In this document: positions 1 through 64,000 of the stretch, piece by piece
How positions within the stretch are numbered: position 1 is the first letter of the stretch
How the letters are laid out: every line of letters starts with the position of its first letter
NCBI RefSeq assembly: GCF_041886205.1
Contig: NZ_CP169029.1
Direction: 5' to 3' (one strand)
DNA from: Escherichia coli
GTDB taxonomy: Bacteria > Pseudomonadota > Gammaproteobacteria > Enterobacterales > Enterobacteriaceae
Length of the DNA: 64,000 nt
Notes under the pieces: model-generated
What the model was told of the DNA's origin: nothing
Databases searched by the model: none
Seen by the model: the letters and a program-made list of their open reading frames with translations, nothing else
Translations under genes and position numbers: made by a program

Positions 1-1313
1 GCGATCTGGCCTCTAACATCCTGCTGGATATTGGTACGCTTTATCTTTTGAAGTTTTATACCGACGTTCTGGGGCTACCTGGCACCTATGGCGGCATTAT
101 CTTTTTGATCTCGAAATTCTTTACCGCCTTTACCGATATGGGAACCGGCATCATGTTGGATTCCCGGCGTAAGATTGGCCCGAAAGGTAAGTTCCGCCCT
201 TTCATTTTGTACGCGTCATTCCCGGTCACCTTATTGGCAATCGCTAACTTTATCGGCACACCGTTCGATGTCACTGGTAAAACGGTGATGGCCACTATTC
301 TGTTTATGCTCTACGGGCTGTTTTTCAGCATGATGAACTGCTCCTATGGCGCGATGGTGCCTGCTATTACCAAAAACCCCAACGAGCGCGCATCACTGGC
401 GGCATGGCGTCAGGGAGGCGCTACGCTGGGCCTGCTGCTGTGCACGGTGGGATTCGTGCCGGTTATGAATCTTATCGAAGGTAATCAGCAACTTGGCTAT
501 ATCTTCGCCGCCACGCTGTTTTCACTGTTCGGCCTGCTGTTTATGTGGATCTGCTACTCGGGCGTGAAAGAGCGTTATGTCGAAACCCAACCAGCCAATC
601 CGGCGCAAAAGCCTGGCCTGCTGCAATCTTTCCGCGCAATTGCCGGTAACCGCCCACTGTTCATTCTGTGCATTGCCAACCTCTGCACTTTAGGGGCGTT
701 TAACGTCAAGCTCGCCATCCAGGTCTATTACACCCAGTACGTACTTAACGATCCCATCCTGTTGTCATATATGGGATTTTTCAGCATGGGCTGTATTTTC
801 ATCGGTGTGTTCCTGATGCCTGGCGCAGTCAGGCGTTTTGGTAAGAAGAAGGTCTATATCGGCGGCCTGCTGATTTGGGTGCTGGGCGATCTGCTCAACT
901 ATTTCTTCGGCGGCGGTTCGGTCAGCTTCGTGGCGTTCTCCTGCCTGGCGTTCTTTGGCTCAGCGTTTGTTAACAGCCTGAACTGGGCGCTGGTTTCCGA
1001 CACCGTCGAGTACGGCGAGTGGCGCACCGGCGTGCGTTCGGAAGGAACGGTCTACACCGGTTTTACCTTCTTTCGCAAAGTGTCTCAGGCGCTGGCTGGT
1101 TTCTTCCCCGGCTGGATGCTGACGCAAATTGGCTATGTGCCGAACGTCGCACAGGCTGACCACACCATTGAAGGGTTACGCCAGTTGATCTTCATCTATC
1201 CAAGCGCACTGGCGGTAGTCACCATTGTGGCGATGGGTTGCTTCTACAGCCTGAACGAGAAGATGTATGTCCGCATTGTGGAAGAGATAGAAGCCCGTAA
1301 ACGCACGGCGTAA
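1..1313 (+). CDS. yihP: MFS/GPH-family sugar transporter, 5'-truncated by window edge (sulfoquinovose cluster member)
   Basis: ORF 48..1313 stays open to the window start in the same frame; paralogous to the next ORF (shared LKFYTD...GGIIFL...FTAFTDM...GPKGKFRPF motifs); position upstream of yihO-ompL. Confidence 0.8.
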   Translation, partial: DLASNILLDIGTLYLLKFYTDVLGLPGTYGGIIFLISKFFTAFTDMGTGIMLDSRRKIGPKGKFRPFILYASFPVTLLAIANFIGTPFDVTGKTVMATILFMLYGLFFSMMNCSYGAMVPAITKNPNERASLAAWRQGGATLGLLLCTVGFVPVMNLIEGNQQLGYIFAATLFSLFGLLFMWICYSGVKERYVETQPANPAQKPGLLQSFRAIAGNRPLFILCIANLCTLGAFNVKLAIQVYYTQYVLNDPILLSYMGFFSMGCIFIGVFLMPGAVRRFGKKKVYIGGLLIWVLGDLLNYFFGGGSVSFVAFSCLAFFGSAFVNSLNWALVSDTVEYGEWRTGVRSEGTVYTGFTFFRKVSQALAGFFPGWMLTQIGYVPNVAQADHTIEGLRQLIFIYPSALAVVTIVAMGCFYSLNEKMYVRIVEEIEARKRTA

Positions 1314-1355
1314 TAATAATAAACGACGCCCTGCGGGGCGTTATAAGGAGTGATT

Positions 1356-2759
1356 ATGTCTGACCATAATCCACTGACATTAAAACTGAATCTGCGGGAA
1401 AAAATCGCCTATGGTATGGGCGACGTCGGTTCGAATTTAATGCTCTGCATCGGTACTCTGTATCTCCTCAAATTTTATACCGATGAATTAGGGATGCCTG
1501 CTTACTATGGCGGGATTATCTTTCTGGTGGCGAAGTTTTTTACCGCGTTTACCGATATGCTCACCGGATTTTTACTCGACTCGCGGAAAAATATTGGGCC
1601 TAAAGGCAAATTTCGTCCCTTTATTTTATATGCAGCGGTTCCGGCGGCGTTAATTGCAACGCTCCAGTTTATCGCCACCACCTTTTGTTTGCCGGTTAAA
1701 ACGACGATTGCCACCGCGCTGTTTATGATGTTTGGACTTTCATACAGTCTGATGAACTGCTCGTATGGTGCGATGATCCCGGCAATTACCAAAAACCCGA
1801 ATGAGCGCGCGCAGCTCGCGGCTTACCGCCAGGGTGGTGCAACCATAGGGCTATTGATTTGTACCGTGGCGTTTATTCCGTTGCAGTCGCTTTTTTCTGA
1901 CTCAACCGTCGGTTATGCCTGTGCGGCACTTATATTCTCCATTGGCGGCTTTATTTTTATGATGCTGTGCTACAGAGGCGTCAAAGAGCATTATGTGGAC
2001 ACAACGCCAACCGGACATAAAGCCAGTATTCTCAAATCATTTTGCGCGATATTTCGGAATCCGCCATTGCTGGTTTTATGCATTGCTAACTTGTGTACCC
2101 TGGCGGCATTTAATATCAAACTGGCGATTCAGGTCTATTACACCCAGTATGTGCTGAATGATATTAATTTATTGTCGTGGATGGGATTCTTCAGTATGGG
2201 ATGCATCCTCATCGGCGTATTACTGGTGCCATTAACTGTAAAATGTTTTGGTAAAAAACAGGTTTATCTGGCTGGCATGGTGCTGTGGGCGGTGGGTGAT
2301 ATACTGAATTATTTCTGGGGAAGTAACTCTTTCACTTTCGTCATGTTCTCTTGTGTCGCCTTTTTTGGCACGGCCTTTGTAAACAGCCTGAACTGGGCAC
2401 TGGTACCAGATACCGTAGATTACGGTGAATGGAAAACCGGTATTCGTGCCGAAGGTTCTGTTTATACCGGTTATACCTTCTTTCGTAAAATTTCTGCCGC
2501 ACTTGCTGGCTTCTTGCCAGGCATTATGCTGACGCAAATTGGTTATGTTCCCAACATCGCGCAAAGCGATGCGACATTACAGGGTTTGCGTCAGCTCATT
2601 TTTATCTGGCCTTGTGCACTGGCAATTATTGCTGCATTGACGATGGGATTCTTTTACACACTCAATGAAAAACGGTTTGCATTGATTATTGAGGAAATCA
2701 ACCAACGCAAAAATAAAGAGATGGCGACAGAAGAAAAAACGGCTTCCGTAACGTTATAA
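1356..2759 (+). CDS. yihO: MFS/GPH-family transporter (sulfoquinovose cluster)
   Basis: 467-aa product from ATG 1356 with AAGGAG Shine-Dalgarno at 1345..1350; track ORF begins at an upstream GTG (1350); recognised YihO sequence. Confidence 0.85.
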   Translation: MSDHNPLTLKLNLREKIAYGMGDVGSNLMLCIGTLYLLKFYTDELGMPAYYGGIIFLVAKFFTAFTDMLTGFLLDSRKNIGPKGKFRPFILYAAVPAALIATLQFIATTFCLPVKTTIATALFMMFGLSYSLMNCSYGAMIPAITKNPNERAQLAAYRQGGATIGLLICTVAFIPLQSLFSDSTVGYACAALIFSIGGFIFMMLCYRGVKEHYVDTTPTGHKASILKSFCAIFRNPPLLVLCIANLCTLAAFNIKLAIQVYYTQYVLNDINLLSWMGFFSMGCILIGVLLVPLTVKCFGKKQVYLAGMVLWAVGDILNYFWGSNSFTFVMFSCVAFFGTAFVNSLNWALVPDTVDYGEWKTGIRAEGSVYTGYTFFRKISAALAGFLPGIMLTQIGYVPNIAQSDATLQGLRQLIFIWPCALAIIAALTMGFFYTLNEKRFALIIEEINQRKNKEMATEEKTASVTL

Positions 2760-2826
2760 ATGTCAATAGCCGCTATTTCCATCCTGGTGGGTGGCGGCCT
2801 CCCTACGTTTAAAAAATGGACTTATT

Positions 2827-3519
2827 ATGAAAAAGATTAATGCAATAATTTTATTATCTTCTCTGACCTCTGCCTCGGTATTTGCTGGCGCATACGTCGA
2901 AAACAGGGAGGCATATAATCTTGCCTCCGATCAGGGCGAGGTTATGCTACGTGTGGGTTATAACTTCGATATGGGCGCGGGTATTATGTTAACCAATACC
3001 TACAACTTTCAGCGAGAAGATGAACTAAAACATGGATATAACGAAATTGAAGGCTGGTATCCGTTATTTAAACCAACCGATAAATTAACCATCCAGCCCG
3101 GTGGCTTAATTAATGATAAGAGTATCGGTTCGGGTGGTGCAGTGTATCTGGACGTCAACTATAAATTTGTACCATGGTTTAATCTGACAGTACGAAATCG
3201 CTATAACCATAATAACTATAGTTCAACAGATTTGAGCGGGGAACTGGATAATAATGACACCTATGAAATTGGCACCTACTGGAATTTTAAAATCACCGAT
3301 AAATTTTCCTATACATTTGAGCCACATTACTTCATGCGAGTGAATGACTTTAATAGTAGCAACGGGAAAGATCATCATTGGGAAATCACTAACACCTTCC
3401 GTTACCGTATTAATGAACACTGGCTCCCTTATTTCGAATTGCGCTGGTTAGACCGCAACGTCGAACCGTACCACCGCGAGCAAAACCAGATCCGTATCGG
3501 GACGAAGTATTTCTTCTGA
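2827..3519 (+). CDS. ompL: outer-membrane porin OmpL
   Basis: 230-aa product from MKKINAIILLSS with a signal-peptide-like N-terminus and C-terminal aromatic residue (..KYFF); ORF track starts 12 codons upstream. Confidence 0.85.
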   Translation: MKKINAIILLSSLTSASVFAGAYVENREAYNLASDQGEVMLRVGYNFDMGAGIMLTNTYNFQREDELKHGYNEIEGWYPLFKPTDKLTIQPGGLINDKSIGSGGAVYLDVNYKFVPWFNLTVRNRYNHNNYSSTDLSGELDNNDTYEIGTYWNFKITDKFSYTFEPHYFMRVNDFNSSNGKDHHWEITNTFRYRINEHWLPYFELRWLDRNVEPYHREQNQIRIGTKYFF

Positions 3520-3528
3520 TGTGAAACT

Positions 3529-3606
<78 letters not shown>

Positions 3607-3609
3607 TAA

Positions 3610-4875
3610 TTAAGCTTCAGCCGCCAGCATCTCTTTCTTACGTTGGCTAATACGCTTAACCAGCATTACGGAAACCACCGCACCACTGAATGCGAAGCAG
3701 GCCATAATGCCAAACACGATTTTGTAGCCAATAATCCCCGGATTTAAATCCAGAATGTAGCCATACAGACTGAAGCAGAACATCGCCGGAGCGTAACCAA
3801 TAAAGCTACCCAACGCCATCGCCGCACCTGTTTTATTTTCAGCAATTTTTGCTTCGCCGATAGGTGCAAAAAATACGGCTCGCTGTGTAAAGACTATCGC
3901 GCCAAAGCCCAGCGTACATGCCATCCCTAAATAGACCGGCATACTTTCGTGCGGCAGCATAATCAACAGTACGAGCGCAGCGGTACTAATGATAAAGGTG
4001 TAGCATAGATATTTACTTGGCGATTTCAGGATCTTATCTGAAATCATGCCACCAATCGGTCCACCAATCATTTTCAGACAGTATTGGTTAATGATGCCGT
4101 AAGCCCCCACCAGCGCAACGGGCAATAGATAGATGTTTTTCAGGAATGGAATGAAGAATGTCAGGCCACAGTAAACCGCGTAAACGAAGAAGACGTTAAA
4201 AGCGATAAGCCAGATAGTTTTGTCTTTCAGCACCGAGGTCATACTGGTGTTTTTCGATGCTCCGTCTTCTTTTTTCACCTCAACGGACGGTGCCTCTTCT
4301 TTGTCATTCAGAACAAAGAAAATGATAATGCCTACGGCAATCACAATAAGGGAATAGAACCAGATGCCTGCTTTAAAACCCAATAAGCCACTGCCAAACC
4401 AGGTAAATACTGCCAACGCAGAAAATGCCACCACGGTATCGACAATGCCACGCCCTGTTTCGAAGAAGCCAAACAACCGACCTTGTTGTTCGCTATTGCC
4501 CAATCGACTTACCGACTTGAGCAAGACCGGCCAGTTCATCATGTCGCAAGTAACGCCAAATAGCGCCCAGACAAAGAGGATGCCCCAATACCCCGGCATT
4601 GTCGTCAAATAAACACCCAGTAATCCTGTCGCAATGAGTGAGAATGACATGGTGTATCTGCGCGGTAGTTTATCGGCAAAATAAATAGACAGAAAAAAAC
4701 CCACTGTCGTGACAAATGAGTTTACCGACATAGCATTACCAATTTGACCATTGGTCAAATGGAAATATTCCTGCATCGGGATATAAAACGCATCTTTCAG
4801 CGACGGTAATTTATAAATTGTACCGCCACACAATGTTAATAGACTAAATAACGCCCATTTCTTTTTCGTGAGCAT
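3610..4875 (-). CDS. yihN: MFS transporter, uncharacterised substrate
   Basis: 421-aa hydrophobic multi-span ORF; conserved position after yihM. Confidence 0.85.
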   Translation of the reverse strand: MLTKKKWALFSLLTLCGGTIYKLPSLKDAFYIPMQEYFHLTNGQIGNAMSVNSFVTTVGFFLSIYFADKLPRRYTMSFSLIATGLLGVYLTTMPGYWGILFVWALFGVTCDMMNWPVLLKSVSRLGNSEQQGRLFGFFETGRGIVDTVVAFSALAVFTWFGSGLLGFKAGIWFYSLIVIAVGIIIFFVLNDKEEAPSVEVKKEDGASKNTSMTSVLKDKTIWLIAFNVFFVYAVYCGLTFFIPFLKNIYLLPVALVGAYGIINQYCLKMIGGPIGGMISDKILKSPSKYLCYTFIISTAALVLLIMLPHESMPVYLGMACTLGFGAIVFTQRAVFFAPIGEAKIAENKTGAAMALGSFIGYAPAMFCFSLYGYILDLNPGIIGYKIVFGIMACFAFSGAVVSVMLVKRISQRKKEMLAAEA

Positions 4876-4976
4876 AACATCCCCTAAGCGATTTTTAAAA
4901 TCACTGTTTTATAGGCAATAAGATACCGACCATTCATATGGAATGGTTTTATTAACTGCGTATGAGTTAAAACTTA

Positions 4977-5957
4977 TTAGTGGTTCAGAAGATGGTTTGC
5001 CTCTTGTTTGATTTGTTGTAGTACGTTACGCACATGATTTATCTGATTAATTGCATCTTCTTTTTCTTTACGTAACCGCGCATCCAGTAAATGATTTTCT
5101 GGCAATGGTGTTTCACTCATCTGGCGATAAGGGATCCACGGATTATCATCTTCGTCTTCAAAGCGGAACGCCGGCGCATAGTAATCAACCTCTTCTTCCA
5201 GGCCATATGCCGTCACCTGCGGCTCATCATCACCCAGGCAGATAAGGTGCGTTAATAACGCTTTGAACGGCATATCACCCTGACCTGAAATACAGGCTTT
5301 ATGACCCAGGCCACCCTGTTCTTTAACGATCAAGGCATCTTTGATATGGACCTGGGTAATATGCGGTGCCATCGTTTTTAAGGCGTCGATGGGATGCTCA
5401 TTTGCATTGATCATGTTCGCAAAATCAAACAGTAAGGAAAGAGACTCCATCTCACTTTCTTTGACCAGCGACACCAGCTCATGACTTTTTAAATCTTCAT
5501 GCTGCTCGATCGTAAAAGTCAGGCCGCTGTCCTGATACGTTTCCCGTACATAGGCAATGTCGTTAGCGATAATCGATAATACGTCGCGCAAATTACCTTC
5601 ATAACGTGGATAAAAACGTACGGACGATGCCCCAGTTTTCAACGCAATGGCGACGGCTTCGTCAATAGATGCCTTATCTGAGGCGCTGGTTTCAATATGA
5701 ATATCAAGGTTCAGACGGCGGGCTTTATCTCCAAAGGCAGAGAGTTCTTTATCGTCCATATTACCAAGAGAAAAACGCTCGCCATCCAGAACATGGATTT
5801 TGACGCCACGTAGATTATTTTCACTTGCGATATCAAGTAAATCAGCAGGCAACACTCTTTCCAGCCGCATATTTAAATGAAAGGCATAAGCATGTAAATA
5901 AAGAGGAAGAGTGTCGACACGTTGTAGAATCTTTCTTGCGTTATTTATTGTCACCAT
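4977..5957 (-). CDS. yihM: sugar-phosphate isomerase/epimerase-like (xylose-isomerase TIM-barrel fold) protein
   Basis: 326-aa ORF recognised as YihM; operon position between yihL and yihN. Confidence 0.8.
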   Translation of the reverse strand: MVTINNARKILQRVDTLPLYLHAYAFHLNMRLERVLPADLLDIASENNLRGVKIHVLDGERFSLGNMDDKELSAFGDKARRLNLDIHIETSASDKASIDEAVAIALKTGASSVRFYPRYEGNLRDVLSIIANDIAYVRETYQDSGLTFTIEQHEDLKSHELVSLVKESEMESLSLLFDFANMINANEHPIDALKTMAPHITQVHIKDALIVKEQGGLGHKACISGQGDMPFKALLTHLICLGDDEPQVTAYGLEEEVDYYAPAFRFEDEDDNPWIPYRQMSETPLPENHLLDARLRKEKEDAINQINHVRNVLQQIKQEANHLLNH

Positions 5958-5964
5958 AAAACAC

Positions 5965-6675
5965 CTACAGATTAATGATGAGGTCTACGGCCTCAAATCG
6001 CCAATATTCAATATCTATCTGGACAATATTGCCTTGCTGGTCGGCGCGATGCTTTTCAATTAAGATCGCTGGCATACCCGCAGAACCGCCAAGATACTTG
6101 CTGATATCGCCCGGCATTCTGACGGGTTTGAAAATCAATTTTTTTACTACCGTCTCTTTTTGGTAGCACTTTTCCCAGACTGCAGAAAATGAGTGGTTTT
6201 CAAGTTGTTCAATAAAACCCGGAGCAACTTCAGGATTAATATATGTTTCGTGATAGAAAACTTTATGTCCTTCCAGCGCCCCCCAGCCGGTGATGCGATA
6301 GAGTTCAGTTGATGGTGTCACTGCAATCAGTGGCGCGAGCGTCTCGGGAATATCGCTGGTACGGTTTTTCTCGGTAAACCCCCAGGAAGGCTCTCGTCCT
6401 TGCTCAATTGCGGCCCGCTGAAAGCTCGCTGACAGCTCCGGACTGTAATTAAATCGCGGCTGGGTCACGAACCACCCCTTACGATCCTTACGGAAGATTT
6501 TGGATTCTGCCTCAAGGTTCAACAACGCCTGGCGCAGCGTCATACGTTTAATGCCCAGCAGTTCTCCCAGCTCTCTTTCTGAAGGGAGTTTTCCACCCGG
6601 CGTGGTGATGCCATCTTTCAACCACCGATCCAGTTTCTCTTTTGCATTTTCTACGGTGGATTGATTCTCCGCCAT
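5965..6675 (-). CDS. yihL: GntR-family transcriptional regulator (HTH + UTRA-type effector domain)
   Basis: 236-aa ORF with N-terminal GntR-like HTH (..SERELGELLGIKRMTLRQAL..); 8 bp upstream of yihM. Confidence 0.8.
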   Translation of the reverse strand: MAENQSTVENAKEKLDRWLKDGITTPGGKLPSERELGELLGIKRMTLRQALLNLEAESKIFRKDRKGWFVTQPRFNYSPELSASFQRAAIEQGREPSWGFTEKNRTSDIPETLAPLIAVTPSTELYRITGWGALEGHKVFYHETYINPEVAPGFIEQLENHSFSAVWEKCYQKETVVKKLIFKPVRMPGDISKYLGGSAGMPAILIEKHRADQQGNIVQIDIEYWRFEAVDLIINL

Positions 6676-6841
6676 TGTTTAATCCTTTTGGTTTAAACCA
6701 GATGAAGCATCTTACGCTTACGCCAAAAAAGAAAGCAATTAACGGCGTATGACTTTGCAGATAATTGTGACAAAGCTCTCTATTGACGTAATCCCAGACT
6801 TATAAGGGAGATACTCGCATTGGTGTGCGCTCACGACAGGT

Positions 6842-6874
6842 AAAAAAAAACCTGCCAGCGATGGCAGGTTTTTT
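6842..6874 (-). terminator. rho-independent terminator downstream of typA (hairpin CCTGCCAGCGATGGCAGG flanked by A/T runs)
   Basis: perfect inverted repeat 6851..6868 followed by a U-run on the minus-strand transcript. Confidence 0.6.
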
Positions 6875-6891
6875 ATAACTAAAAAACGAAA

Positions 6892-8715
6892 TTAATCGTC
6901 TTTCGGTGCGCGGTTGGCGCGACGACGATCGTTTTCAGTCAGGTGACGTTTACGAATACGGATAGAGGTCGGAGTCACTTCTACCAGTTCGTCATCATCG
7001 ATGAACTCCAGAGCTTGTTCCAGAGTCATGCGGATAGGCGGAACCAGAACAACGGCTTCGTCAGTACCGGAAGCACGCATGTTGGTCAGTTTCTTACCAG
7101 TCAGGCAGTTTACCGTCAGGTCGTTAGAGCGGCTGTGAATACCGATAATCTGACCTTCGTAAACTTCTGCACCGTGACCGAGGAACAGCTTACCGCGATC
7201 CTGCAGACCGAACAGCGCGAACGCGACCGCTTTACCCTGACCGTTAGAGATCAGTACGCCGTTCTGACGCTGACCCACTTCACCCGGACGTACGTCGTCG
7301 TAGTGGCTGAAGGTGGAGTACAGCAGACCAGTACCGGAAGTCATGGTCATGAACTCAGAACGGAAGCCAATCAGACCACGGCTTGGGATCACGTAGTCGA
7401 GACGTACGCGGCCTTTACCGTCTGGATTCATGTTTTTCAGGTCGCCTTTACGTTCGCCCAGCGCCTGCATTACAGAACCCTGATGCTGTTCTTCAACGTC
7501 CAGAGTCACGTTTTCATACGGCTCTTGTTTACGACCGTCGATTTCACGGAAGATAACTTTCGGACGGGATACCGCCAGTTCGAAACCTTCACGACGCATG
7601 TTTTCGATCAGAACAGACAGGTGTAGTTCGCCACGACCAGAAACGCGGAACGCATCAGCGTCTTCGGTTTCTTCTACGCGCAGCGCAACGTTGTGTACCA
7701 GTTCTTTGTTCAGACGATCCAGGATCTGACGAGACGTTACGAACTTACCTTCTTTACCGCAGAACGGCGAGGTGTTAACGCAGAAGAACATAGAAACGGT
7801 CGGCTCATCAACGGAGAGTGCCGGCAGCGCTTCAACGTTTTGCGTGTCGCAAACGGTGTCAGAAATGTTCAGTTCGCCCAGGCCCGTGATCGCCACGATA
7901 TCGCCAGCTTCCGCCAGATCGGTTTCGATACGTTCCAGACCGAGGTGGCCCAGCACTTTACCGACTTTCGCGTTACGGGTTTTGCCTTCGCTATCGATGA
8001 TAGTGACCTGCTGGTTCGGCTTCACTTTACCGCGCTTGATGCGGCCAATGCCGATAACGCCAACATAGCTGTTGTAATCGAGCTGAGAAATCTGCATCTG
8101 GAACGGACCGTCAAGGTCAACGTCCGGCGCAGGAACGTGATCAACAATCGCCTGATACAGCGGGGTCATGTCTTCCGCCATATCTTCGTGGTCCAGACCC
8201 GCGATACCGTTCAGCGCAGAAGCGTAAACGATCGGGAAGTCCAGCTGCTCGTCGGTCGCGTCGAGGTTAACGAACAGATCGAATACCTGATCCACAACCC
8301 AATCAGGACGCGCGCCAGGGCGGTCAACTTTGTTGATAACAACAATCGGCTTCAGGCCGTAAGCAAACGCTTTTTTGGTTACGAAGCGCGTTTGCGGCAT
8401 CGGGCCGTCAAATGCGTCAACCACCAGCAGCACTGAGTCTACCATGGACATTACACGTTCAACTTCACCACCGAAGTCGGCGTGCCCCGGGGTATCAACG
8501 ATGTTGATACGGTAATCATTCCATTTGATAGCGGTGTTTTTCGCGAGGATGGTAATCCCACGCTCTTTCTCCAAATCGTTGGAGTCCATCACGCGCTCTT
8601 GGGTTTCGGCACGAGAGTCGAACGTACCGGATTGTTGGAGCAGCTTGTCTACCAGGGTGGTTTTACCATGGTCTACGTGCGCGATGATGGCGATATTACG
8701 CAATTTTTCGATCAC
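6892..8715 (-). CDS. typA: ribosome-associated translational GTPase BipA/TypA
   Basis: 607-aa ORF with GTPase motifs ([18 protein letters not shown]); divergent from glnA. Confidence 0.95.
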
Positions 8716-8866
8716 AACTTTGCCTCAGGCATTAGAAATAGCGCGTTATTGTACACGGATTAATCGCACTACAAAACAGGATCACAAACATCCTCCGCAA
8801 ACAAGTATTGCAGAGTCCCTTTGTGATCGCTTTCACGGAGCATAAAAAGGGTTATCCAAAGGTCAT

Positions 8867-8947
8867 TGCACCAATATGGTGCTTAATGTTTCCATTGAAG
8901 CACTATATTGGTGCAACATTCACATCATGGTGCAGCCCTTTTGCACG
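8867..8947 (+). promoter_or_regulatory. NtrC (GlnG) enhancer sites upstream of glnA (TGCACCAatatGGTGCt, GCACtatatTGGTGCA and a third partial site)
   Basis: matches to the TGCACCA-N3-TGGTGCA dyad at about 8867..8883, 8900..8916 and 8929..8947. Confidence 0.75.
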
Positions 8948-8988
8948 ATGTTAAGCATGATAACGCCTTTTAGGGGCAATTTAAAAGT

Positions 8989-9004
8989 TGGCACAGTTTT
9001 CGCT
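8989..9004 (+). promoter_or_regulatory. sigma-54 promoter glnAp2 (TGGCAC-N5-TCGCT)
   Basis: -24 GG / -12 GC element TTGGCACAGTTTTCGCT about 85 bp upstream of the glnA ATG. Confidence 0.8.
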
Positions 9005-9087
9005 TTATCTTTTTTACGGCGACACGGCCAAAATAATTGCAGATTTCGTTACCACGACGACAATGACCAATCCAGGAGAGTTAAAGT

Positions 9088-10497
9088 ATGTCCGCTGAAC
9101 ACGTACTGACGATGCTGAACGAGCACGAAGTGAAGTTTGTTGATTTGCGCTTCACCGATACCAAAGGTAAAGAACAGCACGTCACTATCCCTGCTCATCA
9201 GGTGAATGCTGAATTCTTCGAAGAAGGCAAAATGTTTGACGGCTCCTCGATTGGCGGCTGGAAAGGCATTAACGAATCCGACATGGTGCTGATGCCAGAC
9301 GCATCCACCGCAGTGATTGACCCGTTCTTCGCCGACTCCACCCTGATTATCCGTTGCGACATCCTTGAACCTGGCACCCTGCAAGGCTATGACCGTGACC
9401 CGCGCTCTATTGCGAAGCGCGCCGAAGATTACCTGCGTTCCACTGGCATTGCCGACACCGTACTGTTCGGGCCAGAACCTGAATTCTTCCTGTTCGATGA
9501 CATCCGTTTCGGATCATCTATCTCCGGTTCCCACGTTGCTATCGACGATATCGAAGGCGCATGGAACTCCTCCACCCAATATGAAGGTGGTAACAAAGGT
9601 CACCGTCCGGCAGTGAAAGGCGGTTACTTCCCGGTTCCACCGGTAGACTCGGCTCAGGATATTCGTTCTGAAATGTGTCTGGTGATGGAACAGATGGGTC
9701 TGGTGGTTGAAGCCCATCACCACGAAGTAGCGACTGCTGGTCAGAACGAAGTGGCTACCCGCTTCAATACCATGACCAAAAAAGCTGACGAAATTCAGAT
9801 CTACAAATATGTTGTGCACAACGTAGCGCACCGCTTCGGTAAAACTGCGACCTTTATGCCAAAACCGATGTTCGGTGATAACGGCTCCGGTATGCACTGC
9901 CACATGTCGCTGTCTAAAAACGGCGTTAACCTGTTCGCGGGCGACAAATACGCAGGTCTGTCTGAGCAGGCGCTGTACTACATTGGCGGCGTAATCAAAC
10001 ACGCTAAAGCGATTAACGCCCTGGCAAACCCGACCACCAACTCTTATAAGCGTCTGGTCCCGGGCTACGAAGCACCGGTAATGCTGGCTTACTCTGCACG
10101 CAACCGTTCTGCGTCTATCCGTATTCCGGTGGTTTCTTCTCCGAAAGCACGTCGTATCGAAGTACGTTTCCCGGATCCGGCGGCTAACCCGTACCTGTGC
10201 TTTGCTGCCCTGCTGATGGCCGGTCTTGATGGTATCAAGAACAAGATCCATCCGGGCGAAGCCATGGACAAAAACCTGTATGACCTGCCGCCAGAAGAAG
10301 CGAAAGAGATCCCACAAGTTGCAGGCTCTCTGGAAGAAGCACTGAACGAGCTGGATCTGGACCGCGAGTTCCTGAAAGCCGGTGGCGTGTTCACGGATGA
10401 AGCGATCGATGCGTACATCGCTCTGCGTCGCGAAGAAGATGACCGCGTGCGTATGACTCCGCATCCGGTAGAGTTTGAGCTGTACTACAGCGTCTAA
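9088..10497 (+). CDS. glnA: glutamine synthetase
   Basis: 469-aa ORF, recognised GlnA sequence including the adenylylation region. Confidence 0.97.
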
Positions 10498-10584
10498 TAG
10501 TTGAAGTTGTACTACCCGGCGCAACAACGCCGGGATTTAGTTGCCGTGGAAACTTTCAGCCCATCTCTGCATGGGCTTTTTTCT
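10498..10584 (+). ncRNA. glnZ: glnA 3'UTR, candidate 3'UTR-derived sRNA (GlnZ-like) ending at the glnA terminator
   Basis: 3'UTR with hairpin CCCGGCG..CGCCGGG (10515..10534) and terminator GCCCATCTCTGCATGGGCTTTTTT (10558..10584); sRNA assignment is from literature, not visible in sequence. Confidence 0.35.
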
Positions 10585-10670
10585 CCGTCAATTCTCTGAT
10601 GCTTCGCGCTTTTTATCCGTAAAAAGCTATAATGCACTAAAATGGTGCAACCTGTTCAGGAGACTGCTTT

Positions 10671-11720
10671 ATGGCAACAGGCACGCAGCCCGATGCTGGG
10701 CAGATCCTCAACTCGCTGATTAACAGTATTTTGTTAATCGATGACAACCTGGCGATCCATTACGCCAACCCCGCCGCGCAACAACTGCTCGCCCAAAGCT
10801 CCCGCAAATTGTTTGGTACACCGTTACCGGAACTGTTGAGCTACTTCTCATTAAATATCGAGCTGATGCAAGAAAGTCTGGAGGCGGGGCAAGGTTTTAC
10901 CGATAACGAAGTGACGCTGGTCATCGACGGGCGCTCGCATATCCTTTCTGTGACGGCCCAGCGTATGCCGGACGGCATGATCCTGCTGGAGATGGCACCG
11001 ATGGATAACCAGCGCCGCTTAAGTCAGGAACAGCTACAGCACGCCCAGCAGGTTGCTGCCCGTGATTTAGTGCGCGGCCTGGCACATGAGATTAAAAATC
11101 CGCTTGGCGGTTTACGTGGCGCGGCGCAGCTGCTCAGCAAAGCGTTACCTGACCCATCACTACTCGAATATACCAAAGTGATTATCGAACAGGCGGACCG
11201 GCTGCGAAATCTGGTCGACCGTCTGTTGGGGCCGCAGCTGCCCGGTACGCGCGTTACCGAAAGTATTCACAAAGTGGCTGAACGCGTGGTAACGCTGGTG
11301 TCGATGGAACTGCCGGACAACGTGCGGTTGATTCGTGATTACGATCCCAGCCTGCCGGAACTGGCGCACGACCCGGATCAAATTGAACAGGTCTTGCTGA
11401 ATATTGTGCGCAATGCGCTACAGGCGCTGGGGCCGGAAGGCGGTGAAATCATTCTGCGTACCCGCACCGCGTTTCAACTGACCTTACACGGCGAGCGCTA
11501 CCGGCTGGCGGCGCGAATTGATGTGGAAGATAACGGGCCGGGCATTCCGCCTCATTTGCAGGATACGCTGTTTTACCCGATGGTCAGCGGCCGCGAAGGT
11601 GGCACCGGGCTTGGCTTATCCATCGCCCGTAATTTGATTGATCAGCATTCAGGCAAAATTGAATTTACCAGTTGGCCAGGTCATACCGAGTTCTCGGTTT
11701 ACCTGCCTATCAGGAAATAA
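10671..11720 (+). CDS. glnL: nitrogen-regulation sensor histidine kinase NtrB
   Basis: 349-aa ORF with H-box (..[11 protein letters not shown]..) and ATPase motifs. Confidence 0.95.
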
Positions 11721-11731
11721 AGGTGACGTTT

Positions 11732-13141
11732 ATGCAACGAGGGATAGTCTGGGTAGTCGATGACGATAGTTCCATCCGTTGGGTGCTTGAACGTGCGCTC
11801 GCTGGAGCGGGGTTAACCTGTACGACATTTGAGAACGGCGCGGAAGTACTTGAGGCGCTGGCGAGCAAAACGCCGGATGTGCTGCTTTCAGATATCCGTA
11901 TGCCGGGAATGGACGGGCTGGCACTGCTCAAGCAGATTAAACAGCGCCATCCGATGCTTCCGGTCATCATTATGACCGCACATTCCGATCTGGATGCTGC
12001 CGTCAGCGCCTATCAACAAGGGGCGTTTGATTATCTGCCCAAACCGTTTGATATCGACGAAGCCGTGGCGCTGGTTGAGCGCGCCATCAGTCATTACCAG
12101 GAACAGCAGCAGCCGCGTAATGTTCAGCTTAACGGCCCAACGACCGATATCATCGGCGAAGCGCCAGCCATGCAGGACGTGTTCCGTATTATCGGTCGGC
12201 TTTCGCGTTCTTCTATTAGCGTGCTGATTAACGGCGAATCCGGCACCGGTAAAGAACTGGTCGCTCATGCCCTGCATCGCCACAGTCCGCGAGCCAAAGC
12301 GCCGTTTATCGCGCTGAATATGGCAGCTATCCCAAAAGATTTGATCGAATCAGAACTGTTTGGTCACGAGAAAGGCGCGTTTACCGGCGCGAATACCATT
12401 CGTCAGGGGCGTTTTGAACAGGCTGATGGCGGTACATTATTTCTCGATGAAATTGGCGATATGCCGCTGGATGTGCAGACGCGTTTGCTGCGCGTGCTGG
12501 CAGACGGTCAGTTTTACCGCGTTGGCGGCTATGCGCCGGTGAAAGTGGATGTGCGGATTATCGCTGCCACTCACCAGAATCTCGAACAGCGGGTGCAGGA
12601 AGGTAAGTTCCGTGAGGATCTGTTCCACCGCCTGAACGTTATCCGCGTTCATCTGCCGCCGCTGCGCGAACGTCGGGAAGATATTCCCCGTCTGGCGCGC
12701 CATTTTTTACAGGTTGCCGCGCGCGAACTGGGCGTAGAAGCGAAGTTGCTGCATCCGGAAACCGAAGCCGCGCTGACGCGTCTGGCGTGGCCAGGCAACG
12801 TGCGCCAGCTGGAAAACACCTGCCGCTGGCTAACGGTGATGGCCGCTGGGCAGGAAGTGTTGATTCAGGATTTGCCCGGCGAACTGTTTGAATCAACGGT
12901 TGCGGAGAGTACTTCGCAAATGCAACCGGACAGTTGGGCGACGCTTCTTGCGCAGTGGGCAGACAGAGCGCTGCGTTCCGGTCATCAAAATCTGCTTTCC
13001 GAAGCGCAGCCAGAGCTGGAGCGGACGTTACTGACGACCGCGTTGCGACACACCCAAGGGCATAAACAGGAAGCGGCGCGGCTACTCGGCTGGGGCCGCA
13101 ACACCCTGACGCGTAAGTTAAAAGAGCTGGGGATGGAGTGA
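11732..13141 (+). CDS. glnG: sigma-54-dependent response regulator NtrC
   Basis: 469-aa product from ATG 11732 with SD AAGGTG; receiver domain, AAA+ domain (GESGTGKE) and C-terminal HTH. Confidence 0.95.
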
Positions 13142-13252
13142 TTCACGGCTTGTGTGTAAAGATTGATTATTGAGCGCAAATTGCTGGTATTTTGCGCTTT
13201 ACTGTTCCGATAAGTTCAGTATGATCTTGCCCGGAAAACGGGGAGAGTCATT

Positions 13253-13363
13253 ATGCTGGAATCAATAATTAATCTGGTATCGAGTGGCGCAGTTGACAGC
13301 CACACACCGCAAACTGCCGTTGCTGCCGTGCTGTGTGCCGCGATGATTGGGCTGTTTAGTTGA
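13253..13363 (+). CDS. yshB: small protein YshB (36 aa)
   Basis: ORF MLESIINLVSSGAVDSHTPQTAVAAVLCAAMIGLFS preceded by GGGGAGAG Shine-Dalgarno; absent from the ORF track because of its size. Confidence 0.6.
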   Translation: MLESIINLVSSGAVDSHTPQTAVAAVLCAAMIGLFS

Positions 13364-13378
13364 AGCTCGTTGTTTATG

Positions 13379-13480
<102 letters not shown>

Positions 13481-13562
13481 AAAAGCAATAATTTCAACAG
13501 GTTTTGTTGACCAGCGCATCAGGCAACCTTGTTCTCAGCACATTGATAGCGCCATTCACTAT

Positions 13563-14936
13563 TTAAATCACCCGAGAGAACTGCTGCATCCGCGCTTTCT
13601 GGCGCAGATAGGTATCAAAGCACATGCAAATGTTGCGGATCAGCAAGCGACCTTTCGCCGTCACCTGAATCCCCTTCTCATCGACATCCACCAGCCCATC
13701 TTTTGCTAACGGGGCGAGCAGCTTGAGATCTTCCGCAAAGTAATCAGCGAAGTGCAAATCCCACTGTTTCTCAATAGGGGCGTAATCCAGACGGAAGTTG
13801 CAGATGAGCGACTTAATCACATCGCGGCGAATACAGTCATCACGCGTTAGCGCAATACCACGCCACAGCGCATTGCCTTGTTCATCCACTTGCTGATAGT
13901 ACTGCTTCAACTCTTTCTGGTTCTGCGCGTAGCAGTCGCCAATCATGCTGATGGCGGAAACGCCCATCCCCAGCAGATCGGTATCGCCCTGAGTGGTGTA
14001 GCCCTGGAAGTTACGATGCAGCACGCCTTCACGCTGGGCCACCGCCAGCTCGTCATCCGGACGGGCAAAGTGATCCATACCGATAAACTGATAGCCCGAT
14101 TGCGTCAGGAAGGCGATGGTTTCCTGCAGGATATCGAGTTTTTGCTGCGGACTCGGCAGGTCAGCATCTTTGATTTTGCGCTGAGCAGCAAAAATGGTCG
14201 GCAGATGCGCGTAGTTAAAGACACTCAGACGATCGGGGTTCAGCTCCGCCACACGTTTCAGGGTAAAGGCGAAACTCTCCGGCGTCTGTTTCGGCAGGCC
14301 GTAAATCAGGTCGATGTTGGTGGAGGTAAAACCAATCTCACGCGCATGGTTAAGCAGTGCAAAGATGAACTCTTCATCCTGCTCGCGGTTAACCAGACGT
14401 TGCACTTCTTTGTTGAAGTCCTGCACGCCCATGCTCAGGCGATTAAAGCCTTCGGCGCGTAAATGATCGAGTACATCCAGTTCGATTTCCCGCGGATCGA
14501 CTTCGATCGAAATCTCCGCATCGGCATTGAACTGGAAGTTTTCGCGCAGCAGCTTCATCAGGCGGCTGATTTGCGCTTTATTCAGATACGTCGGCGTTCC
14601 GCCGCCCCAGTGCAATTGGCTGACGTGACGCCCGGCGAACAGCGGTGCACGATGGACGATTTCTTGCTCCAGCGCGTCCAGATACTGATCGGCCTTGTGC
14701 TGCTGGCGAGTAACAATCTTATTGCAACCGCAGAAGTAACAAAGCTTATGGCAGAACGGGATATGTACGTAGAGAGATAATGGACGCTCAGGATAGCGCG
14801 CCACGGCTTGTAAAAACGCCTGTTCGCCGAAGTCTTCTGAAAACTCCAGCGCGGTCGGGTACGAGGTGTATCGTGGCCCGGAATAGTTATATTTCTGGAT
14901 CAGGGCCAGATCCCAGTCGATTTGCTGTACAGACAT
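13563..14936 (-). CDS. hemN: oxygen-independent coproporphyrinogen III oxidase (radical SAM)
   Basis: 457-aa product from MSVQQIDWD; CxxxCxxC motif (HIPFCHKLCYFCGC). Confidence 0.95.
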   Translation of the reverse strand: MSVQQIDWDLALIQKYNYSGPRYTSYPTALEFSEDFGEQAFLQAVARYPERPLSLYVHIPFCHKLCYFCGCNKIVTRQQHKADQYLDALEQEIVHRAPLFAGRHVSQLHWGGGTPTYLNKAQISRLMKLLRENFQFNADAEISIEVDPREIELDVLDHLRAEGFNRLSMGVQDFNKEVQRLVNREQDEEFIFALLNHAREIGFTSTNIDLIYGLPKQTPESFAFTLKRVAELNPDRLSVFNYAHLPTIFAAQRKIKDADLPSPQQKLDILQETIAFLTQSGYQFIGMDHFARPDDELAVAQREGVLHRNFQGYTTQGDTDLLGMGVSAISMIGDCYAQNQKELKQYYQQVDEQGNALWRGIALTRDDCIRRDVIKSLICNFRLDYAPIEKQWDLHFADYFAEDLKLLAPLAKDGLVDVDEKGIQVTAKGRLLIRNICMCFDTYLRQKARMQQFSRVI

Positions 14937-15124
14937 GCTCACTCCTTCCGATGGCGTCTCTGGCGGCTACGGCGTACCGGCGGATGCCCGTTTCGGGTCA
15001 TCAGCCGGTTGCGCAGCCACTTTTGTCGCCGCGACAACCGCTGTAGTTTAACGAATAACCACACCAGATAACATATAACCGGAAGGGTTATCAGCAGAAC
15101 GGGAAGGCCCACGGCGGCAATCCG

Positions 15125-15634
15125 TTAGTTGCCCCGCAGCAGACGCATCATGTCTTCTTGCTTCTCGTCTTCTTCCTCTTCTTCGTCATCGTCATAAGAG
15201 AGGCCGAGTTTCTGCATCAACTCATCAATACGATCCAGTTTAGCATCCACCCAGGATTGCTCTTCGGCACTCAGGGTTTCGCCTGCTTCCAGACGTTCCA
15301 GCAGCGCATCCAGACGCTCATCCGTTTCCAGTAATTCCAACTCCGCCTGCGGTGAAAGCATAGGTTTCTCACTCTTCGGTTTGTGCTGTTTGGTGACTTT
15401 TTCAGTCACGCCCAATGGAATAGGGGTTTTACTGCCAATACGTGGATCTTTTGGTGCGTTCTGGCCTTTGCTGCCTGACGTGGTGTTTCCGCCCGCTGCG
15501 CGGCTGCCCGGCGCATGACCACGACGTTTTTTCTGACGCTTGCGATCACGAGCTTCCTGATCCAGCTCCTCGCGTGTTTTTCGACGCGCTTTTGCATGAC
15601 CTTTGCTGCGTGAGTTTGAAGATGATGGTTTCAT
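15125..15634 (-). CDS. yihI: Der GTPase-activating protein YihI
   Basis: 169-aa product from [13 protein letters not shown]; strongly basic N-terminus and acidic C-terminus. Confidence 0.85.
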
Positions 15635-15702
15635 AATGGTTCGTCTTTTAGCCGTTTTATTCAGTATAGATTTGCGGCGGAATCTAACAGAAAGCAAGCA
15701 AA

Positions 15703-15945
15703 GAAAAAAGGCGACAGATTACTCTGTCGCCTTTTTTCCTGACTCATAACCCTTAACGGGTCTTACAATCCTTGCAGGCCGCCAACACACCCTGTTTTTC
15801 CTTTAGCCGGAACAATCCGTGTTGATTCCATTTCCGTTTAATTACGTCTCCGGACGTTTGTCTTCCTGACAATCCTCTGTCTTCGCCTCCTGGCGCTCCT
15901 GACCCTCATCCTGAGTCATTGTTCCTGTTAGCGTCCTCGCTCTAT
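15703..15945 (-). ncRNA. csrC: CsrC small RNA (CsrA-sequestering)
   Basis: reverse complement matches CsrC from ATAGAGCGAGGACGC.. to the terminator GGCGACAGAGTAATCTGTCGCCTTTTTT; multiple GGA motifs; between yihI and engB. Confidence 0.85.
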
Positions 15946-16215
15946 GGGTGCTACTTTACGCCTTTGCTTTAAACAAACAATCAACCGCCATCAGTATTTG
16001 CACATTTTCAGAGTTTTATATAAAAGCAATTCACTGATTTATATAGCTTATTTGACATGCATCGCAGAATTTTCTCTGCTATTTCGCATAAAGACTATCG
16101 GCAATGTCTCACAAAGCGTATGGCTTTTACTTACAACGCTCACGCCGAAAAATCCGCCTTTTATTATGGTTCAGGTATAATCGCCACAAAGCTTTGACTG
16201 ACGGAGACGACCGCT

Positions 16216-16848
16216 TTGACTAATTTGAATTATCAACAGACGCATTTTGTGATGAGTGCGCCTGATATTCGCCACCTACCTTCCGATACCGGAATTGAAG
16301 TGGCTTTTGCAGGCCGTTCCAACGCAGGTAAATCCAGTGCGCTGAACACGCTGACTAACCAGAAAAGCCTGGCTCGTACCTCAAAAACCCCAGGGCGCAC
16401 CCAGCTTATCAACCTGTTTGAAGTGGCTGACGGCAAGCGTCTGGTTGACTTGCCTGGGTACGGTTATGCGGAAGTCCCGGAAGAGATGAAGCGCAAATGG
16501 CAGCGTGCGCTCGGCGAATACCTCGAAAAACGTCAGAGCCTGCAAGGTCTGGTGGTGCTAATGGATATTCGCCATCCGCTGAAAGATTTGGATCAGCAGA
16601 TGATTGAGTGGGCGGTAGACAGCAATATCGCCGTTCTGGTGCTGCTGACCAAAGCGGACAAACTGGCAAGCGGCGCACGTAAAGCGCAATTGAATATGGT
16701 GCGTGAAGCTGTACTGGCGTTTAACGGTGATGTGCAGGTTGAAACGTTTTCTTCGTTGAAGAAACAAGGCGTGGACAAGCTGCGGCAGAAACTGGATACC
16801 TGGTTTAGCGAGATGCAGCCTGTAGAAGAAACGCAGGACGGCGAATAA
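16216..16848 (+). CDS. engB: ribosome-biogenesis GTPase EngB/YihA
   Basis: 210-aa ORF with apparent TTG start; G1 motif GRSNAGKSS. Confidence 0.9.
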
Positions 16849-16869
16849 TTTTCTTGCCTTAATGCTTGT

Positions 16870-16950
16870 GCCGGATGTGGCGTATCCGGCCCGTAAATTC
16901 AATAGATTACAATTCTACCGTTGGCCTGATAAACATAGCGCATCAGGCAT
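16870..16950. repeat. REP-like palindromic units downstream of engB
   Basis: GCCGGATGTGGCGTATCCGGC and GCCTGATAAACATAGCGCATCAGGC imperfect palindromes. Confidence 0.5.
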
Positions 16951-16973
16951 TACGGATCTTTTCTTTCGCCCAA

Positions 16974-17082
16974 TAAAAAACGCCCCAGTCATTACTGACT
17001 GGGGCGGCTAAAATATTCAGCCAAATCCGATTACGTGAAGTAAAAGGTCTGAAAGATAGAACATCTTACCTCTGTACCCTAC
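16974..17082 (-). ncRNA. spf: Spot 42 small RNA
   Basis: reverse complement matches Spot 42 (GTAGGGTACAGAGGTAAGATGTTC...) through the terminator CCGCCCCAGTCAGTAATGACTGGGGCGTTTTTTA. Confidence 0.9.
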
Positions 17083-17229
17083 GCGACTAACTTTACTCTT
17101 TTTTGTTCAGTTCAGAAAGCACTTTTTGTAATTTTTTTTCAGTTGTTGCATAGGAATTTCTAATAGCCATCACAAAACGTGACAGCTTATGTTGCTTACT
17201 TACGAAAAAAGGGCATGTTCAGGCGAATC

Positions 17230-20016
17230 TTAGTGCGCCTGATCCCAGTTTTCGCCACTCCCCACTTCCACCAGCAACGGCACATCCAGACGGGTACAGT
17301 TTTCCATCAGTTGATGAATCTGCTTCGCGACGGCATCAACATCATCTTTATGAACTTCAAATACCAGTTCATCGTGTACCTGCATGATCATACGTACACG
17401 CGGTTGCTCAGCCTGTAACCACGCATCAACGGCAATCATCGCCCGTTTGATAATGTCGGCGGCGGTTCCCTGCATTGGCGCGTTAATGGCTGCACGTTCA
17501 GCCGCTGCACGACGAGCACCATTGCTGGATTTGATATCCGGCAGATACAGACGGCGTCCGTCCAGCGTTTCAACGTAGCCCTGCTCTTTCGCCTGAGCAC
17601 GGGTGCGTTCCATATACTCCAGCACGCCAGGGTAGCGTTCGAAGTAAAGGTCCATGTACTTCTGCGCTTCTTTACGTGGAATGTTCAATTGCCGCGCCAG
17701 ACCGAAAGCACTCATGCCATAAATCAGACCAAAGTTGATCGCTTTCGCGCTACGGCGTTGCTCGCTGGTGACGGTTTCCAGTGGCAAACCAAACACTTCT
17801 GCCGCCGTTGCCCGGTGGATATCTTTTCCTTCCGCGAATGCGGTCAGCAAGCCTTTGTCACGCGAAAGATGCGCCATAATGCGCAGTTCAATCTGCGAGT
17901 AGTCCGCTGAGACAATCACATAATCCTCTGGCGCAATAAACGCCTGGCGGATACGACGACCTTCTTCGTTACGCACCGGAATGTTTTGCAGGTTAGGATC
18001 GGTTGACGATAAACGTCCCGTTGCAGTTACTGCCTGGTGATAAGAGGTATGCACACGCCCGGTTTTCGGGTTGATCATCAGCGGCAGCTTGTCGGTGTAG
18101 GTCGATTTCAGCTTCGCCAGACCACGATACTCCAGAATCACTTTTGGCAACGGATAGTCCAGCGCCAGTTCTTCCAGTACCTCTTCCGACGTTGACGGCG
18201 CGCCACCCGGCGTTTTCTTCAGCGGTTTAATGCCCTGTTTTTCAAAGAGAATGGTTTGTAACTGCTTGGTGGAAGAAAGGTTAAATTCCTCACCTGCAAT
18301 TTCATGCGCTTTCTTTTCCAGCTCAGCCAGACGAAGGGTGAGCTCTTCAGAATGATTGTGCAGCACTTTCGGATCGATCTTCACACCGTTACGTTCAATG
18401 CGTGAAAGCACCGGCACCAGCGGCATTTCGATATTCTCGAAGACGTTCAACGGCCCTTTGTGTTTTTGCAGATCCGGCCACATTTTCAGATGCAACTGCA
18501 AGGTGACATCTGCATCTTCGGCGGCGTAACGTCCGGCTTCTTCGAGGGCAATCTGGTTAAAGGTCAGTTGATTTTTGCCTTTACCAGCAATCTCTTCAAA
18601 AGTGATGGTTTTGTGCTTCAACCAACGTTCCGCGAGGCTGTCCATATCGTGACGCCCGGCAACGCTATTGAGAATGTAGGACTCCAGCATGGTATCAAAC
18701 GCAATCCCACGCAGTTCAATGCCGTAGTTCGCCAGAATACCGCGATCGTATTTCAGGTTTTGCCCGACCTTCAGCGCCTTTTCATCTTCCAGCAGCGGTT
18801 TTAGCAACTCGAGTGCACGCTCGCGAGAGATTTGATCGGGCGCATCAAGATAATCATGAGCAACCGGAATATATGCCGCTACGCCTGGCTCGATAGCAAA
18901 AGAAAGCCCGACCAGGTTAGCAGAGATGTTATCAAGGCTGTCGGTTTCGGTATCAAATGCAAATACCGGCGCTTTTTCCAGCTTCGCAATCCACGCTTTC
19001 AGTGTTTCTTCATCAAGGATGGTGACGTAGTTGTCATAAGAAATCACCGTTGCCGTCACTTCTGGCGCTTCGTCTGCAACACTGGTTTCCTGCGGTCTGG
19101 CTGCGGGTTTCGCCCCTTTAGCCTGTAACCATTTGCCCGCTTCGACATCAGCAGTCCAGCGTTTGAACTCATACTTTTTGAACAGCCCCAACAACTCTTC
19201 CGCCGCCGGTTGCTGCACTTCCAGTTGTTCACAGGTCAGCTCCAGTTCAACGTCGGTTTTAATCGTCGCCAGCTGGTATGAGAGATAAGCAACTTCTTTG
19301 TTTTGCTCGAGCTTCGCTGCCATTGTTTTCGCGCCACGGAAGCTCAACCCAGCAATTTTTTCTGGCTCGGCATACAGCGTATCCAGTCCGCCAAGACCTT
19401 GCAGCAATGCCTGCGCGGTTTTTTCACCGACGCCCGGTACGCCAGGGATGTTATCGGAGGAGTCACCCATCAGCGCCAGGAAATCGATGATCAGTTCTGG
19501 CGGCACGCCGTACTTATTCACCACCTCTTCCGGTCCAAGGATGGTATTCGTCATGGTATTGATAAGCGTAATATTTGGCGTCACCAGCTGCGCCATATCT
19601 TTATCGCCAGTGCTGATCAGCACCGGATGCCCGGCTTTTTCGGCTTCGCGCGCCAGAGTACCGATAACGTCGTCCGCTTCTACGCTAGAAACCGCCAGCA
19701 GCGGCAGCCCCATCGCTTTAACCATCGCGTGCAAAGGTTCGATTTGTGCTCGCAGATCGTCCGGCATTGGCGGGCGATGTGATTTGTAATGTTCAAACAG
19801 TTCATCACGAAAGGTTTTTCCCTTGGCGTCAAAGACCACCGCTGCATGCGTCGGTTTATATTGCATGATCAGACTGCGCAGCATGTTGAGGACACCATAC
19901 ATCGCACCGGTCGGCTCGCCTGCGCTGTTAGTCAGCGGAGGAAACGCGTGATATGCGCGATAAAGATAAGATGAACCATCTACAAGGATAAGTGGATTTT
20001 GGGGGATCTGAACCAT
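17230..20016 (-). CDS. polA: DNA polymerase I
   Basis: 928-aa ORF, recognised PolA sequence. Confidence 0.97.
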
Positions 20017-20139
20017 AATGTCCGTGCCTGTTTATCAGATTATGGGTAAAGGATGCCACAGACAGGATGAAAACATGAGTTTTTCACCGCTTTTCGTGAA
20101 AATCTTTTGTAGATCTTCTGGATCGCTCGCAAATCGTCA

Positions 20140-20148
20140 TGTGGATAA
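20140..20148 (-). promoter_or_regulatory. DnaA box (TTATCCACA) in the polA upstream region; second near-match CTATCCACA at 20281..20289
   Basis: exact 9-mer consensus on the minus strand 124 bp upstream of the polA start. Confidence 0.5.
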
Positions 20149-20379
20149 CTTTGTGCATAAATTATTTACATCGCTTTTAATTTATTATCATGCTTTTTAC
20201 AGCATGATGTTTGTCTTTGTTTTTCATGCAGTTAAAAATAAATCCATCCCTAATAATTGAGATAATGGGATTTTTTCTAATGTGGATAGATATGAATTAT
20301 TTTTCTCCTTAAGGATCATCCGTTATTTGGGTCGTTTTCTGCTAAAATCTGCGCCTTGCGCTTCTTTAGCGCACTGTCT

Positions 20380-21312
20380 ATGGCTAACCTTTTGAATAAA
20401 TTCATTATGACGAGAATACTCGCTGCGATAACCCTTTTGCTGAGTATCGTATTGACCATTTTGGTCACTATTTTTTGTTCCGTCCCGATCATCATTGCCG
20501 GGATTGTAAAACTATTGCTTCCTGTGCCAGTCATTTGGCGAAAGGTTTCGCGTTTTTGTGATTTTATGATGTATTGCTGGTGTGAAGGTCTGGCGGTATT
20601 ACTGCATCTGAACCCACACCTGCAATGGGAAGTTCACGGGCTGGAAGGGTTAAGTAAGAAGAACTGGTATCTGCTTATTTGTAACCACCGTAGTTGGGCA
20701 GATATTGTCGTACTGTGCGTGCTGTTTCGTAAGCACATTCCGATGAATAAATATTTCCTCAAGCAGCAGCTGGCCTGGGTGCCATTTCTTGGCCTGGCGT
20801 GCTGGGCGCTGGATATGCCGTTTATGAAGCGTTATTCCCGCGCTTATTTATTACGTCATCCGGAGCGACGTGGTAAAGATGTTGAAACCACTCGGCGTTC
20901 TTGTGAAAAGTTTCGCCTGCATCCCACCACCATTGTCAATTTCGTTGAAGGCTCCCGTTTCACGCAAGAAAAACATCAGCAAACCCACTCCACTTTTCAA
21001 AACTTGTTGCCACCAAAGGCGGCAGGCATTGCGATGGCGCTAAATGTGCTGGGTAAACAATTCGATAAACTGCTTAATGTTACGCTGTGTTATCCGGACA
21101 ATAACCGTCAGCCGTTCTTCGATATGTTAAGCGGTAAACTGACGCGGATTGTCGTACATGTGGATTTACAGCCTATTGCCGATGAGTTACATGGCGACTA
21201 CATCAATGACAAAAGCTTTAAGCGCCATTTTCAGCAATGGCTGAACTCACTGTGGCAGGAAAAAGACCGACTTCTGACGTCTCTCATGTCATCACAGCGT
21301 CAGAATAAGTAA
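20380..21312 (+). CDS. yihG: membrane-anchored acyltransferase (PlsC/LPLAT family)
   Basis: 310-aa product from MANLLNKF; N-terminal transmembrane segment and H(x4)D-like motif (NHRSWAD). Confidence 0.85.
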
Positions 21313-21318
21313 GTTTTA

Positions 21319-21348
21319 CTCGCCTCTGAATGAGCAGAGGCGAGTGAG
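21319..21348. terminator. bidirectional hairpin between convergent yihG and yihF (CTCGCCTCTG-aatgag-CAGAGGCGAG)
   Basis: 10-bp perfect inverted repeat in the 40-bp convergent spacer. Confidence 0.5.
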
Positions 21349-21352
21349 TATT

Positions 21353-22783
21353 TTAATGAACAAAACGTCCGGCACGAGACATAAATTCTTCTTCGCTCAT
21401 CTCCTGTCCGTTAAAAACAACTTTACCCGGTGTATAACGCAGTTGCAGCGAGGCGGTATTGTTGTCAATCGTGATTAACTGAAACATCTGACCTAATGTC
21501 ATCATCCCGCTGATTTGTTTATCAGCCTGCTTTTGCGCTTTTTCCGCATCCATTCCTTCAGATAAATTAAGCTGTTTTGCGGTTTCTGTGACGACATTAA
21601 GCGGTAACTTCACATCAAAATTGAGCGATTTGATATCTTTGTTTGTGGATGATGAAGATTTGGCTGGGTCGGCAATACTGATATCCAGATTGGCATTTAG
21701 TTCGCCGAGTGCGTTCTTCCATCTTACCGGTTGTTTAATGGTCGGCTCACTTTGTTGTAATAACGGTAAATACTCTTTGAACAATGCAGCATTCACTTCT
21801 TGCAGAGCAACTTCATCGTTTGCTAACTCAGGGTGTGCAGCAAGCTGCTTCTGCATCGCAATGTTATACTGGATGATAAATTGGCGCACTGCTGAGGGAT
21901 CAATAGATTCAGCAATCAATGACCACTCACCACTACCGAGTTGCTGATTCCCTTTTGTTAACTTATCAAGTTCGTAGGTCAGATTGACATTGATATAATC
22001 TTTGTCTTTAACGCGATCCAGCCTGGTTTTTGCAACGAAAGCATCGATTTGGGCAACGTCTTCCCCGTGATTGATAATGTTAATCTGATTAAATTTCGAC
22101 TCGCTTTCACCAACCGGAAATTTCTTTTCTTCTAATCGTGCCAGAGAATCAATGGTAAAACTTTTTGCCGTTACTTTGTTCATTGGTGATAATTGCAGAA
22201 CAATATCTTCGACTTTGCCTTCAATATCCAGGTTAGACAATGAACTACCATCACCATTAAAAGTAAACTGGCCCTCACCAAAAGAAAACTTTCCATACTC
22301 TGCAGGGGCAACATCTAATGTCGTAGAGAATGAGCCACCAAACGCGAATCGCAATGTCGCTTCCACGGGCGATTTATTTTTCGCGGCGATAAATAGCGGT
22401 TGTGTCAGTTCATTATTCACTAAGTTCACTTTTGCCGCTGCCAGTGCTGGGATGACATTACCATGCATTAACATTGTGATGGGCAACGGACCGTGCTCAA
22501 CATCCACATCAAATACAACTTTCTGGCCTGGCTTGATATTGAGATCGGGTGCACCGTTATCGAATGTCATTTGCATTTGAAAACGGGAATTAAAAAAGCC
22601 TTTGTCAAAGTTTTTATAACTTAACGTCATATCGTAGGCATGTTCACCTTTCTTTTTCGCATCGTTAAAATCTTTAATAAACTTTTCGATACCAGGCTGA
22701 ATTTGCGTACCTGTGTACCATGTGCCACCACCCCAGATTACGGCTAACGCAACAATAACACCTGTAGCTGACTTACGTATCAT
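21353..22783 (-). CDS. yihF: DUF945-family protein, likely secreted or periplasmic
   Basis: 476-aa product from MIRKSATGVIVALAVIWGGG (signal/anchor-like N-terminus); track ORF extends 14 codons upstream from a GTG. Confidence 0.8.
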   Translation of the reverse strand: MIRKSATGVIVALAVIWGGGTWYTGTQIQPGIEKFIKDFNDAKKKGEHAYDMTLSYKNFDKGFFNSRFQMQMTFDNGAPDLNIKPGQKVVFDVDVEHGPLPITMLMHGNVIPALAAAKVNLVNNELTQPLFIAAKNKSPVEATLRFAFGGSFSTTLDVAPAEYGKFSFGEGQFTFNGDGSSLSNLDIEGKVEDIVLQLSPMNKVTAKSFTIDSLARLEEKKFPVGESESKFNQINIINHGEDVAQIDAFVAKTRLDRVKDKDYINVNLTYELDKLTKGNQQLGSGEWSLIAESIDPSAVRQFIIQYNIAMQKQLAAHPELANDEVALQEVNAALFKEYLPLLQQSEPTIKQPVRWKNALGELNANLDISIADPAKSSSSTNKDIKSLNFDVKLPLNVVTETAKQLNLSEGMDAEKAQKQADKQISGMMTLGQMFQLITIDNNTASLQLRYTPGKVVFNGQEMSEEEFMSRAGRFVH

Positions 22784-22937
22784 ATAAATATTCCCTGATA
22801 AAACAGCAAAACTTTGAATATCCACTTATGCTGAAATAATGTCCAGCGGCAGGATGCATTATCAGAATGTATTTATATTTATTAAATAATAAAAAAAGCC
22901 CGTGAATATTCACGGGCTTTATGTAATTTACATTGAA

Positions 22938-23564
22938 TTATTTTTTCTCGGACAGATATTTCACCGTATCAGCATACTGCTGAACAAAAACATCCATATT
23001 GCTGGTATCCATACCCTGCGGATTCAGCTGATATTTACCGTTAACAAACATCGCCGGAACACCACGCAATTGCACATCAGCTGCGGCTTTTTCCTGCTGA
23101 GCGACCAGAGATTTCACCACGAAGCTGTTCCACGCCGCGTCGTACTCTTCACCTTTAATACCTGCATTGATAAATACATCGCGGATATCAGATGCTGAAC
23201 GAATGGTCTGGGTTTTCTGTACGCCTTCAAACAGTGGAACAGTCACTTTGTCTTCCACGCCCAGCGCCATCGCCACAGCCCATGCCTGAGTCAGATCTTT
23301 GCCCAGGTCACCCCCCATGAAGTTGACGTGGTATTTAGTCATCTTCACGCCTTCCGGCAGTTTTTTCTTCACGTTATCAGAAATATGCAGAACTTCTTCA
23401 AACTGATAGCAGTGCGGGCAGAAGAAAGAGAAAAACTCCAGCACTTGCGGCGCGCCAGCTACCGGTTTTTCCAGGGTAGTGTACTGTTTACCATCTTCAT
23501 ACTGCGCCGCCGATGCGCTAAACGCTAAAACTAAACCAGCCAGCGCCAGCCAAATCTTTTTCAT
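22938..23564 (-). CDS. dsbA: periplasmic thiol:disulfide oxidoreductase DsbA
   Basis: 208-aa ORF with signal peptide and CPHC active site ([12 protein letters not shown]). Confidence 0.97.
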
Positions 23565-23580
23565 GATCTACTCTCTCCGA

Positions 23581-24567
23581 TTAATACATAGGTGTTAATT
23601 GCAAAGGGGGTTCTTGTAGAACTTTTGCCTGTTCTATAAAAGTCGCCGTCTGTCGCAGCCAGTAATCTTCCCCGGTTAACCACGGGAAATTTTTCGGGAA
23701 CGCGGGATCAGCCCAACGCCGCATTAGCCAGGCAAGATAATAAACCAAACGCATGGCGCGTAAAGGTTCAATCAGTCCGATTTCAGCGGTGTCGAACTCG
23801 CTAAACTCTTCATAAGCTTCAATAATAGTTTCCAGTTGCATCCGCTGCTCGGCTTTATCGCCATTGAGCAACATCCACAAATCCTGAATAGCTGGACCAT
23901 TACGTGCATCATCCAGATCAACAAACATTGGACCATCGCGCCAGAGAATATTCCCGGCGTGGCAGTCTCCATGTAGCCGCAGAACGGTGAAATCTTCCCG
24001 CCAGTGTGCTGTAACGGCGGCGATCAGCTCATCTGTCGCTTTCAGGAATGCCGCTTTCAACCCGGAAGGTATCAGTGTAGCGTCCTCAAACAGCTTGCGT
24101 GGCTCAATGAGATATTCATTCAGACCGATGGTCGGGCGATGGATAAAAAGCTGTTTGCGCCCCGTCTGGTGCATACGCCCTAAATAACGCCCAACCGCTT
24201 CCATCTGATCGATATTATCAGCTTCGAACTGGCGACCACCGACGCTTGGAAAAACAGCGAAATAAAATCCCTGATGATTCAATAAAGTCTGACCGTTAAA
24301 GGCCACAGGTGCTGCGACCGGAACTTCATCATTTACCAGCTGCAACGCAAATTGATGTTCTTCGAGGATTTGATCGGCTGTCCAACGTTCAGGGCGATAA
24401 AATTTGACGACAAAACGTCGACGATCTTCGTCCTGAAATTGATAGACACGGTTTTCATAGCTGTTAAGCGGGGTAAGACCGGAATCCACCCGGATCCCTT
24501 GCTCAAACAGAGCGTCCATGATGGTATCCGGGTGTAGTGTCTGGAAAGTAAAAGCGCTGTTGTTCAT
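23581..24567 (-). CDS. srkA: stress-response Ser/Thr protein kinase SrkA (YihE)
   Basis: 328-aa ORF; dsbA lies 16 bp downstream. Confidence 0.9.
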   Translation of the reverse strand: MNNSAFTFQTLHPDTIMDALFEQGIRVDSGLTPLNSYENRVYQFQDEDRRRFVVKFYRPERWTADQILEEHQFALQLVNDEVPVAAPVAFNGQTLLNHQGFYFAVFPSVGGRQFEADNIDQMEAVGRYLGRMHQTGRKQLFIHRPTIGLNEYLIEPRKLFEDATLIPSGLKAAFLKATDELIAAVTAHWREDFTVLRLHGDCHAGNILWRDGPMFVDLDDARNGPAIQDLWMLLNGDKAEQRMQLETIIEAYEEFSEFDTAEIGLIEPLRAMRLVYYLAWLMRRWADPAFPKNFPWLTGEDYWLRQTATFIEQAKVLQEPPLQLTPMY

Positions 24568-24643
24568 CCCATCATCCGGAAAACATTACGAATGATGAAG
24601 GATATCATTTCACGATGATTTTGGTGGCGCCGCTTACAAGCTT

Positions 24644-24913
24644 TTACTCTTTAATTACGCCGCGAGCGCGTAACAGCGCCGTTTTGAAGTCTTCTTCATA
24701 ATCTTTCTGCAAACCCGGGATCACCGCATCTTTCGCGGAATCACGCATTTTCAGGTGATAGATCAGAATGTCATCCGTCAAATCCGCCAGTTCGCCGTCA
24801 AAACCTGACTCTTTCGCCAGTTTCTGCAAAAATTGCAACAGGTTAAGGTCTGGCTCTTTTTGCCAGGCTGGCTGGAGGAGTTCAATAACTTCATTCAGAC
24901 GTTTACATTTCAT
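24644..24913 (-). CDS. yihD: DUF1040 protein YihD
   Basis: 89-aa product from MKCKRLNEV; track ORF has a 10-codon N-terminal extension. Confidence 0.8.
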
Positions 24914-24982
24914 AGTGATGCTCCTTACTCTTGAGACAGACACGTTAGCAGGGTCAATCCCACAATAAAAGAGGCGATATCG

Positions 24983-25567
24983 GTGAATCTGATGACGACG
25001 ATAACAGGCGTTGTGCTGGCAGGCGGTAAAGCCAGACGAATGGGCGGCGTAGATAAAGGATTGCTGGACTTAAATGGCAAACCGCTGTGGCAACATGTCG
25101 CTGACGCGCTTATGACGCAGCTCTCTCACGTCGTGGTTAATGCTAATCGTCATCAGGAAATCTATCAGGCAAGCGGTCTGAAAGTGATTGAAGATTCACT
25201 GGCGGATTACCCAGGCCCTCTGGCAGGAATGCTTTCAGTAATGCAGCAGGAAGCTGGTGAGTGGTTTTTGTTTTGCCCGTGCGATACGCCTTACATTCCC
25301 CCTGATTTAGCAGCCAGGCTTAATCATCAGCGCAAAGATGCGCCTGTCGTGTGGGTCCATGACGGTGAACGCGATCACCCGACTATTGCTCTGGTAAACC
25401 GCGCTATTGAGCCTTTATTACTGGAATATCTGCAAGCAGGAGAACGCCGGGTAATGGTATTTATGCGTCTGGCTGGCGGTCATGCGGTTGATTTCAGCGA
25501 TCATAAAGATGCATTTGTTAACGTGAATACGCCAGAGGAGCTTGCCCGATGGCAGGAAAAACGATGA
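24983..25567 (+). CDS. mobA: molybdenum cofactor guanylyltransferase
   Basis: 194-aa ORF with [11 protein letters not shown] motif. Confidence 0.93.
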
Positions 25568-26076
25568 TACCGTTACTCGCCTTTGCCGCGTGGAGTGGTA
25601 CCGGAAAAACTACGCTTTTGAAAAAACTGATCCCGGCATTATGCGCCAGAGGGATCCGTCCAGGGCTGATTAAGCATACGCACCATGATATGGATGTTGA
25701 TAAGCCAGGCAAAGATAGCTATGAGCTGCGCAAGGCTGGCGCGGCACAAACCATCGTTGCCAGCCAGCAACGATGGGCCTTGATGACGGAAACACCAGAC
25801 GAAGAAGAGCTGGATCTACAGTTTCTCGCAAGTCGAATGGATACCTCAAAGCTGGATTTGATTCTGGTCGAAGGGTTTAAGCATGAAGAGATCGCAAAGA
25901 TTGTGCTGTTTCGCGATGGAGCCGGACATCGACCTGAAGAATTAGTGATAGACAGGCATGTTATTGCTGTAGCCAGTGATGTGCCGCTTAATCTTGATGT
26001 CGCATTACTGGATATTAATGATGTTGAGGGGCTGGCTGATTTTGTGGTGGAGTGGATGCAAAAGCAGAACGGATAA
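25549..26076 (+). CDS. mobB: molybdopterin-guanine dinucleotide biosynthesis adapter MobB
   Basis: 175-aa ORF overlapping mobA by 19 nt; P-loop SGTGKTT; alternative start MIPLL at 25564. Confidence 0.9.
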
Positions 26077-26085
26077 GCAAGAGTA

Positions 26086-26121
26086 GGCTGGATAAGACGC
26101 GCCAGCGTCGCATCCGGCATT
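26086..26121. repeat. REP element between mobB and the rrnA terminator
   Basis: GGCTGGATAAGACGCGCCAGCGTCGCATCCGGC palindromic unit. Confidence 0.7.
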
Positions 26122-26135
26122 TTTTTCTGCGCCAA

Positions 26136-26168
26136 TGCAAAAAGGCCATCCGTCAGGATGGCCTTCTG
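26136..26168 (-). terminator. rrnA operon terminator (hairpin AAGGCCATCCTGACGGATGGCCTT + U-run)
   Basis: inverted repeat immediately after the 5S 3' end on the minus strand. Confidence 0.75.
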
Positions 26169-26177
26169 CTTAATTTG

Positions 26178-26297
26178 ATGCCTGGCAGTTCCCTACTCTC
26201 GCATGGGGAGACCCCACACTACCATCGGCGCTACGGCGTTTCACTTCTGAGTTCGGCATGGGGTCAGGTGGGACCACCGCGCTACGGCCGCCAGGCA
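26178..26297 (-). rRNA. rrfA: 5S ribosomal RNA
   Basis: 120-nt match to E. coli 5S rRNA (reverse complement ATGCCTGGCAGTTCCCTACTCTCGCATGGGG...). Confidence 0.97.
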
Positions 26298-26389
26298 AAT
26301 TCTTTTTTATCAGACCGCTTCTGCGTTCTGATTTAATCTGTATCAGGCTGAAAATCTTCTCTCATCCGCCAAAACACCTTCGGCGTTGT

Positions 26390-29292
<2,903 letters not shown>

Positions 29293-29475
29293 TCACAACC
29301 CGAAGATGTTTCTTTCGATTCATCATCGTGTTGCGAAAATTTGAGAGACTCACGAACAACTTTCGTTGTTCAGTGTTTCAATTTTCAGCTTGATCCAGAT
29401 TTTTAAAGAGCAAAACTTCGCAGTGAACCTTTGCAGGTACACTCTGAAGTATTTTTTATTTAATCACTACAGAGA

Positions 29476-29551
29476 TGGTGGAGCTATGCGGGATCGAACC
29501 GCAGACCTCCTGCGTGCAAAGCAGGCGCTCTCCCAGCTGAGCTATAGCCCC
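29476..29551 (-). tRNA. alaT: tRNA-Ala (UGC)
   Basis: 76-nt match to GGGGCTATAGCTCAGCTGGGAGAGCGCCTGCTTTGCACGCAGGAGGTCTGCGGTTCGATCCCGCATAGCTCCACCA. Confidence 0.97.
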
Positions 29552-29593
29552 ATAACATGTAGTTAAAACCTCTTCAAATTTGCGGTGCAAATT

Positions 29594-29670
<77 letters not shown>

Positions 29671-29738
29671 GTAGAGGTTTTACTGCTCATTTTCATCAGA
29701 CAATCTGTGTGAGCACTGCAAAGTACGCTTCTTTAAGG

Positions 29739-31280
<1,542 letters not shown>

Positions 31281-31405
31281 AAAAGTTTGATGCTCAAAGA
31301 ATTAAACTTCGTAATGAATTACGTGTTCACTCTTGAGACTTGGTATTCATTTTTCGTCTTGCGACGTTAAGAATCCGTATCTTCGAGTGCCCACACAGAT
31401 TGTCT

Positions 31406-31425
31406 GATAAATTGTTAAAGAGCAG
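31406..31425 (-). promoter_or_regulatory. rrn leader boxA antitermination element (TGCTCTTTAACAATTTATCA)
   Basis: exact boxA-containing leader motif on the minus strand between P2 and 16S. Confidence 0.8.
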
Positions 31426-31462
31426 TGCCGCTTCGCTTTTTCTCAGCGGCGCGGGGTGTGCA

Positions 31463-31490
31463 TAATACGCTTTCCCGCTACAGAGTCAAG
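31463..31490 (-). promoter_or_regulatory. rrnA P2 promoter (-35 TTGACT, -10 TATTAT)
   Basis: minus-strand TTGACTCTGTAGCGGGAAAGCGTATTATGC. Confidence 0.75.
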
Positions 31491-31580
31491 CATTTATTTT
31501 TGCTTTCTCTGCCGGAATTCTCAGGAGAACCCCGCTGACCCGGCGGCGTGTTTGCCGTTGTTCCGTGTCAGTGGTGGCGC

Positions 31581-31608
31581 ATTATAGGGAGTTATTCCGG
31601 CCTGACAA
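31581..31608 (-). promoter_or_regulatory. rrnA P1 promoter (-35 TTGTCA, -10 TATAAT)
   Basis: minus-strand TTGTCAGGCCGGAATAACTCCCTATAATGCGCCACCACTG; upstream UP/Fis region runs into the hemG 3' end. Confidence 0.8.
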
Positions 31609-31657
31609 GAGGAAATTTAAAATAATTTTCCGACCGCGCATTTTTTATTCTTTATGC

Positions 31658-32203
31658 TTATTTCAGCGTCGGTTTGTCGGTTAAATGGGCGATTTCTCGG
31701 GCGAAATTCGCCACCTGCTCCCAATCGGTATAGACAACTTCTTTGCGCGTATCCGTTTCACCGCCTGACATCTTCATAATTAGCTTGATCATAAAACGGT
31801 CGTACCAGCGATAACGTGGGTAACGCAGCGCCCCGGCAATGACCGCGCAGCGATCGGGACGCCATTGCGAGTTCATCAGAAACTTCCGCGCGTAGCTGTT
31901 GGTCTGTGGAGTGCGCTTCTCCGGTTTACGCGCCACCAGGTTTACGGAGTAAAAGGCGCTCGGCATCGAATTCAGCCGCGTCGCATGCTTTTTGACAAAT
32001 TCCTGGAACGCAGAGTGGTAGTGACCATAGCGAATAGAAGCACCAATGACCACACGGTCGTAGTTTTCCCACTGTGGTTCTTCAATGCGGTGCACATTGG
32101 CGACATCCGCCTGGATCCCCAGTTCTTTCAGTTCCGAAGCCAAGTAGGAGGCAATCTCGCGCGTTTGTCCGTCCCTTGTTGAGAAAAGAATTAATGTTTT
32201 CAC
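31658..32203 (-). CDS. hemG: protoporphyrinogen IX dehydrogenase (menaquinone-dependent, flavodoxin-like)
   Basis: 181-aa ORF recognised as HemG; directly upstream of rrnA. Confidence 0.95.
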
Positions 32204-32214
32204 GTATTACTCCA

Positions 32215-33666
32215 TCATTCACGCCAGAAAGTCGGGGTAAAGAGCACCAGCAATGTAAAGACCTCGAGACGACCAAACAGCATGTTGGCAATCAGGATCC
32301 ATTTAGCCACCGGGTTCATACTGGTAAAGTTATCAGCAACCACGCCAAGCCCCGGCCCCAGGTTATTCAATGTCGCAACAACCGAGGCAAAAGCAGAAAA
32401 GTCATCCACGCCCGTGGCGATAATCGCCAGCATACTGACAATAAACACCAATGCATAGGCGGAGAAAAATCCCCAAACGGCTTCGAGGATACGTTCCGGC
32501 AGTGCGCGATTCCCCAGCTTAATGCTATAGACGGCGTTCGGATGCACCAGTCGTTTCAGCTCACGGTTCCCCTGCTTAAACAGCAGCAGGATGCGGATCA
32601 CTTTCAGGCCACCGCCCGTTGACCCGGCACAACCGCCGATAAAAGCTGAACATAAAAGCAGTACCGGCAAAAAGAGCGGCCAGCGGGCAATGCTGTCAGT
32701 CGTAAACCCGGCGGTTGTCGCCATCGACACCACCTGGAAAAACGCCTGGTTAATTGTCATCAGCGCCGAACTGTAGACATTGTGAAACCACAGTACGAGG
32801 GTACAAATAACCACCAGCGTAAACTGTACGCCGATAAACATGCGAAATTCCGGATCGCGCCAATAAACCTTCAGACTACGCCCACTTAACAGTGAAAAGT
32901 GCAGACCGTAGTTACAGCCGGAGATCAGCAGGAAGATAGCAATGATAGTGTTAATAGTCGGGCTGTCGAAATAACCGATACTGGCATCATGTGTCGAGAA
33001 GCCGCCAATAGCGATAGTCGCAAAGCTATGGCCGATGGCATCAAAGGCATCCATTCCGGCAAACCACAACGCCAGCGCACAGGCGACGGTCAGCAAGACA
33101 TAAATCAACCACAGGGTTTTCGCCGTTTCCGCAATTCGCGGGCGCATTTTGTTATCTTTCAGCGGGCCGGGCATTTCTGCGCGATAGAGCTGCATCCCAC
33201 CCACGCCGAGGATAGGCAGTATCGCAACCGCTAACACGATGATCCCCATCCCGCCAAACCATTGCAGCATCTGGCGATAAAAGAGGATGGCGTGAGGGAG
33301 CGAATCCAGCCCCACCAGCGTAGTGGCCCCGGTGGTGGTCAGGCCAGAGAAAGATTCAAAAAACGCATCGGTAATCGTGAGGTTCGGGCTTTCCGAGAAG
33401 ATAAAAGGGAGCGCACCGACACTACCCAGCACGGTCCAGAACAGCACCACTATCAGAAACCCCTCACGGGATTTCAGTTCGCCCTTCTCTTTACGGTTCG
33501 GCCACCACAGCATAGAACCAATGGCGAGGGCGACAAAAAAGGTCTGGGTAAAAGCGCGGCCCGCTCCATCCCGGTAGATGAGTGCTACCAGCCCAGGGAT
33601 AATCATGGTCCCTGAAAATAAGATGACCAGTAGTCCAACGATTCGGGTAATGGCGCGAAAATGCAT
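32215..33666 (-). CDS. trkH: Trk potassium uptake protein TrkH
   Basis: 483-aa polytopic membrane ORF, recognised TrkH. Confidence 0.95.
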   Translation of the reverse strand: MHFRAITRIVGLLVILFSGTMIIPGLVALIYRDGAGRAFTQTFFVALAIGSMLWWPNRKEKGELKSREGFLIVVLFWTVLGSVGALPFIFSESPNLTITDAFFESFSGLTTTGATTLVGLDSLPHAILFYRQMLQWFGGMGIIVLAVAILPILGVGGMQLYRAEMPGPLKDNKMRPRIAETAKTLWLIYVLLTVACALALWFAGMDAFDAIGHSFATIAIGGFSTHDASIGYFDSPTINTIIAIFLLISGCNYGLHFSLLSGRSLKVYWRDPEFRMFIGVQFTLVVICTLVLWFHNVYSSALMTINQAFFQVVSMATTAGFTTDSIARWPLFLPVLLLCSAFIGGCAGSTGGGLKVIRILLLFKQGNRELKRLVHPNAVYSIKLGNRALPERILEAVWGFFSAYALVFIVSMLAIIATGVDDFSAFASVVATLNNLGPGLGVVADNFTSMNPVAKWILIANMLFGRLEVFTLLVLFTPTFWRE

Positions 33667-33704
33667 CTCTGCCGCTTCCTTAGTTCTGCAAAACGAAGTG
33701 GGGA

Positions 33705-34322
33705 TTATTCTTCAATCGCTAACAATTGCAATGAACCACGGCTAAAATCCGCCAGCTTTGCGGAAAATTCAGCCACTTTCGCCGCCGGAAGCGCCACCCG
33801 CAGCAGAACGAATGCCTGATAATCACTGTTGATAATTTTGCCGTCACACTGCCCCAGCAACGCTTCAATGCCGGTTAACTGACTATATTCACATTGCAAA
33901 GTATATTCGGTTAATGGCGTCTTGCGTTGGGTCGTTAGCTGGCGCAGCGCCTGATTCACGCCGCCGCCATACGCTTTCACTAACCCACCGGTGCCAAGCA
34001 ATATGCCACCGTAGTAGCGCACTACCACAGCGGTAATTTCCCCGACGCCGCTGCCCATTAGCTGGGCGAGCATCGGTTTACCTGCCGTTCCTGCCGGCTC
34101 CCCGTCGTCAGAGAAACCCAGCTGTTGAGAATCATCCGGCGCACCCGCCACCCACGCCACGCAATGGTGGCGGGCATCGGGGTGTTCTGCCCGCACCGAT
34201 TCAACAAACGCTTTCGCCGCCTCAACGCCATCGGTATGCGCCAACAGTGTTATGAAGCGGCTCTTTTTGATCTCTTCAACGACCGTGACCGGTGCCGCAG
34301 GAATTAACCAGCTTTCCATCAC
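33705..34322 (-). CDS. yigZ: IMPACT-family protein YigZ
   Basis: 205-aa ORF; start overlaps the pepQ stop by 4 nt. Confidence 0.85.
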
Positions 34323-35650
34323 GCCAGTTTCAGATCCCGGGTCATGTTTTCCACGTTGTTTTCGTGGATCACCACGTTGTCTTCGATACGAATGCCGCCG
34401 AACGGTTTCAGTGCTTCAATTTTCTGCCAGTTGAAGTGCTTGCTGAACTGCCCTTCACGCCACGGTGCCAGTAGCGATTCAATGAAGTAGATACCCGGTT
34501 CGATGGTTAACACCATGCCCGGCTGGAGAATACGGGTGCAGCGCAGGTACGGATATTTTGCCGGTGCCGCGAGGTGTGTACCGCTATCATCCTGCATAAA
34601 ACCGGCTACGTCATGCACCTGCAGGCCCAGCGGATGACCGATACCATGCGGCATAAACGGTCCGGTGAGATTGTTTTCGACCATCGCTTCTTCACTCATA
34701 TCGGTGATGATTTGATGTTTACGCAGCAATTTGGCGATACGCTGATGGAACTGGATGTGGTAATCCACATAGCTGACGCCAGCTTTCATGGTGGCGATCA
34801 GCGCAAGTTGTTCATCATTTACGTCTTTCACCAGCTGTGCGTAGTCGTTGTCGCTTTTTGCCGACCAGGTACGGGTCAGGTCAGCCGCATAGCCGTTATA
34901 TTCGGTCCCGGCATCCAGCAGGAAGCTGCGCATCTCTTCCGGCGCCTGATGATCCAGTTTGGTGTAATGCAGCACCGCAGCGTGTTCGTTGAGCGCCACA
35001 ATGTTGCTGTAAGGCACGTCGGTATCACGATGACCGGTCGCGGTCAGATAGGCAATGTTGATATCGAACTCGCTCATGCCAGAACGGAACGCTTCTTCTG
35101 CCGCGCGATGACCGTTGACCGCCATTTTCTGCGCTTCACGCATACAGGCCAGTTCGTACTCGGTTTTGAAGGAGCGATAGTAATGCAGGTAGTCGATCAC
35201 CCCTTTCGGGTTGATGTTGCTGGCCTCAATACCCAGTTGCAGCGCACGTTCCGGCACCGGACCGATATAACCGATATTGCCGCGCGCAGCAGGCAGCAGG
35301 CTACCAATGCCATCGGCTTTCGGCAGCGCGATCACTTCCACATCTTCAGTCCAGAAGGAGGTCGGCAGCGGTTCGACGTTGTGCCAGTAATCAACCGGCA
35401 GATAGAACCACAGTTTCGGCTTATTCACGCCATCCACCAGCAACCAGCAGTTTGGTACCTGAGTTACCGGCACCCACGCTTTGAATTGCGGGTTCACTTT
35501 AAACGGATAGGGATGATCGTCGAGAAAAACGTTGAACAGTTCGCCGGAGTGAATAAGTAACGCATCCAGCTTGAAGCGCGTCAGCGCATCGCGAGTCCGT
35601 TCCTGCAATGTAGCTATATGATTTTTATAGAGCGAGGCCAGTGATTCCAT
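34319..35650 (-). CDS. pepQ: Xaa-Pro dipeptidase (prolidase)
   Basis: 443-aa ORF recognised as PepQ. Confidence 0.95.
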
Positions 35651-35797
35651 TTTTTACCCTTCTGTTTTTTTGACCTTAAGTCTCCGCATCTTAGCACATC
35701 GTTCATCCAGAGCGTGATTTCTGCCGAGCGTGATCAGATCGGCATTTCTTTAATCTTTTATTTGCATATTTTTAACACAAAATACACACTTCGATGC

Positions 35798-35814
35798 ATC
35801 TGGTACGACCAGAT
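35798..35814 (+). promoter_or_regulatory. FadR operator of the fadBA promoter (ATCTGGTACGACCAGAT)
   Basis: 17-bp palindrome 26 bp upstream of the fadB ATG. Confidence 0.8.
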
Positions 35815-35839
35815 CACCTTGCGGATTCAGGAGACTGAC

Positions 35840-38029
35840 ATGCTTTACAAAGGCGACACCCTGTACCTTGACTGGCTGGAAGATGGCATTGCCGAACTGG
35901 TATTTGATGCCCCAGGTTCAGTTAATAAACTCGACACTGCGACCGTCGCCAGCCTTGGCGAGGCCATCGGCGTGCTGGAACAGCAATCAGATCTAAAAGG
36001 GCTGCTACTGCGTTCGAACAAAGCAGCCTTTATCGTCGGTGCTGATATCACCGAATTTTTGTCCCTGTTCCTCGTTCCTGAAGAACAGTTAAGTCAGTGG
36101 CTGCACTTTGCCAATAGCGTGTTTAATCGCCTGGAAGATCTGCCGGTGCCGACCATTGCTGCCGTCAACAGCTATGCGCTGGGCGGTGGCTGCGAATGCG
36201 TGCTGGCGACCGATTATCGTCTGGCGACGCCGGATCTGCGCATCGGTCTGCCGGAAACCAAACTGGGCATCATGCCGGGCTTTGGCGGTTCTGTACGTAT
36301 GCCACGTATGCTGGGCGCTGACAGTGCGCTGGAAATCATTGCCGCCGGTAAAGATGTCGGCGCGGATCAGGCGCTGAAAATCGGTCTGGTGGATGGGGTA
36401 GTCAAAGCAGAAAAACTGGTTGAAGGGGCGATGGCGATTTTACGCCAGGCCATTAACGGCGACCTCGACTGGAAAGCAAAACGTCAGCCGAAGCTGGAAC
36501 CGCTAAAACTGAGCAAGATTGAAGCCACCATGAGCTTCACCATCGCTAAAGGGATGGTCGCACAAACGGCGGGGAAACATTATCCGGCCCCCATCACCGC
36601 AGTAAAAACCATTGAAGCTGCGGCCCGTTTTGGTCGTGAAGAAGCCTTAAATCTGGAAAACAAAAGTTTTGTCCCGCTGGCACATACCAACGAAGCCCGC
36701 GCACTGGTCGGCATTTTCCTTAATGATCAATATGTAAAAGGCAAAGCGAAGAAACTCACCAAAGACGTTGAAACACCGAAACAGGCCGCTGTACTGGGCG
36801 CAGGCATTATGGGCGGCGGTATCGCTTACCAGTCTGCGTGGAAAGGCGTGCCGGTTGTCATGAAAGATATCAACGACAAGTCGTTAGCCCTCGGCATGAC
36901 TGAAGCCGCGAAACTACTGAACAAGCAGCTTGAGCGCGGCAAGATCGATGGTCTGAAACTGGCTGGCGTGATCTCCACGATCCACCCAACGCTCGACTAC
37001 GCCGGATTTGACCGCGTGGATGTTGTGGTAGAAGCGGTTGTCGAAAACCCGAAAGTGAAAAAAGCCGTACTGGCAGAAACCGAGCAGAAAGTACGCCCGG
37101 ATACCGTGCTGGCGTCTAACACTTCAACCATTCCTATCAGCGAACTGGCCAACGCGCTGGAACGTCCGGAAAACTTCTGCGGGATGCACTTCTTTAACCC
37201 GGTCCACCGAATGCCGTTGGTGGAAATTATTCGCGGCGAGAAAAGCTCCGACGAAACCATCGCGAAAGTCGTCGCCTGGGCGAGCAAGATGGGCAAAACG
37301 CCGATTGTGGTTAACGACTGCCCCGGCTTCTTCGTCAACCGCGTGCTGTTCCCGTATTTCGCCGGTTTCAGCCAGTTGCTGCGCGACGGCGCGGATTTCC
37401 GCAAGATCGACAAAGTGATGGAAAAACAGTTTGGCTGGCCGATGGGTCCGGCATATCTGCTGGATGTCGTGGGCATTGATACCGCGCATCACGCTCAGGC
37501 TGTCATGGCAGCAGGCTTCCCGCAGCGGATGCAGAAAGATTATCGCGATGCCATCGACGCGCTGTTTGATGCCAACCGCTTTGGTCAGAAGAACGGCCTC
37601 GGTTTCTGGCATTATAAAGAAGACAGCAAAGGTAAGCCGAAGAAAGAAGAAGACGCCGCTGTTGACGACCTGCTGGCAGAAGTGAGCCAGCCGAAGCGCG
37701 ATTTCAGCGAAGAAGAGATTATCGCCCGCATGATGATCCCGATGGTCAACGAAGTGGTCCGCTGTCTGGAAGAGGGCATTATCGCCACTCCGGCGGAAGC
37801 GGATATGGCGCTGGTCTACGGCCTGGGCTTCCCTCCGTTCCACGGCGGCGCGTTCCGCTGGCTGGACACCCTCGGTAGCGCAAAATACCTCGATATGGCA
37901 CAGCAATATCAGCACCTCGGCCCGCTGTATGAAGTGCCGGAAGGTCTGCGTAATAAAGCGCGTCATAACGAACCGTACTATCCTCCGGTTGAGCCAGCCC
38001 GTCCGGTTGGCGACCTGAAAACGGCTTAA
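35840..38029 (+). CDS. fadB: fatty-acid oxidation complex alpha subunit (enoyl-CoA hydratase / 3-hydroxyacyl-CoA dehydrogenase)
   Basis: 729-aa product from [16 protein letters not shown]; track ORF begins 42 codons upstream. Confidence 0.97.
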
Positions 38030-39202
<1,173 letters not shown>

Positions 39203-39208
39203 GCACTT

Positions 39209-39392
<184 letters not shown>

Positions 39393-39452
39393 TGGTTTGC
39401 CAGATACGTCATAGATCTAAATGCCACTGAATAACAGTTTAGTTGCCGTTCT

Positions 39453-39477
39453 TCCCGCCTGTCAGGGGCGGGTTTTT
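39453..39477 (+). terminator. rho-independent terminator (CCCGCCTGTCAGGGGCGGG + TTTTTT), probably ending the fadBA transcript
   Basis: GC-rich hairpin followed by six T on the plus strand. Confidence 0.6.
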
Positions 39478-39483
39478 TATATC

Positions 39484-40185
39484 TCAGATAAATGCAAACG
39501 CATCGCCAAACAGGCGATCTTCCCGCGCATTACGCTCACTGCAAAACAGGTCACGAGCAATTTTCGCCATCTCAAAACGTCCGGCAATATAGATATCATG
39601 CTCTGCCAGCGTACCGTGATCCTGCAATACCGCCGTTAACACGGTGCCAGTACGCCCACGCCAGCCCGCTTCCGGTTGTTCAACCACCGGCACCACTTGC
39701 AGACCAGGGTGCTTTAACGAAAGCGCCTCAAGCTCGCAGAGATCATACAGATGCTGCTCTTCACGCCCGCCCCAGTAAATGGTGATATCACGGTTTGGGT
39801 TACGCGCCAACGCTGTCAGCAAAATCGAGCGGGCATAAGAGAACCCGGTGCCGCCCGCAATCAAAATCATCGGACGCTCTTCATCATCGCGCAGCCACGC
39901 TTCTCCGTGGGGAATATCGACCACGATTTGATGATCTTTGAGGATGCGGTCCATGACTGCTTTCGCGTAAAGGTTGATTTCAGAAGCGCCAATATGCAGC
40001 TCGATAAACCCTTTTTCATCCGGCGTCGAGGCCATTGAGAACGGACGTTTGTCGCGCTCATCCATCACTACCATCAAATACTGACCAGCACGAAAAGAAA
40101 AGGCCGCGTCTGGCACGATGCGGACACGATATACGGTATCCGTGATAGCTTCTACCGAGGTCACTTTACAGCTTAAGGTTGTCAT
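39484..40185 (-). CDS. fre: NAD(P)H-flavin reductase
   Basis: 233-aa product from [16 protein letters not shown]; track ORF has an 11-codon extension. Confidence 0.93.
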
Positions 40186-40230
40186 GCGCTTTCTCTGTCG
40201 GATCGATAAATAGGGCAAAACAAACGCGCA

Positions 40231-41724
40231 TCAGGCGCTTTTACCGTTGTTAAAAATAGCCAGTTCATCCCAGATGGCGTCAATATGCGCGACAACATCT
40301 GGATCTTTTTTGATGGGACGCCCCCATTCACGCTGGGTTTCCCCCGGCCATTTATTCGTGGCATCCAGCCCCATTTTTGAACCCAGCCCGGAGACAGGCG
40401 AGGCAAAATCCAGATAATCAATAGGCGTATTTTCTACCAGAACAGTATCCCGCGCCGGGTCCATACGGGTGGTAATCGCCCAAATCACATCGTTCCAGTC
40501 GCGTGCGTTGACGTCATCATCGCAAACGATCACAAATTTAGTGTACATAAACTGGCGTAAGAACGACCAGACGCCCATCATGACGCGCTTCGCGTGTCCG
40601 GCGTACTGTTTTTTGATCGTCACTACCGCCAGACGATAAGAACAGCCTTCCGGCGGCAGGTAGAAATCGACAATTTCCGGGAACTGTTTTTGCAGAATCG
40701 GCACGAACACTTCGTTCAACGCCACGCCCAGCACTGCCGGTTCATCTGGTGGACGGCCGGTATAAGTGGAGTGATAAATCGCATCTTCACGCTGGGTAAT
40801 ATGCGTCACGGTAAATACCGGGAAACTGTCGACTTCGTTATAGTAACCGGTGTGGTCGCCATACGGCCCTTCCGGCGCAGTTTCGCCTTGTTCGATATAC
40901 CCTTCCAGCACAATCTCCGCACTGGCGGGCACTTCAAGGTCATTGGAAATACACTTCACCACTTCGGTCTTGGTGCCACGTAGCAATCCGGCAAACGCAT
41001 ACTCTGAAAGCGTATCCGGAACGGGAGTGACTGCACCGAGAATCGTGGCGGGATCGGCACCCAGCGCCACAGAAACCGGGAAACGTTCGCCCGGATGCGC
41101 CGCACACCACTCCTGATAATCCAGCGCGCCGCCGCGATGCGACAGCCAGCGCATAATCAGTTTGTTTTTACCAATCAGCTGCTGGCGATAAATGCCCAGA
41201 TTCTGCCGCTCTTTATGCGGGCCGCGCGTCACTGTCAGCCCCCAGGTAATCAGCGGCGCGGCATCTTCCGGCCAGCAGGTCATAATGGGAATGCGATTGA
41301 GATCGACGTCATCGCCAGAGACGATTTTTTGTTGGCAGGGCGCACCACGCAGCCGCTTTGTCGGCATGTTCAATACTTGCTTAAACTGCGGCAGTTTATC
41401 AAACAGGTCGCGGAAACCTTTTGGCGGCTCCGGCTCTTTCAGAAACGCCAATAATTTACCAACTTCACGCAGCGCCGAAACATCTTCCTGCCCCATGCCC
41501 ATCGCCACGCGCTTTGGCGTACCGAACAGGTTGCACAGCACCGGCATTGAGTAGCCTTTAGGGTTTTCGAACAACAGCGCAGGCCCACCGGCACGCAAAG
41601 TGCGGTCAGCAATTTCAGTGATTTCCAGATGCGGATCCACCGGGAGCGTGATACGTTTTAGCTCACCCTGCTGTTCAAGCAGCGTCAGGAAGTCGCGTAA
41701 ATCGTTATATTTCATGGCGTCCAT
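40231..41724 (-). CDS. ubiD: 3-octaprenyl-4-hydroxybenzoate decarboxylase
   Basis: 497-aa ORF recognised as UbiD. Confidence 0.95.
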
Positions 41725-41845
41725 TGTAGCCTCTTAATCTGCGCCCATTATACGGCGTTCATCTTTGTGATGCTGTAAATTTGTTAAATTAGCGTGAACT
41801 CTGACGGTATAACGCAAACCGGGGAATATAATTAACTTAGCGTAA

Positions 41846-43158
<1,313 letters not shown>

Positions 43159-43199
43159 CCTGTACTCCATATGACAACCGCCCTGACGGGCGGTTGAAT

Positions 43200-43976
43200 T
43201 TATTCTTCAGTTTTTTCGCTTTCTGCTTCAGCGTCGTTTTCCTCTTCCCGATTTCGCCCTTTACCAACGTAAAAGCGTGAGAAGAAGACACCGATTTCAA
43301 ACAGACAGTACATCGGGATCGCCAACAGCGTTTGCGAGAAGACATCCGGCGGCGTCAGCAACATCCCGACAACGAATGCACCAACCAGCACATACGGGCG
43401 TTTTTTGCGTAAGTCTTCTGGCGAGGTAATCCCCATCCAGCACAGCAGCACAATTGCCACAGGCACTTCAAAGGAGACACCAAACGCCATAAACAACGCC
43501 ATAACAAAGCTTAAATAGCTGGCGATGTCGGTGGATACCTGCACCCCTTCCGGCGCGGTATTGGCAAGGAAGCCAAATGCCAGCGGAAAGACCACAAAGT
43601 AGGCGAACGCCATGCCGATATAAAACAGCAGAGAGCTGGAAACCAGCAGCGGCACCACCAGGCGACGTTCATGCTTATACAGCGCTGGGGCGATAAATGC
43701 CCACACCTGATAGAGAATCACCGGCGCTGACAGAATCAGCGACACCATAAAGGTCAGCTTGATCGGCGTAAAGAACGGCGAGGCCACGTCGGTGGCGATC
43801 ATCGTTGAACCTTGCGGCAACTGCTTGATCAATGGCGCGGATACCAGGTGATAGATGTCATTGGCGAAATAGACCAGACACAGGAATATCACGATCACCG
43901 CGATAATGCAGTTCAGCAGACGCTTACGCAGCTCAATCAGATGCGTGATAAGCGGTTGAGTATCTTCTACAGACAT
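43200..43976 (-). CDS. tatC: twin-arginine translocase subunit TatC
   Basis: 258-aa six-helix membrane ORF. Confidence 0.95.
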
Positions 43977-43978
43977 GT

Positions 43979-44494
43979 TTACGGTTTATCACTCGACGAA
44001 GGGGAAGGTGCAGCGGTTTTCGGTTCAGCGTCCGCAGCAGGTTTTACCACCGGCTCTGGCGTGGTTTCTGGCTTCTGTTCCGGCGAACTGGCCTGCGTTT
44101 GTGCAGCGGCAGGCGTTACGCCTTCATGCGCAGCTTCATTGTCTTTCACCACCGGGTTATGGATGGTGTGCGCTTCATCGCTCGCCTTTTCAGGATCGTT
44201 TGCAACGTAGGAACGCTTCATCGACTCTGCGGCCTGGCGTAATTCATCCATCGACGCTTTCAGTTCGGGCGTCAGATTAGTGAGGCTCGCCTTTTCAACC
44301 TTTTTCAGACTGTCCTGAAACTCCTGGAGTTTTAACTCCTGGGTCAGTTCGTTCTGCACCGTTGTCGCCAGTGAACGCAACGCGCGAATCCAGCCCGCTA
44401 CCGTTTTTACCGCCACAGGCAGTCGTTGCGGCCCCAGAACGACTAGGCCGATGATGAACACCAATAGCAGTTCGCTAAAACCGATATCAAACAC
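43979..44494 (-). CDS. tatB: twin-arginine translocase subunit TatB
   Basis: 171-aa [29 protein letters not shown].. Confidence 0.95.
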
Positions 44495-44497
44495 GGA

Positions 44498-44767
44498 TTA
44501 CACCTGCTCTTTATCGTGGCGCTTCGCGTCTTCTGTTTTAGCCTGTTCCTGATTCGTATCCGCCTGCTTATCGGCGATAGTTTTCGCAGTAAAATCAGCA
44601 TCCTGACTGGTTTTATCCTGCTTTGGTTCATCATCGCTCATTGCTTTTTTAAAGCCTTTGATCGACGCACCAAGATCGGAACCGATGGAGCCGAGCTTTT
44701 TGGTGCCAAAAAGCAGTACAACGATGACGGCAATAATCAATAACTGCCAAATACTGATACCACCCAT
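44498..44767 (-). CDS. tatA: twin-arginine translocase subunit TatA
   Basis: 89-aa product from [25 protein letters not shown]. Confidence 0.93.
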
Positions 44768-44845
44768 ACATGTTCCTCTGTGGTAGATGATGATTAAACA
44801 AGGCCGCATTATACGTTACACGGCCCGCCTTGAGCGATGAAAAAA

Positions 44846-47088
<2,243 letters not shown>

Positions 47089-47101
47089 TTCCGGTCTCCT
47101 G

Positions 47102-47857
47102 TCAGAACTTATAACCACGATGCAACGCCACAACCCCTGCCGTCAGATTGTAGTAGTCGACACTTTCGAATCCAGCATCCTGCATCATGGCTTTCAGGGT
47201 ATCCTGATCGGGATGCATACGGATGGATTCTGCCAGATAACGGTAGCTGTCGGCGTCGTTCGCGACCAGTGAGCCAATACGCGGCAGCACATGGAAGGAG
47301 TATGCATCATAGGCTTTGCTCAGCGGCTCGATAATTGGCTTCGAGAACTCAAGCACCAGCAGGCGGCCGCCGGGTTTCAGCACGCGATACATTGAACGCA
47401 GTGCTTTATCTTTGTCGGTGACGTTACGCAGACCAAACGAAATGGTGATGCAATCAAAGGTGTTATCCGGGAACGGCAGCGCCTCAGCGTTCGCCTGAAC
47501 ATACTCAACGTTGCCAATCACACCGATATTACGCAGCTTCTCGCGTCCCATTTTGAGCATGGATTCATTGATATCAGCAAGGACCACTTTGCCAGTTTCT
47601 CCGACCAGGCGGGAGAATTTCGCTGTCAGGTCGCCGGTGCCACCAGCCAGATCCAGCACGGTCTGCCCACGGCGTACGCCGCTGCAATCAATCGTGAATC
47701 GCTTCCACAAACGATGAATACCAAATGACATCAAATCATTCATGACATCGTATTTTGATGCCACGGAATGGAAAACGTGGGCGACCATATCCGCTTTTTG
47801 TTCCTTCGCGACGGTCTGAAAACCAAAGTGCGTCGTTTCTTGTGACTTATCCACCAT
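47102..47857 (-). CDS. ubiE: ubiquinone/menaquinone C-methyltransferase
   Basis: 251-aa ORF with SAM-binding motif ([10 protein letters not shown]). Confidence 0.95.
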
Positions 47858-47951
47858 CTCAATGCCTGCTCATCAAAAAATTGTTCCAGAAGTGTAACAG
47901 ATTGGGCGTCGATGCCCTAGATTTCTACCCGGCTTAACTACCCCCAATGGG

Positions 47952-49379
47952 CTAGCGCGACTGCTGATTATATTCATCATCGCGTTGATAAGCTTCATCA
48001 TTCGGCTGCTCCGGAACCGACCGAAGTCGATACTCTTCATCCTGGCTCACCGCCTGTTCAGCCAAATCCGGATTAATCTCGCGTTTTATTTCTACTCCTA
48101 AACCGCGAAACGCTTCTGCCTGCGCCAGCACATTTCCGCGCCCTGAAGAGAGTTTTTTCATTGCCTGCCGATAGTTATCCTGCGCTTTGTCGAGACTTTG
48201 ACCAATCGCGGACATGTCATCGATGAACAAACGCATCTTGTCGTACAGCTTGCTGGCACGATCGGCGATTTGCTGGGCGTTGCGGCTTTGATGCTCATAA
48301 CGCCACAGGTTGGCGATAGTGCGCAGCGCCACCAGCAGCGTAGTCGGGCTAACCAGCATGATATTGTTTTTCAACGCTTCGGTGATCAGCTCCGGCTGGC
48401 GGTCAAGCGCCAGTAAAAAAGCGGGTTCAACGGGAATAAACATCAGCACGTAATCCAGGGTTCGCAGCCCCGGCAGTTGTTGATAATCTTTGCGTCCCAG
48501 CAAACGGATATGGTTACGCACCGACGCGATATGTTCCTGTAGCGCGCTTTCGCGGGTGTAGTCGTCTTCGGCGTTAAAATAGCGTTCATAGGCGACCAGC
48601 GTCATTTTGGCGTCGATCACCACATCTTTTCCCTGCGGCAGCCGCACGATGACATCCGGCTGCATCCGCGAGCGGGCGTCATTTTCGATGCTGACCTGGG
48701 TTTCATATTCATACCCTTCACGCAGACCGGAAGCCTCCAGCACCCGCGTCAATACTACCTCGCCCCAGTTGCCCTGGGTTTTATTGTCGCCTTTCAGCGC
48801 GCGCGTCAGGTTGATCGCTTCCTGGGCCATTTGCGCATTGAGCTGCTGGAGATTGCGAATTTCGTGGGTCAGGGTATGGCGTTCTTGTGCTTCTTTACCG
48901 AAGCTGTCCTGAACCTGACGGCGGAAACCGTCCAGTTGTTCACGTAGCGGCGACAACAGGCTGTTCAGACTCTGACGGTTTTGCTCATCAACCCGGCGAT
49001 TGCTGTGCTCAAAAATACGGTTGGCGAGGTTTTCAAACTGCTCACTGAGGCGCTGCTCGCTGTTAATCATCTGGCGAATTTTATCGTCAGCATGTTGCTG
49101 TGCGGCTTCCATCCGCGTGGTTACTTCACGCAGATCGGCCTCCAGAGAGGTGTTAATACTTTGCAGGCTGCGCACTTCGTTATTGAGTAACTCGCACTCT
49201 GCACGCCAGTGCTCGCTTTGGGTAATTTGTTGTTTTGCCGCGCTTAACTCCGCGACCATCTCTTCACGTTCAGCTAATTGCTCGGCTTTTTGCTGCGCAT
49301 GTTGATAACTGGCAAACAGCCAGCCAATTGCCACACCCACCAACGCAATAACTGCGTAAACCATGATTGAGAAATCCAC
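47952..49379 (-). CDS. rmuC: DNA recombination protein RmuC
   Basis: 475-aa ORF with N-terminal membrane anchor and long coiled-coil. Confidence 0.9.
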   Translation of the reverse strand: MDFSIMVYAVIALVGVAIGWLFASYQHAQQKAEQLAEREEMVAELSAAKQQITQSEHWRAECELLNNEVRSLQSINTSLEADLREVTTRMEAAQQHADDKIRQMINSEQRLSEQFENLANRIFEHSNRRVDEQNRQSLNSLLSPLREQLDGFRRQVQDSFGKEAQERHTLTHEIRNLQQLNAQMAQEAINLTRALKGDNKTQGNWGEVVLTRVLEASGLREGYEYETQVSIENDARSRMQPDVIVRLPQGKDVVIDAKMTLVAYERYFNAEDDYTRESALQEHIASVRNHIRLLGRKDYQQLPGLRTLDYVLMFIPVEPAFLLALDRQPELITEALKNNIMLVSPTTLLVALRTIANLWRYEHQSRNAQQIADRASKLYDKMRLFIDDMSAIGQSLDKAQDNYRQAMKKLSSGRGNVLAQAEAFRGLGVEIKREINPDLAEQAVSQDEEYRLRSVPEQPNDEAYQRDDEYNQQSR

Positions 49380-49519
49380 AACGCCTCCTGACGCAACAAC
49401 TTACCCGCACAAAATAGAATTGTGCTGTACAAACGTCCAGTTGGAAAGGCATTTCCTGCGAGGCGCTACGCAAAAATACAAAAGGCCGAACGCGTCGGCC
49501 TTCAGACAGGAGAAGAGAA

Positions 49520-50281
49520 TTACAGCAGACGACGCGCCGCTTCCACCACGATTTTCACCGCATGGCTTTCGGTTTGTTTCATCGTCTCAGCATTCGGGAT
49601 CTCTTGCTGGGTGCGGTTAACGATAACACCCGCTACCATACCGGCACGCAGGCCCTGACTTGCACACATGGTCAGCAGGGTTGCAGATTCCATTTCATAG
49701 TTCATTACGCCCATCGCCTGCCACTCTTCCATAGAACCTTTAAAGTGACGAACTACGCGACCAGAGTAAGTATCGTAACGTTCCTGGCCTGGGTAGAAGG
49801 TATCAGAAGAAGCCGTCACGCCAACGTGAGTCGTCGCGCCAATGGATTTCGCCGCTTCAACCAGCGCAGTCGTACATTCGAAATCAGCGACAGCCGGGAA
49901 TTCCAGCGGTGCGAAGTGCAGGCTCGCGCCATCCAGACGGACAGACGCCGTGGTAACCAGGACATCACCCACATTAATATGCGGCTGAATAGCGCCCGTT
50001 GTACCGATACGCAGGAAGGTGCGAATGCCCAGCTGTGCCAGCTCTTCAACAGCAATAGAGGTAGACGGGCCACCGATACCGGTAGAGCAGACGATAACAG
50101 GTTTACCATCCAGCTCTGCACGCCAGGTGGTGAATTCGCGGTGAGATGCCAGCTTAACCGGCTTATCCATCAGCGCGGCGATCTTTTCCACACGATCCGG
50201 GTCGCCAGGGACGATGGCAAGCGTAGCCCCTTGTAAATCGTTTTTAGTGAGGCCGAGATGAAAAACATCAGACTTGGACAT
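49520..50281 (-). CDS. udp: uridine phosphorylase
   Basis: 253-aa product from [16 protein letters not shown]. Confidence 0.95.
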
Positions 50282-50542
50282 ATACAACTCCTCTGTGAAT
50301 CGGTTTAGTCAGAAGAAGCAAAAAGACACTTTACCGAAGGGTTTAACATTTTTTCGTGATACTCATCACCATGACGCAAATGCGTTGCATAAATTTACCC
50401 ACCAAAAGTGATTCAAATCACATAAATCACTCTTCATTCTGCAGGACTGCATAAAAGATGAGCCGATTCAGGCAATGTGATTTGTTGCATGCTGACTATA
50501 GTTAACATTGCGCAACATTTTTATAAGGGTACGGAGAATACC

Positions 50543-51358
50543 ATGGCAACAACACAACAATCTGGATTTGCACCTGCTGCATCGCCTCTCGCTTCGACCA
50601 TCGTTCAGACCCCGGACGACGCGATTGTGGCGGGCTTCACCTCTATCCCTTCACAAGGGGATAACATGCCTGCTTACCATGCCAGACCAAAGCAAAGCGA
50701 TGCCCCACTGCCAGTGGTCATTGTAGTGCAGGAAATTTTTGGCGTGCATGAACATATCCGCGACATTTGTCGCCGTCTGGCGCTGGAGGGGTATCTGGCT
50801 ATCGCACCTGAACTTTACTTCCGCGAAGGCGATCCGAATGATTTTGCCGATATCCCCACGTTGCTTAGCGGTCTGGTAGCAAAAGTGCCTGACTCGCAGG
50901 TGCTGGCCGATCTCGATCATGTCGCCAGTTGGGCTTCCCGCAACGGCGGCGATGTTCATCGTTTAATGATCACCGGATTCTGCTGGGGTGGACGTATCAC
51001 CTGGCTGTATGCCGCGCATAATCCACAGCTAAAAGCTGCAGTGGCGTGGTACGGCAAACTGACGGGCGACAAGTCGCTGAATTCACCGAAACAACCTGTT
51101 GATATCGCAACCGATCTTAACGCGCCGGTTCTCGGCTTATATGGCGGTCTGGATAACAGTATTCCGCAGGAGAGCGTTGAAACCATGCGCCAGGCGCTGC
51201 GGGCTGCTAATGCGAAAGCAGAGATTATCGTGTACCCGGATGCCGGGCATGCATTCAACGCTGATTATCGCCCGAGCTATCATGCCGAATCTGCGAAAGA
51301 TGGCTGGCAGCGAATGTTGGAATGGTTTAAGCGGTATGGTGGGAAGAAGTCGCTGTAA
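50543..51358 (+). CDS. dlhH: dienelactone hydrolase-family carboxymethylenebutenolidase
   Basis: 271-aa product from [11 protein letters not shown] (ATG 50543); track ORF starts 22 codons upstream. Confidence 0.85.
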
Positions 51359-51397
51359 TGAGAAAAGACCGGGTGGTATTACCACCCGGTTTGGATT

Positions 51398-53659
51398 TTA
51401 CCCCCGACGCAAGTTCTGCGCCGCCTGCACCATGTTCGCCAGTGCCGCGCGGGTTTCTGGCCAGCCGCGCGTTTTCAGGCCACAGTCCGGGTTGACCCAC
51501 AGGCGCTCTGCCGGAATGCGTTTTGCCGCTTTCTTCAGCAGGGCTTTAATCCATTCCACGCTCGGTACGTTTGGCGAGTGAATGTCATAGACGCCTGGAC
51601 CGATTTCATTCGGATAATCAAACTCTTCGAACGACTCCAGCAACTCCATGTCAGAACGCGAAGTTTCGATGGTAATCACATCCGCATCCAGCGCCGCAAT
51701 GGAATCCATGATGTCGTTGAACTCGCAATAACACATGTGAGTGTGGATTTGTGTGTCATCTTTCGCCACGGCGGCGTTGATACGGAAGGCCTCTACGCCC
51801 CACTGGAGATAGGCGTCCCAGTCGCTACGACGCAGCGGTAAACCTTCGCGCAGCGCCGGTTCGTCAATCTGGATGATACCAATCCCTGCCGCTTCCAGAT
51901 CGGCCACCTCATCACGCAGCGCCAGCGCAATCTGTTTGGCGATGGTTTCACGGCTGACATCTTCACGCGGGAACGACCAGCAGAGTATGGTCACCGGCCC
52001 CGTCAGCATCCCTTTCACCGGTTTGTCGGTCAGCGATTGCGCATACTTCGCCCACTCCACGGTAATCGGTGCCGGGCGGCTAATGTCACCAATGACAATC
52101 GGTGGCTTCACGCAGCGGGAACCGTAGCTCTGTACCCAACCGTTTTGCGTAAAGACAAATCCGTCGAGGTGCTCGCCAAAGTATTCCACCATGTCATTAC
52201 GCTCGGCCTCGCCATGTACCAGCACATCCAGTCCCAAACGTTCCTGCTCAACAATGGCCTGCTTGATATGTTCCGCAATGCCCGTGCGGTAGTTGTTGGC
52301 GTCGAGATTACCCTTTTTGAAATCCAGACGCAGGGTACGAATTTCCGTGGTTTGCGGGAAAGAACCAATCGTGGTGGTCGGCCACGCTGGCAGTTTAAAA
52401 CGCGCACGCTGGGCTTCGGCACGCACTTCATAGACATTCGCACGCTGGCTGTCCTGGGCGGTGATCGCCGCCAGACGCTTTTCTACCGCCGGATTATGTA
52501 CACGAGTAGAGTGACGACGCGCCTGAATTGGGGCGCTCCACTCTGCCAGAGCTGCCGTGTCACCACTGTTCAGCGCATCGCGCAGCAGTGCCAGTTCATG
52601 GCATTTTTGTAGGGCGAAGGCAAACCAGCTTTTCACTTCTGCATCAAGACGCGTTTCCACGCTCAGGTCGATGGGGCTGTGCAGCAACGAGCAGGAAGAT
52701 GCCACCCACAAATCACGTTTGCCGACAATGTCCTTAATTTGCGCATATTTCTCGGTAAGATCGGCGCGCCAGACGTTACGACCATTGATCAGACCCGCAG
52801 ACAGCAACCAGTCAGAAGGTAGGCGCTTGTGCAGTTCAGCAACGTCATCTTTACCATGTACAAGGTCCACATGCAGCCCCTGAACAGGCAGCGCAGTAAT
52901 CGTGTCGAGGTTTGGCGTTACGCCTTCAAAATAGGTGGTCAGCAGCAGTTTCACCTGGCCCTGGAGCGCGTCGTAAGCGGGTTTGTATGCGTCCAGCCAC
53001 GCCTGCGGTAGTTCCAGTACCAGCGCGGGTTCGTCGATCTGTACCCACTCAATGCCGCGTTTTGCCAGTTCTGCCAGCACTTGCTGATAAACCGGCAGAA
53101 TGTCGTTCAGCAGGCTCAGGCGGTCAAATTGTTCACCTTTCACTTTCCCCAGCCACAGCCAGGTAACCGGCCCCAGCAGCACAGGTTTCACCTTGTGGCC
53201 CAGCGCCAGCGCCTCGTCCACTTCGTCCAGCAGCTGCGTCCAGGTCAGTTTGAACTGTTGGCCTTTAACGAACTCCGGCACCATGTAGTGATAGTTGGTG
53301 TTAAACCATTTGGTCATTTCCGCTGCCGCCGCAGGTTCGCCAGTTGGCGCACGTCCACGACCAATACGGAACAGGGTGTCGATATCTACCGAACCATCTT
53401 TGTTCTGATGACGTGGCGGAACATTACCCAGCAGCAGACTGGTGGTCAGTACATGATCATACCAGGCAAAATCGCCCACCGGCAGCAGGTCGATACCCGC
53501 TTGCTTTTGTTGATCCCAGTGACGAGCACGCAATTCACGCCCTACCGCCAGCAGTTCTTCACGCGTGGAGTTCCCCGCCCAATAACTCTCTTGCGCTTTT
53601 TTCAGCTCGCGACGCAGGCCAACGCGAGGGAAACCGAGGGTGTGATTAAGAATTGTCAT
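51398..53659 (-). CDS. metE: cobalamin-independent methionine synthase
   Basis: 753-aa ORF recognised as MetE. Confidence 0.97.
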
Positions 53660-53764
53660 TATATGCCCCTTATGGAATTTTTAGTATTTAGCCGTCCAGA
53701 TGTTTACACATCCATAATTGGCGGTTACTGTATATTCCTCAAGCGCAAATTATTCATGCCGAAG

Positions 53765-53777
53765 TGAAGGACTTTCA
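53765..53777 (+). promoter_or_regulatory. MetR-type binding motif TGAAggactTTCA in the metE-metR divergent region
   Basis: TGAA-N5-TTCA dyad immediately abutting the metR ATG. Confidence 0.5.
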
Positions 53778-54730
53778 TGATCGAAGTAAAACACCTGAAA
53801 ACGCTACAAGCGTTGCGGAACTGCGGCTCTCTCGCAGCCGCTGCGGCGACGTTGCATCAGACGCAATCCGCCCTGTCTCACCAGTTTAGCGATCTGGAAC
53901 AACGCCTTGGCTTCCGGCTATTTGTGCGTAAGAGCCAGCCGCTACGCTTTACACCGCAGGGAGAAATCCTGTTGCAACTGGCAAACCAGGTGCTGCCGCA
54001 AATCAGCCAGGCACTGCAAGCCTGCAATGAACCGCAGCAGACGCGTCTGCGCATTGCCATTGAGTGCCATAGCTGTATTCAGTGGCTGACGCCCGCGTTA
54101 GAAAATTTCCATAAGAACTGGCCGCAGGTAGAGATGGATTTTAAATCGGGCGTGACGTTTGACCCGCAGCCTGCGTTGCAACAGGGCGAGCTGGATCTGG
54201 TGATGACCTCCGATATCCTGCCGCGCAGTGGCCTGCATTATTCGCCGATGTTCGATTATGAAGTACGCCTGGTGTTAGCGCCTGACCATCCACTGGCGGC
54301 AAAAACGCGTATTACACCGGAAGATCTCGCCAGCGAGACGCTATTAATTTATCCGGTGCAGCGTAGTCGACTGGATGTCTGGCGGCATTTTCTTCAGCCG
54401 GCAGGCGTCAGCCCGTCACTGAAAAGCGTCGATAACACCTTATTGTTGATTCAGATGGTTGCCGCGCGGATGGGTATTGCCGCGCTACCGCATTGGGTAG
54501 TAGAGAGTTTTGAGCGCCAGGGTCTGGTGGTCACCAAAACCCTGGGCGAAGGCTTGTGGAGCCGACTGTACGCCGCCGTGCGCGATGGCGAGCAGCGTCA
54601 GCCGATTACAGAAGCATTTATTCGCTCAGCGCGCAATCACGCCTGCGATCATCTGCCGTTTGTGAAGAGCGCGGAGCGACCCACTTACGATGCACCCACA
54701 GTGAGGCCAGGATCACCAGCGCGCCTGTAA
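53777..54730 (+). CDS. metR: LysR-family transcriptional activator MetR
   Basis: 317-aa ORF with N-terminal HTH. Confidence 0.95.
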
Positions 54731-55517
54731 TAAACGTTGGCCAGTGCGGCTGTTGGTGCCAGATAGCCAGGTTAACCAGCAGCCCTGCCGGAACGTGCAT
54801 ATTATTCATAATGCCCAGCGTTCCGGCGTCCACCTGCGTCGCGCCGTAGTTCCACATAAAGTAGCCAATCCCGGAAGCCACCACGCCAAGAAACACCAGA
54901 ATGCCCCATTGCAGCGTGGTTTGCGGCATTTTCTGCGCATTTCCCAGCAAGAACCATGCAATTACCGCCACCAGGAACGCGCCAAGATAGAACCACGCAA
55001 AGGCGTTATGCTGCGGCATCGGGCGAGTTTCCATCAGGCGTTTGTAACCCACCATGCCGATGGCAAAAGTGATATTGGAGAGTTGCACCAGCAACAAGCC
55101 AGTCCAGAAATGGTCGGTGACCTGATCATAGCGAATAATCCCGGCACCAATCACCGCCAACAAGGCACTAAAAGCATATCCCCAGCGCAGACGGCGCTTA
55201 CTCATGATGTCATAAATCAGCGTGATGTAGAGCGGCGTCAGTACGGTGAACAACAGCAGTTCGGAGACCGTCAGGTAGAGATAGGCGCGGAAACTCAGCA
55301 TATACATCACGCCAAGCTGCATCGCGCCCACCAGCATATACAGGCCGACTGTTTTCAGGCTATTGCCACGGGTACGCAGAAACGGCAGAAAAACGAGCGC
55401 CGCCAGGCCAACTCGCACCAGCACCGCAAAATAGCTATCGACGTGCCCCGCAAGGTACTCGCCATAAAAGCTAAAGGAGAAGGCCCACAGAATCGTGGTG
55501 ATGATAAGTAGCGCCAC
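54618..55517 (-). CDS. yigM: DMT/EamA-family transporter (biotin transporter BioP/YigM)
   Basis: 299-aa ten-helix membrane ORF; 3' end overlaps the metR 3' end by 113 nt. Confidence 0.88.
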
Positions 55518-55608
55518 ACTGGAAAACTCTTTGATTAACGAGTATCCATTGTAGCGAAGTATCAGGTTGACAACTGTTTAATGTTTGCTCAATCGTGTGC
55601 GTTTTTAC

Positions 55609-55971
55609 TCATCGTCCAACGTTACCCGCTGCAACGAAAAGTAGTTGATTAATAATGGATTCACGCGCGCTCTCCACGCTCAGATTCCAGTACTTGGTGT
55701 CGAGAGCCAGTTTCATAAAAGGCGCGTGCCAGTCTTGTTCTCTTTTTTCAAAAACCACTTCAGCGACTTTATAGCCCGTCCAGCTACGATACAAATGCAA
55801 AACGTTATTCTCAAAATAGATAAACCATTTGTATTCCATCGCTGGAGGAATAAACCCCATTTCCAGATTACGCATTTGCGCTTCATCTAACGTCAAATTA
55901 AGCTCAACCCTCTGCCAGTCAACGGTAAATGCTTTGAGGTTATGCCAGCTTTGCTTCGTCGCTTTTGTCAT
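55609..55971 (-). CDS. hypothetical protein (120 aa from MTKATKQSWHNLKAF..), not recognised
   Basis: only long ORF in the 518-bp yigL-yigM spacer; Trp-rich (6 W), AT-richer than neighbours, weak SD (AGGGAA); unclear whether it is an annotated gene. Confidence 0.35.
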   Translation of the reverse strand: MTKATKQSWHNLKAFTVDWQRVELNLTLDEAQMRNLEMGFIPPAMEYKWFIYFENNVLHLYRSWTGYKVAEVVFEKREQDWHAPFMKLALDTKYWNLSVESARESIINQLLFVAAGNVGR

Positions 55972-56035
55972 GCGTATTCCCTGCCTGGTTTTTAAGTGCT
56001 CTCCCGCAATCAACGTAATGCGGGAGAGGCTGGCA

Positions 56036-56836
56036 TTAACTGAGATAGAGTTTACGCAGATAATGCGGTACCGCGTCGTCGGCATTAGTACCAATCACTT
56101 CCAGCTCTGGATGCAGATCTTTCAGCCGTTGATGCGCGCTGCCCATAATGCAGCCTTTCCCCGCCATCGACAGCATTTCGGCGTCGTTCATCCCGTCACC
56201 AAAGGCAATACAATCCTTCAGGCTGTAGCCCAGTTTCTTCGCCACCGCTTCCAGCGCATGGCCTTTCGACACGCCGCCCGCCATCACTTCCAGACAGGTT
56301 AAGGTAGAGAAACTGACGTTGACGCGATCGCCCCAGCGAGCGTTAATCGCCTGCTCCAGCGGCAGCAGTTGTTCATGGGAATCGCAGGTGAAGAACACTT
56401 TGCTGACGCCTTCCGGCTCCAGTAATCCAGGCTCATACAGCGCATATTTGAACACCGCTTCTTTAAAAAAGCGCATCTCTTCCGGGCGATGGCGATTCAT
56501 AAACCATTCGTCGTCGCGATAAACGTTAGTAATGATGTCCGGATTGTCGTTGACCACACCAAACAGATCGCTGGCAATGTCGCGATCCAGGTTATGAGCA
56601 AAAATCAGATTACCATCCAGATCGTGAACGCGCGCGCCATTGGAGGTAATCATGTAAGACTTGATCTCCAGATTATCGCGAATTTGCCCCACATCGACGT
56701 GATGGCGACCAGTCGCAAACACAAAGTTGATACCGCGCGCGGTAAGCAGCTTCAGAGTTTCTTTGGCGTAAGGAGATAACGTATGGTCGGGAGAAAGTAA
56801 CGTGCCATCTAAATCAGACGCAACAACCTGGTACAT
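56036..56836 (-). CDS. yigL: HAD-superfamily (Cof-type) sugar/pyridoxal phosphate phosphatase
   Basis: 266-aa product from MYQVVASDLDGTLL (HAD motif I DxDGT); track ORF is extended 42 codons upstream into pldB. Confidence 0.88.
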   Translation of the reverse strand: MYQVVASDLDGTLLSPDHTLSPYAKETLKLLTARGINFVFATGRHHVDVGQIRDNLEIKSYMITSNGARVHDLDGNLIFAHNLDRDIASDLFGVVNDNPDIITNVYRDDEWFMNRHRPEEMRFFKEAVFKYALYEPGLLEPEGVSKVFFTCDSHEQLLPLEQAINARWGDRVNVSFSTLTCLEVMAGGVSKGHALEAVAKKLGYSLKDCIAFGDGMNDAEMLSMAGKGCIMGSAHQRLKDLHPELEVIGTNADDAVPHYLRKLYLS

Positions 56837-56843
56837 AAGAAAT

Positions 56844-57866
56844 TTAAACCTCTGTAGAGCGGTTTCCGCTGGGTGAGTTATGCCTGTTGAAAAAATCAAC
56901 AATGGCGTGGAGCGCGACTGAGCGCATTGCGTCCTTTTCAAAAAGGATCTCATGGTAAGCACCTTTAATTACCAACGGTCGTCCCCCTTCGACAGGATAG
57001 CCCGCGGCGGTGCGGAGTTCACAAAAACGGTCATGCATGCGGTTATCCACCACGCGTTCCTCTTCAGCCTGCAAGAGAAGCGTTGGCGTGGCGTCATCAC
57101 CCGCACCGGCTAACACCTGTTCGCCAGCCAGAATACTTTCGCGTACCCAATGGTAGGTCGGCCCACCGACGCGAATCGTTGGGTCATCAGCATAGAAGCG
57201 TAAGTTACGTCGATATCGCTGTCTGCTGTGGGTCAGTACGTTGATAGCAAACGGCAACGCGCGCCAGCGCCCGGTGCCTATTGCATAGCCATCACGGAAA
57301 CGTGGATGCGCTTCGGCCCAGTTGAGGATCTGCCGTGCCATAAATGACGGCATACGAATCACGATCCCAAACATTGGCGCAGTTAGCGCAATGGCGTCAC
57401 ATACACCTGGATGGCGTTGCAGAAATAATGTGGAGATCGCACCGCCCATCGAATGTGCCAGTATATAGCGTTTACGCCACGGACCGGGCTGAACCTCCTG
57501 CTGCCAGAATGCCGCCAGATCATCAACATAATCATTAAAGCGATTAACATGCCCGAGATGCGGATCGGCTAACAGGCGACCGGAACGTCCCTGCCCGCGA
57601 TGGTCGATGATTAAGACATCAAACCCCAAATGGAACAGGTCGTAGGCCAGTTCCGCATATTTTACGTAGCTCTCAATACGCCCCGGGCAGATGACTACCA
57701 CCCGGTCATGGTGCTGTGCGCGAAAACGGACAAAGCGCACCGGAATGTCATCCACACCAGTAAACTCTGCTTCATCACGCTGACGCCAGAAATCAGTCAG
57801 CGGTCCCATGGTAAAAGCAGCAAACGCGTTTTCTCTTGTTTCCCAGTCTTTTTGCTGCTGAAACAT
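56844..57866 (-). CDS. pldB: lysophospholipase L2
   Basis: 340-aa ORF with alpha/beta-hydrolase GHSMGG motif. Confidence 0.93.
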   Translation of the reverse strand: MFQQQKDWETRENAFAAFTMGPLTDFWRQRDEAEFTGVDDIPVRFVRFRAQHHDRVVVICPGRIESYVKYAELAYDLFHLGFDVLIIDHRGQGRSGRLLADPHLGHVNRFNDYVDDLAAFWQQEVQPGPWRKRYILAHSMGGAISTLFLQRHPGVCDAIALTAPMFGIVIRMPSFMARQILNWAEAHPRFRDGYAIGTGRWRALPFAINVLTHSRQRYRRNLRFYADDPTIRVGGPTYHWVRESILAGEQVLAGAGDDATPTLLLQAEEERVVDNRMHDRFCELRTAAGYPVEGGRPLVIKGAYHEILFEKDAMRSVALHAIVDFFNRHNSPSGNRSTEV

Positions 57867-57976
57867 CGGGTAATCTGCCTCTTAAACCACGTAAAATCGT
57901 TTTTTTTAGCGTGCCTGACACAACGCTGCGACAGTAGCGTATTGTGGCACAAAAATAGACACACCGGGAGTTCATC

Positions 57977-58597
57977 ATGACCTTAGAATGGTGGTTTGCC
58001 TACCTGCTGACATCGATCATTTTAAGCCTGTCGCCAGGCTCTGGTGCAATCAACACTATGACCACCTCGCTCAACCACGGTTATCGCGGCGCGGTGGCGT
58101 CTATTGCTGGGCTTCAGACCGGACTGGCGATTCATATTGTGCTGGTTGGCGTGGGGTTGGGGACGCTATTTTCCCGCTCAGTGATTGCGTTTGAAGTGTT
58201 GAAGTGGGCAGGCGCGGCTTACTTGATTTGGCTGGGAATACAGCAATGGCGCGCCGCTGGCGCAATTGATCTTAAATCGCTGGCCTCTACTCAATCACGT
58301 CGACATTTGTTCCAGCGCGCAGTTTTTGTGAATCTCACCAATCCCAAAAGTATTGTGTTTCTGGCGGCGCTATTTCCGCAATTCATCATGCCACAGCAGC
58401 CACAACTGATGCAGTATATCGTGCTCGGCGTCACCACTATTGTAGTCGATATTATTGTGATGATCGGTTACGCCACCCTTGCTCAACGGATTGCTCTATG
58501 GATTAAAGGACCAAAGCAGATGAAGGCGCTGAATAAGATTTTCGGCTCGTTGTTTATGCTGGTGGGAGCGCTGTTAGCATCGGCGAGGCATGCGTGA
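57977..58597 (+). CDS. rhtB: LysE/RhtB-family homoserine/homoserine-lactone exporter
   Basis: 206-aa ORF. Confidence 0.93.
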
Positions 58598-58605
58598 AAA
58601 ATAAT

Positions 58606-58635
58606 GTCGGATGCGGCGTAAACGCCTTATCCGAC
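58606..58635. repeat. REP element between convergent rhtB and rhtC
   Basis: GTCGGATGCGGCGTAAACGCCTTATCCGAC palindrome. Confidence 0.75.
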
Positions 58636-58658
58636 TTACTCTGAAGACGCGTCTGGCA

Positions 58659-59279
58659 TCACCGCGAAATAATCAAATGAATGCCAAATCCGGCAAATAA
58701 CGCCCCGGCAAAACCATCAATCCACTTCGCCAGACGTTGATAACCACGGCGCATTTGCGGCAGGGCAAACAGGCTGGCAACGACGGTAAACCACGCCAGT
58801 GTTTCGACAATAATCAACGCGAAAATGCCCCAGCGCGCGGTAGTGCCAACGTTATCGCCGACAAACAATGAGAATACCGAACCAAAATAGATAATCGCTT
58901 TCGGATTGGCGAGATTGGTCAGTAAGCCTTTCAGGAAACTGCGCCCGCTTTTCGCCAGCTCAATCTGTGGTGCAGGCGCAGATACAGCCTCTTTTTTCAG
59001 TGCACCGCGTAGCATCTGGTAACCCATCCAGCAGAGATACAGGCCTCCGCCAACCATAATCAGCGTATGCAGCCAGGCCATTTTTTCGATAATCAAATGC
59101 AGGCCAAGCAACGCAATCCCAGCCCAAACCATTACACCGCAGGTAATGCCCAGCACGCCCATCATCGCTTCTTTACGGGAACGACTGACAGCGGTCTGAG
59201 AGACAAAAAAGAAATCGGGACCGGGACTCATAAGCGCCACAATGTGCACCATGGCGACGGTGAGAAATAACATCAACAT
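58659..59279 (-). CDS. rhtC: LysE/RhtB-family threonine exporter
   Basis: 206-aa ORF. Confidence 0.93.
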   Translation of the reverse strand: MLMLFLTVAMVHIVALMSPGPDFFFVSQTAVSRSRKEAMMGVLGITCGVMVWAGIALLGLHLIIEKMAWLHTLIMVGGGLYLCWMGYQMLRGALKKEAVSAPAPQIELAKSGRSFLKGLLTNLANPKAIIYFGSVFSLFVGDNVGTTARWGIFALIIVETLAWFTVVASLFALPQMRRGYQRLAKWIDGFAGALFAGFGIHLIISR

Positions 59280-59342
59280 ACATTTGACTCGCGGGGGAAA
59301 CGTTTACGGAGTCTTCATCCTGGCACTTTTTTATGCTGCTGA

Positions 59343-61172
59343 CTACTCTTCGTCGTCGCCATCGACATGCGCACGAATCAGCGCCATAAACGGTTTACCA
59401 AAGCGTTCCAGCTTGCGCATCCCAACGCCGTTAACGCTGAGCATTTCGCTGGCGGTGATCGGCATCTGTTCAGCCATCTCAATCAAGGTTGCGTCGTTAA
59501 ACACCACGTACGGCAGGACATTACTATCATCGGCAATCGATTTACGCAGTTTGCGTAATTTGGCGAACAGTTTGCGATCATAGTTGCCGCCGAACGATTT
59601 CTGCATCGCTTTCGGTTTGAGCGCCACGATACGCGGCACGGCAAGTTGCAAAGAGGATTCGCCGCGCAGCACCGGGCGCGCGGCCTCTGTCAGTTGTAGG
59701 GCAGAATGCTGGGCAATATTTTGCGTCACCAGGCCGAGGTGAATCAGCTGGCGGATCACGCTCACCCAATGTTCATGGCTTTTATCACGGCCCATGCCAT
59801 AGACTTTCAGTTTGTCATGACCATAGTCGCGGATACGCTGGTTATTAGCACCACGAATCACTTCCACCACATAACCCATCCCAAACCGCTGATTCACACG
59901 ACCAATGGTGGAAAGGGCAATCTGAGCATCGGTTGAACCGTCGTACTGTTTCGGCGGATCGAGGCAGATATCGCAGTTCCCGCACGGCTCCTGCCGCCCT
60001 TCGCCAAAATAGTTCAGCAATACCAGACGACGGCAAGTTTGCGCTTCGGCAAAAGCGCCCATCGCATTGAGTTTATGACGTTCGATATCCTGTAACTGCC
60101 CCTGCGGCTTCTCTTCCAGGCAACGGCGCAGCCACGCCATATCGGCCGGATCGTAAAACAGCATCGCTTCCGCGGGCAGGCCATCACGCCCGGCGCGACC
60201 GGTTTCCTGATAATAGGATTCGATATTGCGCGGAATATCAAAGTGGACCACGAAGCGAACGTTTGGTTTATTGATGCCCATGCCGAACGCCACCGTCGCC
60301 ACCACAATTTGCAGGTCATCGCGCTGGAATTTCTCCTGCACGTCGGCGCGGACATTATTTTCCAGCCCGGCATGATAGGCCGCCGCGCTAATACCCTTGC
60401 TTTGCAGGCGCGCAGCGGTGTCTTCTACTTTCGCCCGGCTGTTGCAGTAGATAATGCCGGACTTACCGCGCTGTTCCTGCACGTAGCGCATCAACTGATC
60501 GAGCGGTTTGAATTTCTCCATCAGCATGTAGCGAATATTCGGACGGTCAAAACTGCTGATTTGAATCAGCGGATCGTTCAGCCCCAGCAAGCGCACGATA
60601 TCCTGGCGCGTGGTGTCGTCGGCTGTGGCAGTCAGCGCCATAAACGGCAGCGTCGGGAACCGCTGGCGCAACTGACCGAGCGCGGCATATTCCGGGCGGA
60701 AATCGTGGCCCCATTGGGAGATACAGTGCGCTTCATCAACGGCTAATAACACCGGATTCCAGTGCGCCAGATGCTCAAGAAAGTTATCCAGCATCAGGCG
60801 TTCCGGCGCGATATAAAGCAGGCGGATTTGCCCGGTGCGACAGCCTGTCATCACTTCAAGTTGCTGCTCGCGGGTTTGCGTCGAGTTAAGGCACGCCGCC
60901 GCCACGCCGTTGGCTTGCAGTTGATCCACCTGATCTTTCATCAACGAAATCAGCGGTGAAACAACCACGGTAAGGCCGTTTAGCAATAAGGCAGGAATTT
61001 GATAGCAAAGGGATTTTCCGCCACCAGTGGGCATAACAACCAGACAATCGCGACCGGAAAGCACAGTGTCGATAATTTCTTCCTGGCCGGGGCGAAACTG
61101 TTGGTAGCCAAAGGTTTCTTGTAAAACCTGTTTAGCTCCGGACTCCAGATTCAACACTTCCGCCTGCGCCAC
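59343..61172 (-). CDS. recQ: ATP-dependent DNA helicase RecQ
   Basis: 609-aa product if started at GTG ([12 protein letters not shown].. read as M); an in-frame ATG two codons upstream (61178) gives the 611-aa track ORF; helicase motifs, zinc-binding and HRDC regions. Confidence 0.95.
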
Positions 61173-61304
61173 ATTCACCCCGATTGCCTGAAATAAAAAC
61201 AGGCGCTATTTTCAGCGCCTGCGCGAGAAACTGCAATGCTTTTAGTCTCTGAGAGGGTAATCCTGGATGATGGATTCCAGATTTGCCAACCACTCAACCG
61301 TTCA

Positions 61305-62174
61305 TCAAAACAAATCGTTTAGCATAACCCCTACACCGACACGGGTCTGGTTGAAGTTATAGTCGATGAGCGATTCGCCATAGCCGCTGTAAACCTGAGT
61401 ATAAAGGCGCACATGTTTGGTGATCGGGTAACTTAAGCCTAACTCCGCGCCGCCGTAACCGGTGTTCCAGTTGTACTGTCCTTTCGCACTGAGCACCGCA
61501 TCACCGAGGTGATAGCCGATTTTAAGCTGGTAGTAACCCATATATTTGGTGATATCCGGGTTATCGTCAGTATTACCCACCACATACCACGGCTTCACCT
61601 CTACCAGCCAGTTACCGTTTTCTGCCATCAGGCGGGTATAAAGGCGGTTCCAGCTGCGGGAGGTCGGGTCGGAACGCCCGTTAGAGTCGTGGTTATACCC
61701 CATCTCCACATCGCGCAGCGTCCAACCTGCAAAACGGTAATCGGTGGCAAAACCGAGAAACAATTGCGGTTCATAGTTGGTTTCACGAAACGGTGAAGAC
61801 TCTTCGCTATTGGACAGTTGCCACCAGGATTTTTGCGTATAAGACGCACCCAACACCGAGTTTGGGCCTAAAATCCCACGCCACAGCGGAAATGCCAGGC
61901 TCAACTGAAACTTTACTTCATCCTTACGCGCATTTTCCGCCCAGTCGTAACTGGCAATCGCTTCTTTGTTCAGATCGCTGGTTTGGGTGTAGATGAGGTA
62001 GTTGGTGTCATAAGGATAGAGCGTGAACGGATTGTCATGCTCCTGCAGCATATTGGCGATAATACTGCCACGCACCGCTGGCGCGTCATGCACCTCTTTC
62101 ACCGTTGCCTCTTGTGCATATACTGCCATAGGCAACATAAACACCGGCAACAACCAGCCCTGCAGAGTCCGCAT
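61305..62174 (-). CDS. pldA: outer-membrane phospholipase A
   Basis: 289-aa ORF with signal peptide, recognised PldA. Confidence 0.95.
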   Translation of the reverse strand: MRTLQGWLLPVFMLPMAVYAQEATVKEVHDAPAVRGSIIANMLQEHDNPFTLYPYDTNYLIYTQTSDLNKEAIASYDWAENARKDEVKFQLSLAFPLWRGILGPNSVLGASYTQKSWWQLSNSEESSPFRETNYEPQLFLGFATDYRFAGWTLRDVEMGYNHDSNGRSDPTSRSWNRLYTRLMAENGNWLVEVKPWYVVGNTDDNPDITKYMGYYQLKIGYHLGDAVLSAKGQYNWNTGYGGAELGLSYPITKHVRLYTQVYSGYGESLIDYNFNQTRVGVGVMLNDLF

Positions 62175-62338
62175 CGGTCGTGTTCTCCGTAACGAATTAT
62201 TGATAAGGTGAATATTTTTCTGCGGGCTATTTTACATACTTAACTCCATTGCCGTTAGTTATCCCTTCCTAAAGTAGAAACCAACAACAAAGAAGCATAA
62301 AATCAACATTTCATTAACCAATGAAGTGTAAGGATGAT

Positions 62339-62806
62339 ATGTCTGCCGTACTGACCGCTGAACAAGCCCTGAAATTAGTGGGTGAGATGTTTGTTTATCA
62401 TATGCCATTTAACCGCGCATTGGGGATGGAACTGGAGCGTTACGAAAAAGAGTTCGCACAGCTGGCCTTTAAAAATCAGCCAATGATGGTGGGCAACTGG
62501 GCGCAAAGCATTTTGCACGGCGGGGTCATTGCATCGGCGCTGGATGTCGCCGCAGGTCTCGTGTGCGTGGGAAGTACCTTAACCCGCCACGAAACCATCA
62601 GTGAAGATGAACTACGCCAGCGGCTATCGCGGATGGGGACCATTGATCTTCGCGTTGATTATCTGCGCCCAGGCAGGGGCGAGCGTTTTACTGCTACCAG
62701 TAGCCTGTTGCGTGCAGGCAATAAAGTCGCCGTCGCCCGCGTTGAATTACACAATGAAGAACAGCTTTATATTGCCAGTGCCACCGCCACCTATATGGTA
62801 GGTTGA
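62339..62806 (+). CDS. yigI: PaaI/YigI-type hotdog-fold thioesterase
   Basis: 155-aa product from [18 protein letters not shown]; track ORF starts 6 codons upstream. Confidence 0.85.
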
Positions 62807-62857
62807 AGACATAAAAGCAGGTAAACTGCTGTTACCAATTAAAAATGAGTATTCCCG

Positions 62858-63748
62858 ATGGATGCAAAACAAACGCGGCAGGGCGTATTACTCGCTCTTG
62901 CCGCTTATTTTATTTGGGGTATTGCGCCAGCGTACTTCAAGCTAATTTACTACGTGCCCGCCGATGAGATCCTGACGCATCGCGTGATCTGGTCGTTTTT
63001 CTTTATGGTGGTGCTGATGAGTATTTGCCGCCAGTGGTCCTATTTAAAAACGCTGATTCAGACGCCACAGAAAATTTTTATGCTGGCAGTCTCTGCCGTA
63101 CTGATTGGTGGCAACTGGCTACTGTTTATCTGGGCGGTGAACAATCACCATATGCTGGAAGCGAGCCTTGGTTACTTTATTAACCCGCTGGTGAACATTG
63201 TGCTGGGGATGATTTTCCTCGGCGAGCGATTCCGCCGGATGCAATGGCTGGCGGTGATTCTGGCGATATGTGGCGTGCTGGTTCAGTTGTGGACTTTTGG
63301 TTCACTGCCGATCATCGCGCTGGGGCTGGCATTTAGTTTTGCCTTCTACGGCCTGGTACGCAAGAAGATTGCCGTTGAAGCGCAAACCGGCATGTTAATC
63401 GAAACCATGTGGTTGCTGCCCGTGGCGGCGATTTACCTGTTTGCTATTGCCGACAGCTCAACCAGCCATATGGGACAAAACCCGATGTCGCTGAATTTAC
63501 TGCTGATCGCCGCCGGTATTGTCACTACCGTACCGCTGTTGTGTTTTACCGCCGCTGCCACACGCCTGCGTCTCTCAACGTTAGGCTTTTTCCAGTATAT
63601 TGGCCCGACGCTGATGTTCCTGTTGGCTGTGACGTTTTATGGTGAAAAACCGGGTGCCGATAAGATGGTGACTTTCACCTTTATTTGGGTGGCGCTGGCA
63701 ATTTTTGTGATGGATGCAATTTATACGCAGCGTAGAACGTCCAAATAA
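62858..63748 (+). CDS. rarD: DMT-superfamily transporter RarD
   Basis: 296-aa ten-helix membrane ORF. Confidence 0.93.
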   Translation: MDAKQTRQGVLLALAAYFIWGIAPAYFKLIYYVPADEILTHRVIWSFFFMVVLMSICRQWSYLKTLIQTPQKIFMLAVSAVLIGGNWLLFIWAVNNHHMLEASLGYFINPLVNIVLGMIFLGERFRRMQWLAVILAICGVLVQLWTFGSLPIIALGLAFSFAFYGLVRKKIAVEAQTGMLIETMWLLPVAAIYLFAIADSSTSHMGQNPMSLNLLLIAAGIVTTVPLLCFTAAATRLRLSTLGFFQYIGPTLMFLLAVTFYGEKPGADKMVTFTFIWVALAIFVMDAIYTQRRTSK

Positions 63749-63842
63749 AAAATAAATATATTCTGAAAAAATATGCTGACTCTTGCATGAGAGTGGGCAT
63801 ATTGCCATGCTGACAGGAGACTAACACAAGGATGTAAAATTT

Positions 63843-64000
63843 ATGTTACGTATGTTTATCCCAACATCTAACGGTAAGATTTCAAGACGTCAGTATATAT
63901 TTTCATTTATTTTAACAAATCTGATTTGTATCCTGCTTATATCTTTTTTTTCCAATGCTGGCTCAGTATTTTTCGTTTTAATATTTACCATTCTTTTACA
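63843..64000 (+). CDS. yigG: small inner-membrane protein, 3'-truncated by window edge
   Basis: [39 protein letters not shown].. runs off the window end; position after rarD. Confidence 0.6.

Follow-up and report, generated by a model that had tools for sequence, protein, structure and literature searches.

The closest described counterparts of the protein discussed here are small modules attached to enzymes of bacterial conflict systems. Macro and ADP-ribosylglycohydrolase (ARH) domains carry the catalytic activity in antitoxin and immunity proteins that are already known, with DarG and Tri1 as the respective examples. DarG joins its Macro domain to a C-terminal toxin-binding domain, and Tri1 joins its ARH domain to an N-terminal extension. 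A comparable logic is found in the CARF, SAVED, and SLOG sensors and in the SRA, EVE, and HARE-HTH readers, in which a small domain sits on effector nucleases or on enzymes that remove or break down the cognate nucleotide moiety.

A rare gene of Escherichia coli appears to encode, on its own, another small domain, which we call X. Like the extra modules of DarG and Tri1, X is carried by Macro and ARH proteins and occurs in conflict-type contexts, and it is also found as a stand-alone protein. Unlike them, X has no sequence or structural match to solved chains, and no DarT- or Tre1-like toxin gene adjoins the X fusions that we inspected. X is additionally fused to NUDIX, NADAR, and nuclease domains, and we know of no DarG- or Tri1-type module with such partners. 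The likeness to the CARF/SAVED/SLOG sensors and to the SRA, EVE, and HARE-HTH readers is one of architecture and is meant as an analogy only; X differs from all of them in fold and sequence, and it has no Pfam match. Also, unlike in nucleotide-signaling immunity, no signal-generating enzyme (TIR, Sir2, or ART) was identified nearby.

The gene lies in the window, a 64,000-nucleotide stretch of E. coli DNA (contig NZ_CP169029.1), as an ATG-initiated open reading frame (ORF) of 120 codons on the minus strand (55609..55971). It occupies a 518-bp spacer between the stop codon of yigL (56036) and the start of bioP, also called yigM (55517). A sequence-only reading of this DNA had reported the spacer length, the frame, and the translation of the 120-amino-acid protein, all of which we reproduced, along with its tryptophan content (6 of 120 residues). 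That reading called the ORF unrecognized, which is incorrect because RefSeq/PGAP already lists it as a hypothetical protein, WP_000158817.1, identical in sequence and called at the same locus. The region is thus annotated as a coding sequence instead of solely as the promoter or 5′ untranslated region (UTR) of yigM. Neither the accession nor its 90% cluster, which is from Escherichia, has a name, family, or function, and literature searches found no description, whether for the accession, for REase-ARP, or for any named domain that is joined to Macro, ARH, NADAR, or NUDIX.

The ORF has a foreign-looking base composition. As the sequence-only reading had noted, it is richer in AT than its surroundings, with a GC content of 0.438 (0.51 to 0.56 in six neighboring genes) and a third-position GC content of 0.483 (0.54 to 0.68 in the same genes). 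Five rare codons (AGG, AGA, CTA, GGA, and CGA; 4.2%) are indeed present; nevertheless, this usage is not exceptional, because the neighbors span 0.8 to 5.3%. A Shine-Dalgarno-like AGGGA (55978..55982, minus strand), read from the sequence, lies 6 nucleotides before the ATG and may promote translation; a divergent allele (L010) has GGTGAT where the window has AGGGA. A promoter scan found no promoter-like site upstream of the ORF.

Comparisons among Escherichia alleles show that this ORF is a real accessory gene and that purifying selection acts on it. Same-locus alleles at 95% and 83% amino acid identity, the latter being L010 (88% nucleotide identity), keep the frame intact, and it is likewise unbroken in L018 and in Escherichia fergusonii (L121). 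Between the window and L010, synonymous divergence (dS) of the ORF is 0.355, compared with 0.339 for pldB and 0.344 for yigL, and the dN/dS of the ORF is 0.24. Between E. fergusonii and L010, the ORF dN/dS is 0.17, and the values across comparisons are 0.24, 0.19, and 0.17, at a dS of about 0.36 to 0.41. Beyond Escherichia, a 46%-identical homolog occurs within a defense island of Aeromonas. The suggestion that the ORF might be a low-expression or acquired gene, one of two offered by the sequence-only reading, is therefore supported: the ORF is a conserved accessory gene of foreign-looking composition.

The sequence-only reading also assumed a normal K-12 spacer, and this premise does not hold. 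Alignment with K-12 RP437 shows that the yigL-bioP spacer of K-12-type genomes is only 75 bp long and lacks the ORF. A variable segment of 467 bp (55577..56043), comprising the ORF, a hairpin, and both short flanks, is represented in those genomes by 24 bp. Its right edge falls within the last two codons of yigL, which read CTC AGT TAA in the window and TTA TCG TAA in K-12, both encoding Leu-Ser-stop. The 59 bp directly upstream of bioP (55518..55576, minus strand) are common to essentially all E. coli strains; in 5,237 of 5,426 genomes, the match is limited to query positions 3 to 59. The extra gene leaves this conserved leader and promoter-proximal stretch of bioP undisturbed. On the same strand, the flanking genes are yigL (56036..56836), a HAD phosphatase gene whose allele is private to carriers, and bioP (54618..55517), which encodes a biotin transporter. 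The neighbors of the ORF in E. coli are housekeeping or core genes, with no ADP-ribosyltransferase gene nearby; pldB lies two genes upstream.

Of 5,426 complete E. coli genomes, 8 contain the segment; K-12 and more than 99% of E. coli lack the gene. Its absence from K-12 is why the sequence-only reading rightly found no K-12 gene to which the ORF could be assigned. The gene is also absent from species-representative Escherichia genomes, and a genome scan returned Aeromonas media as its sole match. Wherever it occurs in Escherichia, the gene occupies a single chromosomal site, in the order pldB-yigL-[gene]-bioP-metR, an arrangement shared by E. fergusonii and a divergent Escherichia lineage.

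The gene passes from one lineage to another, and even across species boundaries, when the core genes on either side undergo homologous recombination, and not on a mobile element; some of its copies have decayed. The window's yigL is 100% identical in exactly the eight carrier genomes, with the next best genome at 97.7%. In E. fergusonii (L121), dS is 0.52 for pldB versus 0.04 to 0.08 across yigL-ORF-bioP-metR, and mismatches between the window and K-12 jump from none to between 1 and 7 per 100 bp near position 56950. Insertion by a mobile element (an insertion sequence, MITE, or cassette) was considered and rejected: there are no terminal inverted repeats or target site duplication at 55577 or 56043, the edge inside the yigL codons coincides with synonymous differences, and the neighbors are core genes.

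Just past the yigL stop, the sequence-only reading had also placed a hairpin, which an inverted-repeat search recovered. Its arms, CTCTCCCGCA/TGCGGGAGAG, pair perfectly over 10 bp around a 10-nucleotide loop (55999..56028, minus strand); the hairpin starts 7 nucleotides beyond the stop codon and precedes the ORF start. It lies within a fold of −23.3 kcal/mol (z = −2.1). The 3′ flank, CACUUAAAAACC, contains no U-run, and so the hairpin is not a canonical intrinsic terminator; a scan for Rho-independent terminators returned no sites. Nearly the whole stem is kept in L010, with one 5′-arm position changed and 5 of the 10 loop bases different, while a G-C to G-U change in L018 preserves pairing only in the sense-strand RNA. 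An Rfam covariance-model search of positions 55400 to 56200 gave no match at an E value of ≤1. The gene is probably cotranscribed with pldB-yigL, by transcription through this U-less hairpin.

To judge from profile searches, the window protein is a solo copy of X. The family is marked by the motif G..P..ME(D/Y)KWF ... (H/Y)RSWTG, which in the window protein takes the form G39..P42..M45-E46-x-K48-W49-F50 ... R62-S63-W64-T65-G66, and the nearly invariant columns (G39, P42, M45, E46, K48, W49, R62, S63, W64, and G66) are all present. A profile search found 2,611 X proteins, and an exhaustive search found 3,057 representatives at an E value of ≤1e-3 and 2,102 at ≤1e-10; the family size of about 3,000 counts clusters at 50% identity. 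In the exhaustive search, the 95%-identical cluster representative of the window protein (P0002) scored 126.6 bits, with an E value of 3.7e-32. Homologs also occur in Proteus, Providencia, Methylobacterium, Sphingomonas, and many metagenomes, and the family is most often represented by solo copies of similar length. X is described by none of the protein family libraries tested. The window protein has no match in Pfam-A, NCBIfam, or PADLOC even at an E value of ≤1, and a search of 64 members against Pfam returned only the fused NUDIX domains and six single-member chance matches (E values of about 0.1 to 0.2). No match was found by tblastn among 50,697 phage records, and only 5 relatives were found in 2.9 million IMG/VR contigs; this scarcity indicates that the family is not typically phage-borne.

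A sequence profile search of the PDB with X likewise found no match. The AlphaFold2 (AF2) model of the window protein (pLDDT of 89.6 and pTM of 0.84) predicts a small alpha+beta domain with the topology strand-helix-four strands-helix (beta-alpha-beta4-alpha), for which no significant structural neighbor was found among solved chains. TBP-like and KA1-like alpha+beta two-layer sandwiches may be among the closest known folds, namely, the TBP half-domain, the AlkA N-terminal domain, the phosphoglucomutase C-terminal domain, and KA1. In the model, the E, K, W, R, S, and W residues of the motif, all invariant and either polar or aromatic, gather in two loops, as would be expected for a ligand site.

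Relatives with more than one domain provide the best view of what X might do. In other bacteria, X is repeatedly joined to four unrelated families that remove or degrade ADP-ribose (NUDIX, ARH, Macro, and NADAR) and to restriction-type nucleases (GIY-YIG, PD-(D/E)XK, GmrSD, and McrC-type). Two sets of multidomain relatives were drawn separately and may share members. Among 26 from metagenomes, the partner is ARH in 7, Macro in 6, NADAR in 2, and NUDIX in 1. The other set, 48 longer representatives from the exhaustive search, includes fusions to NUDIX (10), ARH (4), Macro (2), and GIY-YIG (2), with one each to McrBC, PD-(D/E)XK/REase-ARP, GmrSD_C, HIRAN, and HARE-HTH. A profile built from solo copies alone finds X in 27 of 27 fusion proteins tested, at 57 to 145 bits. 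About half of the multidomain relatives have no recognizable partner, and a Vut_1 transporter, PEMT/ICMT, and GNAT are partners with no obvious fit. The window protein is X alone; the Macro, ARH, NADAR, and NUDIX catalytic domains are found only in the fused relatives.

The operon partners of fused X genes lead to a similar picture. Both on a Rhodobacter plasmid and on an IMG/VR contig, a NUDIX-X gene comes after an IMPase-ARH gene, one ARH-X gene has a Macro gene 12 bp upstream, a Macro-X-NADAR gene is followed by RlaP, an HD gene shares an operon with ARH-X, and on the Aeromonas plasmid pE31A, an ARH gene lies near a gene encoding an N-terminal domain, NUDIX, and X. Genes for an esterase, a FakA-like fragment, an oxidoreductase, and RlaP adjoin the Macro-X genes that we inspected. 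Solo copies have varied surroundings, with ARH or Macro making up only 3 of 111 immediate neighbors, and a conserved partner was rejected because these 111 neighbors are heterogeneous, with no family occurring more than three times. No ADP-ribosyltransferase gene, and specifically no DUF4433 (darT), was found among the 25 commonest neighbor families of X genes, and none lay beside the fusion genes inspected. Two other associations were discarded. In Aeromonas, rmuC follows the X gene; the RmuC domain protein belongs to the variable defense island, which lies between the urease genes and folD. An alpha/beta-hydrolase neighbor recurs in Providencia, in L081, and, as pldB, in E. coli, in too few cases to be set against chance.

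From the fusions to ADP-ribose enzymes and nucleases, we infer, by guilt by fusion, that X recognizes ADP-ribose or its conjugates. The ligand may be a free nucleotide derived from ADP-ribose or a macromolecule, perhaps nucleic acid, that carries ADP-ribose, and X would deliver it to the eraser or nuclease with which it is fused. As a solo copy, the E. coli protein would bind the same ligand alone, as a reader or a sequestering protein, in a conflict based on NAD or ADP-ribose, such as toxin or phage defense. We give about even credence to this explanation of the locus, namely, that a genuine, rare Escherichia gene encodes a solo X acting as an ADP-ribose recognition module. A wider and more tentative proposal is that X is an undescribed reader or sensor for an ADP-ribose-derived ligand or ADP-ribosylated nucleic acid, coupled to erasers and effector nucleases in NAD/ADP-ribose immunity, with solo copies acting as sponges or readers.

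Other explanations deserve consideration. The gene might be a decaying relic that was functional in an ancestor or donor, is idle in present E. coli, and hitchhikes on the yigL-bioP haplotype. Its presence in so few genomes would suit this idea, as would the independent frameshifted or shortened copies (a 13-bp duplication disrupts the frame in 6EVA, and P0004, P0079, and P0082 are shortened), the six replacement changes versus one silent change between the closest, near-identical alleles, a dN/dS that is 5 to 10 times that of the flanking genes, and the lack of the C-terminal extension seen in Aeromonas and Rhodobacter relatives. We nevertheless regard decay as unlikely, since dN/dS is well below 1 at the divergence sampled, the invariant family motif is complete in all full-length alleles, the exact protein occurs on 406 contigs, and solo copies of similar length predominate in the family. 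It is scarcely credible that the ORF is spurious, whether it lies in a regulatory spacer, as the sequence-only reading alternatively suggested, or in the bioP 5′ UTR. Such an ORF might well be AT-rich, match nothing in Pfam, and sit between two genes; here, however, the spacer itself is missing from K-12-type genomes, homologs in other genera give a highly significant profile, the predicted fold is confident, and the region has no Rfam match. The frame kept in diverged alleles (dN/dS of ≤0.24) and these homologs refute this reading.

Two further readings accept a functional gene and assign X a different role. In one, X is an orphan immunity protein or antitoxin that blocks an ADP-ribosyltransferase toxin by protein-protein binding, like the extra modules of DarG and Tri1. 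X is indeed fused to Macro and ARH, it is small and patchily distributed, often in mobile or defense regions, and one prophage carries a solo X gene with an HTH_3/dnstrm_HI1420 antitoxin-like gene 46 bp after it. We consider this role rather improbable: no ADP-ribosyltransferase gene was found among the 25 commonest neighbor families or beside the fusion genes inspected, the charged and aromatic residues of the loops are strictly conserved in about 3,000 diverse clusters, which is unusual for toxin-specific binders, the nuclease and NUDIX fusions are left unexplained, and E. coli has no partner gene. The adjacent cognate gene expected of a type II toxin-antitoxin or toxin-immunity pair is not present in Escherichia, where the neighbors are yigL and bioP, and the prophage copy is the only relative with an HTH_3/dnstrm_HI1420 gene downstream. 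Alternatively, X could itself be a small enzyme whose substrate is a nucleotide or a derivative of ADP-ribose, providing a step of a degradative pathway alongside NUDIX, Macro, ARH, IMPase, or HD enzymes. The invariant constellation of E, K, R, and S residues is compatible with catalysis, as are the operons and polypeptides with sequential hydrolases (IMPase-ARH with NUDIX-X, Macro with ARH-X, and HD with ARH-X). However, X has only about 100 residues and is unlike any known catalytic fold, and its fusions to restriction-type nucleases and to the DNA-binding domains HIRAN and HARE-HTH better suit targeting or sensing, and so we hold an enzymatic role to be quite doubtful.

For E. coli genomics, the significance is modest: a single accessory gene persists at a fixed core site. 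The locus exemplifies spread between Escherichia species via homologous recombination alone, and it cautions that an E. coli window need not be K-12. Of broader interest is the protein family, with about 3,000 clusters that have no Pfam, NCBIfam, or PADLOC entry or solved relative and an architecture network that links four unrelated ADP-ribose-processing families with several restriction-type nucleases. The single-domain E. coli protein, with its 120 residues, would be convenient for biochemical and structural tests of ADP-ribose recognition. If X does recognize ADP-ribose or ADP-ribosylated nucleic acid, it would be a missing reader or sensor for bacterial NAD/ADP-ribose conflict systems and a novel analog of the CARF/SAVED/SLOG-type sensors or of proteins that read modified DNA.

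The 518-bp spacer between the start of bioP (yigM; 55517) and the stop codon of yigL (56036) contains an ORF of 120 codons (55609-55971) that begins with ATG and, like both neighboring genes, lies on the minus strand. The sequence-only reading had described this frame with a translation that matches exactly, and most of its remarks on composition hold too. Six of the 120 residues are Trp, and the ORF is more AT-rich than its surroundings, with a GC content of 0.438 and a GC3 of 0.483 versus 0.51 to 0.56 and 0.54 to 0.68, respectively, in six neighboring genes. The rare codons it had remarked upon are present (five; 4.2%), although their frequency falls inside the 0.8 to 5.3% range of the neighbors. 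An AGGGA motif is located 6 nt ahead of the ATG. The ORF was thought to be unrecognized, whereas RefSeq calls it as "hypothetical protein" WP_000158817.1 in all carriers. Also, a K-12 spacer was assumed, and the window is not K-12 here: the yigL-bioP spacer of RP437, a K-12 derivative, is 75 bp long and lacks the ORF, which explains why it could not be assigned to a K-12 gene.

The spacer is present at full length in only 8 of 5,426 complete E. coli genomes searched by megablast, and the remaining 5,229 matching genomes have only the 57 bp adjacent to bioP in common with it. A more sensitive search with the rest of the spacer again retrieved the same 8 genomes only, and the gene is absent from all species-representative Escherichia genomes searched. 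The exact protein is present on 406 contigs. When aligned to RP437, 24 bp stand in place of positions 55577 to 56043, and the right edge of this difference falls within the last two codons of yigL, which read Leu-Ser-stop in both sequences using different codons.

The gene travels together with its flanks by homologous recombination. The 8 carriers, and no other complete genomes, have a yigL with 100% identity to that of the window; elsewhere, identity reaches 97.7% at most. Relative to the window allele, identity is at least 99% in 8 genomes, 95 to 99% in 4,635, and 90 to 95% in 782. Moreover, pldB has 0 mismatches per 100 bp relative to K-12, while leftwards from about 56950 there are 1 to 7 per 100 bp. 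In E. fergusonii GCA_048109445.1 (locus L121, 3106-7195), the gene occupies the same locus as in E. coli; there, pldB shows a species-level difference from E. coli (89.6% identity; dS, 0.52), whereas yigL-ORF-bioP-metR is about 98% identical (dS, 0.04 to 0.08). This is an interspecies homologous recombination tract whose junction coincides with the pldB/yigL boundary. The converse mosaic is seen in a metagenomic allele, with 98.1% identity in the ORF and only 94 to 96% in the flanks. Spread by a mobile element was considered and rejected, as neither inverted nor direct repeats occur at the segment edges and the surroundings contain no mobility gene. Across E. coli, yigL (56036-56836) is unusually polymorphic, which suggests frequent recombinational import at the locus. 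Separately, positions 53600 to 53699, which cover the metE-metR divergent control region and the metE 5' end, have 14 mismatches per 100 bp versus K-12 and 1 versus L010, the locus carrying the divergent-lineage allele considered below; alleles have been swapped locally in the region between metE and metR. The E. fergusonii locus also has a Transposase_31/Rpn-like gene between rhtC and rhtB.

Among 5.8 billion clustered proteins searched, there were close relatives at 95% and 83% identity, along with a 46%-identical group. The genome that carries the 83% allele is labeled E. coli, and its entire 7.6-kb region aligns collinearly with the window (93.6% identity). Relative to this allele, dS is 0.355 for the ORF, 0.339 for pldB, and 0.344 for yigL, indicating that the gene has been at the locus throughout the divergence of these lineages. 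The ORF dN/dS is 0.24 in this comparison, and it is 0.17 (dS, 0.41) when the deep allele classes are compared via the E. fergusonii copy. The ORF is under purifying selection, and the housekeeping flanks are more strongly constrained (dN/dS, 0.02 to 0.05). With the frame kept in such diverged alleles, the earlier suggestion of a spurious ORF in a regulatory spacer is wrong, and we have very little doubt that this is a real gene. The competing suggestion of an acquired gene was right: it is a rare accessory gene under purifying selection at a recombining core locus, which, as a feature of E. coli, is ordinary. Decay of the gene also occurs. For instance, a 13-bp tandem duplication, AACCTCAAAGCAT, causes a frameshift in E. 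coli 6EVA (L003, about 1830-1860, corresponding to about 55920-55945 in the window), where RefSeq annotates an 88-amino-acid remnant from a downstream start. Several truncated forms of the protein are on record, and replacement changes outnumber silent ones 6 to 1 among the closest alleles. Its present usefulness in E. coli is uncertain; that it is a relic that may no longer do anything useful there seems unlikely.

The hairpin that had been noted downstream of the yigL stop (55999-56028) is formed by a perfect inverted repeat of 10 bp that encloses a loop of 10 nt. It starts 7 nt past the stop codon and is part of the accessory segment, not of K-12. The deep allele keeps nearly the full stem (one 5'-arm position changed and one pair lost) but has 5 of the 10 loop bases changed; in one allele, a stem G-C has become G-U, which keeps pairing in the sense-strand RNA only. 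No U-run follows on the 3' side, a terminator scan makes no call there, and Rfam has no match for the region. The hairpin may act as an mRNA element, such as a 3'-end or processing barrier between yigL and the extra gene.

The protein, which has no match in Pfam, NCBIfam, or PADLOC, is a solo copy of a large, undescribed domain family, designated X. On plasmids, weak tblastn matches revealed X both as one domain of larger proteins and, in Proteus and Methylobacterium, as a short ORF lacking annotation. Iterated profiles collected 70 and then 2,611 family members, and when 1.84 billion representatives were searched exhaustively with HMMER, 3,057 matched at an E value of ≤1e-3 and 2,102 at ≤1e-10, nearly all of them "hypothetical" and 110 to 200 residues long. 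Among 64 members scanned, none had a Pfam match over the X domain, the hits being fused NUDIX domains and a few single-member chance hits; the X profile matched no PDB chain. The searchable literature, as distinct from specialist supplementary catalogues and InterPro/CDD, yielded nothing on the ORF or the family. Near-invariant columns (G39, P42, M45, E46, K48, W49, R62, S63, W64, and G66 in E. coli numbering) define the motif G..P..MEDKWF ... HRSWTG. A confident AlphaFold2 model (pLDDT, 89.6; pTM, 0.84) has the order strand-helix-strand-strand-strand-strand-helix and places the conserved residues in the helix 1-strand 2 loop and the strand 3-strand 4 turn. Six representatives (P0215, P0216, P0217, P0229, P0251, and P0350) have two matched stretches each, apparently tandem X-X. 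Proteus mirabilis H63 (L015, 4992-5324) has a 110-amino-acid solo X gene between an Ldh_2-type dehydrogenase gene and serS; it is unannotated in the PLSDB table, whose 4.08-Mb "plasmid" record is evidently a chromosome.

The main functional evidence for X is its fusion partners. Of the host ORFs at 85 loci from metagenomes and viral contigs, about 26 were multidomain, and Pfam matches in these were to ADP-ribosylglycohydrolase (ARH; seven, in both orders, ARH-X and X-ARH), Macro (six Macro-X, two of these Macro-X-NADAR), NUDIX (one), Vut_1 (two), PEMT/ICMT (one), or GNAT (one). The 48 longest representatives recovered by that exhaustive search, which come from a different library and may overlap with the first sample, contained NUDIX (10), ARH (4), Macro (2), LEM-3-type GIY-YIG (2), and one each of McrBC, PD-(D/E)XK/REase-ARP, GmrSD_C, HIRAN, HARE-HTH (with NUDIX), and calcineurin-like phosphoesterase. 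A solo-only profile scored the X region at 57 to 145 bits over nearly its full length in 27 of 27 fusion proteins tested, and the E. coli protein alone as the query found all 27 at an E value of 1.6e-6 or better (nominal database of 1e6 sequences). The fusions to membrane proteins, namely, a Vut_1/YhhQ-type transporter and a PEMT/ICMT-type methyltransferase (L058, 565-1827; L087, 1490-2623; L062, 3998-4822), have no obvious fit to an ADP-ribose theme and could be membrane effectors.

Operon partners agree with the fusion partners. A conserved pair, in which an inositol monophosphatase (IMPase)-family/ARH fusion gene precedes NUDIX and X, occurs on the Rhodobacter sp. CZR27 plasmid (L011, 1706-4810) and an IMG/VR contig (L036, 861-4160); the Rhodobacter X frame runs upstream of its annotated start into the NUDIX gene 3' end, so either the start is probably wrong or the genes were once fused. 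Elsewhere, one ARH-X gene has a Macro gene 12 bp upstream, another is overlapped by an HD-domain gene, and RlaP follows a Macro-X-NADAR gene. On Aeromonas plasmid pE31A, an ARH gene is close to an N-terminal-domain-NUDIX-X gene, with WYL, DUF262, and SNF2-related genes also nearby. Among 111 immediate neighbors of X family genes, by contrast, no recurrent partner was found; no family appeared more than 3 times, and ARH/Macro accounted for 3. The 46% Aeromonas homolog is always in a defense island between urease accessory genes and folD (ureG to folD, with IS copies; chromosomal loci L025-L029, 4356-20537, and L043/L044). It sits directly behind a four-gene MksB/MksE/MksF/DUF7281 operon, which we take to be Wadjet-like, and is followed by RmuC-domain, AbiEi, and PIF1/TOTE or methyltransferase-helicase genes. 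Some strains have a 178-amino-acid X gene and an overlapping 142-amino-acid ORF and others a single 314-amino-acid ORF, and so the ancestral protein looks like X plus a C-terminal domain, which is also found in Rhodobacter CZR27. Other solo copies occur in an ICE-like anti-restriction cargo region, a prophage, or plain chromosomal settings.

The four families NUDIX, ARH, Macro, and NADAR have no structural relationship to one another; what unites them is that they act on ADP-ribose, on its small derivatives, or on ADP-ribose carried by proteins or nucleic acids. Because X is fused to all four, as well as to nucleases of the modification-dependent restriction type and DNA-binding HIRAN or HARE-HTH domains, it is most simply explained as an ADP-ribose recognition module. 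A functional tie to ADP-ribose processing is probable; that X is a binding or recognition module, and not an enzyme or toxin-binder, is a tentative reading with just under an even chance. The roughly 100 residues of X would recognize the ADP-ribose moiety. If the ligand were a free ADP-ribose-derived nucleotide, fusions would follow the sensor-effector or sensor-degrader logic known from CARF, SAVED, and SLOG; if it were ADP-ribosylated nucleic acid, they would pair a reader with an eraser or a nuclease, as is known for modified-DNA readers. In E. coli, the solo protein would bind this ligand by itself. X might instead present a toxin-specific protein interface, although the invariant Glu, Lys, Arg, Ser, and two Trp residues, which the model places in two adjacent loops, would better fit a putative nucleotide-binding site than such an interface. 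We likened X to the accessory modules of DarG- and Tri1-type erasers and to the sensor or reader domains of immunity systems; it may resemble them in role and is a member of neither group by sequence or significant structural similarity. We class X as a new domain family within known NAD/ADP-ribose conflict and repair systems. The ORF is therefore of moderate interest as an entry point to a large family of undescribed domains whose connection to ADP-ribose biology is coherent and can be tested.
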